From Nitrospinae bacterium CG11_big_fil_rev_8_21_14_0_20_45_15 (GTDB lineage Bacteria; Nitrospinota; Nitrospinia; Nitrospinales; VA-1): a stretch of 64,000 nucleotides of DNA. The position numbers and the translations under genes are program-made. Every line of letters begins with the position of its first letter. Position 1 is the stretch's first letter. The stretch is from contig PCWG01000010.1 of NCBI GenBank assembly GCA_002787235.1, forward strand, positions 13,680 to 77,679. Reading direction: 5' to 3'. This document shows, piece by piece, positions 1 through 64,000 of the stretch. The notes beneath the pieces were generated by a model. The model worked only from the letters and a program-made list of their open reading frames with translations, made no database searches and was not told where the DNA came from.

Positions 1-283
1 AACCGGGAATTCAAAACCATTTTCAGAAACACAAGCGGTGCCAATACGAAAGCCACGCCGGTTATCAAGATTGAATACAAAAAAGTCATAAACTGAGGGT
101 ATACTAAAAGACGTATGTTGATGGGTTGCTGGACATGTAAAACATTCTTCGTCCCGTTAAGGTTAAAACCCAATTTTGAAACAAACCATTGGCACTACCC
201 TAACAGCCTGCAAAGTCTTTAAAAAATATTTTTTACATCATTGCCTGACATCCGGCGTAATTAAAAAGGTTGCTTCCTGAAAT

Positions 284-1357
284 ATGTCGTTAGAAAAGTT
301 TTTTTATCAGGTCATTTCTCCAAAGCGGAAGTTTTACCACATTCCCGTCTATTTTGTACTCAAGATCCTGTCAATTTTTTATTACTGGATCTGTATGTTT
401 CGGAAGCAAGCCTACCGTTGGGGATTGTTCCCCACCCGCAAGCTCAACTGCCGGGTCATCAGCGTTGGGAACCTGACTCTGGGAGGCACCGGAAAAACTC
501 CCTTCGTTATTATGATCGCCGAAACTCTCAGGGGCAATGGGAAAAAACCCGCCATCCTCAGTAGAGGATACGGCGGTCGCTCCCGGGAAGAAATCAACGT
601 GGTCTGCGACGGGAAACACATCCTGCTGTCGCCAGAAATAGCAGGCGACGAACCGGTGATGATGGCGCAACGTCTGCTAAACGTCCCTGTCCTGACCGGA
701 GCCGACCGCTATCAAACGGGTCGTTATGCGATAGAACATTTTGACATCGACACAATCGTCCTAGACGACGGATTCCAACACATCGCATTGCAAAGAGATC
801 TCGACATCCTTCTGTTCGACCATCAACGTCCCTTCGGCAACGGAAATCTCTTTCCAGCCGGCGAACTGCGTGAACCGATCAAGGAAGCACGACGGGCGGA
901 CAAAATTTGTGTGACGCGATATTCAGGCAAAGGCAAGACACCCGGACTCGACGCCCTCCTGACCGGCGATTTGCAACCCATGAAATCCTCTATGCGACTC
1001 GATGCCCTGATATCTCTCAAAAATGGGGATCTGTTGGAAGTGTCCGCGATTCGCAACAAACCCGTCGCCGCATTTTGCGGGATCGCCAACCCGGAAGACT
1101 TTCGGCGTATTCTGGAAGAGTCGTCCACAAACATCGTGCACTACCATGCCTTCCCTGACCACCATGAGTACAGTCGGGCAGATCTCCTCGCCTTCGAAAA
1201 AGAGGCACGTTCCGCTGGAGCCGAGATGATTATCGTCACAGAAAAGGACGCTGTTAAAATCTCAACCGAGTCACTGACGTTGCCGGTCTATAAAGTTTTT
1301 CTTGAATTGGAAATTCTGGAAGGCAGAGAAAATTTTCACAAGGATCTGCTGGACTGA
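284..1357 (+). CDS. lpxK: Tetraacyldisaccharide 4'-kinase (lipid A biosynthesis)
   Basis: 357 aa. N-terminal hydrophobic anchor followed by the P-loop GNLTLGGTGKTP and an SRGYGG motif, which is the classic LpxK layout. Confidence 0.9.
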   Translation: MSLEKFFYQVISPKRKFYHIPVYFVLKILSIFYYWICMFRKQAYRWGLFPTRKLNCRVISVGNLTLGGTGKTPFVIMIAETLRGNGKKPAILSRGYGGRSREEINVVCDGKHILLSPEIAGDEPVMMAQRLLNVPVLTGADRYQTGRYAIEHFDIDTIVLDDGFQHIALQRDLDILLFDHQRPFGNGNLFPAGELREPIKEARRADKICVTRYSGKGKTPGLDALLTGDLQPMKSSMRLDALISLKNGDLLEVSAIRNKPVAAFCGIANPEDFRRILEESSTNIVHYHAFPDHHEYSRADLLAFEKEARSAGAEMIIVTEKDAVKISTESLTLPVYKVFLELEILEGRENFHKDLLD

Positions 1358-1359
1358 TT

Positions 1360-1815
1360 ATGGAAGATTCCAAGCTCAAAGGAACCGGGAGATTTTTGCT
1401 GAGCATTTTTATTCCCTCACTTTACCTTATCCCATTGGTAACCGTTTACTTGCTACCGAAAGATTTTGGGTTTGGGCATCGCCCTCTGGTCTATTTCGGA
1501 CTCACATGCGCCGCTATTGGACTGGGAATATGGATCTGGGCCATGATCGTCCTGGGCAACCGACTCGCCGTATTCCCCGGTGCAAAAAGTCTCGCCCTGA
1601 ATGGGATTTATAAATATTTTCGACATCCGATTTATGTTGGCATCACCCTCACACTGTTTGGGATGTTTCTCGCTTGCGGCTCAACCTTCGGGATGGTCTA
1701 CCTTGCTCTGATTGTCTTGCCTTTGAACTGGTTCCGGGCGAAAAAAGAAGAGCAGACACTTCTGAAACAATTCGGTAAAGACTATCGCAACTACCGCAAA
1801 AAAACTCTTTTTTAA
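1360..1815 (+). CDS. Isoprenylcysteine carboxyl methyltransferase (ICMT)/phospholipid methyltransferase family membrane protein
   Basis: 151 aa with about 4 TM segments. Contains the GIYKYFRHPIYVG motif typical of the ICMT/PEMT family. Starts 2 nt after the lpxK stop. Confidence 0.7.
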   Translation: MEDSKLKGTGRFLLSIFIPSLYLIPLVTVYLLPKDFGFGHRPLVYFGLTCAAIGLGIWIWAMIVLGNRLAVFPGAKSLALNGIYKYFRHPIYVGITLTLFGMFLACGSTFGMVYLALIVLPLNWFRAKKEEQTLLKQFGKDYRNYRKKTLF

Positions 1816-1845
1816 ATCAATTTTCCACTCTTTAGAATCCGCGCC

Positions 1846-3075
1846 ATGAATACACATTCCGACCTGAGAATCCAATTTTCAGCCTTGATTCCCATGACCG
1901 GTAGCGTAATGGAAAACGGCGATCTGGTTATCCGCGATGGGCTCATCCATGCCATAGAAACTCGCAAGGCCCAGCCTCAGGAATCCACCGTCATTGATTT
2001 GAGCGATCATCTCCTGCTCCCGGGGTTCATCAACGCGCATTGCCACTTGTCTCTTTCCTGCCTCAAAGGCAAAGTTCCCAAAACAGAACGTTTCACCGAC
2101 TGGGTGCGCGCTTTACTGAAAATCAGTGCAGACATTCCCTTCATGGAAAAACTGGCGGGCATCCGTGCAGGAGCCCAGGAGATGTTATCCAGTGGCGTCA
2201 CCACTCTGGCCGACTATATCTCCCAGGCAGAATTATTTCCAGAATACGCAGAACTGCCACTACGTAAAATTTTATTTCTGGAAACTCTGGGATTCAATGC
2301 CAATCGAGTGCAATACGTTTGCAAGGAAGTCGAAGCGATTCTGGATTCTCACGCTTCACACAGAAACGCTATCTTCCAATTCGGGCTGGCACCGCACGCG
2401 CCCTACTCCGTCTCACCGTATTTATTCAAGGCGCTTAAAAGTCTGGCCCAACAACGCAAGCTCCCCTTTTCCTGTCACGTCGCAGAATTCCCGGAAGAAA
2501 TTCGCTTCCTGCGTGAAGGTGGCGGCGAAATGGAAGCCTTTCTGATCGAGCGCGGGGTCTTCGATGAAAATTGGAATCCGCCCGAAACCGGGGTCTTGCA
2601 ATACCTCGACTCTCTCGATGTCCTGCAAGACCTGGTTGCCGTCCACCTCAACCACATCGAGTCATCCGACCTGGAACTCATGCAACAACATCATACCGGA
2701 GCGGTATTCTGCCCCGGCAGTACGCAATGGTTCGATAGAAAAAAAAATCTTCCGTTGAGGAAAATATTGAACATGGGCATCACCGCAGGACTTGGAACCG
2801 ACTCACTTGCCAGCAACGAATCACTCAATTTTCTGCGCGAACTGAAAATTGCCGAAATGCTTATTCCAGAAATATCACGCATGGAATGGCTGGAAATGGC
2901 AACACGCGGCGGAGCCAAGATATTAGAATCCACCGCAGGCATTATCAGACCCGGAGCACCTGCAGACCTGATTGGATTCCACCTGTCCTCAAAACCAACA
3001 CGATACGAAGACATCCCCTTTGACAAAAGTCGCCAGCACGTCGATTTTTCCATGATAGCGGGACAACAAATCTAG
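1846..3075 (+). CDS. Amidohydrolase family protein (chlorohydrolase/nucleoside deaminase-like)
   Basis: 409 aa. Metal-binding motif LLPGFINAHCHL near the N-terminus, later HVAE and GTDS motifs. TIM-barrel amidohydrolase pattern; substrate not assignable. Confidence 0.75.
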   Translation: MNTHSDLRIQFSALIPMTGSVMENGDLVIRDGLIHAIETRKAQPQESTVIDLSDHLLLPGFINAHCHLSLSCLKGKVPKTERFTDWVRALLKISADIPFMEKLAGIRAGAQEMLSSGVTTLADYISQAELFPEYAELPLRKILFLETLGFNANRVQYVCKEVEAILDSHASHRNAIFQFGLAPHAPYSVSPYLFKALKSLAQQRKLPFSCHVAEFPEEIRFLREGGGEMEAFLIERGVFDENWNPPETGVLQYLDSLDVLQDLVAVHLNHIESSDLELMQQHHTGAVFCPGSTQWFDRKKNLPLRKILNMGITAGLGTDSLASNESLNFLRELKIAEMLIPEISRMEWLEMATRGGAKILESTAGIIRPGAPADLIGFHLSSKPTRYEDIPFDKSRQHVDFSMIAGQQI

Positions 3076-3314
3076 TTTTTCACAAAAAAACATTTCTCGC
3101 CGCAGGTCATTCGCAGGAAAATTTGAACACAAAATATCAGCAAATCCGGAATTATTTTATGGGAAATTCGGCAAATACAGCTCCATTTCCATCAATACAG
3201 AGGCTGAAAATAAAATATCCGGGTTTCACTCAAGCCATTGATTCAAAAACCCGTTAAAAAGAAAGGTGCCCGAGTTGTGTCTCAACGCGCTGGAAACTCT
3301 CACAATGCTTTGAA

Positions 3315-3794
3315 ATGATGATGGAAAATTGCAGAAAAACAGGAAGATTTTTGCGGAGTGCCTTGGTCTGGGTACTGTTCCTGTCGCTTTCTGCCTGTAT
3401 GACAGGGAGAGGCAAACCCAATCAATCTATGGGATTCAAACAAATAACACCCGCTCTGCAGAATGAAATGTCATATTATATCAAAAAAGGATGTGATCGC
3501 GAGTACCGTTACTTCGACCCGGAAATCGCCCAACTCTATTCCATCATTCCCGGCGGAGCGCAATTTTACATGGGGGAAAATCAAAAAGGCTGGATGTACG
3601 CCCTGTCCTCACCCTTGATCATTCCCTACATCATTTCATTTCAGGATGGCCAAAATTCTGTGGACTACTACAATTTCAGGTACACTCTGAAATATTGCAG
3701 AGATAAATTCAAAAAAAAATCTTCTCAGGCTTCTAAAAAAAAGAAGAGAAAAAGACGGCGCAGGCCCTCCAAAACGCCCCAAAAAAGCAAATAA
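3315..3794 (+). CDS. Hypothetical lipoprotein with a poly-basic C-terminal tail
   Basis: Signal peptide with lipobox-like LSLSAC. Contains an IIPGGAQFYMGENQKGW hairpin-like motif. The C-terminus KKKSSQASKKKKRKRRRRPSKTPQKSK is encoded by A-rich tracts. Confidence 0.5.
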   Translation: MMMENCRKTGRFLRSALVWVLFLSLSACMTGRGKPNQSMGFKQITPALQNEMSYYIKKGCDREYRYFDPEIAQLYSIIPGGAQFYMGENQKGWMYALSSPLIIPYIISFQDGQNSVDYYNFRYTLKYCRDKFKKKSSQASKKKKRKRRRRPSKTPQKSK

Positions 3795-3910
3795 AAGGCT
3801 TCCAAAGAATAATCTCAGACACCATCCAATTACTCAATCACTCCATGCTTGAAAATGATTGGCGGTGATTGCGAAACACACTGGGCCGTTGGCACTTCAG
3901 CGTCAACCTG

Positions 3911-4441
3911 CTATTTGCTTTCTTCCGCCGTTGCAGGAACCAGTTGATGCTTGGCAATGAGCGCGTCTACCCTCTGATTGAATTCGCCGGATTGAGTGAT
4001 TTTTTGTGCCCATTCAACCCCAACAATGCCAGCCTCCTGACTGATCGCAGGCATTTTACTGCGCCATTCTGCCCAAAAGGGAGTCTCAAACATCTCGATC
4101 AATTTCAGAATCACTTCATGACTCATGTGCTTTTCATACACCGCCGCAACATCGTCGATCAATTGAGCCATGTCCTTTTGCTCAACCAAATCACCGAATT
4201 CATCCCAAAATGCAGTGGGAACATTGGGATAACTGAAAGCAATCGTGGCTCCGAAAGTATCGAGTAAATTATTTTTCATCAGTAACATTTGATCGTACAG
4301 ACCCGATACCTTGAGCAGTTTCTTAACATCTTCTCTTTTTACAGTTTCCTCATCAGCCCATGCACTGAACGAAGAAACACAAAGAAGAAAAAATACAAGC
4401 AATCCCAACTGCAGAAGCTGAAAGCTATTCTTAAATTTCAT
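3911..4441 (-). CDS. Secreted DUF2059-like protein
   Basis: 176 aa. Cleavable signal peptide (LLCVSSFSAWA). The segment VYEKHMSHEVILKLIEMFETPFWAEW fits the DUF2059 pattern. The overlapping + strand ORF 3869..4267 looks spurious. Confidence 0.55.
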   Translation of the reverse strand: MKFKNSFQLLQLGLLVFFLLCVSSFSAWADEETVKREDVKKLLKVSGLYDQMLLMKNNLLDTFGATIAFSYPNVPTAFWDEFGDLVEQKDMAQLIDDVAAVYEKHMSHEVILKLIEMFETPFWAEWRSKMPAISQEAGIVGVEWAQKITQSGEFNQRVDALIAKHQLVPATAEESK

Positions 4442-4673
4442 TTAAAACGCTCCTTAAAAATGCAAAGCTAGATACTCAATTAAACGCAGATAAAAACCGC
4501 ATCATGCCATAGATGACTTGTAACAAAAAATACAAAAAACCGGTCACAAAAAAATAGCGCAGATTTTCATAACAATTTCATGTGAAATTTATTTTTTTGC
4601 TGTTTATGATAATGATATATTATGGAAGTATCTGAAGCGGATCCATTCTCCAGGCATTTTCTGAAAGCGTAAC

Positions 4674-5735
4674 ATGAAACATCGTCGCTTGTTCAAGCAC
4701 ATTCATCTGTTGATCTCGGTCTTATTTTTCTGCCTGAGTGTTTCTTTCGTTTTCGCCGCCCCTTACGCTCCACCCAAACAACCCGGCATCAAAAAACTCA
4801 CAGATATAGAATTGCTTCCGAAAAATAGCGGAACCATACACATTGACATCATAGACGGGCATACCAGCGATAAACCAACGGCTCAGGATAACAAACCCAA
4901 AACTGAGGTGACGACTCCCTACTTATCTGAGAAAGCCATCGCTCTGGCAGGATTTATATTGACGAAAGAAGTTGCTGTGGGTTCTATCGTAAAAATTTTA
5001 GACGATACAATCACCGTTTCAGACAATGGAGTAGTCTACATTGATATCGGTGTGGAGAAAGGGGCCAAAAAAGGCGATCGATTGACGGTGTTCTCTAATC
5101 AACGAATCGTTTATGACCCTGTCCAAACTGTAGAAGGTAATGCAAGACAATCGTTTCAATATTCTGGGAATTTTGATTATTGGGGCAATAAGAGAAATAA
5201 TGAATCTCGTGAATTGGGAGAATCTCGCCACCTGCTCAACGAACCTGCAAAAAAAGGCCTCGGCGTTTTGATTCAGATATTGGGTACCGTTGAAATCCTC
5301 GAACCACTGAATGGCTATTCAAGGGCACGGGTAATTCGCGCTCACAACGACATTCAAACCGGCGATTTGTTGATGCCCTATGAAGCCCCAGCAACTACCC
5401 GCATTGTCCCCGTTAAGGCCGATAAAAAAATAGAAGGCAGACTCATCGCTTTTAAAGAAGAACGAATCACCGGGATCATGGGAGACATCGTCTATCTCGA
5501 CCGGGGAACGCGTGACAATGTTCAGACGGGAGATTTCTTTGAAGCCTATAACATTCCGACCATGAAAGTATCAAATGCTTATGATGATGCTGAGGAAGTG
5601 CGGTCTTTCCCACCTCAGGTGATCGGAAAATTGCAAGTGATCTCAACGCGAAAAAGCAACTCCACGGCTGTCATTTTAAACAGCCAAAAAGATTTTACCA
5701 TTGGCCAAAGAGTCCGATATAAAACGATCGATTGA
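4674..5735 (+). CDS. Secreted hypothetical protein with four beta-rich GD-motif repeats
   Basis: 353 aa with a signal peptide (VSFVFAAP). Repeated pattern G-x-[VI]-x-[IV]...GD-x-[LF] seen at KKGDRLTVF, IQTGDLLMPY, VQTGDFFEAY and TIGQRVRY. Confidence 0.5.
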   Translation: MKHRRLFKHIHLLISVLFFCLSVSFVFAAPYAPPKQPGIKKLTDIELLPKNSGTIHIDIIDGHTSDKPTAQDNKPKTEVTTPYLSEKAIALAGFILTKEVAVGSIVKILDDTITVSDNGVVYIDIGVEKGAKKGDRLTVFSNQRIVYDPVQTVEGNARQSFQYSGNFDYWGNKRNNESRELGESRHLLNEPAKKGLGVLIQILGTVEILEPLNGYSRARVIRAHNDIQTGDLLMPYEAPATTRIVPVKADKKIEGRLIAFKEERITGIMGDIVYLDRGTRDNVQTGDFFEAYNIPTMKVSNAYDDAEEVRSFPPQVIGKLQVISTRKSNSTAVILNSQKDFTIGQRVRYKTID

Positions 5736-5799
5736 AACCCCAAACCCTTGTGCGCTTCTATAAATAGGGGTCAAATCTTGGTTATTTATAATTATCGCC

Positions 5800-6468
5800 A
5801 TGAATACTGTTCAAAAAGAGGCTGTCGTCATTTTACATGGGATCGCACGCTCAGCGAGATCAATGCAAAGCATTGCAGACTGTATTCAGCGTCGGGGTTT
5901 CGATGTGTTGAATCTGGATTATCCTTCGACAAAGCATTCTTTAGAAGAACTCACCGAAAAAATCCACCCACAAGTGGACCGGTTCAATGTAAGGGAATAT
6001 AGAAAACTGCATTTTGTCACTTATTCAATGGGGGGTTTGCTCGTGCGCGTTTTTTTAAATCGTTATCGTCCTGAAAATTTAGGCCGAGTGGTCATGCTGG
6101 CTCCGCCCAATCTGGGGAGTGAGGTTGCCGATTTTTGGAAAAACAACTGGCTCTATCAAAAAATTTACGGTCCGGCTGGTCAGCAATTGACCACCGATCA
6201 TACCAGCCCTGTTTTGGGAAAGCGGGTTGACTGCGAGCTGGGAATCATTGCCGGGGATCGTTCAATAGATCCTCTCCATTGGCTCATTATCCCCGGCCCA
6301 AATGATGGCAAGGTGAGTGTCGAGAGTACCCGGCTGAAGGGTATGACGGCGCACACGGTCATACACGCCACGCACACTTTTATCATGAACAACCCAGAGG
6401 CTCACCGCTTGACAGTCTGCTTTTTAGAAAATGGGAGTTTTCTAAACCCGCACGAAAACTTGAGCTGA
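5800..6468 (+). CDS. Alpha/beta hydrolase (esterase/lipase-like)
   Basis: 222 aa. HG oxyanion motif (VILHGIARS), nucleophile elbow YSMGG, C-terminal His region. Confidence 0.75.
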   Translation: MNTVQKEAVVILHGIARSARSMQSIADCIQRRGFDVLNLDYPSTKHSLEELTEKIHPQVDRFNVREYRKLHFVTYSMGGLLVRVFLNRYRPENLGRVVMLAPPNLGSEVADFWKNNWLYQKIYGPAGQQLTTDHTSPVLGKRVDCELGIIAGDRSIDPLHWLIIPGPNDGKVSVESTRLKGMTAHTVIHATHTFIMNNPEAHRLTVCFLENGSFLNPHENLS

Positions 6469-6477
6469 CATTCACGT

Positions 6478-9400
6478 TCAATCCTCTAATCTGCCATAAC
6501 CCCCTCCACCCGGAGTCATTATTCGTATACGGTCTCCAAGCTCTGCGTTGAATTGATTTTTACCACCCAGATTTTTCCGTGAACCATCGGACTTGATCCA
6601 TTCATTTTCTCCTTTGGCTCCCGGCTCTCCGCCATGCAAACCGTAGGGTGCCTGATTCCTTCGTTCGGAAAGGATAGAAACTGTGAGCGGCTTAAGAAAT
6701 TCTATTTCCCGCACCAGGCCGTCGCCGCCATGAAATCGACCCACCCCGCCGGACTGCTTGCGCAACGAAAATTCCCGCAACAGCACCGGATAACGGCTTT
6801 CAAGTATCTCAGGATCGGTGATACGCGTGTTAGTCATATGCGTGTGAACACCTGAGAAACCATGCCAATGCGGACCTGCGCCGGAGCCACCACCAATCGT
6901 TTCATAATATCCAAACTGCTCGTTGCCAAACGCAAGGTTGTTCATACAACCTTGGCTTGCGGCACACAACTCCAGTGCTTTGAACACAACATCAACAATC
7001 CGTTGCGAGGTCAACACATTGCCTCCGGCCACAGCGGCCATGGGGGATGGTGACAACAACGAACCTTCCTCAATGATAATTTCTACCGAAGCAAAACAAC
7101 CTTGATTCAAGGGGATGTCTTCGTGCGTGAGACACCTCAGACAATACAGAATGACTGAATCCACCACGGCCCGCGGAGCGTTCAAGTTCCCTTTCAACTC
7201 CGCGCCCGTCCCTCTAAAATCAAATATCGCACTGCCCCGAATTTGATCCAGTGTGAGTCTGAGCTGTATGGGAGTTCCATCGTCGAGATAATCCACGGCT
7301 GAAAGAACATCGACTTCTTTCAATCTTTTTTCCTTTGATATTTTCCGGACGGCGGTTTGAATCGCCTTTTCAGCAGAGCATTGAATCTGTTTCATGTATC
7401 CCAATACCACCGGCAGGCCATAGTGTTTTGCCAGATCGCACAAAGCCTCAGCACCCAGAGTGTTGGCCGACACCTGCGCGCGCAGATCGGATAAATTGTC
7501 TTCGAGCCGTCGGCTATCCTTTAAAATATCCCGAACCCTTGCATCTTGAAACAGTCCGTTTTCAACCAGCTTAATGGATTCAATCCGCGCTCCTTCCTCA
7601 TCCAGTGTCTCTGAAAAAGGCGGCATAGAGCCGGGAACCGAGCCTCCAATGTCTGCATGATGACCCCGATTGGCCACAAAAAATACCGGTTCGTTATCCT
7701 GCCAAACAGGGGTTATCACCGTAATGTCCGGCAGATGACTGCCACCCATTTGCGGGGTATTGGATGCCCAGACATCGCCACGGCAAATCGCATCGCGATA
7801 GAATTCGACTTGTTTGCGCACCGCCGATCCCATCGCACCGAGGTGAACGGGCTGATGAGGCGCGTTGACAACAAGGTCGCCATCGGCATCGAAAATGGCA
7901 CAGGAAAAATCCCGCCGCTCTTTTATATTTGTGGAGATCGCTGTTCTTTGCAGTGTATTGCCCATTTGCTCGGCAATGGATGCAATGCGATTGGAAAAAA
8001 TAGCCAACTGCGCCGGGTTGGCGGGATCATTCTGAAACGATTCTTCTGATGCGGGAACTTCGATCCACAGGTCGCCCGTCGTTGAAGTTCGCGCGGTGCA
8101 TTCAGGCTCTATCAGGATTGCAGAGTTTTCCTGCATGACAATGGCAGGACCCTGAATGACTTCTTCCGCGCCCATGTCTGCCATCCGGTAAATAGGAGTT
8201 TTCAGATAACCTTCGCGGAAATAACATTGAGAATATTCCGTTGGTTTTGCCGATTCGAGGTTTTTCGTTAGAACAACCGCCTGTATAGGATCGGTCTTGC
8301 CTGTAGCCCTCACGCGCAAATCGTCTACGATAATTGGTTTGCCCTGAAGAACAAAACCGAATTCCTTTTCACAACGTTGTAAAAATGCTTTCTCAAAATC
8401 AGCCCTGGCGTTGGCCTCCATCATCAACGCCGTATCGGTCCCCTCGAAACGCATGTTCAGATAATACTGGAATTCGATTTTCTTCTGCCCCTGATCTCGC
8501 AAATCTGCGGAAATTTTTTCAGCCAACGCATCCAGTTTTTTCTTCAACACCGGCCAAATGGAAGGTGTGTAGGTTGCGCCCACTGGCTCACGTTTTTCCG
8601 CCGTCACATCGGCAAGCCCTATCCCGCATGCGGATAATATCCCTGCAAATCTGTGGACAAAAATACGCTGAATTCCCAATAATTTTGCCAGAGCGCAGGC
8701 ATGTTGCCCGCCCGCGCCACCAAAACAGGCAAGCACATGGTCTTTGGGATCGTACCCTCTTTGCAAAGAGATTTCCCGAATGGGACGCGCCATCGTTTCA
8801 TTAGCCACGTCCACAAATCCGAGAGCGATTTCTTCCAGACTCATCGCATGCTCTTGCTGGACTTCTTCTGCCAGGCTCTTAAAAGCCTTCTGCGTTGCAG
8901 AAAGATCCAGTGGCAGGTTTTCTTTTTCACCAAAAACTTTTGGGAAATATTTCGGAAGCAGACGGCCCAAAATCAAATTGGCATCGGTCAAAGAAAGCGG
9001 GCCTCCGTTGCCGTAGCAAACCGGCCCCGGACGGGCACCGGATGATTCGGGCCCCACTGTCAACAATCCGTTCCTGAAAAGCAGGCGGGAACCACCCCCA
9101 GCCGCTACGGTTCGAATGTCCAGCTGGGGTGCCTGAATACAAACCCCCGCTGTCTCGTTTTCATGCCGCCAGTCATACTCACCATCGTAGCGTGATATGT
9201 CGGTGGAAGTGCCGCCCATATCAAATCCGATCACCGCTTTGGCTGAAACCGGATCGAAGGTTGATTTTGCACAGGCCACCACGCCTCCTGCCGGACCCGA
9301 CAAGACCGCCCGGCTCCCGGAAAAAACTTCGGCAGAGGCCAGTCCTCCATCGGATTGCATGAAATAGATGTCGGGTACTTTTCCGCAAAATCCAGAACGG

Positions 9401-10188
9401 AATGTTTCTATGTATTCAAGAATATGGGGCGTCAGGTAAGCGTCCACACAGGAAGTGTGTCCCCGTCCTACGATTTTGATTTGTGGCATGACCTCGGACG
9501 ATAAGGACACGTGACGGAAACCCATTTGACGTGCCAACGCACCGACCTGCTGTTCATGATCTGAAAAGACATGTGCGTGCATGAACACCACGGCCAGACA
9601 ATCGATTCCTTTTTCCAGAAATCCACGCAATTGCATTTCGACCTGCACCAAGTCCAATGATTTTAAAACCTCCACACCTGTATTATCACGCTCTGCCGCC
9701 GATGCCGTGCCACAAGCACTCACGCCAGAAAGAATGCGAACACGTTCGTCCACTTCCATCACATCCGAATAAAGCAACGATAATATTTTGATTTCAAGGT
9801 CAAATAAGGCGGGCCGGTTTTGATAACCAATCTCTAATAAATCGCGGAATCCTTGAGTGATTGCCAATCCGAAGCGTGCGCCTTTGCGCTCCAGCAACGC
9901 ATTGGTCGCCACTGTGGTGCCCATGCGCACCCATTCAATTTTTTCACCGGTGATCTTGTTTGAGGAATCCAATGAACCGGTGTGTTCTTGCAGAATACGA
10001 CGGATTCCTTCCAAAGGAGCGGAATCATAAACACCGGGGTTTTCTGATAAAAGTTTCAGGACGCGCCAACCTGGCTCGCCGGGAATTTCGGCGTAGATGT
10101 CTGTGAAGGTACCACCGCGATCTATAGAAAACCGGAAACGATTGGGATCGGACATGATTTTATCGGGTATCTTTTCAGATCCTCTCAC
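6478..10188 (-). CDS. 5-oxoprolinase (ATP-hydrolysing), fused hydantoinase A/B type
   Basis: 1236-aa single chain. N-terminal FSIDRGGTFTD (hydantoinase A/actin-like ATPase) and a C-terminal hydantoinase B half, the same architecture as eukaryotic OPLAH. The track start is GTG at 10188; ATG at 10155 (MSDPNRFRFSIDRGG) is equally plausible. Confidence 0.9.
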   Translation of the reverse strand: MRGSEKIPDKIMSDPNRFRFSIDRGGTFTDIYAEIPGEPGWRVLKLLSENPGVYDSAPLEGIRRILQEHTGSLDSSNKITGEKIEWVRMGTTVATNALLERKGARFGLAITQGFRDLLEIGYQNRPALFDLEIKILSLLYSDVMEVDERVRILSGVSACGTASAAERDNTGVEVLKSLDLVQVEMQLRGFLEKGIDCLAVVFMHAHVFSDHEQQVGALARQMGFRHVSLSSEVMPQIKIVGRGHTSCVDAYLTPHILEYIETFRSGFCGKVPDIYFMQSDGGLASAEVFSGSRAVLSGPAGGVVACAKSTFDPVSAKAVIGFDMGGTSTDISRYDGEYDWRHENETAGVCIQAPQLDIRTVAAGGGSRLLFRNGLLTVGPESSGARPGPVCYGNGGPLSLTDANLILGRLLPKYFPKVFGEKENLPLDLSATQKAFKSLAEEVQQEHAMSLEEIALGFVDVANETMARPIREISLQRGYDPKDHVLACFGGAGGQHACALAKLLGIQRIFVHRFAGILSACGIGLADVTAEKREPVGATYTPSIWPVLKKKLDALAEKISADLRDQGQKKIEFQYYLNMRFEGTDTALMMEANARADFEKAFLQRCEKEFGFVLQGKPIIVDDLRVRATGKTDPIQAVVLTKNLESAKPTEYSQCYFREGYLKTPIYRMADMGAEEVIQGPAIVMQENSAILIEPECTARTSTTGDLWIEVPASEESFQNDPANPAQLAIFSNRIASIAEQMGNTLQRTAISTNIKERRDFSCAIFDADGDLVVNAPHQPVHLGAMGSAVRKQVEFYRDAICRGDVWASNTPQMGGSHLPDITVITPVWQDNEPVFFVANRGHHADIGGSVPGSMPPFSETLDEEGARIESIKLVENGLFQDARVRDILKDSRRLEDNLSDLRAQVSANTLGAEALCDLAKHYGLPVVLGYMKQIQCSAEKAIQTAVRKISKEKRLKEVDVLSAVDYLDDGTPIQLRLTLDQIRGSAIFDFRGTGAELKGNLNAPRAVVDSVILYCLRCLTHEDIPLNQGCFASVEIIIEEGSLLSPSPMAAVAGGNVLTSQRIVDVVFKALELCAASQGCMNNLAFGNEQFGYYETIGGGSGAGPHWHGFSGVHTHMTNTRITDPEILESRYPVLLREFSLRKQSGGVGRFHGGDGLVREIEFLKPLTVSILSERRNQAPYGLHGGEPGAKGENEWIKSDGSRKNLGGKNQFNAELGDRIRIMTPGGGGYGRLED

Positions 10189-10336
10189 ACAGGAATTTGT
10201 TCAAATCACAAACAATCCGCAAGGCGATCGGACAAACCCGTTGACACACTCATTTTGACTTCGTGAGCAGATACAGGTTTTAAATTTTATAATGGTGAAA
10301 ATGCTGGTGTGAAAAGTTTGTTAACAGGTGGGAGAA

Positions 10337-11311
10337 TTATTCTTTGAGAAGATCCAATGTCAAACCCTCACGCGCAAGAAACATGTCCAAATTTGACTGA
10401 GCTCCCACAAGCTTGAGATATTTCCTGCTTCGATCTAAAATCTCAACCAACTTGAAATCGTCGTACGTCGGCTCATGATGAAAAAAAGCGATGCTCTTCA
10501 CATTGGCTTCCACAGCCAAATCAATTCCGATGAATGTTGAACTGTGCCCCCAATCGGTCTTTTCCAGGCCTTCACTGAAAGTGTACATCGCATCGAAGAT
10601 CAGCAAATCTGCATCGCGGAAAAAATCGATAGCCGGTTGCAAATCATTCTGCCCTAATTTCTTGTACTCCGAGTCGGTCGCATAAATGAGTACTTTGCCC
10701 TTGTATTCAATCCGCCAGGCAAAACACTTGCCTGGATGATACATCAGCTTGTTCGTCACTTTTGCATTGGCAATTTCGCATTCAACGCCGTCCTCTATGC
10801 ATTTAAAATCGATTGAAGAGGCAAAGGCCTTGAAAGGAACCGGGAAGAAACGACTGTTCTGATGATCTTCCAGACGGGTATGCATGTCTTCATAGCCCGA
10901 ATAAAATGTAAACTCATTTCCCGGAATATAGAAAGGAACAAAAAAAGGAATTCCTAAAATATGATCGTAATGCGTGTGCGAAAAAATGATACTTGCCTTG
11001 CCTTGACCCCGCCCAAACTCTTTCCCCATCCATTCCAGACCCAAAGGACGAATTCCAGAGCCGCAATCGAAAACTAAATGCTCGCCCCCAATCTCAACCT
11101 CGATACAGGAAGAGTTGCCGCCAAAGCAACCACCAATTTCAGGAGGCAAACCCTCCACAAAATTTTGAATGCTTGCCTTATCTTTTATATCTTCCGGACT
11201 TGCCTGCTCTAGTGCCCGAATCAATTTATCTTGAATTTGTGCGGTTGACAGAGGTGTGGGAATAGAACCACGTACCCCCCAAAACTTCACACTAAAGCGA
11301 TCATTTTCCAT
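10337..11311 (-). CDS. MBL-fold metallo-hydrolase
   Basis: 324 aa. FWGVRGSIPTP N-terminus and the HxHxDH motif (SHTHYDH). Confidence 0.8.
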   Translation of the reverse strand: MENDRFSVKFWGVRGSIPTPLSTAQIQDKLIRALEQASPEDIKDKASIQNFVEGLPPEIGGCFGGNSSCIEVEIGGEHLVFDCGSGIRPLGLEWMGKEFGRGQGKASIIFSHTHYDHILGIPFFVPFYIPGNEFTFYSGYEDMHTRLEDHQNSRFFPVPFKAFASSIDFKCIEDGVECEIANAKVTNKLMYHPGKCFAWRIEYKGKVLIYATDSEYKKLGQNDLQPAIDFFRDADLLIFDAMYTFSEGLEKTDWGHSSTFIGIDLAVEANVKSIAFFHHEPTYDDFKLVEILDRSRKYLKLVGAQSNLDMFLAREGLTLDLLKE

Positions 11312-11533
11312 AAACTATTAATAAGGTAAGGTGGGGAAGAATGGTTGGATCATTTGCAAAGTAATCGAATCTACTATCACAAATTCTGAAAACAACCCGC
11401 ACACTTCCGTGTCAAATTTAAGTAACAGGATAATGGAAAACCCCTTATCCGTCAATCTGTTGTTAAAGTTTCACCCTGAAACCGAGAAGCTTGAAAATAA
11501 TTGCCGACTTCATCTTACACGGGCAAACAGTTT

Positions 11534-11734
11534 TCATTCTCTCATATCGACATATTGCGCGCCCTGCATTAGCTCCCTCTCCATTTCCCGCTCGTTTATA
11601 AGCTGATTGAGAATTTCTTTTTCATCCAATTCCTTTTGGAACTCTTCATATTCTTCATGCACATCAAACTCTGCAATCGTGCGGTTACCCTCTTGTTCAA
11701 AAAGTAATAAATATCTAAACACTCGTTTTACCAC
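11534..11734 (-). CDS. Small acidic hypothetical protein
   Basis: 66 aa. GTG start preceded by GGAGAT about 8 nt upstream. Glu-rich helical sequence with no recognisable family. Confidence 0.4.
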   Translation of the reverse strand: MVKRVFRYLLLFEQEGNRTIAEFDVHEEYEEFQKELDEKEILNQLINEREMERELMQGAQYVDMRE

Positions 11735-11838
11735 AATAATATCTCCAAAAAATTATTAACCCATTCAGTGTCAAACATGATAAACCGAACTATCAGATAA
11801 CTTCTAATACTTTTCACCGTAAATCAAACAAGGTCACA

Positions 11839-12822
11839 ATGAATTATAGAAAATTTCCTCTCAGCGGCTGGCAAGTTTCAGAAATCGGTCTCGGAACATG
11901 GCAACTGGGAGCAGATTGGGGCATGGTGGAAGAACCCGTCGCTAACAATATTCTTGAAGCATCTCTCGCCGCCGGAATAAATTTTTTCGATACCGCCGAT
12001 GTCTATGGATTGGGGTTGAGCGAAATAAGAATCCGCAATTTTCTGAAAAATCACAAAGATACCGTCTACGTCGCCACCAAGCTCGGCCGGTTCCCGAAAC
12101 CCGGCTGGCCTGAAAACTTTTCCCTCGAAGCCTTTCGAACCCATACAGAAAATTCTCTGCGCCGCCTGGGAGTCGAAGCCCTGGATTTGACACAGGTGCA
12201 TTGTCTGCCCACAGAAGTCCTCCAAAATGGAGAGGTCTTCGACTGGTTGCGCGAACTCAAACGCGAGGGGAAAATCAAACAGTTTGGATTCAGCGTGGAA
12301 TCCATGGAGGAAGCCGAACTCTGCCTGCAACAGGAAGGCGTTGCATCCCTGCAAATCATCTTCAACATTCTCAGACAAAAACCCGCCACCCTTCTGTTCG
12401 ACAAGGCCATGCAAAAAGGCGTTGCCCTGATCGTTCGATTGCCACTGGCTTCGGGCCTGCTATCAGGAAAAATGAACTCAGCATCAAAATTCCCCAAAGA
12501 CGATCATCGCAACTACAACCGCGACGGACAACAGTTCAATGTAGGTGAAACATTTGCGGGCCTGCCCTTCAAAAAGGGCGTTGAACTGACCACCGAATTG
12601 CAATCACTGCTTCCAGAAGGCATGACACTCTCGCAGATGGCGATGCGATGGATTCTCGATCACCCCGCTGTCACCGTTGCCATTCCCGGCGCAACTCAAC
12701 CTGAACAGGTCCGCTCCAATGCCAGTGCTTCCGATTTACCTCGGCTTGACGACGCTCTTTTGAAGAAGCTGGAACATTTCTATCAGGAAAAAGTACATTC
12801 TCATATTCGCGGAAAATATTGA
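11839..12822 (+). CDS. Aldo/keto reductase
   Basis: 327 aa. N-terminal GLGTWQLG, FFDTADVYG and C-terminal IPGATQPEQV motifs typical of the AKR family. Confidence 0.9.
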   Translation: MNYRKFPLSGWQVSEIGLGTWQLGADWGMVEEPVANNILEASLAAGINFFDTADVYGLGLSEIRIRNFLKNHKDTVYVATKLGRFPKPGWPENFSLEAFRTHTENSLRRLGVEALDLTQVHCLPTEVLQNGEVFDWLRELKREGKIKQFGFSVESMEEAELCLQQEGVASLQIIFNILRQKPATLLFDKAMQKGVALIVRLPLASGLLSGKMNSASKFPKDDHRNYNRDGQQFNVGETFAGLPFKKGVELTTELQSLLPEGMTLSQMAMRWILDHPAVTVAIPGATQPEQVRSNASASDLPRLDDALLKKLEHFYQEKVHSHIRGKY

Positions 12823-12827
12823 CCGGT

Positions 12828-13478
12828 CTATTTAAATTCCCAGGAGAATTCACCTAATTCAGGACTTGCGATGACAGCGACATCTCGCGACTTCAATATG
12901 CCCACACCTGCAGGGGTTCCTGTGTAAATCAGATCACCGGGGCGAAGGTGCCACACACCGCTCAAGAAATTTACCAATTTGGGGAGAGAAAAAATCATCT
13001 CTCTGGTGTTGCCTTTTTGCCGCAGACTCCCATTTACGGAACAGGAAAAATCCAGATGTTGCGGATCGTTGACCTCATTCAAAGAAACGAATTCTCCCAA
13101 GGGCGCGCTTTGCTCAAAAGCCTTGGACAACTCCCAGGGATGGCCGTTTTTTTTGAGATTTGCCTGAACGTCTCGCAAGGTCAAATCCAGTCCTAACGTA
13201 ACCGCATCGATATGATTGAGTGCTTCCGATTCGGGGATATCTTCCCCCGCTGTTCCCACGCGGAAAACAACTTCCACCTCATGATGCAATAGAAATCCGT
13301 GCCGAGGAATTTTCACCTTTTCCCCAGGCGCAACCAACGATGTCCAGGGCTTCATGAAGACAACCGGCTCTTCAGGAACGGCTCCGGAAAGTTCCTTGAT
13401 ATGCTCCGAGTAGTTTTTTCCAATGCAAAAAATCCGACCAAAAGAAGAGACCTTGTCTGAGTTAATGGGTGTATTCAT
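12828..13478 (-). CDS. Fumarylacetoacetate hydrolase (FAH) family protein
   Basis: 216 aa. IFCIGKNY, HHEVEV and GDLIYTGTPAGVG motifs characteristic of FAH-fold hydratases/isomerases. Confidence 0.85.
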   Translation of the reverse strand: MNTPINSDKVSSFGRIFCIGKNYSEHIKELSGAVPEEPVVFMKPWTSLVAPGEKVKIPRHGFLLHHEVEVVFRVGTAGEDIPESEALNHIDAVTLGLDLTLRDVQANLKKNGHPWELSKAFEQSAPLGEFVSLNEVNDPQHLDFSCSVNGSLRQKGNTREMIFSLPKLVNFLSGVWHLRPGDLIYTGTPAGVGILKSRDVAVIASPELGEFSWEFK

Positions 13479-14242
13479 TTCGCACCGACCTTTAAATTAA
13501 AATAACGGGCAATTGCGCCATACTGTTCCTGCCTGAAACCTGGCAGAGCAGGCCCTGAATCCGTTTCAGCATAAATCCGATCGATCCGTGCAAGAATTTT
13601 TTCATTCAACGAAGACAGAATGCCATTTTCCAGACCTTCGACATCAATTTTTAAAATATCAATTCTGTCATGGCGAGAAAGAATTTTTTCCAGAATGCTG
13701 ACAGCACTTTGAACAGAAACTTCCAGACACTGACCTTCTCCAGAGTCTTGCAGACGACCGTAACGTCCCGTCGGTTCAAATTGAAAAGATGCCGTTCCAT
13801 CTGACAAACCGACGGCAGATTCTTTCAGTTCCCAGCGACCGTTGAAATCCTGCAAATTTTCTTTGAGTCGAACAATATTCTGCGGCAAAGGTTCGTATAA
13901 GTACGTCTTCACCCCATCCCCCCGGGTCAGAAAATAAAGCGCACTCAAACCAATATTGGAACCAAAATCCACCGCGCAAGTAATCGTTTTGGGAGCACGA
14001 TAATCCAATTTCCCAAAACACTCGACCAGCGTAATGATGTCTGCGAAATCGTAGACCCTTGCCGTATGCCGGCCTATAGGTGTTTTCACAGTAAGATCGG
14101 CGGGATATTCACCCTGCCCCAATACGTATCGTTTCAATATTTGAACAGGATCTTTAAAATTTCTAAAAATATTGAAAAACGCAATGTAAAAAGGTTTTTT
14201 GAATAATGCGGAAAAAAAATTTACTAGAGAATGATGGCACAT
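13475..14242 (-). CDS. FkbM family methyltransferase
   Basis: 255 aa. VDFGSNIGLSALYF (SAM-binding) and IDILKIDVEGLE motifs. Overlaps the downstream FAH gene by 4 bp. Confidence 0.8.
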   Translation of the reverse strand: MCHHSLVNFFSALFKKPFYIAFFNIFRNFKDPVQILKRYVLGQGEYPADLTVKTPIGRHTARVYDFADIITLVECFGKLDYRAPKTITCAVDFGSNIGLSALYFLTRGDGVKTYLYEPLPQNIVRLKENLQDFNGRWELKESAVGLSDGTASFQFEPTGRYGRLQDSGEGQCLEVSVQSAVSILEKILSRHDRIDILKIDVEGLENGILSSLNEKILARIDRIYAETDSGPALPGFRQEQYGAIARYFNLKVGAK

Positions 14243-14380
14243 AGATCGATAAAATTGATTCTTAAGTGAATGGATATAAATTCAAACGCGGTTTGAGGAG
14301 AGCGAACTCATCAGCTCCACACCCGACCTGCCCTGATATTTTTAAAACTTCCCATCTTAAAAAACGTTCTCAAAAATTTA

Positions 14381-16366
14381 TTAAGAGGTTACCGTTTCAA
14401 GCTCTGATTGCCTTAAAAAATTGCGCACATCCTCCATGGATTCTGTGAGCTTGCAATTCGGCAAAGACGCAATGAATTTTTTACCATAACCTCGATGCGC
14501 GATTCTTGAATCAAGAATTGCCACCACTCCCGAATCGGTTTTTTTACGGATCAATCTTCCAAAACCCTGCTTCAATTGAAGGATCGCTCTGGGAACCTGA
14601 TATTGTGAAAAAGGGTCGATGGAGCGACGCTTCAAATCCTCCATACGTGCTTCTGTCAACGGCTCTCCCGGTGGATCAAAGGGGAGCTTGGCGATGATAA
14701 CAAGGCGCAAGGCATCGCCGGGAATATCCACACCCTGCCAAAAAGTAGAAGTCCCGAAAATAATGGATGGCGTGGCTTTGAATCGTTCGATCATTTCATT
14801 ACGCTGTAGCGCATCACCCTGTTTCAGCAAACGGTATTTTGTGGACAGTGATTCCATTTTCTCATAGATGCGGTTCAGCAAATTGTAGCTCGTAAAAAGT
14901 ATGAAAGCGCGTCCTCCAGAAGCTTCCACCAGTTCCCGCGAGCGGTTGGCAATCGCCGTCACATATTCCTCAATTTCAGCCGAAGGTTCTGGCAAATCTG
15001 CGGGCGCATACAACAGGGCTTGTTCTGCATAGTTGAAAGGGGAATCCAGAGAGATTTCTTCCGCTGGTTCAAAGCCGATGCGTTCCTTGATAAAATCAAA
15101 CTTGTTGTTTGTCGTCAACGTAGCGGATGTCAAAATAATGCGTTCGGTTTGTTCATAAACCTGTTTTTTCAATTCCTCGGCGACATTAATAGGAAGCCCG
15201 TTCAGGACAACTCTGCGGAATCTTTTTTTATCCGCAATTTCCAGAGAGTAGACATAGTTTTCGACATTGTGCCGCAACAGAGCTGTCAGCGCATTGTTGA
15301 ACTCAAAACAACGTGATGCCGCCCATGCAAATTCGACGCTCTCTTCTTCGGAGCCCGCCAGTGCTTCTAATTCCTTCAAAGACTCACGCAATTCTTCGAG
15401 CGGAACGTACAATGGATTTTCAACAGGCGGGGGTTTGTACAAGCGCACTGTGCGTGCGTCTTTGCCATAGGCTTCCAGAATTTTTTCAAAGAAATTCTCG
15501 CCTGCCCGTCGCGTTTTGAGTACCAAATCAATGGCCGGTTGTGAAAAATGCCGATCTGCCCGCGTTAACAAACCCTTCTTGGTTCGTGCGTTGAATAACC
15601 TGTCCAGCAAATAAAATAAACCCGAGTTCGATATTTCTATCCCAAGAAACGACGTTGCCGCCTCTTCGATATTTTGCGCTTCATCGAAAACCACCGCATC
15701 AAACCGGGGCAAAACTCCCCCGCCACCGGCAACATTTGCAAAAAACAGATGATGGTTCACGATCAGTAAATGCGATCCAAACCAGCGTTTGCGCTCCTTG
15801 AAATAAAAACACTCTTTATAAGTTTCGCAATTTTTTCCCAGACACAAATCTCGTTGTCTCCCCACTTCTTCCCAAACGATGGGCGAAGGCGAAAACTCCA
15901 ACTCTTCCTTGACTCCAGTCGCTGTCACATCCGACCATTCAAAGATTTCCGCCATCTGGTTTTCCAATGCGGGATCGGTGAACAGTCCCGCCTGAGACGA
16001 TCGTTTCAATCTTCTCAGGGAAAGGTAATTTTCGTGCCCCAGACAAATGGAGTAACGAAACGACAATCCAAGATATTGACGTAGAAGCGGGATATCGTGA
16101 TGCAGGATTTGATGCTGAAGAGTTTTGGTGTAAGTCGAAATAACCACGCGCCGATCATTTTCTACAGCCCACAATACAGCCGGGATCAGATAGGCCAGAC
16201 TTTTTCCAGTACCCGTTCCCGCCTCTACCATCAAATGCTTTCCATCAGCCAGCGAACGTGACACCGCGCTGGCCATATCCATTTGCTGTGAACGATATTC
16301 GAACCCTGGCATCCCTCCTGCCGCTATGCCCCCAATGCCCAGATAATTTTCGATTTCAGAGTTCAT
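14381..16366 (-). CDS. dinG: ATP-dependent DNA helicase, DinG/XPD (Rad3) family
   Basis: 661 aa. Walker A EAGTGTGKSLAYL, DEAQ box (FDEAQNIE), and a Cys cluster (CLGKNCETYKEC) consistent with the Fe-S domain. Confidence 0.85.
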   Translation of the reverse strand: MNSEIENYLGIGGIAAGGMPGFEYRSQQMDMASAVSRSLADGKHLMVEAGTGTGKSLAYLIPAVLWAVENDRRVVISTYTKTLQHQILHHDIPLLRQYLGLSFRYSICLGHENYLSLRRLKRSSQAGLFTDPALENQMAEIFEWSDVTATGVKEELEFSPSPIVWEEVGRQRDLCLGKNCETYKECFYFKERKRWFGSHLLIVNHHLFFANVAGGGGVLPRFDAVVFDEAQNIEEAATSFLGIEISNSGLFYLLDRLFNARTKKGLLTRADRHFSQPAIDLVLKTRRAGENFFEKILEAYGKDARTVRLYKPPPVENPLYVPLEELRESLKELEALAGSEEESVEFAWAASRCFEFNNALTALLRHNVENYVYSLEIADKKRFRRVVLNGLPINVAEELKKQVYEQTERIILTSATLTTNNKFDFIKERIGFEPAEEISLDSPFNYAEQALLYAPADLPEPSAEIEEYVTAIANRSRELVEASGGRAFILFTSYNLLNRIYEKMESLSTKYRLLKQGDALQRNEMIERFKATPSIIFGTSTFWQGVDIPGDALRLVIIAKLPFDPPGEPLTEARMEDLKRRSIDPFSQYQVPRAILQLKQGFGRLIRKKTDSGVVAILDSRIAHRGYGKKFIASLPNCKLTESMEDVRNFLRQSELETVTS

Positions 16367-16516
16367 TCGAGTTATGGTACGGGGTCACCATGCGCAGGTA
16401 AAGCGATTTCTTACCGCTTGCTTTAGAAAGGGGAAAAGGGGCGAATGTCTGGTGAACAGACTCAGGCACGGGAAGTAAATAACGACTTTTGAGTCGAAGC
16501 TGATTCTGAGATATTT

Positions 16517-17527
16517 TTATTTGAATTCTTCGGGTACACCGACGCGGAACGCGTTCTGATCCAGCTTGCGATAGAGCGTTTTGTAGTGCGTCTCCAGTTT
16601 TTTTGCATTTCTCAATTCCAATGATCTGCCTGCATTCGTACTGTTTGCCTTAGAGGAAGATTGTCGAATCCTCTGCTTGAAATAGTCAAAACGTCGCTTC
16701 CACCAATCTCCGGGCCGGTCGCCATATTCCATTTCTCCTTCAATGGTAAGCGGTCGCAAAACCAGGCGGGCGTGAATCTGATCAATTTCAAACTTAAAAT
16801 TGCTGAGAAAAGACATCCCCAGCAAACCATCTATATCTTGTCCCATATCCATGGGATTGATCGCTGTTTCAACCAGACTCGCACTCGCCCCTTCAACGGC
16901 TACCGAGTCCAGAGCAATGAGCGGCATTTCCACCATCCCACCTGCGGTCGAAAAGGTGATCTTCGGGGCATCCATATAATTCAAACCCAACCTGCTAGCG
17001 GCATTCTGACTCAATGTAATCATGGAAGCACCGGTATCGAGCAATAACCGGGCCTTGCCTCTTCCATTGATAACCACCTCAACAAAAAAGTGATTTTCAC
17101 TTCCTGCCATTAAAGGAATTTGAAATTCCTTTTTCTGTACGGGCCTGGTTTTTTCAGAAAAAACAGGAGCAGGTTTGCTGGAGAAGGTCTTGACTCTGCC
17201 GTTTTCTTGTCGAAATTGAGGCGGGATATTCATTGCATTATCGGTCACATGCAATTGTCCCTTCTCGTCTTTCCAGGAAAACAAGGTGGCATGAGCCACA
17301 TCCACAAAAAAGAAAACACCAAGGAGGCAGATGCCAAGAAGTGACCTCAGCGCAGGCAAGCCGTTCACACCAATTCGAATCATGCCATGATTTTTAACTT
17401 TATTTTTCACAGGAACCACGAAAGTATTGGCACAACCGACCATTTTTTTGTGCGCTTGCCAAGAAAGTATCCGGTCTGGACTTAATCCGACACCCTCCCC
17501 GATATCTTCGCCAAAAGCCAGCAACAC
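16517..17527 (-). CDS. Retropepsin-like (clan AA) aspartic protease with an N-terminal DUF4124-like module
   Basis: Catalytic LLLDTGASMITLS motif and a DUF4124-like FSWKDEKGQLHVTDN segment. The signal/anchor sequence begins at the internal ATG at 17383 (MIRIGVNGL...VAHA). The track start is GTG at 17527, 3 nt after the ftsK stop. Confidence 0.7.
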   Translation of the reverse strand: MLLAFGEDIGEGVGLSPDRILSWQAHKKMVGCANTFVVPVKNKVKNHGMIRIGVNGLPALRSLLGICLLGVFFFVDVAHATLFSWKDEKGQLHVTDNAMNIPPQFRQENGRVKTFSSKPAPVFSEKTRPVQKKEFQIPLMAGSENHFFVEVVINGRGKARLLLDTGASMITLSQNAASRLGLNYMDAPKITFSTAGGMVEMPLIALDSVAVEGASASLVETAINPMDMGQDIDGLLGMSFLSNFKFEIDQIHARLVLRPLTIEGEMEYGDRPGDWWKRRFDYFKQRIRQSSSKANSTNAGRSLELRNAKKLETHYKTLYRKLDQNAFRVGVPEEFK

Positions 17528-17530
17528 AAG

Positions 17531-19858
17531 CTAATCAACCACGATGGGCGTTACGTAAATTTCTCGGGGTCGAACACCGTCTGAAGGACCCACAACACCT
17601 TCGCGCTCCATCGTTTCAATGATGCGCGCGGCTCGGTTATATCCTATGCGCAGACGCCTTTGGATATAGGAGATGGAAGCCTGTCGATCCTTCGCAACGA
17701 TCTCAAGAGCCTCGTCGTATTTCTCATCGTATTCATCTTCGCCTCCCCCTTCAACATCTTTGCTATCTCCAGAAATTTCCTGAAAGAGTTCCTCGGAGAA
17801 TTCCGGCTTGCCCTGCTTCTTGATAAAATCAATGATACGATTGATTTCTTCGTCACTCAACATGGCTCCATGCGCTCTTAGCAAACGGTTGGTTCCCGGA
17901 GGTAAAAACAACATATCCCCACGTCCCAATAATTTTTCGGCTCCCATAGAATCCAGAATCGTTCGCGAATCGACACGCGATGTCACTTTATAGGAAATTC
18001 GTGACGGGAAGTTGGCTTTGATGATACCTGTTAAAACATCGACCGATGGACGCTGAGTCGCAAGAATCAAATGAATTCCCGAAGCGCGCGCCATTTGCGC
18101 CAGTCGGATCAATGCGTCCTCAACTCCTTTTGATGCCACCATCATGAGGTCCGCCAACTCGTCGATGACCACAACAAGGAAAGGCAATTTCTTGGGCGGT
18201 TCTGGCAAAATCTCTAACTCTTCCAGATCATCCCCGTCCTCTGCCACAATGGTTTTTTGGCGTAACTTTTCTTCTTTTTCAAATTTCTTCTTTGCTTCTT
18301 CGTATTCCTTTTGCAGTTTTTCGATTCGCTTGTTATATCCACTCAGATTACGAACACCGCATTCTGCCATCAATTTATACCGGCTTTCCATTTCTGTAAC
18401 CGCCCATTGCAGAGCCGCCGCGGCTTTTTTGGGATTGGTCACCACCGGGGATATCAGATGAGGAATGCCATCAAAAATAGAAAGTTCCAGCATCTTGGGA
18501 TCCACCATGATGAATTTCACTTCATCCGGCGAAGCGTTCAAAAGTATGGAGCAGATCATCGCGTTCAAGCCCACGCTTTTTCCCGAACCCGTCGAACCGG
18601 CAAGGAGCAAATGCGGCACTTTCGCCAGATCCTGAATCATCGGCTCACCAAAGCTGTCTTTACCGATCACCATCGTTAATTTGGATTCTGATTCTGCAAA
18701 TTCCTGCGAAGAAATGACATCTTTAAAATAAATCGTCTCTCGTTTTAAATTCGGTACTTCAATCCCGACCACTGGCTTGCCCGGAACAGGTGCGAGGATT
18801 CTCAAACTCATCGCACGCATTGCCAGAGCCAGGTCATCGGCCAAAGACACGATGCGACTGACTTTGATGCCCGGTGCGGGCTCGTATTCGTACAAGGTGA
18901 TGAGGGGTCCCGGCAAAACCTGAACCACTTTTCCTTCGACACCAAAATCCCGAAGTTTCTTTTCCAGAATGGCCGCACCTGCAAGGATTTCATCGTTGGC
19001 CTGCTCGTTGTGAACTGGGGGGGGCGGATCGTCCAACAAAGAAAGCGGAGGCACTTTGTAAACTCCCAATTCAGCGACAAAATCAAAATCTTCCTGAACC
19101 ACAAAATCGGCAGGAGCTTCTTTCTTTTTACTTTTGCTGACGTCAATAAAAGGAAGCGGTTCCGGTTTTGGCTTGCGCAATACGATGAGAGGTTCGGGCA
19201 GAGGTCGTTTTTCTTTCTTGGGCTCGATGCGCGTTTTTTTCAATGCCTTTACCAGACGAATGACTTGTTGTTTGAGGACAAGACACGCATTCCGAATCCT
19301 GTTCGCTCCCCACAACACAAACTTTCCCAGACTTTCAAGGGATTGATTCACAGATTTTCCAGTCATCGCCAACAAACAAATCGCGATTGCCGTCACCAGA
19401 AACAGAGTTGCACCGACCTGACTCAGCCATGAAATCAGAAAATCTCCAAACACACTTCCAGCCATGCCCCCCGCCGGAACATTCTCGCCAAAAAAAGGAT
19501 CTTCATAATAATGAATGGAGATCAAGGCGCAAACCGTCCCCAAAAATGCAATGCCCGGAACCGGTGCCATTTTCCAGGAACCATTTTGTGGACCTCGAAT
19601 TAGAGACCATCCAAAAATAAAGGTGATCATTGGAAAGAAAAAAGCCCCGCTCCCAAAAGCCTGAGCCAATCCATCGGAAACATAGGAGCCCACAATACCG
19701 CCTGAATTGAGAGCGTCCACAGATTCAGAAAAACCCTTGTTGAACGAAGGGTCTTTGGGCGACCATGTCATCATGGCAATCATGATATACAAGGTGAGTG
19801 CGATGAAAACGATGCCAAAAAAATCGCGGGCAGTGCTATGGTTCGTTTGTTCAGCCAT
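17531..19858 (-). CDS. ftsK: DNA translocase FtsK
   Basis: 775 aa. N-terminal TM helices, a linker, a motor with Walker A GSTGSGKSVG and Walker B VVVIDELADLM, and a C-terminal winged-helix gamma domain (ISYIQRRLRIGYNRAARI). Confidence 0.95.
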   Translation of the reverse strand: MAEQTNHSTARDFFGIVFIALTLYIMIAMMTWSPKDPSFNKGFSESVDALNSGGIVGSYVSDGLAQAFGSGAFFFPMITFIFGWSLIRGPQNGSWKMAPVPGIAFLGTVCALISIHYYEDPFFGENVPAGGMAGSVFGDFLISWLSQVGATLFLVTAIAICLLAMTGKSVNQSLESLGKFVLWGANRIRNACLVLKQQVIRLVKALKKTRIEPKKEKRPLPEPLIVLRKPKPEPLPFIDVSKSKKKEAPADFVVQEDFDFVAELGVYKVPPLSLLDDPPPPVHNEQANDEILAGAAILEKKLRDFGVEGKVVQVLPGPLITLYEYEPAPGIKVSRIVSLADDLALAMRAMSLRILAPVPGKPVVGIEVPNLKRETIYFKDVISSQEFAESESKLTMVIGKDSFGEPMIQDLAKVPHLLLAGSTGSGKSVGLNAMICSILLNASPDEVKFIMVDPKMLELSIFDGIPHLISPVVTNPKKAAAALQWAVTEMESRYKLMAECGVRNLSGYNKRIEKLQKEYEEAKKKFEKEEKLRQKTIVAEDGDDLEELEILPEPPKKLPFLVVVIDELADLMMVASKGVEDALIRLAQMARASGIHLILATQRPSVDVLTGIIKANFPSRISYKVTSRVDSRTILDSMGAEKLLGRGDMLFLPPGTNRLLRAHGAMLSDEEINRIIDFIKKQGKPEFSEELFQEISGDSKDVEGGGEDEYDEKYDEALEIVAKDRQASISYIQRRLRIGYNRAARIIETMEREGVVGPSDGVRPREIYVTPIVVD

Positions 19859-21512
19859 GATAAATTGCCTTATTTTTTCCTGTGGTGATTAATCGAGGAC
19901 TGCAATCTTGAAGGACGGTGTCCTTTCGCCAATTCACATCATCTGTATCCGGGCAATCCAGATTGTAATGCAAACCGCGACTCTCCCGGCGTTGCAGAGC
20001 CCCTTCAATGATCAAACTCGCCGTGATCGCAATGTCCCTCAACTCCAGGGTGTCCTTGGTAATAGTAAAGTTCCAGTAATACTCACTGATTTCATCCTGC
20101 AATAATTCGATTCTGCGTCGCGCACGGTACAGGCGCTTGTCGGAACGCACGATCCCGACATAATTCCACATCAATCTGCGAATTTCGTCCCAATTGTGCG
20201 AGACCACAACCGATTCATCACTGTCAACGGCAGAGCCGGGATTCCATGCAGGAATTTGATCCATCCAGTGTTTCAGGGCCCCACCCTCTTTTAAAACTTC
20301 CCCGGCTTTTTCGATGGCTCGATGCGCAAGAACAAGGCCTTCTAAAAGTGAATTGGACGCCAAACGATTGGCTCCATGAAAGCCGGAATTGCAAACTTCT
20401 CCACAAGCAAAAAGCCTGTGAATATTCGTTCTTCCCCAGGAATCGACAACAACGCCGCCACACATGTAATGCGCCGCCGGCACAACAGGAATCGGCTCTT
20501 TAGTCATATCGAAACCGAAACTCAGACAGGCTTGATAGATGCTTGGAAAACGTTCACGGGCGCGGTATCCTTCAATATGAGTGGCGTCCAGATAGACACA
20601 ATCATCACCGCTTTTTTTCATTTCATAGTCAATCGCACGCGCCACCACATCGCGCGGAGCCAAATCCTTTTGCGGGTGAATCTTTTCCATAAAAGGTGTT
20701 CCATCCTTCAAACGCAGGATACCCCCCTCACCGCGCACCGCTTCTGAAATTAAAAACGATTTGGCTTCGGGATGGTAAAGGCAGGTCGGATGGAATTGGA
20801 AAAATTCCATGTTTGCAATTTTCGCCCCGGACCGGTAAGCAATCGCCACACCGTCGCCTGTCGCCGTATCAGGGTTCGATGTATACAAATAAACCTTGCC
20901 CGCCCCTCCTGTCGCCAACAACGTGGACTTTCCTATAAATGTTTTCACCACTTTGGATTGAGTGTCGAGAGCATAGAGCCCCAAAGCTTCATCACGAGAG
21001 TCACCGGGCAAAATCGTGCTGTCGAGTTGTGCCAGAGTGATCAAATCAATCGCCATGTGATGTTCGAAAATTTCTATATTGCTCTTAGTGCGCACGGCCG
21101 CTATCAAAGCACGCTGAATTTCCCAGCCTGTGATATCGTTGGCATGCAGGATACGACGTTGGGAATGTCCTCCTTCTCGGGTCAGATCATAACCCTCTGC
21201 ACCCATGCGCGAAAACCGCGCCCCAAGCTCGATCAATTCCCGAACGCGAGCCGGCCCTTCGCCACAAATGATCCGCACAACGTCGGGATTACACAAACCG
21301 CGGCCCGCTGTCAAAGTATCCTGCACATGGAAATCACAGGAGTCTTCGTGCGCCATCACCGAGGCTATTCCACCCTGGGCATAACGCGTGGCAGATTCCG
21401 TCAGCGCATCTTTAGTGATAACCGCAACCGAACCCAACTCCGCCGCACGCAAGGCAAAGGTCAAACCTGCGATGCCACCGCCTATGACTATAAAATCACG
21501 TTCAATTCTCAT
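19851..21512 (-). CDS. nadB: L-aspartate oxidase
   Basis: 553 aa. FAD motif VIGGGIAGL plus succinate dehydrogenase/fumarate reductase flavoprotein-like motifs (HPT, RLASNSL). Overlaps the ftsK start by 8 bp. Confidence 0.9.
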   Translation of the reverse strand: MRIERDFIVIGGGIAGLTFALRAAELGSVAVITKDALTESATRYAQGGIASVMAHEDSCDFHVQDTLTAGRGLCNPDVVRIICGEGPARVRELIELGARFSRMGAEGYDLTREGGHSQRRILHANDITGWEIQRALIAAVRTKSNIEIFEHHMAIDLITLAQLDSTILPGDSRDEALGLYALDTQSKVVKTFIGKSTLLATGGAGKVYLYTSNPDTATGDGVAIAYRSGAKIANMEFFQFHPTCLYHPEAKSFLISEAVRGEGGILRLKDGTPFMEKIHPQKDLAPRDVVARAIDYEMKKSGDDCVYLDATHIEGYRARERFPSIYQACLSFGFDMTKEPIPVVPAAHYMCGGVVVDSWGRTNIHRLFACGEVCNSGFHGANRLASNSLLEGLVLAHRAIEKAGEVLKEGGALKHWMDQIPAWNPGSAVDSDESVVVSHNWDEIRRLMWNYVGIVRSDKRLYRARRRIELLQDEISEYYWNFTITKDTLELRDIAITASLIIEGALQRRESRGLHYNLDCPDTDDVNWRKDTVLQDCSPRLITTGKNKAIYHG

Positions 21513-21864
21513 GCCCTTATATTAATCAATTATCCCTTTAATTTCAACAAGATAAAGAAGCAGGTTAAAATTGAAAAACACACACCCCAATTTTGCGATC
21601 CGAGCGAGCTTGCAAACCTTTCGTGTAGTCTGGGAAACAAAGGATGGCTAAAGAAGGGTATTTCCAGCCACTGATTGAGAGGAAAATTCACCTCGGATTG
21701 TTCGCGCAATTTTCAAATGATTTTGTCCTCTGCCAAGTGCCGATTTCTCAAACAACTTGCTTGTTAATAGTGGATATATTGTAAAAATAAATGTAATCTT
21801 CAATTAGAATAACAGTTAAAAATTTGCTAAATCACGTTTAGCCCGATTTCTGTCTGGAGGGAAG

Positions 21865-22320
21865 TTGGAAAACAAACTCATCATGTCTTTTTTAGCGGGG
21901 ATTTCCTTTTTTAAGGATTTCACCTTAAAGGATCGGGCTGAGCTGATTCAGTCCAAAGACATGTTCATCAAGTTCTCTGCCGATCAATTGATCATAAGGG
22001 AAGGGGATATTGATGACGGGCTGTTCATTATTCTAAAAGGCCAGGTTTTAGTAACAAAGCAATCCAAACCCCATGTGCCTCTCGCCCAACTCGGTCCCGG
22101 TTCCTTATTTGGAGAGATCAATCTCATCAGCAATAAACCGCGAACAACAAACGTGACCGCAATAAGAGAAGTGGTGGTGATGCGCATCACTCAAAAAATG
22201 GTGAACAAAATGGACCTGGCTCTGCAGAAAAAATTTCAGGAAAAACTCATCCACCTCTTGGTACAACGTCTTGAGGAAATGAATCAGAAACTGTCCGTTG
22301 CCATGAAAAATAACTCTTAA
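21865..22320 (+). CDS. Stand-alone cyclic nucleotide-binding domain protein
   Basis: 151 aa. CAP/cNMP beta-barrel motifs (GDIDDGLFIILKG, FGEINLISNKPRTTNV). TTG start preceded by GGAGGG. No output domain. Confidence 0.75.
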   Translation: MENKLIMSFLAGISFFKDFTLKDRAELIQSKDMFIKFSADQLIIREGDIDDGLFIILKGQVLVTKQSKPHVPLAQLGPGSLFGEINLISNKPRTTNVTAIREVVVMRITQKMVNKMDLALQKKFQEKLIHLLVQRLEEMNQKLSVAMKNNS

Positions 22321-22333
22321 CCCGTACACCCCT

Positions 22334-23641
22334 GTGGAAGACGAATCATCCACCAAAAAAAAATCAGGAACGACTTTCACCACTAAATTTGCACTGCCCA
22401 AAGTTCTGCTTGTAGGAACCGAAATCCACGGTACAAATTCGCTATCACTCACGGCATCATTGAGTGAGTTGGAAGGTTTGGCAAAAACAGCCGATTACGA
22501 CCCGCAAGCGCAAATGACACAAAAACTGTCGCGTATTCATCCCGGCCATTTTCTCGGCAAGGGAAAACTCGACGAGCTGAAAATTGCGGTCGAACATCAC
22601 GAAATCGAAGCGGTGATCTTCGACGATGCTTTATCCCCCACTCAAAACCGCAATCTGGAAAAGATTCTCTCCTGCCGCGTACTCGACCGACCGGCGTTGA
22701 TCCTTGAAATTTTCAGTCGCCATGCCCGCACTCGAACGGCCAAAACACAGGTAGAACTGGCCAAACTCAAATACGAGCTTCCCCGACTTTCAAAAATGTG
22801 GAGCCATTTATCCAGGCAACGAGGCGGCATCGGCATGCGCGACGTGGGTGAAACACAGATACAACTGGACCGCCGGCTGATTCGCAGTCGCATCACAAAA
22901 CTGGAACGTAAATTAAAACAGTTGGAAACAGAAAAAAAGACGCAGAACAAAAGACGGGAAGAAACCTACACCGTTGCGCTCGTCGGCTACACCAATGTTG
23001 GCAAATCTTCACTCATGAACCGCCTGACTTCAGCGGGTGCGCTCGCAGAAAACAAACTTTTTGCCACTCTGGATGCGACCGTTAGAAAAATTCGCCACAA
23101 CTATCCCTACCCTATCTTGCTCGTCGATACCGTCGGTTTGATTGACAAACTACCCCACGATCTGGTCGCTTCTTTCAAATCCACACTCGATGAAGTGAGG
23201 GGCGCAGACCTTCTGCTCAAAGTGGTCGATCTCTCCCACGAACATTACCGGGAGCAGATGCAGGTTGCAGATTCCCTGCTTACCGAACTTGAAGCGGATT
23301 CGATCCCATCCATCCTCATTTTCAATAAAGTCGATGCAATTGACGATTTAGACATCATAAGAGAAGCGGAAGCACGCTATCCCGGTGCCCTTTGCGTTTC
23401 TTGTAAAACCGGGGAAGGCATTGAGCGTCTGAAAAGCGAAATCGACATCTGCTATGCACGTGAGATGATCTCCTGGCGTCTGGAACTGAATTACGCTCAA
23501 ATGAAATCCATGCCGGAAATCCGCAAACGCTGTATCGTCGTGGAAGAAGAATATGGTCCCGAGGGTGCGATCCTGCACTTGAAATTATTTCCCCACAGCC
23601 AAAACCAACTCCGGGAATTATTGCATCTGGAGCCGGCTTAG
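22334..23641 (+). CDS. hflX: GTPase HflX
   Basis: 435 aa. HflX N-domain, coiled linker, G-domain GYTNVGKSSL, DTVG and NKVD. GTG start at 22334; the exact start is uncertain. Confidence 0.9.
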   Translation: MEDESSTKKKSGTTFTTKFALPKVLLVGTEIHGTNSLSLTASLSELEGLAKTADYDPQAQMTQKLSRIHPGHFLGKGKLDELKIAVEHHEIEAVIFDDALSPTQNRNLEKILSCRVLDRPALILEIFSRHARTRTAKTQVELAKLKYELPRLSKMWSHLSRQRGGIGMRDVGETQIQLDRRLIRSRITKLERKLKQLETEKKTQNKRREETYTVALVGYTNVGKSSLMNRLTSAGALAENKLFATLDATVRKIRHNYPYPILLVDTVGLIDKLPHDLVASFKSTLDEVRGADLLLKVVDLSHEHYREQMQVADSLLTELEADSIPSILIFNKVDAIDDLDIIREAEARYPGALCVSCKTGEGIERLKSEIDICYAREMISWRLELNYAQMKSMPEIRKRCIVVEEEYGPEGAILHLKLFPHSQNQLRELLHLEPA

Positions 23642-23772
23642 ACCACGCTTGAAAAGCTTCCGCGGATAGTTTCCTGATTATCAGGAGGGGTACGAATTAT
23701 CTTTCAGGGAGGGGCACTCTATTTGCTACGAACAAGCGGGGTCAGGTCCAATGGCAGGTACTGCCTGCCCGG

Positions 23773-24006
23773 TCAGCGGGCTGTGAACTTCAGGTACTCG
23801 CCCCAGGCCACAACGGCAAAACCGATCAACAAAATCCATACCGGGCGCAAGACGTCATCGGGTTTCATGAAATACAAAATAAACATGAAAGCCACCCCCG
23901 TCATGACAATGAGGATGCCAGAAAAGGCGGTATTGATGCCTTTTTTGAAGCGGTCAGGATCTTTCAATTCTTTGATGACTTCCGGCTTGAGCTCTACATT
24001 CCACAT
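23773..24006 (-). CDS. Small membrane protein (2 TM)
   Basis: 77 aa with two clear hydrophobic helices. Lies 27 nt downstream of the larE-like gene on the same strand. Preferred over the overlapping + strand ORF 23723..24022. Confidence 0.45.
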   Translation of the reverse strand: MWNVELKPEVIKELKDPDRFKKGINTAFSGILIVMTGVAFMFILYFMKPDDVLRPVWILLIGFAVVAWGEYLKFTAR

Positions 24007-24033
24007 AATCAGACCATCGTAAATTGAAAATAG

Positions 24034-24840
24034 TTAAACAGGATTCATTTTCCCCGAACGAAAACCTTCTATATCGACGGAGGTGAAACGAAAACCAATT
24101 TTCTGGAATGCTTTTTGAGTCTGCTCCGCCGCAGTGCTGGAAAAAAATCGGGCAATATCTTCTGGCGGTAATTCGATGCGGGCAACATCGCCATGATGCC
24201 GCACCCGCATTTGCGGATAACCTAAAGCAATCAAAACATCTTCCGCACGTTCTACCATTGAAAGCTTTTCGATGGTGATCGGCGTCCCAAAGGGAATGCG
24301 CGAGGAAAGGCAGGCCATGGCCGGTTTGTCCCAGTTCGAAAGCCCCATTTCCAATGCCAGCGCACGGACATCCGCCTTCGTAAACCCTTCTTCAGCAAGC
24401 GGACTCTTCACATTGGCTTCGCGGCCTGCCGCAATTCCAGGTCGATAATCTCCCAGATCGTCGACATTGACTCCGTTGACGATGGTCTCGATGCCTTTTT
24501 CTTTGGCCAGATCGGTCAATTTGTCGTAAAGCTCGGATTTGCAGTGATAACAACGTTGTGTCGTATTTTGCAAGTAGTCGGGAGAAGAGGTTTCCTGAGT
24601 TCGGATGATGCTGTAGGGAACGCCCAGATCCTGCGCAAAATCCTGCGCCAGTTTCAATTCCCGCTCGGGCAGACTTTCTGACCGGGCTGTAGCGGCGAGG
24701 ACATTTTCCGGCCCCAGGGCTGAAACTGCTACGGATAAAATCAATGCACTGTCAACCCCTCCGGAGAAGGCAACGAGGACATTTTTATAGCGTTTGAAAT
24801 GAGAGAGGAGGTTTTCCTTTTTTTGTGCCTGCGAAATCAT
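24034..24840 (-). CDS. PP-loop ATP pyrophosphatase, LarE-like sulfur transferase (three-Cys type)
   Basis: 268 aa. PP-loop AFSGGVDS, a CYHC (CxxC) motif and ACLSSRIPFG, matching the LarE/TIGR00268-type family. Confidence 0.75.
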   Translation of the reverse strand: MISQAQKKENLLSHFKRYKNVLVAFSGGVDSALILSVAVSALGPENVLAATARSESLPERELKLAQDFAQDLGVPYSIIRTQETSSPDYLQNTTQRCYHCKSELYDKLTDLAKEKGIETIVNGVNVDDLGDYRPGIAAGREANVKSPLAEEGFTKADVRALALEMGLSNWDKPAMACLSSRIPFGTPITIEKLSMVERAEDVLIALGYPQMRVRHHGDVARIELPPEDIARFFSSTAAEQTQKAFQKIGFRFTSVDIEGFRSGKMNPV

Positions 24841-24850
24841 GAGAAACCGC

Positions 24851-25903
24851 TCAACCGCCTATAGCGTGCATGGCACGTTTTGGACGCTCGAAGCTGTCCA
24901 GATTGATTTTGTGACCGGGCTCTTTGAGCATGACCGCATCGGTGATCGCTTGATCGATCTCTTCATCGCTTGCCCCCTCGCGAAGCAATGTTTTCAGGTT
25001 TGTTTCCTGAGTCGAGAACAGGCAAGTACGCAAGGTTCCATCCGCTGTCATGCGGATGCGATTGCAATGGTCGCAAAAAGGATTGCTCACCGCAGTGATG
25101 ATACCGATCTTGCCTTTACCGTCTGCAAAAGTGAATTCGCTAGCGGGACCGATCTCGCGTGAATTGTCGATCGGTACCAGATCGTATTTTTGCCCGATGA
25201 GCTCAATGATCTCGCTACCAAAAAGGACCTTCTCTCGCGCCCAGACCTGATCGGAATCCAGAGGCATGAACTCAATGAAGCGCATCTCAAATCCTTCCGT
25301 GCGCCCCATATCCACCAGACTCATGATTTCTGTTTCAGAAAAATTTCTCATGGCCACGGCATTGATTTTGATCGACTTAAAACCTGCCTTTTTTGCGGCC
25401 TCCAAACCATTCAGGACTTCCGACAAACAGTCCTTCCGGTTCACATCGCGAAACTTTTCAGGGTCCAGCGCGTCGAGGCTTACGTTCAGCCGTTTCAATC
25501 CCGCTTTCCAAAGTGCCTCCGCCTGATCTTTCAGGAAGAAGGCGTTGGTCGTCATCGCAATGTCTTCAATACCATTGATACCATTGAGCATCTGAATCAA
25601 TGAGGGTAAATCCTTACGCATGAGTGGCTCGCCGCCGGTGATCCGGAGTCGGCTGATGCCCATTTTCGAGACGATCGTCGCGATGCGCGTCAACTCTTCG
25701 AAAGTAAGGAGCTTGCTCCGCTCCATAAATTCAACATTATTCTCCGGCATACAATAAGTACAGCGGAAATTACATCGATCTGTTACAGATATTCTCAGGT
25801 TGACGATGGTTCGCCCCATCCCGTCAATCAATTTTCTTGGCGTGTGGCTTACTGGTGCAGTCATAAGACTCGATTCCCTGTAAGGCAGTCTTGTAGTCTC
25901 CAA
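24851..25903 (-). CDS. moaA: GTP 3',8-cyclase (molybdenum cofactor biosynthesis protein A)
   Basis: Radical SAM CNFRCTYCMP, C-terminal second cluster CDHCNRIR, GG tail. The track start is TTG at 25903; ATG at 25864 (MTAPVSH...) is plausible. Confidence 0.9.
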   Translation of the reverse strand: METTRLPYRESSLMTAPVSHTPRKLIDGMGRTIVNLRISVTDRCNFRCTYCMPENNVEFMERSKLLTFEELTRIATIVSKMGISRLRITGGEPLMRKDLPSLIQMLNGINGIEDIAMTTNAFFLKDQAEALWKAGLKRLNVSLDALDPEKFRDVNRKDCLSEVLNGLEAAKKAGFKSIKINAVAMRNFSETEIMSLVDMGRTEGFEMRFIEFMPLDSDQVWAREKVLFGSEIIELIGQKYDLVPIDNSREIGPASEFTFADGKGKIGIITAVSNPFCDHCNRIRMTADGTLRTCLFSTQETNLKTLLREGASDEEIDQAITDAVMLKEPGHKINLDSFERPKRAMHAIGG

Positions 25904-26088
25904 GACCGGATTAATCCAAATGGACAGTTAAAAAGATGGTTGACCGTAAAGACTTTGAATGAAAGTAATTATAGCCTTTTAAATTGGAATATGCACATGA
26001 AATAGTTTAGATTAATGGTGACACTACCATGACATTTCAAGAACATTCATCATTTTATTAGTAATTTCCTTAATTAAGATAGGAACTT

Positions 26089-26104
26089 TGCTGGAAAATC
26101 AGCA
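26089..26104. promoter_or_regulatory. 16-bp palindrome TGCTG-N6-CAGCA in the moaA / nifU-suf divergent region (candidate operator)
   Basis: Perfect inverted repeat read directly, about 140 bp upstream of the nifU-like ATG in an AT-rich 337-bp intergenic region. Confidence 0.3.
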
Positions 26105-26240
26105 TCTAAAGTTATGTGCTTTAGAAAAAATGATCAATCTATTTTATACACTAACAATAGTGCGTCCCTGTGTTGCGATGTTGATAGCAGGAATGGACTA
26201 CACTTTTAATTAAAAGTAACACTACTAAAGAATTTAGCTT

Positions 26241-26987
26241 ATGTCTGTCGCTGAAGAGAAGTTTTCAAATAAATTCGAAGAACTTGCCAAATCACCCCAG
26301 CACCGGGGTGCCTACTATAAAGAAGATGCCGACGAACAAGGCATGGCCTTGATTGAAGCCAAGTATAAGGATACTAAATTGTACTGGCTCGTCGAGCTCG
26401 AAGAAGATCGAATTTACAGCACCCGGTTTTTTGCATACGGGGGCAAACCCTCGGTCGCAATCGGAGACGCGCTTTGCGAAATGGCCAAAGGTCTGACCAT
26501 CCCCGAAGCTTGCTCTTTGAAGGGTGAAGATGTCGAACACTTCCTGCGCGATGAAGAAGGCGTGCCTGCCGTTCCCGAATCAAAGATGGAATTGTTCGAC
26601 CGCATCGAAGAATTATTGAAAGTTGTCAAAGACGATTTTCCCGGATCGAAAGGTCTGGCCATTGCCCGGCAATCGGCAAAGAACAATCCCGTCAAGCCTG
26701 TGAGTTTTGAGGAATTGACACTGGTCGAGCAGGCCTGGTTGCAATTGACTGAGAAAGAACAAATCCAGCAACTCGACATGACTCTGGACGAAAAAGTACG
26801 CCCCGCGTTGATGAATGATGGCGGCAATGTTCAGATTTTGAGCGTGACCGATGGCCGCAAAGTGTTGATACAATATCAGGGTGCCTGTGGCAGTTGCGGT
26901 TCCTCACTGGGAGCCACATTGTCATTTATAGAACAGTCGCTTAGAAAAGAAGTGTATAATCAATTGGTGGTTACGCCTAGTATGTGA
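26241..26987 (+). CDS. NifU-like Fe-S assembly protein (degenerate IscU-like N-domain plus C-terminal NifU CxxC domain)
   Basis: 248 aa. The C-terminus [15 protein letters not shown] is the Nfu/NifU CxxC motif. The N-terminal half aligns by eye to IscU but has GGKPSVA where IscU has GCGSAIA. Confidence 0.7.
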
Positions 26988-27024
26988 CGGCGTCTGCCCT
27001 GCCAATTTTAAGGAGAATCTTATA

Positions 27025-28476
27025 ATGGAAACCCAAGAAGCACTGACCGAAGCTTTGGAAGACAGTCAGGATTACAAATACGGCTTTGTCACCGATATTG
27101 AAACAGAGACTTTTGCAAAAGGATTGGACGAAAACGTCATCCGTGCGCTTTCCAAAAAGAAAGACGAGCCTCAATTCATGCTCGATTTCCGCCTCAAGGC
27201 CTATGAAAAATGGCTGACGATGAAAGAGCCTGAATGGCACAACGTCAAATATCCCAAAATAGACTATCAAAACATTTCGTATTACTCTGCCCCAAAGAAG
27301 AAAAAGACTTTGGAAAGTCTGGATGAAGTGGACCCGGAATTGCTACGCACTTTCGAGAAACTGGGCATCCCTCTCGACGAGCAAAAGCGCCTTTCCAATG
27401 TTGCTGTGGATGCAGTTTTCGATAGCGTCAGCGTTGCCACCACGCATAGGAAAAAATTGATGGAAGTGGGCGTCATCTTCTGTTCCATTTCCGAAGCAGT
27501 GCATGAATTTCCAGAGTTAGTGGAACAGTACCTCGGTACCGTCGTCCCGGTCGGCGATAATTTTTACGCCGCGCTCAACAGTGCCGTTTTTACAGACGGT
27601 TCTTTCGTTTATATCCCGCCCGGAACACGTTGTCCGATGGAATTATCGACCTACTTCAGAATCAACACTGAAGAAACCGGTCAGTTTGAACGAACTCTCA
27701 TCATCTGCGCCGAAGACAGTCACGTCTCCTATCTTGAAGGATGTACGGCTCCGCAATTTGATTCCAATCAGCTTCATGCGGCAGTCGTTGAACTTGTGAC
27801 CCTGGACAATGCCGAAATCAAGTACAGCACGGTTCAGAACTGGTACGCAGGAGACAAGGAAACCGGCAAAGGCGGGGTCTATAATTTTGTTACCAAACGT
27901 GGGAAATGTGTCGGCGATAATTCCAAGATTTCATGGACTCAGGTCGAAACCGGCTCTTCCATTACCTGGAAATACCCGAGCTGTATCCTGCAGGGTGACA
28001 ACTCCGTTGGAGAATTTTATTCCGTCGCCTTGACCAACGGTCACATGCAGGCAGATACCGGAACAAAGATGATCCATATCGGAAAGAATACCCGATCCAG
28101 CATCATCTCCAAAGGAATCTCCGCTGACAAGTCGAGCAACACCTATCGCGGTCAGGTCAAAGTCGGGAAAAATGCAAGCGGCGCACGCAATTATTCGCAA
28201 TGTGATTCCATGCTGGTGGGAGACAAATGTAGCGCGCACACCTTTCCTTACATCGAATCGTCAAACAGCACCATGCAAGTGGAGCACGAAGCCTCCACTT
28301 CCAAAATCAGCGAAGAGCAATTATTTTACTTTGAACAACGCGGTATCTCGCGGGAAAATGCCATCACCGCCGTTATCAATGGCTTCTGTAAAGATGTTTT
28401 CAAACAATTGCCCATGGAATTCGCCGTGGAAGCACAAAAACTCCTGGCTCTGAAACTGGAAGACAGCGTCGGCTAA
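27025..28476 (+). CDS. sufB: Fe-S cluster assembly protein SufB
   Basis: 483 aa with conserved SufB blocks ([29 protein letters not shown]). Followed by sufCDSU. Confidence 0.95.
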
Positions 28477-28500
28477 GGCATTGAATTTTATTTTCAAAAG

Positions 28501-28535
28501 CGCCTTCCCCATAAGAGGGGCGGGCGTTTTTATTT
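28501..28535 (+). terminator. Intrinsic-terminator-like hairpin between sufB and sufC
   Basis: CGCCTTCCCC-ataaga-GGGGCGGGCG: a 10-bp stem with one mismatch and one G.T pair, followed by TTTTTATTT. Lies 25 nt after the sufB stop. Confidence 0.55.
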
Positions 28536-28598
28536 AATTTTAGTCAGTAACTTGTTACTGAAAATCATACAATCATTTTAAATTCTGAGGTCTTATAC

Positions 28599-29342
28599 AT
28601 GCTTGAAATCAAGGACCTGCATGCAGGGTCTGAAGGAAACGAAATTCTGAAAGGCATTTCCCTATCCGTTAAAAAGGGAGAAATCCATGCCATCATGGGG
28701 CCCAACGGCTCCGGAAAAAGCACCCTCGCCAAAGTTTTGTCCGGGCACCCTGCCTACAAAATAACCAGTGGTGAGATTTTGTTTGAAGGTAAAGACTTGC
28801 AGGGGGTATCAGCGGAAGATCGCGCTCTCAATGGAATTTTCATGGGATATCAATATCCCGTCGAAGTTCCCGGGGTCAACAACGCTGAATTTTTACGCAT
28901 GGCTTACAACGCCCGACTCGTCAAACAAGGGAAAGAAGAACTCGACCCCATGGACTTTGATGATCTCCTGCAATCCAAAATGGATATGCTTGGGATGGAA
29001 GTGAAATATAAAGAACGAAATCTAAACGACGGATTCTCTGGCGGCGAGAAGAAGAAAAATGAAACGCTTCAAATGGCCTTGCTCGAACCCAAACTTGCGA
29101 TTTTGGATGAAACCGATTCCGGGCTCGACATCGACGCTCTGCGAGTTGTCGCTGATGGCGTCAACAAGCTCTACACGAAAGACAAAGCCCTGATTTTGAT
29201 CACCCATTATCAGCGTTTACTGGACTACATCAAACCTGACTATGTTCATGTTCTGAGCAAAGGGTGCATTATTAAATCCGGTGAAAAAGGTCTGGCCCTC
29301 GAATTGGAAGCACAGGGTTACGATTGGCTGACGAAAGTATGA
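28599..29342 (+). CDS. sufC: Fe-S cluster assembly ATPase SufC
   Basis: 247 aa. Walker A GPNGSGKST, ABC signature FSGGEKK, Walker B LAILDETDSGLD. Confidence 0.95.
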   Translation: MLEIKDLHAGSEGNEILKGISLSVKKGEIHAIMGPNGSGKSTLAKVLSGHPAYKITSGEILFEGKDLQGVSAEDRALNGIFMGYQYPVEVPGVNNAEFLRMAYNARLVKQGKEELDPMDFDDLLQSKMDMLGMEVKYKERNLNDGFSGGEKKKNETLQMALLEPKLAILDETDSGLDIDALRVVADGVNKLYTKDKALILITHYQRLLDYIKPDYVHVLSKGCIIKSGEKGLALELEAQGYDWLTKV

Positions 29343-29349
29343 GGCGAAT

Positions 29350-30663
29350 ATGACCACTACAACGACAGAGACAGCAAACCGTCCCGAATTGGCTATTCGC
29401 GACCTTTTCAACAAAAGCCAGTCCGGTAATAAAACATCTCCTGCATTGAAAAAGTTTAATCAGGCCGCGTTGGAAAAACTGGAAGCCCTGAAATTTCCTG
29501 ACCGAAAGCACGAAATGTACACTTTCGTCGGAACCCGGGAACTGGTCGCAACAGAATTTGCATTGGCCGCTTCCGGGACGATTGCGAAGGAACAAGTCGA
29601 TGCATTGATCTACTCAAACAGCAAAAACAGTTGTCTGGTTTTTGTGGATGGGGCCTTTTGTGAAGAATTGTCCGACATCTCCGCCCTGGGAGCCGGTGTT
29701 CGCCTGACTCCTTTGAGTGAAGCCATTGAACAGGCCGAAGTATCTGACTATTTGCTTGCAACCGTGAAAGATGAAAACGACGTGTTCTCGGCAATGAACG
29801 GTGCTCTGGTATCCGACGGGCTGGTTTTGGAGATCACAGAAAACACCACGGTTGACGTCCCCTTGCAGATACTCTATATCTCTTCCGAATCCAAAACTCC
29901 GGTGTTGCATTGTCCACGAATTTTGATCTTCGCTCGACGTTCCTCTGAACTGAATGTTGCTGTTAAATTTTCCGGGGGTGCCACTTCCTGCTTCGTCAAT
30001 GCAGTGCAGGACATACTCGTTGAAGAAAATGCGCACATCACTTACAGCCAGTTTCAGGATGACAGTGCCTGGCATTTTTCCAAATTGCGCACGACCCAGA
30101 AACGTGCCAGCCGTTTCATCTCCTCCAACGCCATGTCAGGAGCTCATCTGGCGCGCTGTCATTATGAAATGTGGCTCACGGAGCCTGGGGCAGAACTGCA
30201 ATTGAACAGTCTCAGTGTTCTTCACAAAGAAGAACAGGCGCACAACTACGTACAGATTCATCATCAGGCAGAGCATTGCACAAGCACTCAATTGTTTCGA
30301 AACCTTGTGGATGATAAAGGCCGAAGCAGTATCGACGGAACGGTCGTGGTGCATCCCGGCGCGCAATTGACCTCCTCCGAACAACTCATCAACAACCTCA
30401 TGTTGTCGGACGATTGCCGGGCAGACAACAAGCCCAACTTGAAGATTTATGCCGACGATGTGAAATGCACCCACGGTGCAACGGTGGGTCAGCTCAACGA
30501 AGATCAAGTTTTCTATTTAAAAACCAGAGGACTGAGTGAGGCAACCGCGCGCACCTTGTTGACCCGAAGTTTTGCAGAAAGTATGATTCAAACCGCACCG
30601 TCCCCACAAGTGGCCGAAGATTGGCGAAACGTTCTTTTGAAAAAGTTAGGGGCAAATGAATGA
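29350..30663 (+). CDS. sufD: Fe-S cluster assembly protein SufD
   Basis: 437 aa with a SufB/SufD beta-helix C-terminal region (VKCTHGATVGQL). Position between sufC and sufS. Confidence 0.9.
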   Translation: MTTTTTETANRPELAIRDLFNKSQSGNKTSPALKKFNQAALEKLEALKFPDRKHEMYTFVGTRELVATEFALAASGTIAKEQVDALIYSNSKNSCLVFVDGAFCEELSDISALGAGVRLTPLSEAIEQAEVSDYLLATVKDENDVFSAMNGALVSDGLVLEITENTTVDVPLQILYISSESKTPVLHCPRILIFARRSSELNVAVKFSGGATSCFVNAVQDILVEENAHITYSQFQDDSAWHFSKLRTTQKRASRFISSNAMSGAHLARCHYEMWLTEPGAELQLNSLSVLHKEEQAHNYVQIHHQAEHCTSTQLFRNLVDDKGRSSIDGTVVVHPGAQLTSSEQLINNLMLSDDCRADNKPNLKIYADDVKCTHGATVGQLNEDQVFYLKTRGLSEATARTLLTRSFAESMIQTAPSPQVAEDWRNVLLKKLGANE

Positions 30664-31904
30664 ATGACCATAAAGTAATGTCTTCTGTTCTAGACGTTGA
30701 TAAAATTCGCTCCGAATTTCCTGCCCTGACACGAACTGTTCACGGCAAACCCCTCATCTATCTCGACAATGGGGCTACCACCCAAAAACCTTTGCAGATG
30801 ATCGAGCGGGTTCGCAAGTTCGACGCCGAAGAATACGGCACGGTTCGCCGTGGTGCATACAAGGTGAGCGAGTACTCGACGCAACTCTACGAAGAAGCCC
30901 GACAAAAGGTTGCCGACTTTTTTGGAGCTGGCTCCAAATCTGAAATCATTTTCACCAGCGGAACCACTCAGGCCATCAACCTCGTTGCCTACAGCTTTGG
31001 AAAACAATTCGTCAAGGCCGGAGATGAAATCATCATCTCAAATATCGAACACCATGCCAACACAGTTCCCTGGCAAGTATTGTGTGAGGAAAGAGGGGCG
31101 CACCTCAAAGTCATTCCCGTAAACGATGAGGGAGAATTGATTTTAGAGGAATACGACAAACTGCTTTCCAATAAAACCCGTATTGTCGCTGTCAACCACG
31201 TATCCAATGCGTTGGGGACGGTGAATCCTGTCAAGGAAATCGCACGTCGGGCGCATTCAGTCGGTGCTCGCATACTGGTCGATGGAGCGCAAAGTTCGTC
31301 GCACATGAAAGTCGACGTTCAGGATCTCGATTGCGATTTCTACACATTTTCTGGTCATAAAATGTATGGTCCGAGTGGTGTCGGTGGTCTTTTCGGGAAA
31401 ATGGAACTGCTGGAACAAATGCCACCTTATGTCACTGGTGGCGATATGATCATGCAGGTCACTCTGGAAAAAACCACTTACGCTCGCCCTCCTGCACGTT
31501 TTGAAGCCGGCACGCCACCCATCACGCAGGTGATCGGTCTGGGGGCCTCGATCGACTACATGAACGGGATCGGGATGGATAACATTGCCGAATACGAACA
31601 TCAACTGCTCGAATACGGCACAAAATGTCTCGAAAAAATTGACGGATTGAGACTCATTGGAACCGCTAAAGACAAGGCCGCAATCCTGTCTTTCTATCTC
31701 GATTGCGTGCATCCGCACGATATCGTGACTTGTCTGGATCAAGATGGCATCGCGGTACGCGGCGGTCATCATTGCGCACAGCCTACGATGATCCGTTTTG
31801 GCGTTCCGGCTACTGCGCGAGCATCCATGTCATTTTATAATAAAACAGAAGAGCTGGACGCGTTGGCTGAAAGCATCCGACGAACCATAAAAATATTTTC
31901 CTGA
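30660..31904 (+). CDS. sufS: Cysteine desulfurase SufS (class II)
   Basis: 414 aa. YLDNGATTQKP, PLP-lysine context FSGHKMYGP, active-site RGGHHCAQP. ATGA overlap with sufD. Confidence 0.95.
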   Translation: MNDHKVMSSVLDVDKIRSEFPALTRTVHGKPLIYLDNGATTQKPLQMIERVRKFDAEEYGTVRRGAYKVSEYSTQLYEEARQKVADFFGAGSKSEIIFTSGTTQAINLVAYSFGKQFVKAGDEIIISNIEHHANTVPWQVLCEERGAHLKVIPVNDEGELILEEYDKLLSNKTRIVAVNHVSNALGTVNPVKEIARRAHSVGARILVDGAQSSSHMKVDVQDLDCDFYTFSGHKMYGPSGVGGLFGKMELLEQMPPYVTGGDMIMQVTLEKTTYARPPARFEAGTPPITQVIGLGASIDYMNGIGMDNIAEYEHQLLEYGTKCLEKIDGLRLIGTAKDKAAILSFYLDCVHPHDIVTCLDQDGIAVRGGHHCAQPTMIRFGVPATARASMSFYNKTEELDALAESIRRTIKIFS

Positions 31905-31928
31905 TAATAAAAAACACTCATAAACACT

Positions 31929-32387
31929 ATGTCCTATATCAATAGCGAACTTTACCAGCAGGTGATCCTCGATCACAACCGCAAGCCAAGGAACTTCCGC
32001 AAAATTGAAGATGCCACGCATTCCTGCCACGGTATCAATCCCTTATGTGGCGACGATGTTTATGTCTACCTCAACGTCAATGACGCGGGTGTGATTGAAG
32101 ATGTCAGCTTCGAAGGCTCCGGCTGTGCCATTTCCAAAGCCAGCTGTTCCCTGATGACCACACACTTGAAAGGCAAAACCGTCGAGGACGCACGGATCAA
32201 TTTCAAGGAATTTCAAAATATGATCATCGGCACAATGGACCCCGACAAAGAAGAGCATCACCTCGGAAAACTTTCATTATTCATGGGCGTACGCGAATAT
32301 CCCTCAAGAACCAAATGTGCCTCTCTGGCATGGCACACAATGGTCGGTGCGCTCGATAGAAAATTTGATGGAATAAGCACCGAATAG
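31929..32387 (+). CDS. sufU: SufU-type sulfur acceptor/scaffold (IscU-like)
   Basis: 152 aa. NPLCGDD, GSGCAISKAS and RTKCASLAW motifs typical of zinc-dependent SufU. Confidence 0.9.
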   Translation: MSYINSELYQQVILDHNRKPRNFRKIEDATHSCHGINPLCGDDVYVYLNVNDAGVIEDVSFEGSGCAISKASCSLMTTHLKGKTVEDARINFKEFQNMIIGTMDPDKEEHHLGKLSLFMGVREYPSRTKCASLAWHTMVGALDRKFDGISTE

Positions 32388-32582
32388 CCCACTTCGTGGA
32401 CGGGAAATGGAGCGCAATGAAACATTGTTTTCAATTTTCGGCGCACTATTTACCGACCCGCTCCGGCCGGTAACTCCTGTCTACTGGCAACGGATCGTCA
32501 CTTTGGGAATCCTATCCAGTGCACCAATTCGCTTGTTCTTGCAGGGCGACACGCTGTTGTTGCCCCGTTTTCCTTTCTTAAT

Positions 32583-33656
32583 ATGCTGGTGAAGTTGGAC
32601 TTCCAAGTATCGGACATGGAATCTTCTGCCCTGAATACCACTGTTAGCGATGGAGCGTTGAGCAAAGACCTCGGCAACCAAGCCCTCCTTTGCGTCGCTT
32701 GCGGTCATTCCTGCAAACTACGCCCCGGTCAACGTGGCGTGTGCATGGTACGCTGGAACGAGGACGGTGTTCTCAAAGTCCCCTTTGGTTACACCGCCGG
32801 AGTGCACAACGATCCCATCGAAAAGAAACCCTTTTTTCACGCCCTGCCCGGCAGTCGAGCCCTGAGCTTTGGAATGCTCGGTTGCGATTTCAAATGCGCC
32901 TATTGTCAAAACTGGTTCAGCTCGCAAACCTTCCGCGACCCCGCATCGACCACTGAGCATTCACCCGCCACACCAAAGTCCCTATGCGACCTCGCCCAAT
33001 CCGCAGGTGCGAGAACCATCGTTTCTACTTACAACGAGCCTCTCATCACCGCAGAATGGGGAGTCGCTGTTTTCAAGGAAGCTAAAAGCAGAAATCTCAA
33101 AACCGCTTTTGTATCCAATGGACATGGGACCCCTGAAGTGCTGGATTATCTGAAACCCTGGATCGATTTTTACAAGGTGGACCTGAAATCATTTTCAGAA
33201 AGGAATTACCGCCGACTCAGTGGCAATCTTCCCGCTGTGCTCGATACCATCCAGTATCTTCATTCAGCAGGAATCTGGCTGGAAATCGTCACTCTGGTCA
33301 TTCCCGGCTACAACGATTCCGATACGGAACTACGGGAGATTGCTGAATTCATCGCCCATCTATCCATAGACATTCCCTGGCATATCACCGCCTTTCACCC
33401 CGACTACAAAATGCGCGACCGCGAAAGAACCTCCCCTTCAACACTGCTTCGCGCTTGGGAAGCCGGACGCAAGGCAGGTCTGAATTACGTTTATTCCGGC
33501 AACCTTCCGGGCCAGATAGAGAACACGGAAAACACCCATTGCCCGGATTGTGGCATTGTCCTGGTCGAACGCTATGGATTTGAAGTGATCGTCAACCGAA
33601 TCTCCGGCAGTGCCTGCCCTCAATGTCACTGCCCTATCCCCGGTCGCTGGAATTGA
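32583..33656 (+). CDS. amrS: AmmeMemoRadiSam system radical SAM enzyme (AmrS-like)
   Basis: N-terminal Cys-rich segment CVACGHSCKL...GVC. Radical SAM CDFKCAYCQNW (the CxxxCxxCQNW signature of this family). C-terminal CPDCG...CPQCHC. An alternative start is ATG at 32616. Confidence 0.8.
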   Translation: MLVKLDFQVSDMESSALNTTVSDGALSKDLGNQALLCVACGHSCKLRPGQRGVCMVRWNEDGVLKVPFGYTAGVHNDPIEKKPFFHALPGSRALSFGMLGCDFKCAYCQNWFSSQTFRDPASTTEHSPATPKSLCDLAQSAGARTIVSTYNEPLITAEWGVAVFKEAKSRNLKTAFVSNGHGTPEVLDYLKPWIDFYKVDLKSFSERNYRRLSGNLPAVLDTIQYLHSAGIWLEIVTLVIPGYNDSDTELREIAEFIAHLSIDIPWHITAFHPDYKMRDRERTSPSTLLRAWEAGRKAGLNYVYSGNLPGQIENTENTHCPDCGIVLVERYGFEVIVNRISGSACPQCHCPIPGRWN

Positions 33657-33811
33657 TTGTTTTACTTTCAAGCCAACTTCCCGACAAACCTTTTACAAGC
33701 GCAGGGAAATTCCTGCTAACAATCGCAGTGACTGGCATGCAGACTTCTTGAAGTCCGCTTTTAATAGATGTATCATTAAAGACGAGGGCTATTATCGACT
33801 GGAGATCAAAT

Positions 33812-34501
33812 ATGCGAAACCGGAATTATTTTTATCTATTGGCCAGAGGAATCGCGTTGGTATTTATACTGACAGGGTCTATTGCCACAGCAAAAACCCC
33901 CGAATCTACAGCCGTCGCCAAGTCTCAGACAACTGTCGCCGAAGCCATGGTGAACGGTTTTCGATCCGCAAAATTTTCCATGACAGAAAATGATGTGTAT
34001 CGAGCTATTTCAATAGACTTCAAAACACCCAGGGACCAAGTGGTGCGCAGCGTACACCCCACTGAAAAAACAGTCACGCTTGGAATTAAAACCAAAGATC
34101 TGGTTCCCGAAAGCGGCACCGCACATATTTTTTATATCTTTGGATATCAATCCCAAAAACTCATGCAGGTGAATATCGTCTGGGGAGATCCTGTAGATCC
34201 TACGGCAGACCCTCAAGGAGTGGTCAACACCGCGAATCAACTCCGCGACCATTTCATCAAAGAAGGCTACCAGCGTGACGGGATGGCCATCAACGCACGA
34301 TTGCCCGATGAATCGGTACTCGTCTTCAGGGGTAAAGACCGATTGGGACGCATGGTGATTCTACTTCTGAAAAGCTCCATGACCTCTGCTGAAAAAGAAA
34401 AAGCAACCGCAGGCTCCGTCAATCACATGAGCTTGAGATTGTCTTATATTGAAAAACCGGAAGCACCTGATATCTTTAAAATTAAAAAAGGTGACTTTTA
34501 A
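33812..34501 (+). CDS. Secreted hypothetical protein
   Basis: 229 aa. GGAGA Shine-Dalgarno 6 nt upstream and a signal peptide (LTGSIATAKTP). No recognisable family. Confidence 0.5.
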   Translation: MRNRNYFYLLARGIALVFILTGSIATAKTPESTAVAKSQTTVAEAMVNGFRSAKFSMTENDVYRAISIDFKTPRDQVVRSVHPTEKTVTLGIKTKDLVPESGTAHIFYIFGYQSQKLMQVNIVWGDPVDPTADPQGVVNTANQLRDHFIKEGYQRDGMAINARLPDESVLVFRGKDRLGRMVILLLKSSMTSAEKEKATAGSVNHMSLRLSYIEKPEAPDIFKIKKGDF

Positions 34502-34535
34502 ATTGAATAAAAAAAATATCTCTGAGGAATAAATT

Positions 34536-35003
34536 TTGAAAAATAAAAAAGAAGTTGGAAAAGCATTAGGACTCGTGCCCAGTGGATTGTTTGTTGTCAC
34601 CGCAAGCCATGGCGATCAGGAAGATGCCGTATTGGCAAGCTGGGTGAACCAATGTTCTTTTGCTCCCCCTGCGTTGACAATGGTTCTGTCCAAGACGCGT
34701 GCGGCCCGTCTGCTGGTTGAAGCTTCTGAAAGTTTTGTCGTGAATGTTCTGGAAAAAGAAGGCGAAGTCATGAAAAAATTCTTCGCGCCAAACAAAGCAG
34801 ATGTCTTTGACGGATTGAAAACAAAGAAAGTCGGCAAACGACCTAGGATTTTAAGCGATGCTGTTTCCTGGCTGGAGTGTAAAGTCATCAACACCATCCC
34901 TGCCGGGGATCATGTCGTGTACATCGGGGAAATCATCGATGGCGGCGTGTTAAAAGGCGGATCACCCGCTACGCATGTGAGGAAAAACGGATTCGCTTAT
35001 TGA
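34536..35003 (+). CDS. Flavin reductase-like (FMN-binding split barrel) protein
   Basis: 155 aa. SGLFVVTA and NVLEK motifs of the flavin reductase domain. TTG start with GAGGA 7 nt upstream. Confidence 0.75.
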   Translation: MKNKKEVGKALGLVPSGLFVVTASHGDQEDAVLASWVNQCSFAPPALTMVLSKTRAARLLVEASESFVVNVLEKEGEVMKKFFAPNKADVFDGLKTKKVGKRPRILSDAVSWLECKVINTIPAGDHVVYIGEIIDGGVLKGGSPATHVRKNGFAY

Positions 35004-35269
35004 AATAAAGCCGCCATCATTTTTGGGAAACTGGTGCGAGTAAGAACCCAATAGATCGCAACACCAACGAAACTCACCAGGCTAATCGCGAAAATGCCCA
35101 GCTTGATGAGTCGTTGCGGGTCTTCGTCGTAAAACTCTTTGACATCATCCGCAAAGCTTTCCACGATACTTTCATCGGGGCGTTTTTTGAAGGTATCATC
35201 AATGGCATCTTTGCCATAAATGATCCCAAAAATAATTGCGATTAATAGTATTTCAATTGCCCCGATCAT
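34997..35269 (-). CDS. Small membrane protein (2 TM)
   Basis: 90 aa. N-terminal helix MIGAIEILLIAIIFGIIYG, an acidic loop, and a second TM segment. Begins 11 nt downstream of the FGE-fusion gene. Confidence 0.5.
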   Translation of the reverse strand: MIGAIEILLIAIIFGIIYGKDAIDDTFKKRPDESIVESFADDVKEFYDEDPQRLIKLGIFAISLVSFVGVAIYWVLTRTSFPKMMAALFQ

Positions 35270-35280
35270 GAACGCGCTCC

Positions 35281-37776
35281 CTAATATCTAGCTTCTGCGA
35301 CCCTGTGCAAAAGGTGCCACGGTTTCCATTGCGTTAATTGTCTTTTCCCCTGCGGGATTTTTTTTCCTTCTGCGCTCTTCGCACATCGAAACCCATAATC
35401 AGCCATCCTCGTATCGGGATAACTGTTATTGCGAAACGACGCATAAAGAAATCCTGACAAGTCTCGCCAAGACCCACCCTTCAATACTTTGAATTCGCCC
35501 CCTATCTGCCCCGGGGGATTGATGTGATTTGCAGGATCGTCATAATACTCCCGATCGAACCAATCGTCCACCCATTCTTTTACATTCCCCGCCATATTGT
35601 AGGTTCCATAGAAGCTTTTTCCCTCTGCATACGAATCCACAGGCATCATGACACCATGCTTGATCTCCTCGGTCCAGTGCTGATTGTAACGAGCCAGCGA
35701 CGAATGAGGAAGCGTATTCCCCCAAGGGTAGATGTTGCCTGACGGACCACGCGCCGCCTTTTCCCATTCTGCTTCGGTCGGCAAACGCTGTTTTTTCCAT
35801 TCACAGTATTTAGAAGCACCGTACCAATTGACATTATTGATAGGCAAATTTTCCATTCCCTCACGCGCTGAAAAACGATCGTTGTAAACTAAAACGCCAC
35901 GAACGTTGTCTTCATAATAGCCCTTGGTATTGTTGACTGAATTCAGAAATTCCGCAAAATCTTTAGCCCGAACTTCGTATTGATCTATATAGTAGGCGTC
36001 GAGATACGTTTTATGCTGTGGAGCTTCATCTAAACCGTGGTCGTCGGAACCCATGATAAAATAACCCTTGGGAACAAACACCATCCCCTCAGGCACATTC
36101 TTCAGTGCCAACTCCCCAGACAACCCCTCTTTCTCCGATTGCAATGCGGACCGAACCTCATCCGCAAACAAACCCTCAGGGTCGCGCTGAAGATAACGTT
36201 GAAAAAATTTCTCCGCCGCAGGTACTTTCCCCGTCGAGTGAAGAACCCAGCCCGAAAAATAATCCAACTCGGTTTTATCTGAAAAACTTCCCGAACGCGC
36301 CTCCTCCAAATCCGCAAGAATTCCTTCCAACGATTCTGCATTCTCAATCAGAGCTTTATTATAAAAGCTTTTTGCCCGATCGTATTGCCCTTCAAGCAGG
36401 GAGAACAAACCCAAATTCATTTCCGCTAAAGGAATCAAGCCGCTGGCTTTGTCCGCCACCGCAAGTCCCTTTTCGGTGGATTTGATTGCATTTGCAATGT
36501 CTCCACGCTTGTAATACGTCCAGCCCATCTGAATGTGGCCCTTGGCGAAATCAGGCCAGCGATCTACCAAAACCGCCTGTTGTTCCAAGGCCTGATCGTA
36601 GTCGCCCATGCGGTAAAGAATCTCTGCCAGCTTTTCCAAAGCTTGCATTAGATCGGGGAACCGCTTGACCGTGTGCCGAAGGGAAAGCACCGCAATCTCG
36701 GGGACACCCAGCCCCAGATACGCCGTAGACATTTCCATAAAAGCCCAAACACTTTCGGGGGCCAGACTCGACAGTTTTTTCAAATGCAATAACGCCCCGG
36801 CGTAATTCCTTTGAAATAAAAAAAGTCGCGCCAGCGAATCGTGCGCCGCTGGAAATCCCGGATTCAACTGCACTGCCTGTAACAAGGACTCGACTGCCTG
36901 ATCCGTGTTGCCCGCTTTGTCGTAAGCCATCCCCAGGTTGAAATAGCTGTCCGCATTGCCCGGTTCGGCCGCAACCGCTCGCTGGTATTGCTGAATGGCT
37001 TGATCGTTCTCATTCAATTCAGAATACATATTGCCCAGATTGTTATGCGCTTCAACGGATAAAGGATTGATCGCTACCGAAAGGGAAAGATAAAAAACCG
37101 CTTTCCTTGAATTCAGATTCTGATAAAAAACCATACCCACATTTGAAAAATAGGCTCCCAATGTCTGCTTCTTGTTCAAACTCTTTAGATAAAATGCCGA
37201 AACCGGTTGCCCCTTCATTCCAAAACGATTCAAATAAAAACCATCGGAAAACTCTGCACCGCCTTCGGTCCCATCGATATTGATCCGCTCAGTTCCATCG
37301 TCCCAGCGCACAAAAAAATGATTGGGAAGTGCGACTCCCTTGATGGGCAAACCCAAACGTTCCGCGACAACAAGATAAAGAAGCGAGAGGTTCATGCAAT
37401 AACCACGCTTTGTTTTTAAAAGACCATGCATGAACAATTCTTCTGAATTGACAGGGAAACCACGCGCATCCACTTCATCCGTATAACGGTAACCGCCCTG
37501 CCCGTGAATCGCACGGCGTAACAGATCGACTTTTTCACGTGGAGAATTCGCAGACAACGCAGGCTGTGCCCACTCTGTCAGTTGATCCAACTGCTTGCGG
37601 AAATCGGCCTCATCCACTTGCGGATTCCATTCTTTTGAAATCGCAAGCAGAGTTTCCGTCAAGTCAATTTGCTCTGACGAACGCGTCGGTATGGATTCAA
37701 GATTCGCACCCTCAGCCAAAGCGGTGGTTGCCCAGAACAACACAAAGCATAGCGACAATAAAACGGATCGATACAT
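35281..37776 (-). CDS. Secreted transglutaminase-like / TPR / formylglycine-generating-enzyme (SUMF1) domain fusion protein
   Basis: 831 aa with a signal peptide. N-terminal SirB1/transglutaminase-like block (RGYCMNLSLLYLVVAERLGLP), multiple TPRs, and a textbook C-terminal FGE-sulfatase domain (RLPTEAEWEKAARG, GNVKEWVDDW, KGGSW, GFRC). Confidence 0.8.
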   Translation of the reverse strand: MYRSVLLSLCFVLFWATTALAEGANLESIPTRSSEQIDLTETLLAISKEWNPQVDEADFRKQLDQLTEWAQPALSANSPREKVDLLRRAIHGQGGYRYTDEVDARGFPVNSEELFMHGLLKTKRGYCMNLSLLYLVVAERLGLPIKGVALPNHFFVRWDDGTERINIDGTEGGAEFSDGFYLNRFGMKGQPVSAFYLKSLNKKQTLGAYFSNVGMVFYQNLNSRKAVFYLSLSVAINPLSVEAHNNLGNMYSELNENDQAIQQYQRAVAAEPGNADSYFNLGMAYDKAGNTDQAVESLLQAVQLNPGFPAAHDSLARLFLFQRNYAGALLHLKKLSSLAPESVWAFMEMSTAYLGLGVPEIAVLSLRHTVKRFPDLMQALEKLAEILYRMGDYDQALEQQAVLVDRWPDFAKGHIQMGWTYYKRGDIANAIKSTEKGLAVADKASGLIPLAEMNLGLFSLLEGQYDRAKSFYNKALIENAESLEGILADLEEARSGSFSDKTELDYFSGWVLHSTGKVPAAEKFFQRYLQRDPEGLFADEVRSALQSEKEGLSGELALKNVPEGMVFVPKGYFIMGSDDHGLDEAPQHKTYLDAYYIDQYEVRAKDFAEFLNSVNNTKGYYEDNVRGVLVYNDRFSAREGMENLPINNVNWYGASKYCEWKKQRLPTEAEWEKAARGPSGNIYPWGNTLPHSSLARYNQHWTEEIKHGVMMPVDSYAEGKSFYGTYNMAGNVKEWVDDWFDREYYDDPANHINPPGQIGGEFKVLKGGSWRDLSGFLYASFRNNSYPDTRMADYGFRCAKSAEGKKIPQGKRQLTQWKPWHLLHRVAEARY

Positions 37777-37889
37777 TTTTTTTGAGTCGATGGGAAAAAT
37801 AGCGACACCCTCACTGGATTGTTATAGATTCGCCCATTATAGCAAAAAAAAGGGCGCAGGTACTACGAGAGAACTTCTACTGGAGCCGA

Positions 37890-40010
37890 CTATTCGTTCC
37901 GCAAAATGAACCCTTCCAATAGAAAAATCCCCCCCATCGCGACAAGAAAAGGCAATGTCAAAGGAGTTCCGCTCTGCGGTGTTTGCGGGCTCACCAATTG
38001 CTCGGCTGAAACAATTTCGACAACGCGTCCTTCCAACAGACTGGAAATTTCCTTGGACGTTATTTTTCTCGGGTCAGATTCGATCGGATCGAGATTGACG
38101 GTGAAAATCCCTGCCAGTTCGGCATCGACAGGCAAGACTGTTTTGTCTGCTCCGACTTCCTCGACTGCCGTTAAAAGAATTTGGTAAATGCCAGGTTCAT
38201 CGGTTTCGTTGAATTTCGGAATCTCTTTTTCTGTCGCCAAACGAATCAATTTCCCCGTTGGTTTTTTGATCCAGACCGTTTTACCACTCAGGTCGATCTT
38301 CCAATCGGAAAGCGTCTCACCCACCAACAAATTTTGTTGCATCATCGCATCCAACCCCAACGCCGAATACTTCACCCACCGTTGCAACCAGGGCAGGAAC
38401 GTCGGTTGAATGGGAAAATCATTCCAGTCTCTATCCAGCGTCGAAACAAACAGAAAGGTTTTGCCTCGCCCCAACGGAGTCTCTATCAGAGCCGCTTTGC
38501 CATCAGTGAACGTCAAGGGAACAGAAAAAATACGGTCGGGACGCGGCGTGATTGTGTAAAGGGAATGAAATCGAATCGTTTGCATTTCCCGCAATGCCTG
38601 ACCTTTGAAAATTTTCATGACCGGATGGCTATCGGGATCGATCTTGAGTTTGAACGGTTCGGAACCGGTCTTGACTTTTAAAAGACGCTCCAGTTGCAGG
38701 GGAAACAAAGTCCCCAACGACGCATTGAAATATTTCGGGTCCGTCTGATCACCCAGGCCCGCAAACAAAATGCCGCCCTGCAAGACAAAATGTTCGAGCT
38801 CCGTTTCATAACCAAAAGGCAATTCCCGCACATTGCATAAAATGACCACCGAAAAATCTTTCAGGTTTTTCTGTGGCAATTCTGCGAGCGTAACAATGCT
38901 TGGCGCAATCTGCGAAGCACCGGTAGAAAAGGGGTCCAGAGCGCGTTCCACATAAAAAGATTCGCTCTCATGCTGAACCGTTCGCGGGTCGCCATCCACC
39001 ACCAGAACCTGAAGGCTTTGATCGGGTTTGTAAGCAAAATAACGTCTGTTGTCCACCTCCAGCGCATCCATAGCAATTTGCGCCCACCCCGTCACCCAAC
39101 CCGGCTTTGACGTGGGAAAGGTCAATTCTCTCTGCCCTTCCGCATGCGGCGCAATTTTGAGAACCCCGTCCGTCTGTTTTTGTCCATCGCTGAAAACTTC
39201 CAATTTTAAATCCTGCAATTCACGCGCTACCGAATAATTCATCGCCGAACTTTTCACACGCAGAATTCTGCTACCGGTTAAAAATTCCTGAGTAACGGAA
39301 ACGTCGATCAATGCCGACAGATTGGGAGCTTTCGCTTGATCGGACAAATCGATGATCTGAATCGGGATGTTCGGCGCGAGATTGGAGAAACTCTCCCCCC
39401 GCCATCCATTCCTATCCAGGTCGGTCAGCAGAACGATGCCCTGGGTCTTTTTGTTTTCACCCTTCAACAGGTCGAACGCCTTTTGCAAAGCGGAGTCGAT
39501 ATCGGTCGGTAAATAAGACGGCGATGATGCCTGCAAAAATTTCTTGCGTGCGGATTTGTCCGTCGTCATCGCCTGCAAAATATTCGACGCCGAAGATGCC
39601 AGAACAATCGCGTATTCGCTCCCCTCCGGCAACCGATCGATCTGACCTTGCAGAATGTCTACGGCGGAGTGATAGAGGGATTCATCGTCTTTAGCCTGGG
39701 TCCGCATGCTGAACGAATCATCCAGTATAAAAACTGTTTTCCCGCCCGCAAAGGAACCCTCGTTGAAAGACAGAATGGGTTGTGACATCGCCATACAGAA
39801 CAGTGCCAATGCCAGACAACGCAGAAGCATCAATAAAATGCGGTTCGGTTTGGAACGTTTGACCGATCGTTTTTGGGATTTTTTTAGCAGATAGACGGCA
39901 GAAAAGGGAATGCGTTTTTTTTGCCTGCGTGTCAAAAGATGAACGAGAACAGGCAAAGCGGCCCCCAGCAAACCATACAAAAAAAGTGGAGAGAGAAAAT
40001 TCAAGCCCAT
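37890..40010 (-). CDS. BatA_N (N-terminal double-TM) / VWA-like domain membrane protein
   Basis: 706 aa. The N-terminus FLSPLFLYGLLGAALPVLVHLLTRRQKKRIPFSAVYLL matches the aerotolerance-regulator double-TM domain. MIDAS-like DDSFSM and a C-terminal TM anchor. Confidence 0.7.
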   Translation of the reverse strand: MGLNFLSPLFLYGLLGAALPVLVHLLTRRQKKRIPFSAVYLLKKSQKRSVKRSKPNRILLMLLRCLALALFCMAMSQPILSFNEGSFAGGKTVFILDDSFSMRTQAKDDESLYHSAVDILQGQIDRLPEGSEYAIVLASSASNILQAMTTDKSARKKFLQASSPSYLPTDIDSALQKAFDLLKGENKKTQGIVLLTDLDRNGWRGESFSNLAPNIPIQIIDLSDQAKAPNLSALIDVSVTQEFLTGSRILRVKSSAMNYSVARELQDLKLEVFSDGQKQTDGVLKIAPHAEGQRELTFPTSKPGWVTGWAQIAMDALEVDNRRYFAYKPDQSLQVLVVDGDPRTVQHESESFYVERALDPFSTGASQIAPSIVTLAELPQKNLKDFSVVILCNVRELPFGYETELEHFVLQGGILFAGLGDQTDPKYFNASLGTLFPLQLERLLKVKTGSEPFKLKIDPDSHPVMKIFKGQALREMQTIRFHSLYTITPRPDRIFSVPLTFTDGKAALIETPLGRGKTFLFVSTLDRDWNDFPIQPTFLPWLQRWVKYSALGLDAMMQQNLLVGETLSDWKIDLSGKTVWIKKPTGKLIRLATEKEIPKFNETDEPGIYQILLTAVEEVGADKTVLPVDAELAGIFTVNLDPIESDPRKITSKEISSLLEGRVVEIVSAEQLVSPQTPQSGTPLTLPFLVAMGGIFLLEGFILRNE

Positions 40011-40918
40011 CTCTGCGCCCCGTTTTTCCGTTTCAGTAAAAAATAACTCAGAGCCTGTCCGGGCGATGTGGAGGTATCGAGCAATTCGTAATCGACCCCC
40101 AGATTTTTGCAGACCTCGCGATTGTTTTTAATCAGTGCCTGCATCTCCACCTGATACTCAGCCTGCACGTCGCGCGGGTCGAGGTTGACTTCGGGATCGT
40201 CTTCCAGCGATTCAAAGATGATGTCCCCTTCAAAGGGAAGCTCTATTTCATCGGGATCGAGGACTTGGAACAACATCACTTCCAGTCCGCGCGAAGTGAG
40301 CAGTTTGAGTGCCTTCGGCAATTGCTCGTCGGGAGTCAACAGATCGGAAATCAGGATCACCATCCCGCGATTGGGCAACCTCTCTGCAAGATCGGAAACC
40401 ACTTGGGCAATCTGCGTCGTGCCGCCCGTCTCCATCGTCGCCAGCCCGTGCAAAATATGCTGAAAATGCGACGGCTTGGAACGGGGCGGGATATGATGGA
40501 GTGTGCGATCATTGAAAAGCGTCAGTCCCACCGAATCAAATTGTTTGAGCAACAAAAATGAAAACGCTGCGGATAAGGTTTTAGCGTACTCCAGCTTCGT
40601 GAGTGCGCGTTTGCCGGGCGACTCGTAAGTCATGGAGCCGCTGGCATCCAGCAGGATGGAGCATTTCAGGTTGGTCGTCTGCTCGAATTGTTTGACCTGA
40701 TACTTGTCGGTCTTGCCGACCACCTTCCAGTCGATGTGGCGAATCTCGTCTCCGGGCGAGTATTCCTTGTATTCCGCAAATTCTACACTGGAACCTTTAT
40801 GGCGGCTTCGGTGCCCACCTGTGAGGAGACCATCCACCAGATTGACCGCACGAATTTTCAAAGCAGAAATTCGCGCCAGCGTTTCGGGATCGTATTCAAA
40901 GACATCGGTTTGGGTCAT
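40001..40918 (-). CDS. DUF58 domain protein (MoxR-associated family)
   Basis: 305 aa. GGHRSRHKGSSVEFAEYKEYSPGDEIRHIDWK is the DUF58 signature, followed by a VWA-like LLDASGSM. Overlaps the next gene by 10 bp. Confidence 0.85.
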   Translation of the reverse strand: MTQTDVFEYDPETLARISALKIRAVNLVDGLLTGGHRSRHKGSSVEFAEYKEYSPGDEIRHIDWKVVGKTDKYQVKQFEQTTNLKCSILLDASGSMTYESPGKRALTKLEYAKTLSAAFSFLLLKQFDSVGLTLFNDRTLHHIPPRSKPSHFQHILHGLATMETGGTTQIAQVVSDLAERLPNRGMVILISDLLTPDEQLPKALKLLTSRGLEVMLFQVLDPDEIELPFEGDIIFESLEDDPEVNLDPRDVQAEYQVEMQALIKNNREVCKNLGVDYELLDTSTSPGQALSYFLLKRKNGAQRWA

Positions 40919-41051
40919 GCTGAAATCTTAAAACGCCGCCAGGCATTTGGCAATTAAAATTGCAAGCCTCCAAGCTCACCAGTTGACTTTACAGCTCTCA
41001 GGAATACAATGGTTCTTTTAAAATCATATTGAATTTGAGTGTTAGTTCTCT

Positions 41052-41573
41052 GTGCAGAATAAGACGATCAGCGTTTATCGATTCATCTCGATCAAGGACA
41101 ATACAATGAAATTTCTGAAATCAATTTTATTCACCATCATTCTTTTCAACATTTCTTCAAGCAATGTGATCGCAGGTCCCTATACAGACGAATTATCCAA
41201 ATGTCTTGTTGAAACAACCACACAAAGAGACCGGGATGTCCTAGTAAAATGGATGTTTCTTTCATTTTCACTGCATCCACAATTGAAATCTATGGCTTTG
41301 ATTTCTGACGAACAACGCGATGAAGGAAACAAAAATATGGCTGGTTTATTCACAAAACTCCTCACTCAAACCTGCAAAGAAGAAACATTGAAAGCCGTAA
41401 CCAATGAAGGCACTGCTTCTTTGGAGACCAGCTTTAACATTCTGGGGCAAGTGGCTGGAAGAGAACTGTTCTCTGACATTGAAGTGAATAAAGGGATGGC
41501 TGGTTTTGAAAAATACTGGGACGCAGAAAAGTTCATTCAGGAAATGGGCGGGAAACAAGAACCTGCGAAATAG
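41052..41573 (+). CDS. Secreted hypothetical protein
   Basis: The likely true start is ATG at 41106 (MKFLKSILFTIILFNISSSNVIAG signal peptide). No recognisable family. Confidence 0.5.
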   Translation: MQNKTISVYRFISIKDNTMKFLKSILFTIILFNISSSNVIAGPYTDELSKCLVETTTQRDRDVLVKWMFLSFSLHPQLKSMALISDEQRDEGNKNMAGLFTKLLTQTCKEETLKAVTNEGTASLETSFNILGQVAGRELFSDIEVNKGMAGFEKYWDAEKFIQEMGGKQEPAK

Positions 41574-41656
41574 AAAATCAGATGCTTGCACCAAAAATCA
41601 CCGAACATTTTTTCTAACCGGGCACCAATCTACCCAATAACAATCACACATAATTC

Positions 41657-44275
41657 ATGACAAACTATTGCAAATGCCATTTCCACGAAGGCGGATCGGA
41701 ACACTGGGGCCTGCTGGATCGTAAATCTTTTGAGTTCAAAGGCTCGAAACCACATTTCGCGCCGGACACGCTGATCCTTCCCAAACACCTCACGCTCGAC
41801 CTGAGTTTCGATTGGGAAGAGCAAAGGGTCTGTGGCTCGGTCGTTTATGATCTGATTGTGAACGGTTCCGAAGTCGATTCTCTGGAGCTGGACGCGATCC
41901 ATCTGGATGTGAGCCGGGTTCTGGTGAATTCCAAATCGGTTGTTTTTGAAAACACGGGTGAAAAAATCCGCATCCAATTTGGCAAGTCTTTCAAAAAGGG
42001 CACGGCGTTTAAGATCAAACTTTTTCATTCCACGACGCGCCCGGTCGCAGGAATTTTTTTCACCAAACCCGATGCGCATTATCCCGATCGTTTCAAAACA
42101 GTTTGGACACAGGGACAGGATGAAGACTCGAAATATTATTTCCCCTGTTTTGACCAACCCAATTTCAAACAAACAACGGAAGTATTCCTTCACCTGCCGC
42201 CGGGCATGTTCGGTCTCTCCAACGGCAAACTCATCAAGAAGAAATTAACAAGCAAGGAGTCCTTCTTTCATTACAAGCTGGAACTGCCTTACTCCACTTA
42301 TCTGCTCTCGATTGTTGCAGGCGATTTTGCGGAGCATCGCAAAAAGGAAGGCAAGGTCGATGTCCGCTGGTACGTGCAGAAAGGACGCGAACGAGAAGGA
42401 CACAATGCCTTCAAGGACACGGGCGATATTCTGCGTTTCTTTTCGGACTACACGGGCGTGCCTTATCCCTACCCGCATTACACGCAGATTGCGGCACCGG
42501 AATTTATTTTTGGCGGGATGGAAAATTTCACAGTGACCACGCAAACAGACCTCACGCTTCATGATGATCGGGCGGCTCTCGATGGTGACTCCAATGGTTT
42601 GGTCGCGCATGAAGCGGCGCACACCTGGTTTGGCAACATGGTCACTGCAAAAAGCTGGGCGCACGCCTGGCTCCATGAATCTTTCGCGACTTATTTCGAT
42701 GCTTTGTACACTCGGAAATCGAAGGGGGAAGATGAGTTCCGCTACCAGCTTCTCGAAAATGCGGAAACTTATTTTGCAGAGGACACGCAATACCGACGGC
42801 CTATCGTCACCAACGTTTATAAAGAGCCTATCGACTTGTTTGACGCGCATCTCTACCCCGGTGGCGCGGTGCGCTTGCACAACTTGAAAAATATAGTAAG
42901 CGAAGATCTTTTCCGCAAGTCTCTGCAATTATTTTTGGAACGTCACAAATACGACCGGGCTGAAACGGTTGATCTCCAGCGGGCACTGGAAGAAACGACG
43001 GGAAGAAATTTTGACGACTGGTTTCGGCAATGGATTTTTCGCGGCGGTTACCCTGTTTTTGAACTCAATTACTCCTGGAGCGATAAGGATCAAACAGCAA
43101 CAGTCACCGTCAAGCAAACTCAAGTTGCGGAAAAAAATGGTGACGCTGATTTGTTCGAGCTCCCTGTGGACTTGCGGTTTTACTTCGCCAAAGGCGTAGA
43201 AAATTATTCGATCACGGTCAAGGAAAAGCAGGAGAAATTTTATTTCAAACTTCGCGCGCAACCTAAATTCTTCCGTCTGGACCCGGAGTTCAAAATACCT
43301 TGCAAAAAAGTGAAGTATGAAATTTCGCGTCCGCTACTGCGCGCCCAGTTGAAACTGGACCCGGACCCGATCGGTCGTCTGGAAGCGGCGAAGGCTTTGT
43401 CGATCAAACCTGCCAACGAAGACACGGTTTTATTGGCAGAACGTTTGCTGAAAGAAAAATTCTGGGGGGTTGCCGAGCGCATCGCATCGGCACTTTCCGC
43501 CATTGGCGGTGATGCGGCACGTGACGCGCTTTTACGTGGACTGAAGATCGGGGATGCTAAAACGCGCCGGGGTGTTGTCAGCGCGTTGGCTGATTTCAAG
43601 CGGGATGATAAAGTCGTCAACGCCGTTCTCAAGATTGCGCAGGCGGACGAATCGTATCGCGTCGAGGCCAGTGCTCTGGCGACTCTGGGGAAATTGAAAG
43701 ACCCCACGGTCAGCAAATTCCTGATAGAATCTCTCAATCGTCCGTCGCACAATGATTTGGCGCAGATGGCTGTTTACAGTGGCCTGACAGCTCTGGAGGA
43801 TGAAGCGGCCTGGGACATTCTGGCAAAGGGTGCCGACTATGGGGCTCCTAAAAATGCTCGTATCATGGCAATGCGAGGTCTGGCGGTTCTTGCCAAACGC
43901 TGGATTCACCGCATCCCTGAGGCTCTGGAGTTGTACAAACGATTTGCAACTGAGGACCGGGGAACACCCGCCGGTGTCTTCCGTGGCAAGCTGGGTGCGA
44001 TCTCGGCTTTGAAATTACTGGATGACCTTCGTGCGAGCTCTACGTTACGTAAACTGGCCGACAGTGAGCCTGACGGTCGTTTGCAACGACGCGCTGAGGA
44101 AACGCTGTCTTACCTGCGAGAAAATGCTAAAAAACCTCGCGAGCTGGAAGACCTTCGTGAGATGATGGACGATCTGTTAAAGGAAAATCGTTCTCTACGT
44201 GACCGCATGGACAGTGTTGAAAAAAAATCATCGGCAAAGTCGGGTAAGAAAAAGGCTAAAAAGAAATCCAAATAA
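41657..44275 (+). CDS. pepN: M1-family aminopeptidase N with C-terminal HEAT-like repeats and a Lys-rich tail
   Basis: 872 aa. GGMEN exopeptidase motif, HEAAHTWFGN zinc motif, WLHESFATY. C-terminal HEAT-like repeats (GDAARDALLRGL...), a coiled segment and the tail KKSSAKSGKKKAKKKSK. Confidence 0.9.
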   Translation: MTNYCKCHFHEGGSEHWGLLDRKSFEFKGSKPHFAPDTLILPKHLTLDLSFDWEEQRVCGSVVYDLIVNGSEVDSLELDAIHLDVSRVLVNSKSVVFENTGEKIRIQFGKSFKKGTAFKIKLFHSTTRPVAGIFFTKPDAHYPDRFKTVWTQGQDEDSKYYFPCFDQPNFKQTTEVFLHLPPGMFGLSNGKLIKKKLTSKESFFHYKLELPYSTYLLSIVAGDFAEHRKKEGKVDVRWYVQKGREREGHNAFKDTGDILRFFSDYTGVPYPYPHYTQIAAPEFIFGGMENFTVTTQTDLTLHDDRAALDGDSNGLVAHEAAHTWFGNMVTAKSWAHAWLHESFATYFDALYTRKSKGEDEFRYQLLENAETYFAEDTQYRRPIVTNVYKEPIDLFDAHLYPGGAVRLHNLKNIVSEDLFRKSLQLFLERHKYDRAETVDLQRALEETTGRNFDDWFRQWIFRGGYPVFELNYSWSDKDQTATVTVKQTQVAEKNGDADLFELPVDLRFYFAKGVENYSITVKEKQEKFYFKLRAQPKFFRLDPEFKIPCKKVKYEISRPLLRAQLKLDPDPIGRLEAAKALSIKPANEDTVLLAERLLKEKFWGVAERIASALSAIGGDAARDALLRGLKIGDAKTRRGVVSALADFKRDDKVVNAVLKIAQADESYRVEASALATLGKLKDPTVSKFLIESLNRPSHNDLAQMAVYSGLTALEDEAAWDILAKGADYGAPKNARIMAMRGLAVLAKRWIHRIPEALELYKRFATEDRGTPAGVFRGKLGAISALKLLDDLRASSTLRKLADSEPDGRLQRRAEETLSYLRENAKKPRELEDLREMMDDLLKENRSLRDRMDSVEKKSSAKSGKKKAKKKSK

Positions 44276-44355
44276 TTATAAATCCAACGGCTCTTGCCTG
44301 TATCCACTCGGGCGGGCGGAGTCTTGAATAAAGTTTTCATGGGAAGGAACCTTAG

Positions 44356-44928
44356 ATGAAGAAACCTTTTGATGACCAACCCATCGAGGTATTGGTCGAA
44401 GAAGCTTTGAAACGAAGCAAAACTGTTCTGGACTTGCGTCTCAAATACATCGGCGACGAGGGGGTCGAATTTCTTGCGAACTGTTTTGATCTGGACGGGA
44501 TTGAGGAATTGAATCTGGAACGCAACAACATCACGGATCGCGGAGCGCGTGCGTTGGCGGAGTCACCTGTACTCACGCGTCTGAAAGTCCTCATCCTGCA
44601 ACGCAATGACATCGGGTCTGCGGGTGCGACTTCTATCGCGCGGTCTTCTAATGCTTCACGGCTCGTGCATCTGGATTTATGGAAAAACAAGGTCGGTCCT
44701 GAAGGTGCACAAGCTCTGGCGGACTCGATTCAACTGGTCAACCTGACGCGTCTGGATCTTGCTCAAAATAAAATTGGTGATGCGGGTGCGCTGGCTCTGG
44801 CGCAAAGTGCTACTTTGGGCGGGGTGAACTATCTCGATCTGTTTGGGAACGGTTTGACGGAGGAAGGTGTCCTGTCTGCTAAAGAATCGGAATTCTTCCA
44901 GCATATCCAGGATCTCGTCATCGGCTAG
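44356..44928 (+). CDS. Leucine-rich repeat protein, ribonuclease-inhibitor (RNI/LRR_6) type
   Basis: 190 aa. About six 28-residue repeats of the form L-x-L-x-x-N-x-I-G-x-x-G-A-x-A-L-A (for example LDLAQNKIGDAGALALAQS). No signal peptide. Confidence 0.7.
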   Translation: MKKPFDDQPIEVLVEEALKRSKTVLDLRLKYIGDEGVEFLANCFDLDGIEELNLERNNITDRGARALAESPVLTRLKVLILQRNDIGSAGATSIARSSNASRLVHLDLWKNKVGPEGAQALADSIQLVNLTRLDLAQNKIGDAGALALAQSATLGGVNYLDLFGNGLTEEGVLSAKESEFFQHIQDLVIG

Positions 44929-45013
44929 CAGGTAACACCTGCTTGAATTAGAGATTGTGAAAAGACGCTGAAAAGTTGAATCAAGCACACTTGCTGTCCC
45001 GCTCCGGGACAGC
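44928..45013 (-). repeat. Solitary, inverted, diverged copy of the 89-bp repeat family found at 60776-61042
   Basis: Hand alignment to the reverse complement of the tandem unit gives roughly three quarters identity over about 80 bp, including the core GATTGTGAAAAGAC and TTGCTGTCCCGCTCCGG. It fills the gap between the convergent LRR and TPR genes. Confidence 0.7.
44993..45013. terminator. Perfect 9-bp stem / 3-nt loop hairpin between convergent genes (candidate bidirectional terminator)
   Basis: GCTGTCCCG-ctc-CGGGACAGC. Lies 65 nt after the LRR stop and 5 nt from the TPR gene stop. There is no strong U-tract on either side. Confidence 0.45.
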
Positions 45014-45018
45014 GAAAC

Positions 45019-46047
45019 TTATTTTACGCTTTGTATCTTGACCTGTTTACTGAAGGTTTCCTTGATAATTTGAATTTTGCTACGGACCCGATCCAGACTG
45101 TTTGAGGAAGCCAATCGTGTGGGATGGTATTTGTCCTCATAGTTTTTCTCACCGATTTCCAATGCCTTGGCGTACAAAGGCTGTGCTTTGGAATATTCGC
45201 CTAATTTCTCGTACATATCGGCCAGATTGTTCAGGGCAATGGCAATGTTTGGATGGTTCGGCCCCAGTGTTTTCTCGCTGATGAGTACGGCACGGCGATA
45301 CAGGGGAACGGCCAGATTGTATTCACCCATCGTTGCGTAAAGCAAGGCCAGGTTATTGAGCGATGCGGCAACGTTCGGATGATTGGCCCCCAGTGTCCTC
45401 TCGCTGATTTCGAGGGATCGTATTTCCCATGGCTCCGCTTTTTTGTATTCCCTCTGCGCGGAATAAAGACCCGACAACAGATTGGAAGAAATGGCTATGT
45501 TCGGATGAAACGGTCCGAGTTTCTTTTCACGTAAGTCCAGTGCGTGCCGATGCAGGGTTTCTGCATTTTGGAATTCGCCCAGGTAAGAATAAAGAAGCCC
45601 TTGATTGTCCAGTGAAATGGCGACTTTTAAATGTTCGGGTCCCAATGTTTTTTCTATGATTTCCAAAGACCGTCTGTATAAAGGACGAGCCTCGTTGTAA
45701 TTCCCCAAGGTCGCATGAACCAAAGCGAGATTGTTCAGAGAAACTGCCAGATTGGGGTGCGCGGCACCCAGTTCCTTCTCGCGTATTTCAACTGCTTTTT
45801 TCGCAGGCATCAGGGCGTCCTGATATTTCCCCATTTTATACAGGGAGATCACTTCTCGGTTGAATTTTTCACCCTCATCGGAATTTTGTGCAGCTGCGGT
45901 GGATACAAAAATTAACAAAACGCCGAGCGCAATTAAAATATGGGAACTGCGTCGAAGAACTGAAGAAAAAAACATGGTTTGATTTTCCTCTCTGATCTTG
46001 AATGCCAAGGCAGATAAATATTTAGGATGGTGTGTTTTCAATCTCAT
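45019..46047 (-). CDS. TPR repeat protein, kinesin-light-chain-like (TPR_10/12 type)
   Basis: 342 aa. N-terminal hydrophobic segment, then repeated 42-residue units (NLALLYATMGEYNLAVPLYRRAV.I.EKTLGPNHPN) typical of KLC-type TPRs. Confidence 0.8.
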   Translation of the reverse strand: MRLKTHHPKYLSALAFKIREENQTMFFSSVLRRSSHILIALGVLLIFVSTAAAQNSDEGEKFNREVISLYKMGKYQDALMPAKKAVEIREKELGAAHPNLAVSLNNLALVHATLGNYNEARPLYRRSLEIIEKTLGPEHLKVAISLDNQGLLYSYLGEFQNAETLHRHALDLREKKLGPFHPNIAISSNLLSGLYSAQREYKKAEPWEIRSLEISERTLGANHPNVAASLNNLALLYATMGEYNLAVPLYRRAVLISEKTLGPNHPNIAIALNNLADMYEKLGEYSKAQPLYAKALEIGEKNYEDKYHPTRLASSNSLDRVRSKIQIIKETFSKQVKIQSVK

Positions 46048-46086
46048 AAATTATCAAGCTACATTGTACCCGGAATCTTAAAAATA

Positions 46087-48222
46087 TCAATTCAATTGGT
46101 TCAAAAGTCCCAAGATATGACTCTCACTTTGTGGATCTTCGTTGAGCTCCAGTGCTTTTTGTAAATGCAGGCGAGCGAGGTCATTTTTTTCTTTTATTTC
46201 CATATCCAGGGTTTCTAATTTCTGTTCCAATTCTTTCCTTTCACGCATTTTTTCTTTGTGAGTGTCTGCAATCAAACGCCCGATATTATAATGCGGGTCG
46301 GTGTTTCCGGGGTTCAGGCGAGCGGCTTCCAAAAATTCGTTCAAGGCTTTTTCAGTTTTTCCTATCTGAGAAAAGTAGATGCCCAGGTTGTTTGTCATCT
46401 GCGCTTTCAGTTCTGGCAATGCATTCACTTCTGCGATGTCAGCCTGGGCAAGATCGACGCGTCCCATATTCAGGTGACTCTGCATTAAGAGCAGATAGGC
46501 TTGTCGCGCTCCTTTCCTATGCGTCAGGAACTCTCTGGAACGGGCTTCAGCTTCCGCCCAGCGTCCAAGTTTGGAATAGATTTTTGCAATATTGAGAATC
46601 AACTCAGGAGGGGCGTCGTAACCCCATTGATACTTTTTGTATCGGTCTTCGGCTTGGAGATAGAGTACAAGTGCGCGTGAATATTCGCCTCGTGTAGCGA
46701 TTCGGGAAGCCAGATTGTAATAGCTCGTGGGAATGCTGGAATCCAGTTTCATCGCCTTTTCAAATTCGGACTCGGCTCTGGAAAAATTATTTCTGGCCTC
46801 GTAAATGATTCCCAGATTGATATGCGCCTGCGCCTTATAAAAGGGTGTGGTTTTAGATATTGCGAGCCGGTTGTATATGAGATAGGCACGATCGTACTGT
46901 TTGTTGCGCAAATAAAAATGCGCGAGGTTGTGCTGAGCCCGCGCCTTTTCTGGAAATTTTTCCAGCACGTCCTGCCACAACGTGGCTTGACTCCTGTACA
47001 CCGCATTGCGTTCAATCGTCAGTAAAGACAGGCAGAAAAATAATGCAACAACGGTCAGTGCATGAACATTGTATTTGATCTTCCACGTAAAAAATTTTTC
47101 TTTGCAGACCAGATAGATCAGGGTCGCCAGAATCATATCCAACCCAAATCCGGGCAGATAAAAATTGCGCTCGCTGAACGGGTCCAGTCTTGGAAGCAAG
47201 GTATTGGTTGGAGCCAATGCGGATAAAACCCACAAGGTTCCGAAAATAAATACGCCCGCTGAGGCTTTGAATTTTTTGTTCCAGAGTATCAACGCGAACA
47301 GGACAAATGTTCCTGCCAGAGTTGCAAATACCCATGGCCATGAATAATGGTACCAGGCGGTAGAAAATTCGTAATCGAAACTCTGATTGATTGGGAAAAA
47401 GTAAAGCTTTAAACCGTAACCTAAAACAGAAAATTGATCGAGCGCATAACGCAGATTGATTTTTTCAGCCCAGTCCAGAATGAATTGGACAAACTCGGGT
47501 GCCTTGGCAAAAAAACCAACCACCAGAACGGGTAATGGCAAATAAACCCAAATCAGGCGATGGCGAAAAGGTGCCCATGCGTTCCCACGCATGAAGCACA
47601 GATCATAAAGCGCAACGCCTAGAGGGAGAAAAATCGCGGTTTCTTTGGACAAAACCGCCGCCCCAAAGGAGACAAGCGCAAATAGATAAAGGGCGGTACG
47701 GTTCGTTATATTTTTATTTGCCAGGCTTCCACGAGCAAACAGATAAAGTGAAAGCAATGAGAACAAACCGGAAAGCCCATTGCCTCGTCCAGAAAGATAA
47801 GTAACCGCTTCGGTGTGTATGGGGTGCAGAATAAAAAACCCTGCTGTTACAAAGCCGATGGCGTTGGCGGCTCGTCGGCCCAGACTTGTCCCGTACAAAA
47901 TCGTCAGGTGTGCCAGAAAAAATACCAGCACTCCGTTCAAAGCATGGATCAGGTTGTTCGTCAGGTGATAGACAAAGGGATCGTAGCCGCCCAGTTTTTG
48001 ATTCAAGACAAAGGACAGATGAAATAGATGGCGATAACGTATCGAAGAAAATTGAAAAAATTCGTCGCCATGCATTTCGATATGCCGGCGGATGACGTTG
48101 AAGTCATCAAAATTGAAGGGTGCCCGCCAGGTATTGGCGTATACCAACGCCGTGAGGGAAAAGAGGATGAGGAGATGGGTACGCGTTTCTGCGGGGAAGA
48201 AGGCTTCCCATTTTTTATTCAT
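46087..48222 (-). CDS. Polytopic membrane protein with C-terminal TPR domain (GT-C fold, TMTC/PMT_2-like glycosyltransferase candidate)
   Basis: 711 aa. About 10 TM helices with an FNFDDFNVI loop motif after TM1 (a DD motif, as in GT-C enzymes), followed by about 8 TPRs. Confidence 0.6.
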   Translation of the reverse strand: MNKKWEAFFPAETRTHLLILFSLTALVYANTWRAPFNFDDFNVIRRHIEMHGDEFFQFSSIRYRHLFHLSFVLNQKLGGYDPFVYHLTNNLIHALNGVLVFFLAHLTILYGTSLGRRAANAIGFVTAGFFILHPIHTEAVTYLSGRGNGLSGLFSLLSLYLFARGSLANKNITNRTALYLFALVSFGAAVLSKETAIFLPLGVALYDLCFMRGNAWAPFRHRLIWVYLPLPVLVVGFFAKAPEFVQFILDWAEKINLRYALDQFSVLGYGLKLYFFPINQSFDYEFSTAWYHYSWPWVFATLAGTFVLFALILWNKKFKASAGVFIFGTLWVLSALAPTNTLLPRLDPFSERNFYLPGFGLDMILATLIYLVCKEKFFTWKIKYNVHALTVVALFFCLSLLTIERNAVYRSQATLWQDVLEKFPEKARAQHNLAHFYLRNKQYDRAYLIYNRLAISKTTPFYKAQAHINLGIIYEARNNFSRAESEFEKAMKLDSSIPTSYYNLASRIATRGEYSRALVLYLQAEDRYKKYQWGYDAPPELILNIAKIYSKLGRWAEAEARSREFLTHRKGARQAYLLLMQSHLNMGRVDLAQADIAEVNALPELKAQMTNNLGIYFSQIGKTEKALNEFLEAARLNPGNTDPHYNIGRLIADTHKEKMRERKELEQKLETLDMEIKEKNDLARLHLQKALELNEDPQSESHILGLLNQLN

Positions 48223-48384
48223 TTACGAGTGTCTCTATCAATTAAAGACCTTTTTACAATAAACCGCAGGAATCATTGCAACCATGAGAGCAGGGAAACA
48301 CATGTTAAAGCGTTTGCATCAACTTCTGTTCACTCCAGCATTCTTAAATAAGAAGATGCAAATACTATTCTGCCATTAAATTTC

Positions 48385-49473
48385 TTATTTTTTAGAAAGA
48401 CCCTTTGATCGTTTGAGTTCCATTTGTCTCAGAAGCAATACCAGTCCCAGCACGGCAATTCCGCAAAAAAGAAAGTACTTGGGTACAAACTGAGGAATTA
48501 GATTGATATTGTAAACGGGAACCAGGGCTGTCAGGTCGAAAAAAATACAAATTCCAAACAATACAAGAATCGCTTTAGTGGGCCCAAAACCCAGTTTGAC
48601 CAACCGATGATGGAAATGTTCGGCGTCTTTTGCAAATGGACTGACACCCTTGAATATCCTGCGGAAAAAGGCAAAACTTGTATCCATTATAGGAAGCAAC
48701 AATGTGATGATGGGAATAAGATAATAAATCTCGTCGGTGTAACCCTGATTCAAGGGCAAAAGGGTGATGAGCGACACTAAAAATCCCAAGGGCAAACTTC
48801 CGGTATCTCCCAAAATAATTTTCGCAGGGGGAAAATTGAACCAGGAAAATCCAAGGATGCTCCCTCCCAGAGTCACCGCAAGAAACGACGCTTCGGGAAT
48901 TTCTCTTAGCAGGTAGACAAATGCCAGGGTCAGACACGCAAGGAAAACCGCTCCGCTTGCCAATCCATCAATGCCATCGATCAGGTTAATGGCGTTGGTG
49001 ATTCCGACAATCCACAAAAGCGTCAATAAAACCGAGAAATGGTTCAACTCGATCAGATCACCGATTCTTTCAATTTGAAATCCTGATGCGTACATAACAA
49101 AAGCAATGCCTGTCTGGATCGCAAATTTGAATTTGGGAGGAAGATGAAAAATATCGTCCAGCAGGCCCAGCATCATCATCATGCTCACACCCGTACTGAT
49201 GGCCAAAAAGAGAATCAGATTGTCTTTTTCAAGGATGTTGAGGCCGTACAAAATCCAAAGTACGCTGACGAATGAAAAGATGACGGCAATCCCTCCAAAG
49301 GGATTAACGTCTTTCCCTGTAAGGGCTTCGGCTCGCTTGAAAAAATTACGAAAAAACAGGGCTCCCTCTGAAAGCTGAATCAGCATGAGGGTCAAAAAAA
49401 GCGACAGGGAGAATGCGAGCGCGTAACCGATCAGGTACACGGGCCCGGAAATGGAATGCGATGCAAAGGGCAT
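48385..49473 (-). CDS. Glycosyltransferase family 4 polyprenyl-phosphate sugar-1-phosphate transferase (WecA/MraY family)
   Basis: 362 aa, polytopic. DDIFHLPP and NAINLIDGIDGLA motifs diagnostic of the MraY/WecA superfamily. Confidence 0.85.
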   Translation of the reverse strand: MPFASHSISGPVYLIGYALAFSLSLFLTLMLIQLSEGALFFRNFFKRAEALTGKDVNPFGGIAVIFSFVSVLWILYGLNILEKDNLILFLAISTGVSMMMMLGLLDDIFHLPPKFKFAIQTGIAFVMYASGFQIERIGDLIELNHFSVLLTLLWIVGITNAINLIDGIDGLASGAVFLACLTLAFVYLLREIPEASFLAVTLGGSILGFSWFNFPPAKIILGDTGSLPLGFLVSLITLLPLNQGYTDEIYYLIPIITLLLPIMDTSFAFFRRIFKGVSPFAKDAEHFHHRLVKLGFGPTKAILVLFGICIFFDLTALVPVYNINLIPQFVPKYFLFCGIAVLGLVLLLRQMELKRSKGLSKK

Positions 49474-49632
49474 TTAAAAAGACTTCCAAGTAGTTCGGTA
49501 AATTGACTTCAATCAGCAACACCGTTTTCATAAAATACAGAGCCTACGGGCACCTCTTTCGGAGATGCAATAACAGTGCCACCTTTCCGTTAATCAAAGA
49601 GTGTCAATACAAACTCACAGGCCAGAATATTT

Positions 49633-50526
49633 TCAGGAAATACCCTTAAAAAAATTTACCACCAACTGAGAAACGCAACGCAGGGTGACAAGTATGTCAA
49701 CCATTGCCTGAGTCACGAAACCAGCACCTGAATGTTTGCGATAAAAATGACTCATGCCCTGATGCCTTTTAACAATAATCCACCATGGGGATTTGCCTGA
49801 ACTGGCTATGATCTGATGAAAAACTATCGCTTTGGGATAATAACAGACAGGGTGAGCCTTTTCAGCTATCATTTTGCACAAATCCACATCTTCATTGAAC
49901 AGAAAATAGTTTTCATCAAACCCATTCACGGATTCAAACACCTTCCTGGGAATCATCATACAGCATCCTGACACCCAGTCCACTTCCCGACATTCCGCAT
50001 GATCAAAATCGGTCATCAAATAATGCCGGGTGAAGCGATTGTCAGGAAACCATTTTGAAAGCAGGGAATATCTGTTAAACAATCCGGTCCAGAGGGTTGG
50101 AAAACGTCTGCAGGAATACTGCAGACTGCCATCGGGGTTCAAAACTTTTGGCGCGACCACACCCACCTCCGGTCTTTCCTCCAAAAAATTCAAAAGGGCT
50201 TGCACGGAACCGGGCGCGAACACCGTGTCGGGATTCAAGACAAGCAAGATCTCTCCCCGGGACTCGGCAACCCCCTGATTGTTGGCCTTGGCAAAACCGC
50301 AATTGCTTGGGTTCTGGATAAGACGTACCTCCGGGTACGACTGCAATGTTTCTTCCAGATGCGCGTCATCCGGGCTGTTGTTGACGACAATGATCTCGCT
50401 GTCGATGCCTTTGAGTTCCTCTTCAAGAACCGAAAGGCATTCTTTCAACATAGCTCCATGATTATAATTGACAATAATACAGGAAAGTTTCACTTTATTA
50501 GTGAGTTCGACGGGGCACTCGGCCAT
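49633..50526 (-). CDS. Glycosyltransferase family 2
   Basis: 297 aa. SCIIVNYN N-terminus, VVNNSPDD, GFAKANNQG, and a DxD-like NEDVD. GT-A fold GT2 pattern. Confidence 0.85.
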   Translation of the reverse strand: MAECPVELTNKVKLSCIIVNYNHGAMLKECLSVLEEELKGIDSEIIVVNNSPDDAHLEETLQSYPEVRLIQNPSNCGFAKANNQGVAESRGEILLVLNPDTVFAPGSVQALLNFLEERPEVGVVAPKVLNPDGSLQYSCRRFPTLWTGLFNRYSLLSKWFPDNRFTRHYLMTDFDHAECREVDWVSGCCMMIPRKVFESVNGFDENYFLFNEDVDLCKMIAEKAHPVCYYPKAIVFHQIIASSGKSPWWIIVKRHQGMSHFYRKHSGAGFVTQAMVDILVTLRCVSQLVVNFFKGIS

Positions 50527-50736
50527 GAGCCCGAAATAATATTCGGTACGGTATCCTGCACGTGGACGGACAGTGGAGGATAAATTGATAAATGCAACCG
50601 ATTCTGGTAAAACCTACATCTTAATGTATGAATTGCTGTCCTATTCCGCTATCAAAAAATCTATTGCAACCAGCAAGCTCCTGATTTTTAAATTTGCGAT
50701 TTAATTGCCCAGCTTCTCTAATGATACGCCACAACA

Positions 50737-52509
50737 GTGAGTGTCGTCAAAACACCTCCCTTTTACCTACGTCAATCTGAAATCATTATGACCGAGAACA
50801 ATAAAAAAAACGAAACAGAAAACGATTCCCCGCAAGAGAAAACACCGTCGCACTTCATTCGCCACATCATTGATGGAGACAACCAATCGGGAAAATTTGG
50901 CGGTCGGGTTCACACACGTTTTCCCCCTGAGCCTAATGGGTACCTGCACATCGGTCACGCCAAATCCATTTGCCTGAATTTTGGGCTGGCAAACGACTTG
51001 AACGGGACTTGTAACCTTCGATTTGACGACACCAATCCGGCAAAAGAGGAAACCGCCTACGTCTCTGCGATCCAAAAAGATGTCCGTTGGCTTGGCTTCG
51101 ACTGGGGAGAGAACCTGCATTACGCATCGGATTATTTTGAGCAACTGTACGAATTTGCGGTTCAATTGATAAAAAAAGAGAAAGCCTACGTCGATGATTT
51201 GAGCCCGGACGAAATTCGCGAATATCGCGGCACCTTGTCCGAGCCAGGCAAAAACAGTCCCCACCGCCAACGTTCTGTCGAAGAAAATCTGGACCTCTTT
51301 GCTCGTATGCGTTCGGGAGAGTTCGACGAAGGCAGTCGTTGTCTGCGTGCCAAAATTGATATGGCATCCGGCAACTTGAATTTGCGCGATCCTGTGATGT
51401 ACCGCATTTCAAAAAAGGAACATCATCGAACCGGGTCGGCGTGGAGCATTTACCCGATGTACGATTTTGCTCATGGTTTGTGTGATTCCATCGAAGGCAT
51501 CACTCATTCGCTTTGCACACTCGAATTTGAAGACCATCGCGTGCTTTACGACTGGTTCCTTGAGCAACTGGGAGTCTTCCGATCTCAGCAGATTGAATTT
51601 GCCCGTCTCAATTTGAATCACACCGTTTTGAGCAAACGCAAACTGTTGACACTGGTACAGGAAGGTCATGTAAATGGTTGGGATGACCCACGCTTGCCTA
51701 CCATTTCGGGCCTGAGAAGAAGGGGTTACACGCCCGAATCCATTCGCGACTTTTGCAACCGAATCGGAGTCGCAAAAAGTGAAGGCGTTGTCGATGTCGC
51801 TCTCCTCGAACATTGCATCCGTGAAGATCTTAATAAAAAGGCCCTGCGTGTCATGGCGGTTTTGAAACCGTTGAAAGTTGTTTTGACCAACTACCCCGAA
51901 GGCCAGGTGGAACAATTATCCGCTGAAAACAATCCCGAAGACCTTTCGGCAGGCACGCGCAATCTTCCCTTTTCCCGCGTATTGTACATCGAGCAGGAGG
52001 ACTTCATGGAAGACCCGCCGAAAAAATTTTTTCGTCTCGGACCGGGCCGGGAGGTGCGCCTCAAACACGCCTACATCATCAAATGTGAGTCCGTAGTGAA
52101 AGACCCGAATACCGGCGAGGTGACCGAACTGCATTGCAGTTACGATCCAGAAACCAAAAGCGGTTCGGCACAGGAAGGACGCAAAGTCAAAGGAACCTTG
52201 CACTGGGTTTCGGCAGAACATGCAGTCACCGCGCGTGTCCGTCTCTATGATCGTTTGTTCCTGAAAGAAAATCCATCCGATGAAAAAGAGAGTTCCGACT
52301 TCACCTCTGGCCTCAATCCCGATTCCATCAATGAATTGATCGATTGCAAAGTCGAGCCCAGTCTGGCCGACGCAACAGCAGGAACCCATTACCAATTCAT
52401 GCGGTTGGGATATTTTTGCCCTGATAAGGACACCAAATCCGGAACACCGGTATTCAATCGCACCGTCACTCTGCGCGATGCCTGGGCAAAAATCTCTCAA
52501 AAAAACTGA
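50737..52509 (+). CDS. glnS: Glutamine--tRNA ligase
   Basis: HIGH motif [14 protein letters not shown], the KMSKS equivalent VLSKRK, and GlnRS-specific blocks. The likely true start is ATG at 50788 (MTENNKK). Confidence 0.95.
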
Positions 52510-52536
52510 TCGGGAATATTTAGAAGGAAGAGTTGT

Positions 52537-53331
52537 TCATTGACCCCGGCGGCCCGCCGGTTGGATGAAAATGCTGAGACAGGTCAATCCCCCATCCGCT
52601 TTTTCAAACTCGCTCATATCCAGTTCGATGATTTTTGAGAACAAGTTTTCTTTTTCAATGGCCGCTTTGACCTTTGGATATCCGACAGGCAGAATCAACA
52701 CATCCCCCACCCCCAGAACGTTGGCCGAATAGCCCTCTTCAGGCGCAACCTCCAACAACCGAAAACCAGGAAAAGAGGTCGCATCAACGCAACGGCGGTC
52801 GAACAATAAAACATCTTCGCTCAAACAAGAAACCGCACTTTTGAGATGCAAACCTTTTTTCACAGGCACCGCATGCACCGGATAAGGGATGCGCTCCCTA
52901 AGTGCAGAGACCGCTTGTCTGTTTGTACGCCGGGACAAGCCAACAAAAATTTGTTTTCCTACGCGCAAAACATCGCCCCCATCCATCTCACACCCCTCTG
53001 GAAGATGGATCAATGAATGCGACTGACTTATACGTTCCAGCACAGAAAGCGTTTCATCGCGACGCGAGATTTCCCGCATCGGACACACAACCGCAAGATC
53101 ATCAAAAACTAAAACGGTATCTTCAACAAAGGGCCCATCCGGACAATGTTCCAGAGGCGGGAGATACTCAACAGCCACATCCAATTCTTCCAAAGCTCTT
53201 ACATAGGCAAGGTGTTGCTTGCAAGCCAGATCGTTGTCAATCGTAAGCTTGTCCGGGTGCCCCGAAAGGGCTCTCCTGAAACACGGGCTGGGCTTACGGA
53301 CAAGAGCATTGGCAACGGGCATGGTTAGCAA
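52537..53331 (-). CDS. Dimethylarginine dimethylaminohydrolase (DDAH)/amidinotransferase-fold protein
   Basis: 264 aa. PDGPFVEDT, RRDE and the C-terminal catalytic-Cys context GGLTCLSI fit the DDAH / pentein superfamily. Confidence 0.7.
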   Translation of the reverse strand: MLTMPVANALVRKPSPCFRRALSGHPDKLTIDNDLACKQHLAYVRALEELDVAVEYLPPLEHCPDGPFVEDTVLVFDDLAVVCPMREISRRDETLSVLERISQSHSLIHLPEGCEMDGGDVLRVGKQIFVGLSRRTNRQAVSALRERIPYPVHAVPVKKGLHLKSAVSCLSEDVLLFDRRCVDATSFPGFRLLEVAPEEGYSANVLGVGDVLILPVGYPKVKAAIEKENLFSKIIELDMSEFEKADGGLTCLSIFIQPAGRRGQ

Positions 53332-53369
53332 TGAAATAACAAATTAAGGTGAGATTTGAAAAATTTGAA

Positions 53370-53843
53370 TCAATCGAGGGTACGCGTATTCATCAAACGA
53401 GCAAAATAGAGCATCGTCATATTTTTCCGTGCGGCCCGCAAAATTTTCATCGTCGCCTTGTCTGGCTTGAGCCCCGTCTTGATTCTATCCGGCTGGGCAA
53501 AATACACAATCCCGTTCACCGTTCGGAAATCATGTCGATTGATGCGCATGACCTTGCGTGTGTACTCTTTCGGATAATGATAATAAGCATCTAATTTTGG
53601 GAGATAGGACTCGTCCATCTCATACAATATGCCCTCCATCATACCCGTATTTGTCGGTGTTGGCTCTATGTTGATCTGCCCTAAACCTTCAGGAGCAGAG
53701 GGGTCGGTTGGAATTTTATTGAAAACGATTCTCCAGGCAGACAGAGTGACGTTCGATTTTGAAACACATTCGAAACCCTGTTCTTTAAAGAAGGACTCGT
53801 TTATCATTTCTCCGTAACCGAAATAATGTATTAATTCTGGCAT
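53370..53843 (-). CDS. Gamma-glutamylcyclotransferase (GGCT/AIG2-like) family protein
   Basis: 157 aa. N-terminal YFGYGEM (a YGSNL-type motif), MEGILYEMDESYLPKLD with the putative catalytic Glu, and YAQP later. Confidence 0.6.
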   Translation of the reverse strand: MPELIHYFGYGEMINESFFKEQGFECVSKSNVTLSAWRIVFNKIPTDPSAPEGLGQINIEPTPTNTGMMEGILYEMDESYLPKLDAYYHYPKEYTRKVMRINRHDFRTVNGIVYFAQPDRIKTGLKPDKATMKILRAARKNMTMLYFARLMNTRTLD

Positions 53844-54134
53844 TTAATTCTCCATAATGCAGGAATCTTATACGCATTTTTGCCACACAAGAATTCCTGA
53901 ATAAGGTTGATGGATGTAAGTCGAGTATGATAGCATGAATTATCCCTCCACTTGCAATACAACAATGACTTTCGCGCAATGTGTTTGAGAAGATATTGAT
54001 TCGAGTGGTGTCGTGTTTGTTTTTTATATCCAATTTTCTGTTTTTAATAATCTCTCCCTTAGTGCTGACATATTAGGCGCACCATAGGATTTAAAGAATA
54101 GAAACTATTAAAAACTTTCAAAGGAGTTTTCTCA

Positions 54135-54470
54135 ATGGTAGCTGAAAATGTTGTCGCTGTAACGGATGATAGTTTTGAATCTTCAATCATCAATGGTGAC
54201 AAACCTTCCATGATTGATTTTTGGGCGGAATGGTGCCAACCCTGTAAAATGCTCGCCCCAACAATTCACGAATTGGCGGATGACTATCAAGGACAAGTAT
54301 TGATCGGCAAGGTCAATGTAGACGACAATCCCGGTACCGCAACAAAATACGGTATCCGCGGAATCCCTACTCTTTTGTTCTTCAAAGGAGGCCAGATCGT
54401 ACACCAACTCGTTGGCGTAAAATCCAAAGCAGAAATAAAAAAAGTGATCGACGAAAATCTTTTAGATTGA
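54135..54470 (+). CDS. trxA: Thioredoxin
   Basis: 111 aa. AAAGGAG Shine-Dalgarno. Active site WCQPCK (a Gln variant of WCGPCK), GIRGIPTLLFFKGG. Confidence 0.9.
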   Translation: MVAENVVAVTDDSFESSIINGDKPSMIDFWAEWCQPCKMLAPTIHELADDYQGQVLIGKVNVDDNPGTATKYGIRGIPTLLFFKGGQIVHQLVGVKSKAEIKKVIDENLLD

Positions 54471-54487
54471 TTCGTACAAAAAATAAG

Positions 54488-54537
54488 AAGCCTTTCGGCT
54501 ATGGGTTTTCAAAACCCACCGAAAGGCTTTTTTGTTT
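54488..54537 (+). terminator. Rho-independent terminator downstream of trxA (bidirectional geometry)
   Basis: AAGCCTTTCGG (54488-54498) pairs with CCGAAAGGCTT (54519-54529), with inner pairing GGGTTT/AAACCC. Followed by TTTTTGTTT and preceded by an A-rich tract. Confidence 0.85.
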
Positions 54538-54641
54538 CAGCTATCAGCAAACATTCAGGAATATAAAACAACTCCCGGTTCTATGATTCCTGAAAAACAT
54601 CCACGAAGTACTCCCCCTGCCTCTATTGATCCCCTGCCCTG

Positions 54642-55907
54642 CTAACGAATCGGCATCTTTTCAGAATCTTCTATTTTGAAGCAGGAATTGGCAAGCACCG
54701 GAAAAACGCTGAACAAAGGAGTGTTGAACGGAATAAACGCAGAATCTGCCTTTTGATCCAGTAACAGATGAATGTTGGCAAAGTTGAAACTCATTCCTTC
54801 CTGCCAGGGAATATTGCCGGCCTGATTGTATACCGTCGTTTTGTCTGAAGCATGGGTTCTCGTCATCAATCCCGCCCCTCCGTTGAGCCCGTATTCATAA
54901 AGATCTGGCGCACCTTGAATCAGAAGAGAAACACGGGAGGAATCGAACCAGATTTTAAAGTTGGTCGGGATCTGAACATAGGGTCCCAGTGTACCGATTC
55001 GATCGAGAACGTTGATGGGATAAGCAAACTCTGCCGGAGCCCCGGCGGGAGCGTCGAACTGACGGGAGGGGAATTCACGCTCTTTCACCGCAGAGACCGA
55101 AATGAAAAGCAGATGGGGATCATCCATCTCAATGTCCAAAACCTCACCATCATGATAACTGCAAAATTTATCTCTCTCAAAAGCTAACGGAAACGAGTAT
55201 CCCACCTTTGCGTAAAACGCACGAACCCCTGCCTCCAATGGATTGTCCGGTGTCCGACTGATCTTCAAATCAAAAGGTAACAAAATGTGAAACGCATTGA
55301 TGCGCGAATTCATGAACGGAGCGCAGGCTCCGGAAAATTCCTTTTGAATCGCCGAATTGTTCGGGTCGAAAGATCTCGGAGTCCCTGAAAAATTTTGCGC
55401 CGTCTTCGCTTCCTTACTCAATCGGAATTTATTCAGATAATATTCACTCGCGCGTTTTTTTGCTGTGCAAAGAAAATAAGACGGCACATCGGATTCGACG
55501 ACCAGCGTTTGCGGTTCTTCAACCCCCACCTGGGCGGGACGCATCGCATTTCTATAAATATCCAGCTCAGCTTTGGTTTTTTTTATATCAAACTCAATCT
55601 GACGAACAATGGCGGGACTGTAGTAGCGGGTTTTAGAAACCAGAGCCAACGCTTTTTCCAAGAGATTGATTTTCAACCCATAACGTTTCGGCTCATCGGT
55701 CAGCGACTGGACCGTTGCGATCGTGAGACTGAACTGCTCCTCTGGCAGTATCTTGAGTTGATCCAAATCCTGTTCTTTGATAAAAGTGTAAGCCAATGCA
55801 CCAAAGGCTTCTGCCTTGCGAATGCTCAGTGTCAAAAGGTAATTGACATACGCATGCGCAGACTCTGAATCAAACTTACTTTGCAGATCACCGTTGTTAT
55901 CATTCAT
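54642..55907 (-). CDS. Hypothetical protein (orphan; helical N-half, beta-rich C-half)
   Basis: 421-aa uninterrupted ORF with no signal peptide or TM segment and no motif I can assign to a known family. Confidence 0.6.
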   Translation of the reverse strand: MNDNNGDLQSKFDSESAHAYVNYLLTLSIRKAEAFGALAYTFIKEQDLDQLKILPEEQFSLTIATVQSLTDEPKRYGLKINLLEKALALVSKTRYYSPAIVRQIEFDIKKTKAELDIYRNAMRPAQVGVEEPQTLVVESDVPSYFLCTAKKRASEYYLNKFRLSKEAKTAQNFSGTPRSFDPNNSAIQKEFSGACAPFMNSRINAFHILLPFDLKISRTPDNPLEAGVRAFYAKVGYSFPLAFERDKFCSYHDGEVLDIEMDDPHLLFISVSAVKEREFPSRQFDAPAGAPAEFAYPINVLDRIGTLGPYVQIPTNFKIWFDSSRVSLLIQGAPDLYEYGLNGGAGLMTRTHASDKTTVYNQAGNIPWQEGMSFNFANIHLLLDQKADSAFIPFNTPLFSVFPVLANSCFKIEDSEKMPIR

Positions 55908-56080
55908 GATGAAATGAACTCAAAAGGTTCTATGTAGGATAATTCCTACAATGAGTAGGAATTAATACCCTTTATCATGCAAAGTGTCAATCTTCTTTTA
56001 AGATTTCGCCGGAAGGTTGGGAGGGCAGTTTCAAAACAATCGAAGACGAAGGAAAATAGTTCCTTAATTTTCAATACTTT

Positions 56081-56827
56081 CTAAATGGAGAATTCCATCA
56101 AGTCTGCGGCGAGAAATAATTGCCCCTGAAATTTCATCTGTTCCAGAATTTTTTTCAGATCGCAGGGGGGATAAAAATGTGTGAGACACAAGCGTTTGCA
56201 CTCGGCTTCATTTGCCAGTTGACTGGCAAGGTCGGGCGTCAGATGCCCGGGGCATTTCATGTCATCGGGAAAAGCACACTCCAGAATCAGCAAATCCGCA
56301 TGACGTCCCAGATCAACCATCGACTGACAGTAATCGGTATCGCCAGAAATAGCAAGCACCGCACCTTTTGAATCTGTAATGCGATAACCGCGACTCATGG
56401 CAATGTGTTTTACTTTTTTGGAGAGAACCCGCAAGCTACCGTAAGACCTTTCCTCCTCATCCTGTGTGATGATTTTGATCGCGTATTCCGTCGGTTTCAA
56501 CCAGCTACCAAAAACATCGATCATCTGCCTGAAAAAATCTTCAAATCCCGGTCCCGCAACAATTTCCAGATCTCTTGTGCGTGGTTCATGGTAGTATCGC
56601 GACCCAAATAAGAACGGTATCAGATCGCAAATATGATCGGGATGATTGTGGGTGAAAAATATGCGGTGAATCTGATGATAATCAATGCCGCAACGCAACA
56701 ATTGCCGTAAAGTGCCATATCCAAAATCGAACAGGGTGTTAACGCCTTCATCTTGTAGTAAAATCCCGGAAGAATTTCTTGTTAAAGAGGGGACCGCGGT
56801 TCCCGATCCTAAAATTGTAATTTTCAT
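56081..56827 (-). CDS. MBL-fold metallo-hydrolase (RNase Z/ElaC-like short form)
   Basis: 248 aa. MKITILGSGTAVP N-terminus and the HNHPDH motif. Confidence 0.8.
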   Translation of the reverse strand: MKITILGSGTAVPSLTRNSSGILLQDEGVNTLFDFGYGTLRQLLRCGIDYHQIHRIFFTHNHPDHICDLIPFLFGSRYYHEPRTRDLEIVAGPGFEDFFRQMIDVFGSWLKPTEYAIKIITQDEEERSYGSLRVLSKKVKHIAMSRGYRITDSKGAVLAISGDTDYCQSMVDLGRHADLLILECAFPDDMKCPGHLTPDLASQLANEAECKRLCLTHFYPPCDLKKILEQMKFQGQLFLAADLMEFSI

Positions 56828-56933
56828 GATAGAATTTCCACTTGTCCGTTATTCTGTTCGACGGCAAAAAATGTTCAGGACAGGACATTTTTATTTTCCA
56901 CCTCATTCTACTCCATAACAAAGAGCCCGATCC

Positions 56934-57884
56934 ATGATTCTTGTCACCGGTTCCGCCGGATTCATAGGTTTTAATTTGAGCAAAACCCTGCTAGAGCGAG
57001 GCACAACAGTCGTCGGCATGGACAATATGAACGACTACTACGATGTCTCTTTGAAACGCGATCGTCTGGCTCAATTGCAAAAGTATGACAACTTCCATTT
57101 CAAGCAATTGGACCTTTGCGATCTGGAGGGCCTCGCAGACCTGTTCCGTGATTTCAAAATCACAAAAATCTGCCATTTAGCGGCCCAGGTGGGTGTGCGC
57201 TATTCCCTGCTCAATCCCCATGCCTACCAAAAATCGAATCTGGAAGGTTTTCTGAACATCATCGAACAGGCACGACTCGCACAGGTCGAAAATTTTGTAT
57301 TTGCATCGTCCTCTTCCGTGTACGGCAACAACAAAAAAATTCCGTTCTCTACCGACGATCCCTGCGACATGCCCATTTCTTTCTACGCCGCCAGCAAACG
57401 ATCCAATGAATTGACCGCGCACGTATACAGTCATTTATACGGATTGAACACAACGGGTCTGAGATTTTTCACCGTTTACGGTCCCTGGGGACGCCCCGAC
57501 ATGGCTCCTTTTATTTTCACCCGCAAAATTTTGCAGGGAGAAACCATCGACGTTTACGGGCGCGGCAAAATGAAACGAAACTTCACCTACGTGGACGACA
57601 TTGTGCAGGGAGTGGTACTTTGTCTGGACCGACCTCAAAAATACGCAATCTATAATATCGGGAACGACCGCACGGAAGAGTTGGAGCATTTCATTTCGGT
57701 CATCGAAAACCTGGCCGGTAAGCAAGCCATACGCAATGAGATGGACACGCAACCGGGGGAGATGACGGAAACCTGGGCGGATATTGAGCCAATCAAAAAT
57801 GATTGCGGCTACCGACCCACGACAAGGATCGAAGAAGGCATGAAAAATTTTATCGACTGGTACCGAAGCTACTACAAAGCCTGA
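56934..57884 (+). CDS. NAD-dependent epimerase/dehydratase (UDP-glucuronate 4-epimerase-like)
   Basis: 316 aa. GSAGFIGFNL Rossmann motif, catalytic YAASK, TGLRFFTVYGPWGRPDMA block. Confidence 0.9.
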   Translation: MILVTGSAGFIGFNLSKTLLERGTTVVGMDNMNDYYDVSLKRDRLAQLQKYDNFHFKQLDLCDLEGLADLFRDFKITKICHLAAQVGVRYSLLNPHAYQKSNLEGFLNIIEQARLAQVENFVFASSSSVYGNNKKIPFSTDDPCDMPISFYAASKRSNELTAHVYSHLYGLNTTGLRFFTVYGPWGRPDMAPFIFTRKILQGETIDVYGRGKMKRNFTYVDDIVQGVVLCLDRPQKYAIYNIGNDRTEELEHFISVIENLAGKQAIRNEMDTQPGEMTETWADIEPIKNDCGYRPTTRIEEGMKNFIDWYRSYYKA

Positions 57885-58093
57885 GCGGCAAACTGCCGCC
57901 AGCAAATGGCTATTCCCATTAAGACAATGGGGCAAAATCGTGCGCAATCTTTGCTCACCCTATTTCCGGCACACCTGACATACGGCGAGCCGCCGCCCGC
58001 CAGACGAGAGCGAATGAGCGATTCTCTTTAAGATAGCTTCAAGGCCAAGCACAACCTTTGCTCGCCCTATTCACAGCAAGCTTGGACTTCAAC

Positions 58094-58363
58094 TCAGATT
58101 TCTTTGCAGATTTTTTTAGCAGGAGGGATGGATTGGCATTCTATGGTTTCCGTCATTCCATTGGCGAGACCCCCACAGGCCGTGCTCATACCCGTCATCA
58201 CCGTATCTTCCAGGCTCATGCCTTTGACTTTTTGGCACTCTTCCAGGCCTTTATACTGCATACAAATCTCGCACTCGTACTTGCTCCCCCCCCAAATCAA
58301 AGAAACAGAGAGTCCGCAGACCAGAACCAGAAAGCCTATCGTTATGACCGTTCCTTTTTTCAT
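58094..58363 (-). CDS. Small membrane-anchored Cys-rich protein
   Basis: 89 aa. N-terminal hydrophobic anchor, then CEIC...C...C...C...C (6 Cys). Its ATG overlaps the orn stop (ATGA). Confidence 0.5.
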   Translation of the reverse strand: MKKGTVITIGFLVLVCGLSVSLIWGGSKYECEICMQYKGLEECQKVKGMSLEDTVMTGMSTACGGLANGMTETIECQSIPPAKKICKEI

Positions 58364-58959
58364 TTTTCATCTCCACAGGAGGGACTGTCCACAGAGTCCA
58401 GACAGGGAACTTCCGAAATAAAATAATGTTTGCGATAAAAGACCAGCTCTTCGAGAGATTCCCGAACATCCACATCTGCCCGGTGCTCCCCGCTTTTTTT
58501 AGGGAACTGCGGACCGTCTGGATACCAGCGTCGAATGAGTTCTTTGATGGATGTAACGTCGATGCTTCGATAGTGCAGGTAGGCGTATATTTCCTTCATG
58601 TATTTTTCAAGAAATTTACGATCCTGCCCCACAGAATTTCCACAAAGAGGTGCAACATTTGAAGGACAATACTCTTTGATTATCTTCAGCGTTTGCCGCT
58701 CTGCCTCAGCCAGAGTGATGCTGGACTGCTTCACCCGTTGCACCAGACCCGAAGCATTGTGATGTTTCGTATTCCATGCATCCATCCGCCCCAGAATAAC
58801 ATTGTCTTGATTGATAGCCAGACTCTGTCCCTGGTACAGGATATTGAGATTCTTGTCTGTGATGATCGTGGCAATTTCGATGATGACTTCTTTTTCGACA
58901 TCCAGTCCCGTCATCTCCAGATCCATCCAAACCATATTCGAGGATGATTTTCTACCCAT
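58360..58959 (-). CDS. orn: Oligoribonuclease
   Basis: 199 aa. The DEDDh exonuclease N-terminus MVWMDLEMTGLDVEKEVIIEIA is the canonical Orn start, with a later HRADVD (H-x4-D) motif. Confidence 0.9.
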   Translation of the reverse strand: MGRKSSSNMVWMDLEMTGLDVEKEVIIEIATIITDKNLNILYQGQSLAINQDNVILGRMDAWNTKHHNASGLVQRVKQSSITLAEAERQTLKIIKEYCPSNVAPLCGNSVGQDRKFLEKYMKEIYAYLHYRSIDVTSIKELIRRWYPDGPQFPKKSGEHRADVDVRESLEELVFYRKHYFISEVPCLDSVDSPSCGDEK

Positions 58960-59012
58960 GAGCCCTTCTCTGGTTAAATACGCTAGACGACGGAAGGCGT
59001 TTTACGAAGTTG

Positions 59013-59540
59013 TTATTGATTTTTCTCAATGATATCTCTGACTTTAGGATTTTTCATGAGAGCTTGTATATCAGGACTGCGTCCCAGAGTTTCGAGGTCG
59101 CCCTGAGTGATCGCCTTCATGAGATCGGGATTGTTAAGAATATTTTGCATCGCCGGATTATTTTGCAGACTTTCAATGATTCCCACCGTCTCGGGACTTC
59201 CCATCAAACGGTTTTGAATTTGCTGTTGCTCGGCTCGAAGATCGTAGGCTCCACTTCCATTGTTTCCGGCCTTACTACTTGCGGCCGACCCTGAAGAACC
59301 CATCCTCTGAATGTTTAACACCGAATTTTCAGAAAGAGAAATCGTCCCAAGACGTTCCGTTTTCACCCGGTACTCCCCGTCCTCAAACGAAACGATTGTG
59401 CCGACGATAACGGTCCCATCGTCCAATTCAATGCGACTTGAAGTGGACGAAAACGCGACTCCTGTCACCGTCAGACTGGCAATCAGAACCAGTAAAAAAT
59501 ACGGGAGAAATAATTTATTCAGCAGAATTTTTTGCTTCAC
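59013..59540 (-). CDS. Secreted protein with a C-terminal STI1/DP-like helical repeat region
   Basis: 175 aa. GTG start with GGAGAGG 7 nt upstream. Signal/anchor sequence, a beta-rich N-domain, a Gly/Ser linker, then NPAMQNILNNPDLMKAI...PDIQALMKNPKVRDII. Confidence 0.55.
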   Translation of the reverse strand: MKQKILLNKLFLPYFLLVLIASLTVTGVAFSSTSSRIELDDGTVIVGTIVSFEDGEYRVKTERLGTISLSENSVLNIQRMGSSGSAASSKAGNNGSGAYDLRAEQQQIQNRLMGSPETVGIIESLQNNPAMQNILNNPDLMKAITQGDLETLGRSPDIQALMKNPKVRDIIEKNQ

Positions 59541-59769
59541 AAAACAACCTCTCCGACAAAAATTCTCACTGCCAAATAAAATGCAGGGAACAATCGACGG
59601 AATCAGAATTTACAACGTTAATCCGACATAAAATTTAAGTGTAACTTAATTTAGGTAAAATTTAAAATTAAAACCAGACCCATTTCCCACAGCACTCTTT
59701 CTGGCCCCCTTGCAGGCTAAAACATTGCCTGAAGAATCATGCTTATGCTTAGAGATTTGCAACGTTATC

Positions 59770-59778
59770 TGATATAAT
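59770..59778 (+). promoter_or_regulatory. Candidate extended -10 promoter (TGaTATAAT) for a long csrA leader
   Basis: Exact TGnTATAAT on the + strand about 300 nt upstream of the csrA ATG. The -35 region (TTAGAG, 18-bp spacer) is weak. Confidence 0.3.
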
Positions 59779-60077
59779 CAGCTCAGTCCAGTTCTGCCAA
59801 ACTGGAAATTTGATACATTATGTATTCAGCTATTCTATAGCAGGCTGTCGTACTGGGAATATAAGAGTAAACAAGGCCCGTCGAAGTGACTCCATTGCGT
59901 TCTGGAATTTGTCTCAGAGCAACCTGTCGCTTTATGTGCATAGGCCAGCCCAAGGTCGTCAATAACAGATGCTCATCAGCAGGTCTCATTTCGAGTTCGA
60001 CCGAGTTCGACTTTGAACCGAATGTGTCATGACCTGCTATTACAGGGAATTTCCTAAAATTATATTAAGGCTCGCAT

Positions 60078-60317
60078 ATGTTGGTTTTAACGCGAAAAGT
60101 TGGCGAAAGCATAAAGATTAATGACGATATAAAAATAACCGTTATAGAAGTGAAGGGCAAAAATATTCGGATTGGTATCGAAGCCCCCAGTGCCACCAAA
60201 ATATACAGAGAAGAGGTTTTTATCAAGATTCTCGAGGAAAACCAATCCGCGGCGGCAACCCCAAAGGTTGATTTTGGAAAAATTTCTCAACTGATCAAAA
60301 AAAACTTAAAGCCATGA
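60078..60317 (+). CDS. csrA: Carbon storage regulator / translational regulator CsrA
   Basis: 79 aa. MLVLTRKVGESIKINDDIKITVIEVKGKNIRIGIEAPSATKIYREEV is the canonical CsrA fold sequence, with a C-terminal extension. Confidence 0.95.
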   Translation: MLVLTRKVGESIKINDDIKITVIEVKGKNIRIGIEAPSATKIYREEVFIKILEENQSAAATPKVDFGKISQLIKKNLKP

Positions 60318-60775
60318 AATTTGAAACCACTCGTTTTGGTCTTATAGAATACGACGAGGAAGACATTCTTCAATTCCCCGATGGCTTGTATGGCTTCGAA
60401 AGAGAAAAACAATTTGTCCTCATCCCTTTCGATCCCAACATCGACTGTCCGCTGGAATGGATGCAATCCCTGACCACGCCCGGACTGGCCTTTGTCGTCA
60501 CCGATCCTTATCTGTACATGCCTGATTATCGTTGGGTCATGACGCCCGAAGAGGAAAGACGAATCGAATTTTCTGGCGAGGATGAATTAAAAATACTCGT
60601 GATTGTCACTTTGCAGGAAATCTTTACAAACATGACGGGGAATTTTGTAGCCCCCTTAATCCTCAACTCACGCACCCAAAAAGCCAGACAAGTGGTACTG
60701 ACAACGCAGGAATACGATACCCGTCATTACTTGCTTCCTGAAGAAATCCGCAATGCGGGAGTAACCGCAAACTAA
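60314..60775 (+). CDS. fliW: Flagellar assembly factor FliW (CsrA antagonist)
   Basis: 153 aa. FPDGLYGFE, LEWMQS, AFVVTDPY and NFVAPLILN blocks of the FliW family. ATGA overlap with csrA. Confidence 0.9.
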   Translation: MKFETTRFGLIEYDEEDILQFPDGLYGFEREKQFVLIPFDPNIDCPLEWMQSLTTPGLAFVVTDPYLYMPDYRWVMTPEEERRIEFSGEDELKILVIVTLQEIFTNMTGNFVAPLILNSRTQKARQVVLTTQEYDTRHYLLPEEIRNAGVTAN

Positions 60776-61042
60776 CCCGCCGGAGCGGGACAGCAAAGAA
60801 TTTGGATTCAATCCCCACAGTGTCTTTTCACAATCCCTGATTCCCGCAGGCGTTGTCTGCCCTGCCCGCCGGAGCGGGACAGCAAAGAAATTAGATTCAA
60901 TCCCTACAGTGTCTTTTCACAATCCCTGATTCCCGCAGGCGTTGCCTGCCCTGCCCGCCGGAGCGGGACAGCAAAGAAATTAGATTCAATCCCCACAGTG
61001 TCTTTTCACAATCCCTGATTCCCGCAGGCGTTGTCTGCCCTG
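60776..61042 (+). repeat. Three head-to-tail copies of an 89-bp structured repeat
   Basis: Units 60776-60864, 60865-60953 and 60954-61042, each exactly 89 bp. Units 1 and 2 each differ from unit 3 by 2 mismatches. The array starts 1 nt after the fliW TAA and ends inside the 3' end of the convergent ORF 61006..62343. Confidence 0.95.
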
Positions 61043-62343
61043 CCAAAAGCCATCAAGTAGGTTTCAAATTCCTCATAACTGCTGTTCGCATCCGCATAAA
61101 TATAACTCTGTCGCGAAGACGAGTTGAGCGCGAAGTTGACCCTTTGCAGACTTTGACCATCGACGAACATCAATTCAGTCCAAGGCAAATCCGCACAGAA
61201 ATCACGATTGGTTTTGAGGAATTTTATAAAATTCTGAAAACCTTTGACGCACAAATCCGCATGCAAACCTTCCAGATCGCAAACGACTCGCAATTTAGTG
61301 TTATTGTTTTTGGTGTAGCCTTCCAGCTTGATCGCGAGAGATTGATCTTCAGTGATTTTCTTTTTAGTTGGCCGCTTCGCAAACGCTTTCACAATCTGCT
61401 CCGGTGCCAGGTCGAATCTTACCGTCGTGTCAAAATCTCCCCGGATCAACGTATTGAAACGGTGGATTTCCAACTCCCCCCAATGCTGAGACTGGAGAAC
61501 CGGATCCGCACTCGCCACGGCAATATTTTCGGCTCCCCGCAAACATTCTTCATTAGAAACTTCGAGATCGCAAAAGAGTTTGACCACTCCCAGACGGGAT
61601 CGGATGGTTTCTCCAAAGCGTTCCTCCATCGTCTCAAACATTTTTCGACGCGCATCCCAAATCTCGTTTAAATCCGATTCGAGACGCTCATGCATGACTT
61701 GAGGACTTTCCGAAAAACCAATCGACAGAGCATAAGCATCCTGCAAACGACTGGACTCGGGGGTCAAAACCACACTTCTCCATCGTTTAAAACGAGTCTC
61801 ACCGCTAGCCAGAGCCTCAGAAAGACTTTCGTAGCCTTGCAGGCAATGAGTGTTGGAAACCTGCTGATTGCAATACAAATTGACAATGCCCAACTGTGAA
61901 ATAATCTTGTTCTTTAAGGCAACAATCTTCTCGATAAATTCAGCCTGTTCTTCCTGTGAAGGCCTGTCATTTAAAAATTTGATGAGCGTGTCCGCTGAAG
62001 TGTCCCAGGGGATGAGGGCGGTCTGAAATCCACCCGTCCTCAAAAATTCCTGGCTCACCCCAAAGGTATGGTATGGAGAACCTTGCACTTGAGGCAGTGC
62101 CTGCTCCAGAATCCTGGCTCCCTGCAGACATTTTTGTAATAAATCCGACGGGTCTCTATCGATTTTTTTTATAAAAGGGAAACACTCCAGTCCGGTCAAT
62201 CCAAACTGTTTTTCCAAAGATCGTTTTGTATTCAATAGTTCATGAAAACTATTGGGCTGAAGCTCAACAGCCAATGAAGATGCAGGAACAAGCAGTCCAA
62301 AAAAAAAGCAGGAAATTAAAAAAATAAGGAGTCTATGTAACAT
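61006..62343 (-). CDS. Secreted hypothetical protein built from four Cys-pair modules
   Basis: 445 aa with a signal peptide (LLVPASSLAVE). Four modules of about 100 aa, each carrying C-x8-17-C-[LV]-x-G (CNQQVSNTHCLQG, CDLEVSNEECLRG, CDLEGLHADLCVKG, CFPF...QKCLQG). The last 12 codons lie inside repeat unit 3. Confidence 0.65.
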   Translation of the reverse strand: MLHRLLIFLISCFFFGLLVPASSLAVELQPNSFHELLNTKRSLEKQFGLTGLECFPFIKKIDRDPSDLLQKCLQGARILEQALPQVQGSPYHTFGVSQEFLRTGGFQTALIPWDTSADTLIKFLNDRPSQEEQAEFIEKIVALKNKIISQLGIVNLYCNQQVSNTHCLQGYESLSEALASGETRFKRWRSVVLTPESSRLQDAYALSIGFSESPQVMHERLESDLNEIWDARRKMFETMEERFGETIRSRLGVVKLFCDLEVSNEECLRGAENIAVASADPVLQSQHWGELEIHRFNTLIRGDFDTTVRFDLAPEQIVKAFAKRPTKKKITEDQSLAIKLEGYTKNNNTKLRVVCDLEGLHADLCVKGFQNFIKFLKTNRDFCADLPWTELMFVDGQSLQRVNFALNSSSRQSYIYADANSSYEEFETYLMAFGRADNACGNQGL

Positions 62344-62444
62344 GCGATTCCCCTGAAGTGTGGAAGATTAAAACTGGTATTCATGCAGGTTGACCGAAAT
62401 ATATGTGGATTTCAAGGCTTACTTTTTACTGTGGACGAACCAGC

Positions 62445-63539
62445 TCATCGTCCCAAACTGACGCCAATATCTTCCGCACACTGGAGGAGCTGATTTTCTG
62501 ATGTGATCCTGCGAACTTTCCCCGCCAGCTCCGCGAGCGGAACCAACTTGAGTTCAGGAGGACGAAAAGACACCATGTGCCCGAATTCTTTTTCGGCCAA
62601 TGCACGAACCGCGAAGGCCCCCAGTCGTGTCCCCAGAATACGATCGAATGCGTTGGGCGTGCCGCCGCGTTGAGTGTAGCCCAGCACCGTGCATCGAACT
62701 TCGTGTGGGATCTTGTCTTCAATTTCGTTTGCGAGCCAATGCCCGACACCCCCCAACAGATCGGTTCCCTGCAAACGATTTTCTGCCTTTTTTTGGATCA
62801 TGACCGAGCCACCGACTTCGGTCGCACCTTCCGCAATCACAATAACCGTAAAAGGATGTCCTTCAGAATCCCTCGCTCTTATCTTATTAAGAACTGCTTC
62901 AATACTGAAAGGAATTTCAGGAAGTAAAATGATATGCGCCCCGCCGGAAATCCCGGCTTCCAGAGCAATCCAGCCTGCCGAACGTCCCATGACTTCAAGA
63001 ATCATCACACGCTGGTGACTTTTACCTGTGGTGTGCAAGCGGTCCAAAGCATCACAAGCCACTTGAACGGCGGTTTGAAATCCAAAAGAGTACTCGGTAC
63101 CAGAAAGATCGTTGTCGATCGTTTTGGGGACACCCACCACAGGCAAGCCCATTTGAAAAAACTTGTATGCGATTTCCAATGTGCCTTCACCGCCAACCGC
63201 TATCAGACCATCGAGTTCCAGCTTCTCAAAATTTTCTTTGGCTCTTGCCGAAAAATCATGCGTGACGACTTTCCCATCTGCGTCCCGCTCCCTGAAATGA
63301 AACGGATCACCTTTGTTGGACGACCCCAAAAGCGTCCCGCCAAGAGTGAGGAGTTCGCGTGTATTTTCAATCGTCAGTTCCTGCCAGAGATTGTAAATCA
63401 TCCCCTCGAAACCTTTTTCAAAACCTATGATCCGGGCTTGATGATGGATCACGGCCGATCGAGTCACCGCCCGGATCACCGCGTTGAGACCCGAACAATC
63501 ACCACCCCCTGTAAGAATACCAATACGCTTCATAGACAT
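62445..63539 (-). CDS. pfk: 6-phosphofructokinase (ATP- or PPi-dependent; donor not resolvable)
   Basis: 364 aa. GILTGGGDCSGLNAVIR, GGEGT, PKTIDNDL and MGRSAGW motifs of the PFK-A family. Confidence 0.9.
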   Translation of the reverse strand: MSMKRIGILTGGGDCSGLNAVIRAVTRSAVIHHQARIIGFEKGFEGMIYNLWQELTIENTRELLTLGGTLLGSSNKGDPFHFRERDADGKVVTHDFSARAKENFEKLELDGLIAVGGEGTLEIAYKFFQMGLPVVGVPKTIDNDLSGTEYSFGFQTAVQVACDALDRLHTTGKSHQRVMILEVMGRSAGWIALEAGISGGAHIILLPEIPFSIEAVLNKIRARDSEGHPFTVIVIAEGATEVGGSVMIQKKAENRLQGTDLLGGVGHWLANEIEDKIPHEVRCTVLGYTQRGGTPNAFDRILGTRLGAFAVRALAEKEFGHMVSFRPPELKLVPLAELAGKVRRITSENQLLQCAEDIGVSLGR

Positions 63540-63891
63540 GTCACCTTCTTACCCGTTGTTGATATTTTAACATTGGCGTTGCAGAACCCGGTTACGCAAA
63601 TGAATTCCTGAATGTGGCTCGCTCTGAAAATCATACCGCTTAAAAGGAAAATGATCTATCCCAAATTGGAATCACGAAGTGCCCTGAATAGTGGCGTAAA
63701 TAGGAGCCTCCCGGGCGAGGTGGGAGGCGGGCAAATAGAGTTGTCTCTAGAAAAAATTCGCAACTTCTCTTTTGTCAGTTGCCGAACCTAGAGAACGGTA
63801 AGGGGTAAAACTTTTTAAAACAACACGCGTGTTTTTTCTATCCTCCTGCGAAAATTGCAGAAGGATTTGAAATGAAAGCGCAGACTTTCCT

Positions 63892-64000
63892 CTAGGCAGG
63901 TTTGCCGATGAGGTCGTAATCGGCCGTGCCGGTGATGAGGACGGGTATGATTTCGCCAACATTCGCGTCGCATTCTTCAAGAATGACTTGACCATCGATC
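63892..64000 (-). CDS. Partial CDS (3' end only): TRAM-domain C-terminus of a RimO/MiaB-type methylthiotransferase
   Basis: Own translation of the minus strand gives ...IDGQVILEECDANVGEIIPVLITGTADYDLIGKPA*, with stop TAG at 63894..63892. The pattern V-x-I-T-x-A-x-x-YDL-x-G is typical of the RimO TRAM end. It is absent from the ORF track because the start lies outside the window. Confidence 0.5.
   Translation of the reverse strand, partial: IDGQVILEECDANVGEIIPVLITGTADYDLIGKPA

Follow-up and report, generated by a model that had tools for sequence, protein, structure and literature searches.

Arrays in which palindromes separate several exchangeable families of 50-150-bp units are known as NIMEs, with dRS3 inverted repeats placed between RS units (PMC1797815). 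The repeats described here share this arrangement, together with the wave of G+C content along the array and the differences in unit number and composition between syntenic arrays of different strains (PMC1797815). REP and BIME elements of Enterobacteria, Pseudomonas and Stenotrophomonas offer a second point of comparison; as in the present family, GC-rich extragenic palindromes form regularly spaced composite arrays, the placement of which varies between strains. REP and BIME elements are described as preferring gene 3' ends and convergent spacers (PMC3184786; PMC2817692), which also holds here, and a role as 3'-UTR stabiliser or attenuator is plausible for both (bioRxiv 10.64898/2026.03.23.713779). 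MIRUs, in turn, are dispersed 40-100-bp units that form head-to-tail arrays in intergenic regions, a layout common to them and to our repeats (PMC3184786). Finally, the CsrB and RsmX-Y-Z RNAs (Rfam clan CL00106) display GGA in a short hairpin loop, a feature found three times at the present locus.

This locus lies directly downstream of csrA and fliW in an uncultured Nitrospinae bacterium, within the 64-kb stretch of DNA that was analysed (the window). The initial annotation had proposed either a GGA-hairpin RNA that titrates CsrA or a REP/BIME-like element. Our analysis indicates that the array probably belongs to a lineage-specific repeat family of the intergenic mosaic type, whose arrays are amplified and reshuffled through recombination or slippage and whose host is an uncultured species group of Crystal Geyser Nitrospinae. 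The family is best read as working in the manner of BIME and NIME arrays, with GC-rich palindromes standing between AT-richer, exchangeable cores.

The tandem array downstream of fliW

A single long-period array was detected in the window by TRF, at positions 60776-61044 (period 89, 3.0 copies, 96% matches, no indels, score 510). It is located on the fliW (+) strand and begins 1 nt after the fliW TAA. Unit 1 (60776-60864) and unit 2 (60865-60953) are both 89 nt long and each show 2 mismatches to unit 3 (60954-61044), which comprises 89 nt and 2 nt of a fourth phase. The three exactly phased 89-bp units starting 1 nt past the fliW stop, as well as the number of mismatches given for units 1 and 2, were thus correctly described in the initial annotation, as seen from the TRF result, the sequence, the open reading frames and the comparison of the units. 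The 18-mer CCCGCCGGAGCGGGACAG, which opens each unit, has exactly three exact occurrences; shuffles give 0.02 expected occurrences at up to 3 mismatches.

Both hairpins named in the initial annotation are present. HP1 (CCCGC-cgga-GCGGG) is found at 60776-60789, 60865-60878 and 60954-60967 in units 1 to 3, and HP2 (GCAGGC-gtt-G(T/C)CTGC) at 60846-60860, 60935-60949 and 61024-61038. At the junction spanning 60935-60967, for example, the hairpin scan places HP2 (GCAGGC-gtt-GCCTGC, a perfect 6-bp stem in unit 2), the tetranucleotide CCTG and HP1 in direct succession, and CTG/CAG pairing across the unit junction can lengthen HP1 of the array. The G+C content of the junction (HP2, CCTG and HP1) amounts to 82%, compared with 39% for the 56-nt core; that of the whole window is 47%.

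Base for base, the same three-unit array is present in at least five independent assemblies from JGI and ENA, and hence it is not an assembly artefact. Substitutions distinguish its individual units. Four contigs carry one type-A unit instead of three at the fliW site; as their flanks are 100% identical to those of the three-unit contigs, assembly collapse is possible in place of a true polymorphism. Contigs L008 and L009 break at the repeat and contigs L029-L031 terminate within an array, the usual behaviour of multi-copy repeats.

The genes next to the array, csrA (60078-60317, + strand) and fliW (60314-60775, + strand), overlap each other by 4 nt and lie outside the repeat. Their assignment is based on the open reading frames, on the Pfam domains CsrA and FliW on identical contigs and on the NCBI names. 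On the other side, a Nitrospinae-specific, conserved hypothetical gene encoding 445 aa (61006-62343, - strand) is convergent to fliW and ends inside unit 3. Exact counterparts of the csrA, fliW, 445-aa and PFK proteins are found in Nitrospinae bacterium CG11_big_fil_rev_8_21_14_0_20_45_15, a MAG from Crystal Geyser, as PIR01251-PIR01254. On its minus strand, unit 3 provides the final 12 codons of the 445-aa gene together with the TGA. Conservation of the 445-aa protein stops at ...(A/S/K)FG (...AFG in the window), and the following tail, RADNACGNQGL*, is translated from the repeat. The tails in element-bearing strains (RADNACGNQGL, REGNACGK, RAGNACGK) are translations of HP2; those of element-free relatives are unrelated. 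Neither the end of this reading frame inside unit 3 nor the third family locus, at 57878-58092, had been reported in the initial annotation.

Family members in convergent spacers and their turnover

All units of the family follow the same plan, consisting of HP1, a core of ~55-65 nt, and HP2. HP1 is a GC-rich palindrome of 5-9 bp with a 3-4-nt loop, while HP2 is a second, different GC-rich palindrome. By their exchangeable cores, units fall into type A, with a length of 89 nt, and type B, with 96-98 nt. The core boxes CAATC ... CT(A/G)(A/T)T(T/C) ... GCAG are conserved across units, which stand alone or follow one another head to tail in arrays. When the window is searched with a family HMM derived from 11 units, three loci and no more are found (60776-61044, 44923-45012 and 57878-58092); the adjoining 10 kb on the left (L015) and 6.7 kb on the right (L001) contain none. 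As the readable sequence amounted to ~81 kb from this genome plus a few loci of 5-20 kb from relatives, any genome-wide copy number is an extrapolation.

The second locus is a solitary, diverged type-A unit. The initial annotation had listed it as a distant copy with compensatory changes in HP2; the copy is real (nhmmer E = 1.5e-9) and its HP2 (GCAGGT-gtt-ACCTGC) contains a C-G to T-A double change, but it lies on the minus strand at 44923-45012, an orientation that had been left unstated. Its HP1 has a 9-bp stem and the loop GAG. The unit occupies the entire 90-nt spacer between a gene for an LRR protein (44356-44928, + strand), the TAG of which overlaps HP2 by 1 nt, and a TPR gene (45019-46047, - strand), the stop of which is 6 nt away from HP1. 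The third locus was detected with the units of the related contigs L013/L014 as queries and is composed of two degenerate type-B units on the + strand. The first of them (57878-57981; nhmmer E = 5.8e-23 against the family HMM) has the HP1 GCGGCA-aac-TGCCGC, abutted by the TGA of an epimerase gene (56934-57884, + strand), and a decayed HP2. The second (57982-58092; E = 4.4e-19) ends a few nucleotides before the stop of an 89-aa gene (~58094-58363, - strand) that is convergent to the epimerase gene.

At all three loci of the window, the repeats fill a convergent spacer from stop codon to stop codon. Convergent junctions make up ~10 of the ~55 gene junctions in the window, and all three elements fall into this class (hypergeometric P roughly 0.005). 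The tight placement at stop codons in convergent spacers matches the bias seen for REP and SPRITE elements (PMC3184786). From this placement, side effects like those of REPs on the stability of 3' ends and on read-through would be expected (bioRxiv 10.64898/2026.03.23.713779).

Comparison with related strains reveals common boundaries with different contents. At the fliW site, three strains have the same left (...AAACTAA/CC) and right (.../CCAAAAG) boundaries. Between them, the window contains three type-A units, the sister strain L013/L014 (JGI 3300077088 and 3300078396, flanks with ~90% nucleotide identity to the window) one degenerate A unit and two B units of 96 nt, and L023 (88% protein identity in the 445-aa gene) a single B unit. 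The LRR/TPR site holds one A unit in the window and a 270-nt A-B-A mosaic in L028, despite 96% identity in the neighbouring aminopeptidase; in a relative of 81% identity (L029-L031) it is filled by an array with yet other palindromes. At the epimerase/89-aa site, the two degenerate B units of the window correspond to two B units of 98 nt in L013, which are 97% identical, and to at least two B units in L023. Within an array, the identity of units is 93-98%, whereas across loci and strains it is 55-75%, well below that of the flanking genes. In the more distant L019 (71% protein identity) and L020-L022 (64%), csrA-fliW is still convergent to the 445-aa gene, with unrelated spacers of 115 nt and 91 nt in which no match to the family was found. 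An empty site in a close strain was not encountered, as look-ups with the thioredoxin and aminopeptidase genes returned the same population or filled sites.

The combination of fixed boundaries, exchangeable cores flanked by conserved palindromes and an identity that is high within arrays and low between orthologous ones fits slippage or crossing-over together with overwriting by recombination. Arrays would lengthen and shorten through slippage or unequal crossing-over between units, and they may be overwritten by recombination or gene conversion with other members of the family. Expansion and overwriting by recombination have been proposed likewise for the NIME arrays of Neisseria (PMC1797815). 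The conserved palindromes probably act as recombination or recognition sites of a putative enzyme. Effects on the neighbouring genes are probably incidental, as with REPs, where hairpins at the 3' end may stabilise or attenuate the convergent transcripts. We infer mobility from the turnover, since neither a mobilising enzyme nor a pair of empty and filled sites among close strains was seen.

The palindromes and comparison with known repeat classes

Across the family, the HP1 loop reads cgga, gag, aac, agc, caa, cag or tgg, and the HP1 stem occurs in four different sequences, each of which keeps its self-complementarity. For HP2, 86.8% of the cells are paired over 13 units, and changes in both arms are limited to a single unit. 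This covariation is not significant, as shuffles reach the observed level in 269 of 500 trials. A wobble pair in HP2 is formed as G.T on the + strand in units 1 and 3 of the window and as A.C on the + strand, corresponding to G.T on the minus strand, in the units of L013. Wobbles on either strand imply that the palindromes are not adapted to transcripts of one particular strand. RNAalifold predicted no fold common to the family units, the folding energy of the array is not unusual relative to shuffles on either strand (z = -1.2 and -1.7), and the Rfam search of the window returned nothing at gathering score. The statement of the initial annotation that the structure appears to be under selection therefore has to be toned down, given one double change in 13 units, a covariation level that shuffles match, wobbles on either strand and an alignment of copies that yields no common fold.

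At the epimerase locus, HP1 provides one clean compensatory change (GCGGCG/CGCCGC in L013, GCGGCA/TGCCGC in the window). The retention of this stop-adjacent hairpin with a compensatory change hints that some selection may act on the hairpin itself. Hairpins have decayed elsewhere, namely HP2 of the first type-B unit of the window, HP1 of the first unit at the fliW site of L013 and the HP1 arms in L028. What is conserved is thus two short palindromes and not a specific structured RNA. The palindromes would fit recognition of the DNA itself or simple hairpins in RNA from either strand.

A REP/BIME-like family between convergent genes, the second proposal of the initial annotation, is right in kind, but the repeats fail the sequence tests that define REP, BIME and NIME elements. 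As in REPs, the palindromes are short, GC-rich and extragenic, with stems of 5-9 bp and all copies in intergenic positions. REP palindromes have a conserved GTAG or CGTC tetranucleotide at one end (PMC3733652). Direct reading of the palindrome flanks (CCTG/CCCGCC...GCGGG/ACAG and TCCC/GCAGGC...GCCTGC/CCTG) shows neither tag. REPs within a BIME alternate in orientation (PMC2817692), whereas the present units are strictly head-to-tail and contain two unrelated palindromes instead of inverted copies. Their stems are also shorter than those of REP and BIME elements. REPs are present in more than 100 copies per genome and are associated with a gene for a RAYT transposase. Three loci of the present family lie in the ~81 kb of readable sequence, in which neither a RAYT nor another recombinase that would mobilise the repeats was seen, and no Y1 transposase is among the Pfam families listed for the genes on contigs that cover the window outside 11400-35100.

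The dRS3 consensus ATTCCCN8GGGAAT has no match in the arrays; four matches with up to 2 mismatches lie elsewhere in the window, compared with a chance expectation of 4.8. In contrast to NIMEs, there are two different palindromes per junction, the host belongs to another phylum, and no link to phage recombinases or surface-antigen genes was seen. Like the present arrays, MIRU arrays vary in unit number between strains; unlike our units, MIRUs carry short open reading frames that overlap the flanking genes. They are located within operons, whereas our units lie between convergent genes, are bounded by palindromes and have lengths (89, 96 and 98 nt) that are not consistently multiples of 3.

Further candidates were rejected. 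The tandem array contains stop codons in every frame and thus no open frame, which rules out MIRU-like coding, and its six-frame translation, used as protein query, did not score against anything. The ends show no terminal inverted repeats and no target-site duplication, so that the element is not a MITE. It is not attC-like either, as a unit does not fold into one long hairpin. A CRISPR array is ruled out by the lack of unique spacers and of cas genes among the listed Pfam families (window outside 11400-35100). An exact-pattern scan with the core GTCTTTTCACAATCNCTNATTC gave one chance match each in JGI metagenome contigs (L011, a coding region) and in GTDB genome contigs (L012, a Spartobacteria MAG), collections that evidently do not include this genome. 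Similar DNA was found neither in IMG/VR by a scan with the junction motif nor among plasmids and phages by blastn.

Alternative explanations and implications

The alternative that survives best, though we regard it as unlikely, is that of a selected 3'-end module, i.e. a host device and not a selfish or neutral repeat, serving as bidirectional attenuator or insulator and as barrier to 3'-to-5' exonucleases for both convergent genes. The exclusive location in convergent spacers, tight on the stop codons, agrees with such a function, as does the compensatory change by which HP1 of the epimerase locus was kept. Read on the + strand, the solitary copy has an 11-bp hairpin followed by a T-rich tail and is terminator-like, and HP1 of unit 1 is weakly terminator-like on the minus strand, the sole reading of this kind within the array. 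In E. coli, REPs are partly Rho-dependent terminators and mRNA stabilisers, and a location between convergent genes correlates with higher expression of both genes (bioRxiv 10.64898/2026.03.23.713779). However, most hairpins of the family lack a U-tract, and on the fliW strand HP1 and HP2 of the array are not terminator-like. The same genome has a canonical bidirectional U-tract terminator in the convergent spacer at ~54490-54545, which shows that the repeat is not needed for termination in this organism. In addition, several units have decayed hairpins, close strains differ freely in the number of units and the type of core, and relatives without the element manage. A selected 3'-end module and the mosaic-repeat explanation are compatible and not mutually exclusive.

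Stalling of terminating ribosomes has been reported for E. coli REPs less than ~15 nt from a stop codon. If such stop-proximal stalling holds, HP1, located 1 nt past the fliW stop, could by analogy lower the output of FliW; a literature search for stop-proximal REPs that stall ribosomes retrieved nothing.

A more far-reaching version appears improbable to us. It holds that the array is an undescribed recombination-driven mosaic element of Nitrospinota, in which an unknown recombinase acts on the palindromes, gene 3' ends are rewritten, and the minus-strand transcript of the 445-aa gene binds CsrA according to the number of units. The 3' end of this transcript contains 9 GGA, among them one in the sequence CAGGGAU, which we take to fit the core consensus of CsrA. 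For the minus strand of the array, ~6.7 GGA are expected.

We consider it highly unlikely that the array is a decoy for the CsrA encoded upstream, in which a read-through csrA-fliW transcript or an RNA derived from its 3' UTR would titrate the protein through the GGA in the loop of HP1. The array adjoins fliW on the same strand, presents cGGA three times in the 4-nt loop of HP1 and has 7 GGA in 269 nt of + strand, with ~3 expected from composition. FliW-type CsrA systems are described as being without antagonising sRNAs (PMC4894983), so that such a decoy would be new. The loop itself, however, is not conserved, since at the fliW site HP1 of the window has cgga, that of L013/L014 CAA and that of L023 CAG. 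Moreover, the identical CCCGC-cgga-GCGGG hairpin follows an unrelated LRR gene in the 81%-identity relative (L029), while L019 and L020-L022 keep csrA-fliW with no element at the fliW site. Within the window, the family is also present in two other, unrelated convergent spacers, in both orientations. Hence, as far as the accessible sequence allows, the repeats occupy unrelated intergenic sites with no bias towards csrA.

The density and setting of the GGA motifs also differ from those of known decoys. Only 3 of the 7 GGA on the + strand are located in loops, i.e. one per 89-nt unit, and loop GGA in CsrB and RsmY/Z is far denser than this. The array contains no promoter-like site and, on the fliW (+) strand, no terminator-like site. 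The only result of a permissive Rfam scan over 1.2 kb was a chance-level match to rsmX on the minus strand (17.5 bits, gathering score 56, E = 1.3). Compared with CsrB and RsmX-Y-Z, the locus is thus set apart by its low GGA density, a loop that is not conserved in orthologous arrays, the lack of a promoter and terminator of its own, and the dispersed loci of the family. The CsrA-titrating GGA-hairpin RNA proposed in the initial annotation is not supported, considering the variable loop, the dispersed family, the absence of the element from relatives that keep csrA-fliW and the lack of an Rfam match. The repeat family has no specific relationship to CsrA or FliW, and the GGA of HP1 is one of several interchangeable loops. 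Nothing links the array to CsrA in particular, as its units belong to a small, fast-changing family of hairpin-bounded, junk-like repeats that fills convergent gaps.

Short-read metagenome assemblies can mis-build tandem repeats, some contigs carry one unit and not three, and the succession of 33-nt GC-rich junctions and 56-nt cores superficially resembles a repeat-spacer layout, but an assembly artefact or a CRISPR-like array is extremely improbable in view of the independent JGI and ENA assemblies that agree on three units distinguishable by substitutions, "spacers" that are near-identical (96-98%), and the absence of cas domains among the Pfam families of genes from ~35000 onward and in ~10 kb beyond each end of the window.

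The array, read as one locus of a mosaic repeat family, adds a new member, restricted to one lineage, to the known kinds of intergenic mosaic repeat, and is of modest importance. Its recognition removes the tempting, unsupported idea of an sRNA antagonist for FliW-partnered CsrA. It also puts on record a repeat family, not described before, from an uncultured lineage related to nitrite oxidisers and indicates that mosaic arrays in the style of BIMEs and NIMEs arise outside Proteobacteria. The arrays break metagenome assemblies at predictable places and can recode the last residues and stop codons of flanking genes, which is a warning for annotation and assembly alike. As variable arrays, they could serve as strain markers for these populations.

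Unit number and surroundings of the fliW-site array

Among the metagenome contigs carrying the array 3' of fliW, exactly one unit is present in L004, L007, L010 and L036, which stem from four ENA samples, vs three in L001-L003, L005 and L006. The flanks are 100% identical between the one-unit and three-unit contigs. Either the population is truly polymorphic in copy number, or the one-unit contigs result from collapse during assembly.

The convergent neighbour of fliW (61006-62343, minus strand) encodes a 445-aa hypothetical protein with a signal-peptide-like N-terminus and without a Pfam domain. It is conserved across Nitrospinae, with 47% identity to a protein of Candidatus Nitrohelix vancouverensis, and its convergent placement relative to csrA-fliW is kept down to 64% identity.

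On the minus strand, each unit of the array contains three GGA motifs, CAGGGAUUG among them. The Rfam model rsmX, a member of the CsrB/Rsm clan of CsrA-sequestering sRNAs, matches this strand weakly at 60770-60877 (17.5 bits, gathering score 56; E = 1.3 for a search of 1.2 kb), which we treated as a chance match.

Other hairpins in the window

At 23753-23781, in a convergent spacer other than the family loci, two GC-rich hairpins overlap, GGCAGG-tactg-CCTGCC and GCCCG-gtcag-CGGGC, as a solitary double hairpin. The sequence CACTCTATTT, located about 30 nt upstream of it, corresponds to the end of the type-B core. The element resembles the remains of a family junction but escapes detection by nhmmer.

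A canonical bidirectional intrinsic terminator (54490-54545) separates the thioredoxin gene (+) from a gene of 421 aa (-). It consists of a long AAGCCTTTCGG...CCGAAAGGCTT hairpin between an A-run and a T-run, and ordinary U-tract terminators are therefore in use by this organism.

Repeats in related genomes

In a more distant Nitrospinae relative, a tandem repeat of AAGAAAAAAGCAGCTACAAAAAAGAAAGCGGCTCCA (36 nt, 8.7 copies; L020:19867-20180) has no relation to the intergenic mosaic family and probably codes for a lysine/alanine-rich repeat. In an 81%-identity relative, an array 3' of the LRR gene (L029:5285-5498, also on L030 and L031), within which the contig end falls in all three cases, carries the further palindrome variants CCGGGC-atg-GCCCGG and CCAGCG-tgg-CGCTGG. 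Hence, the diversity of the family extends beyond types A and B.
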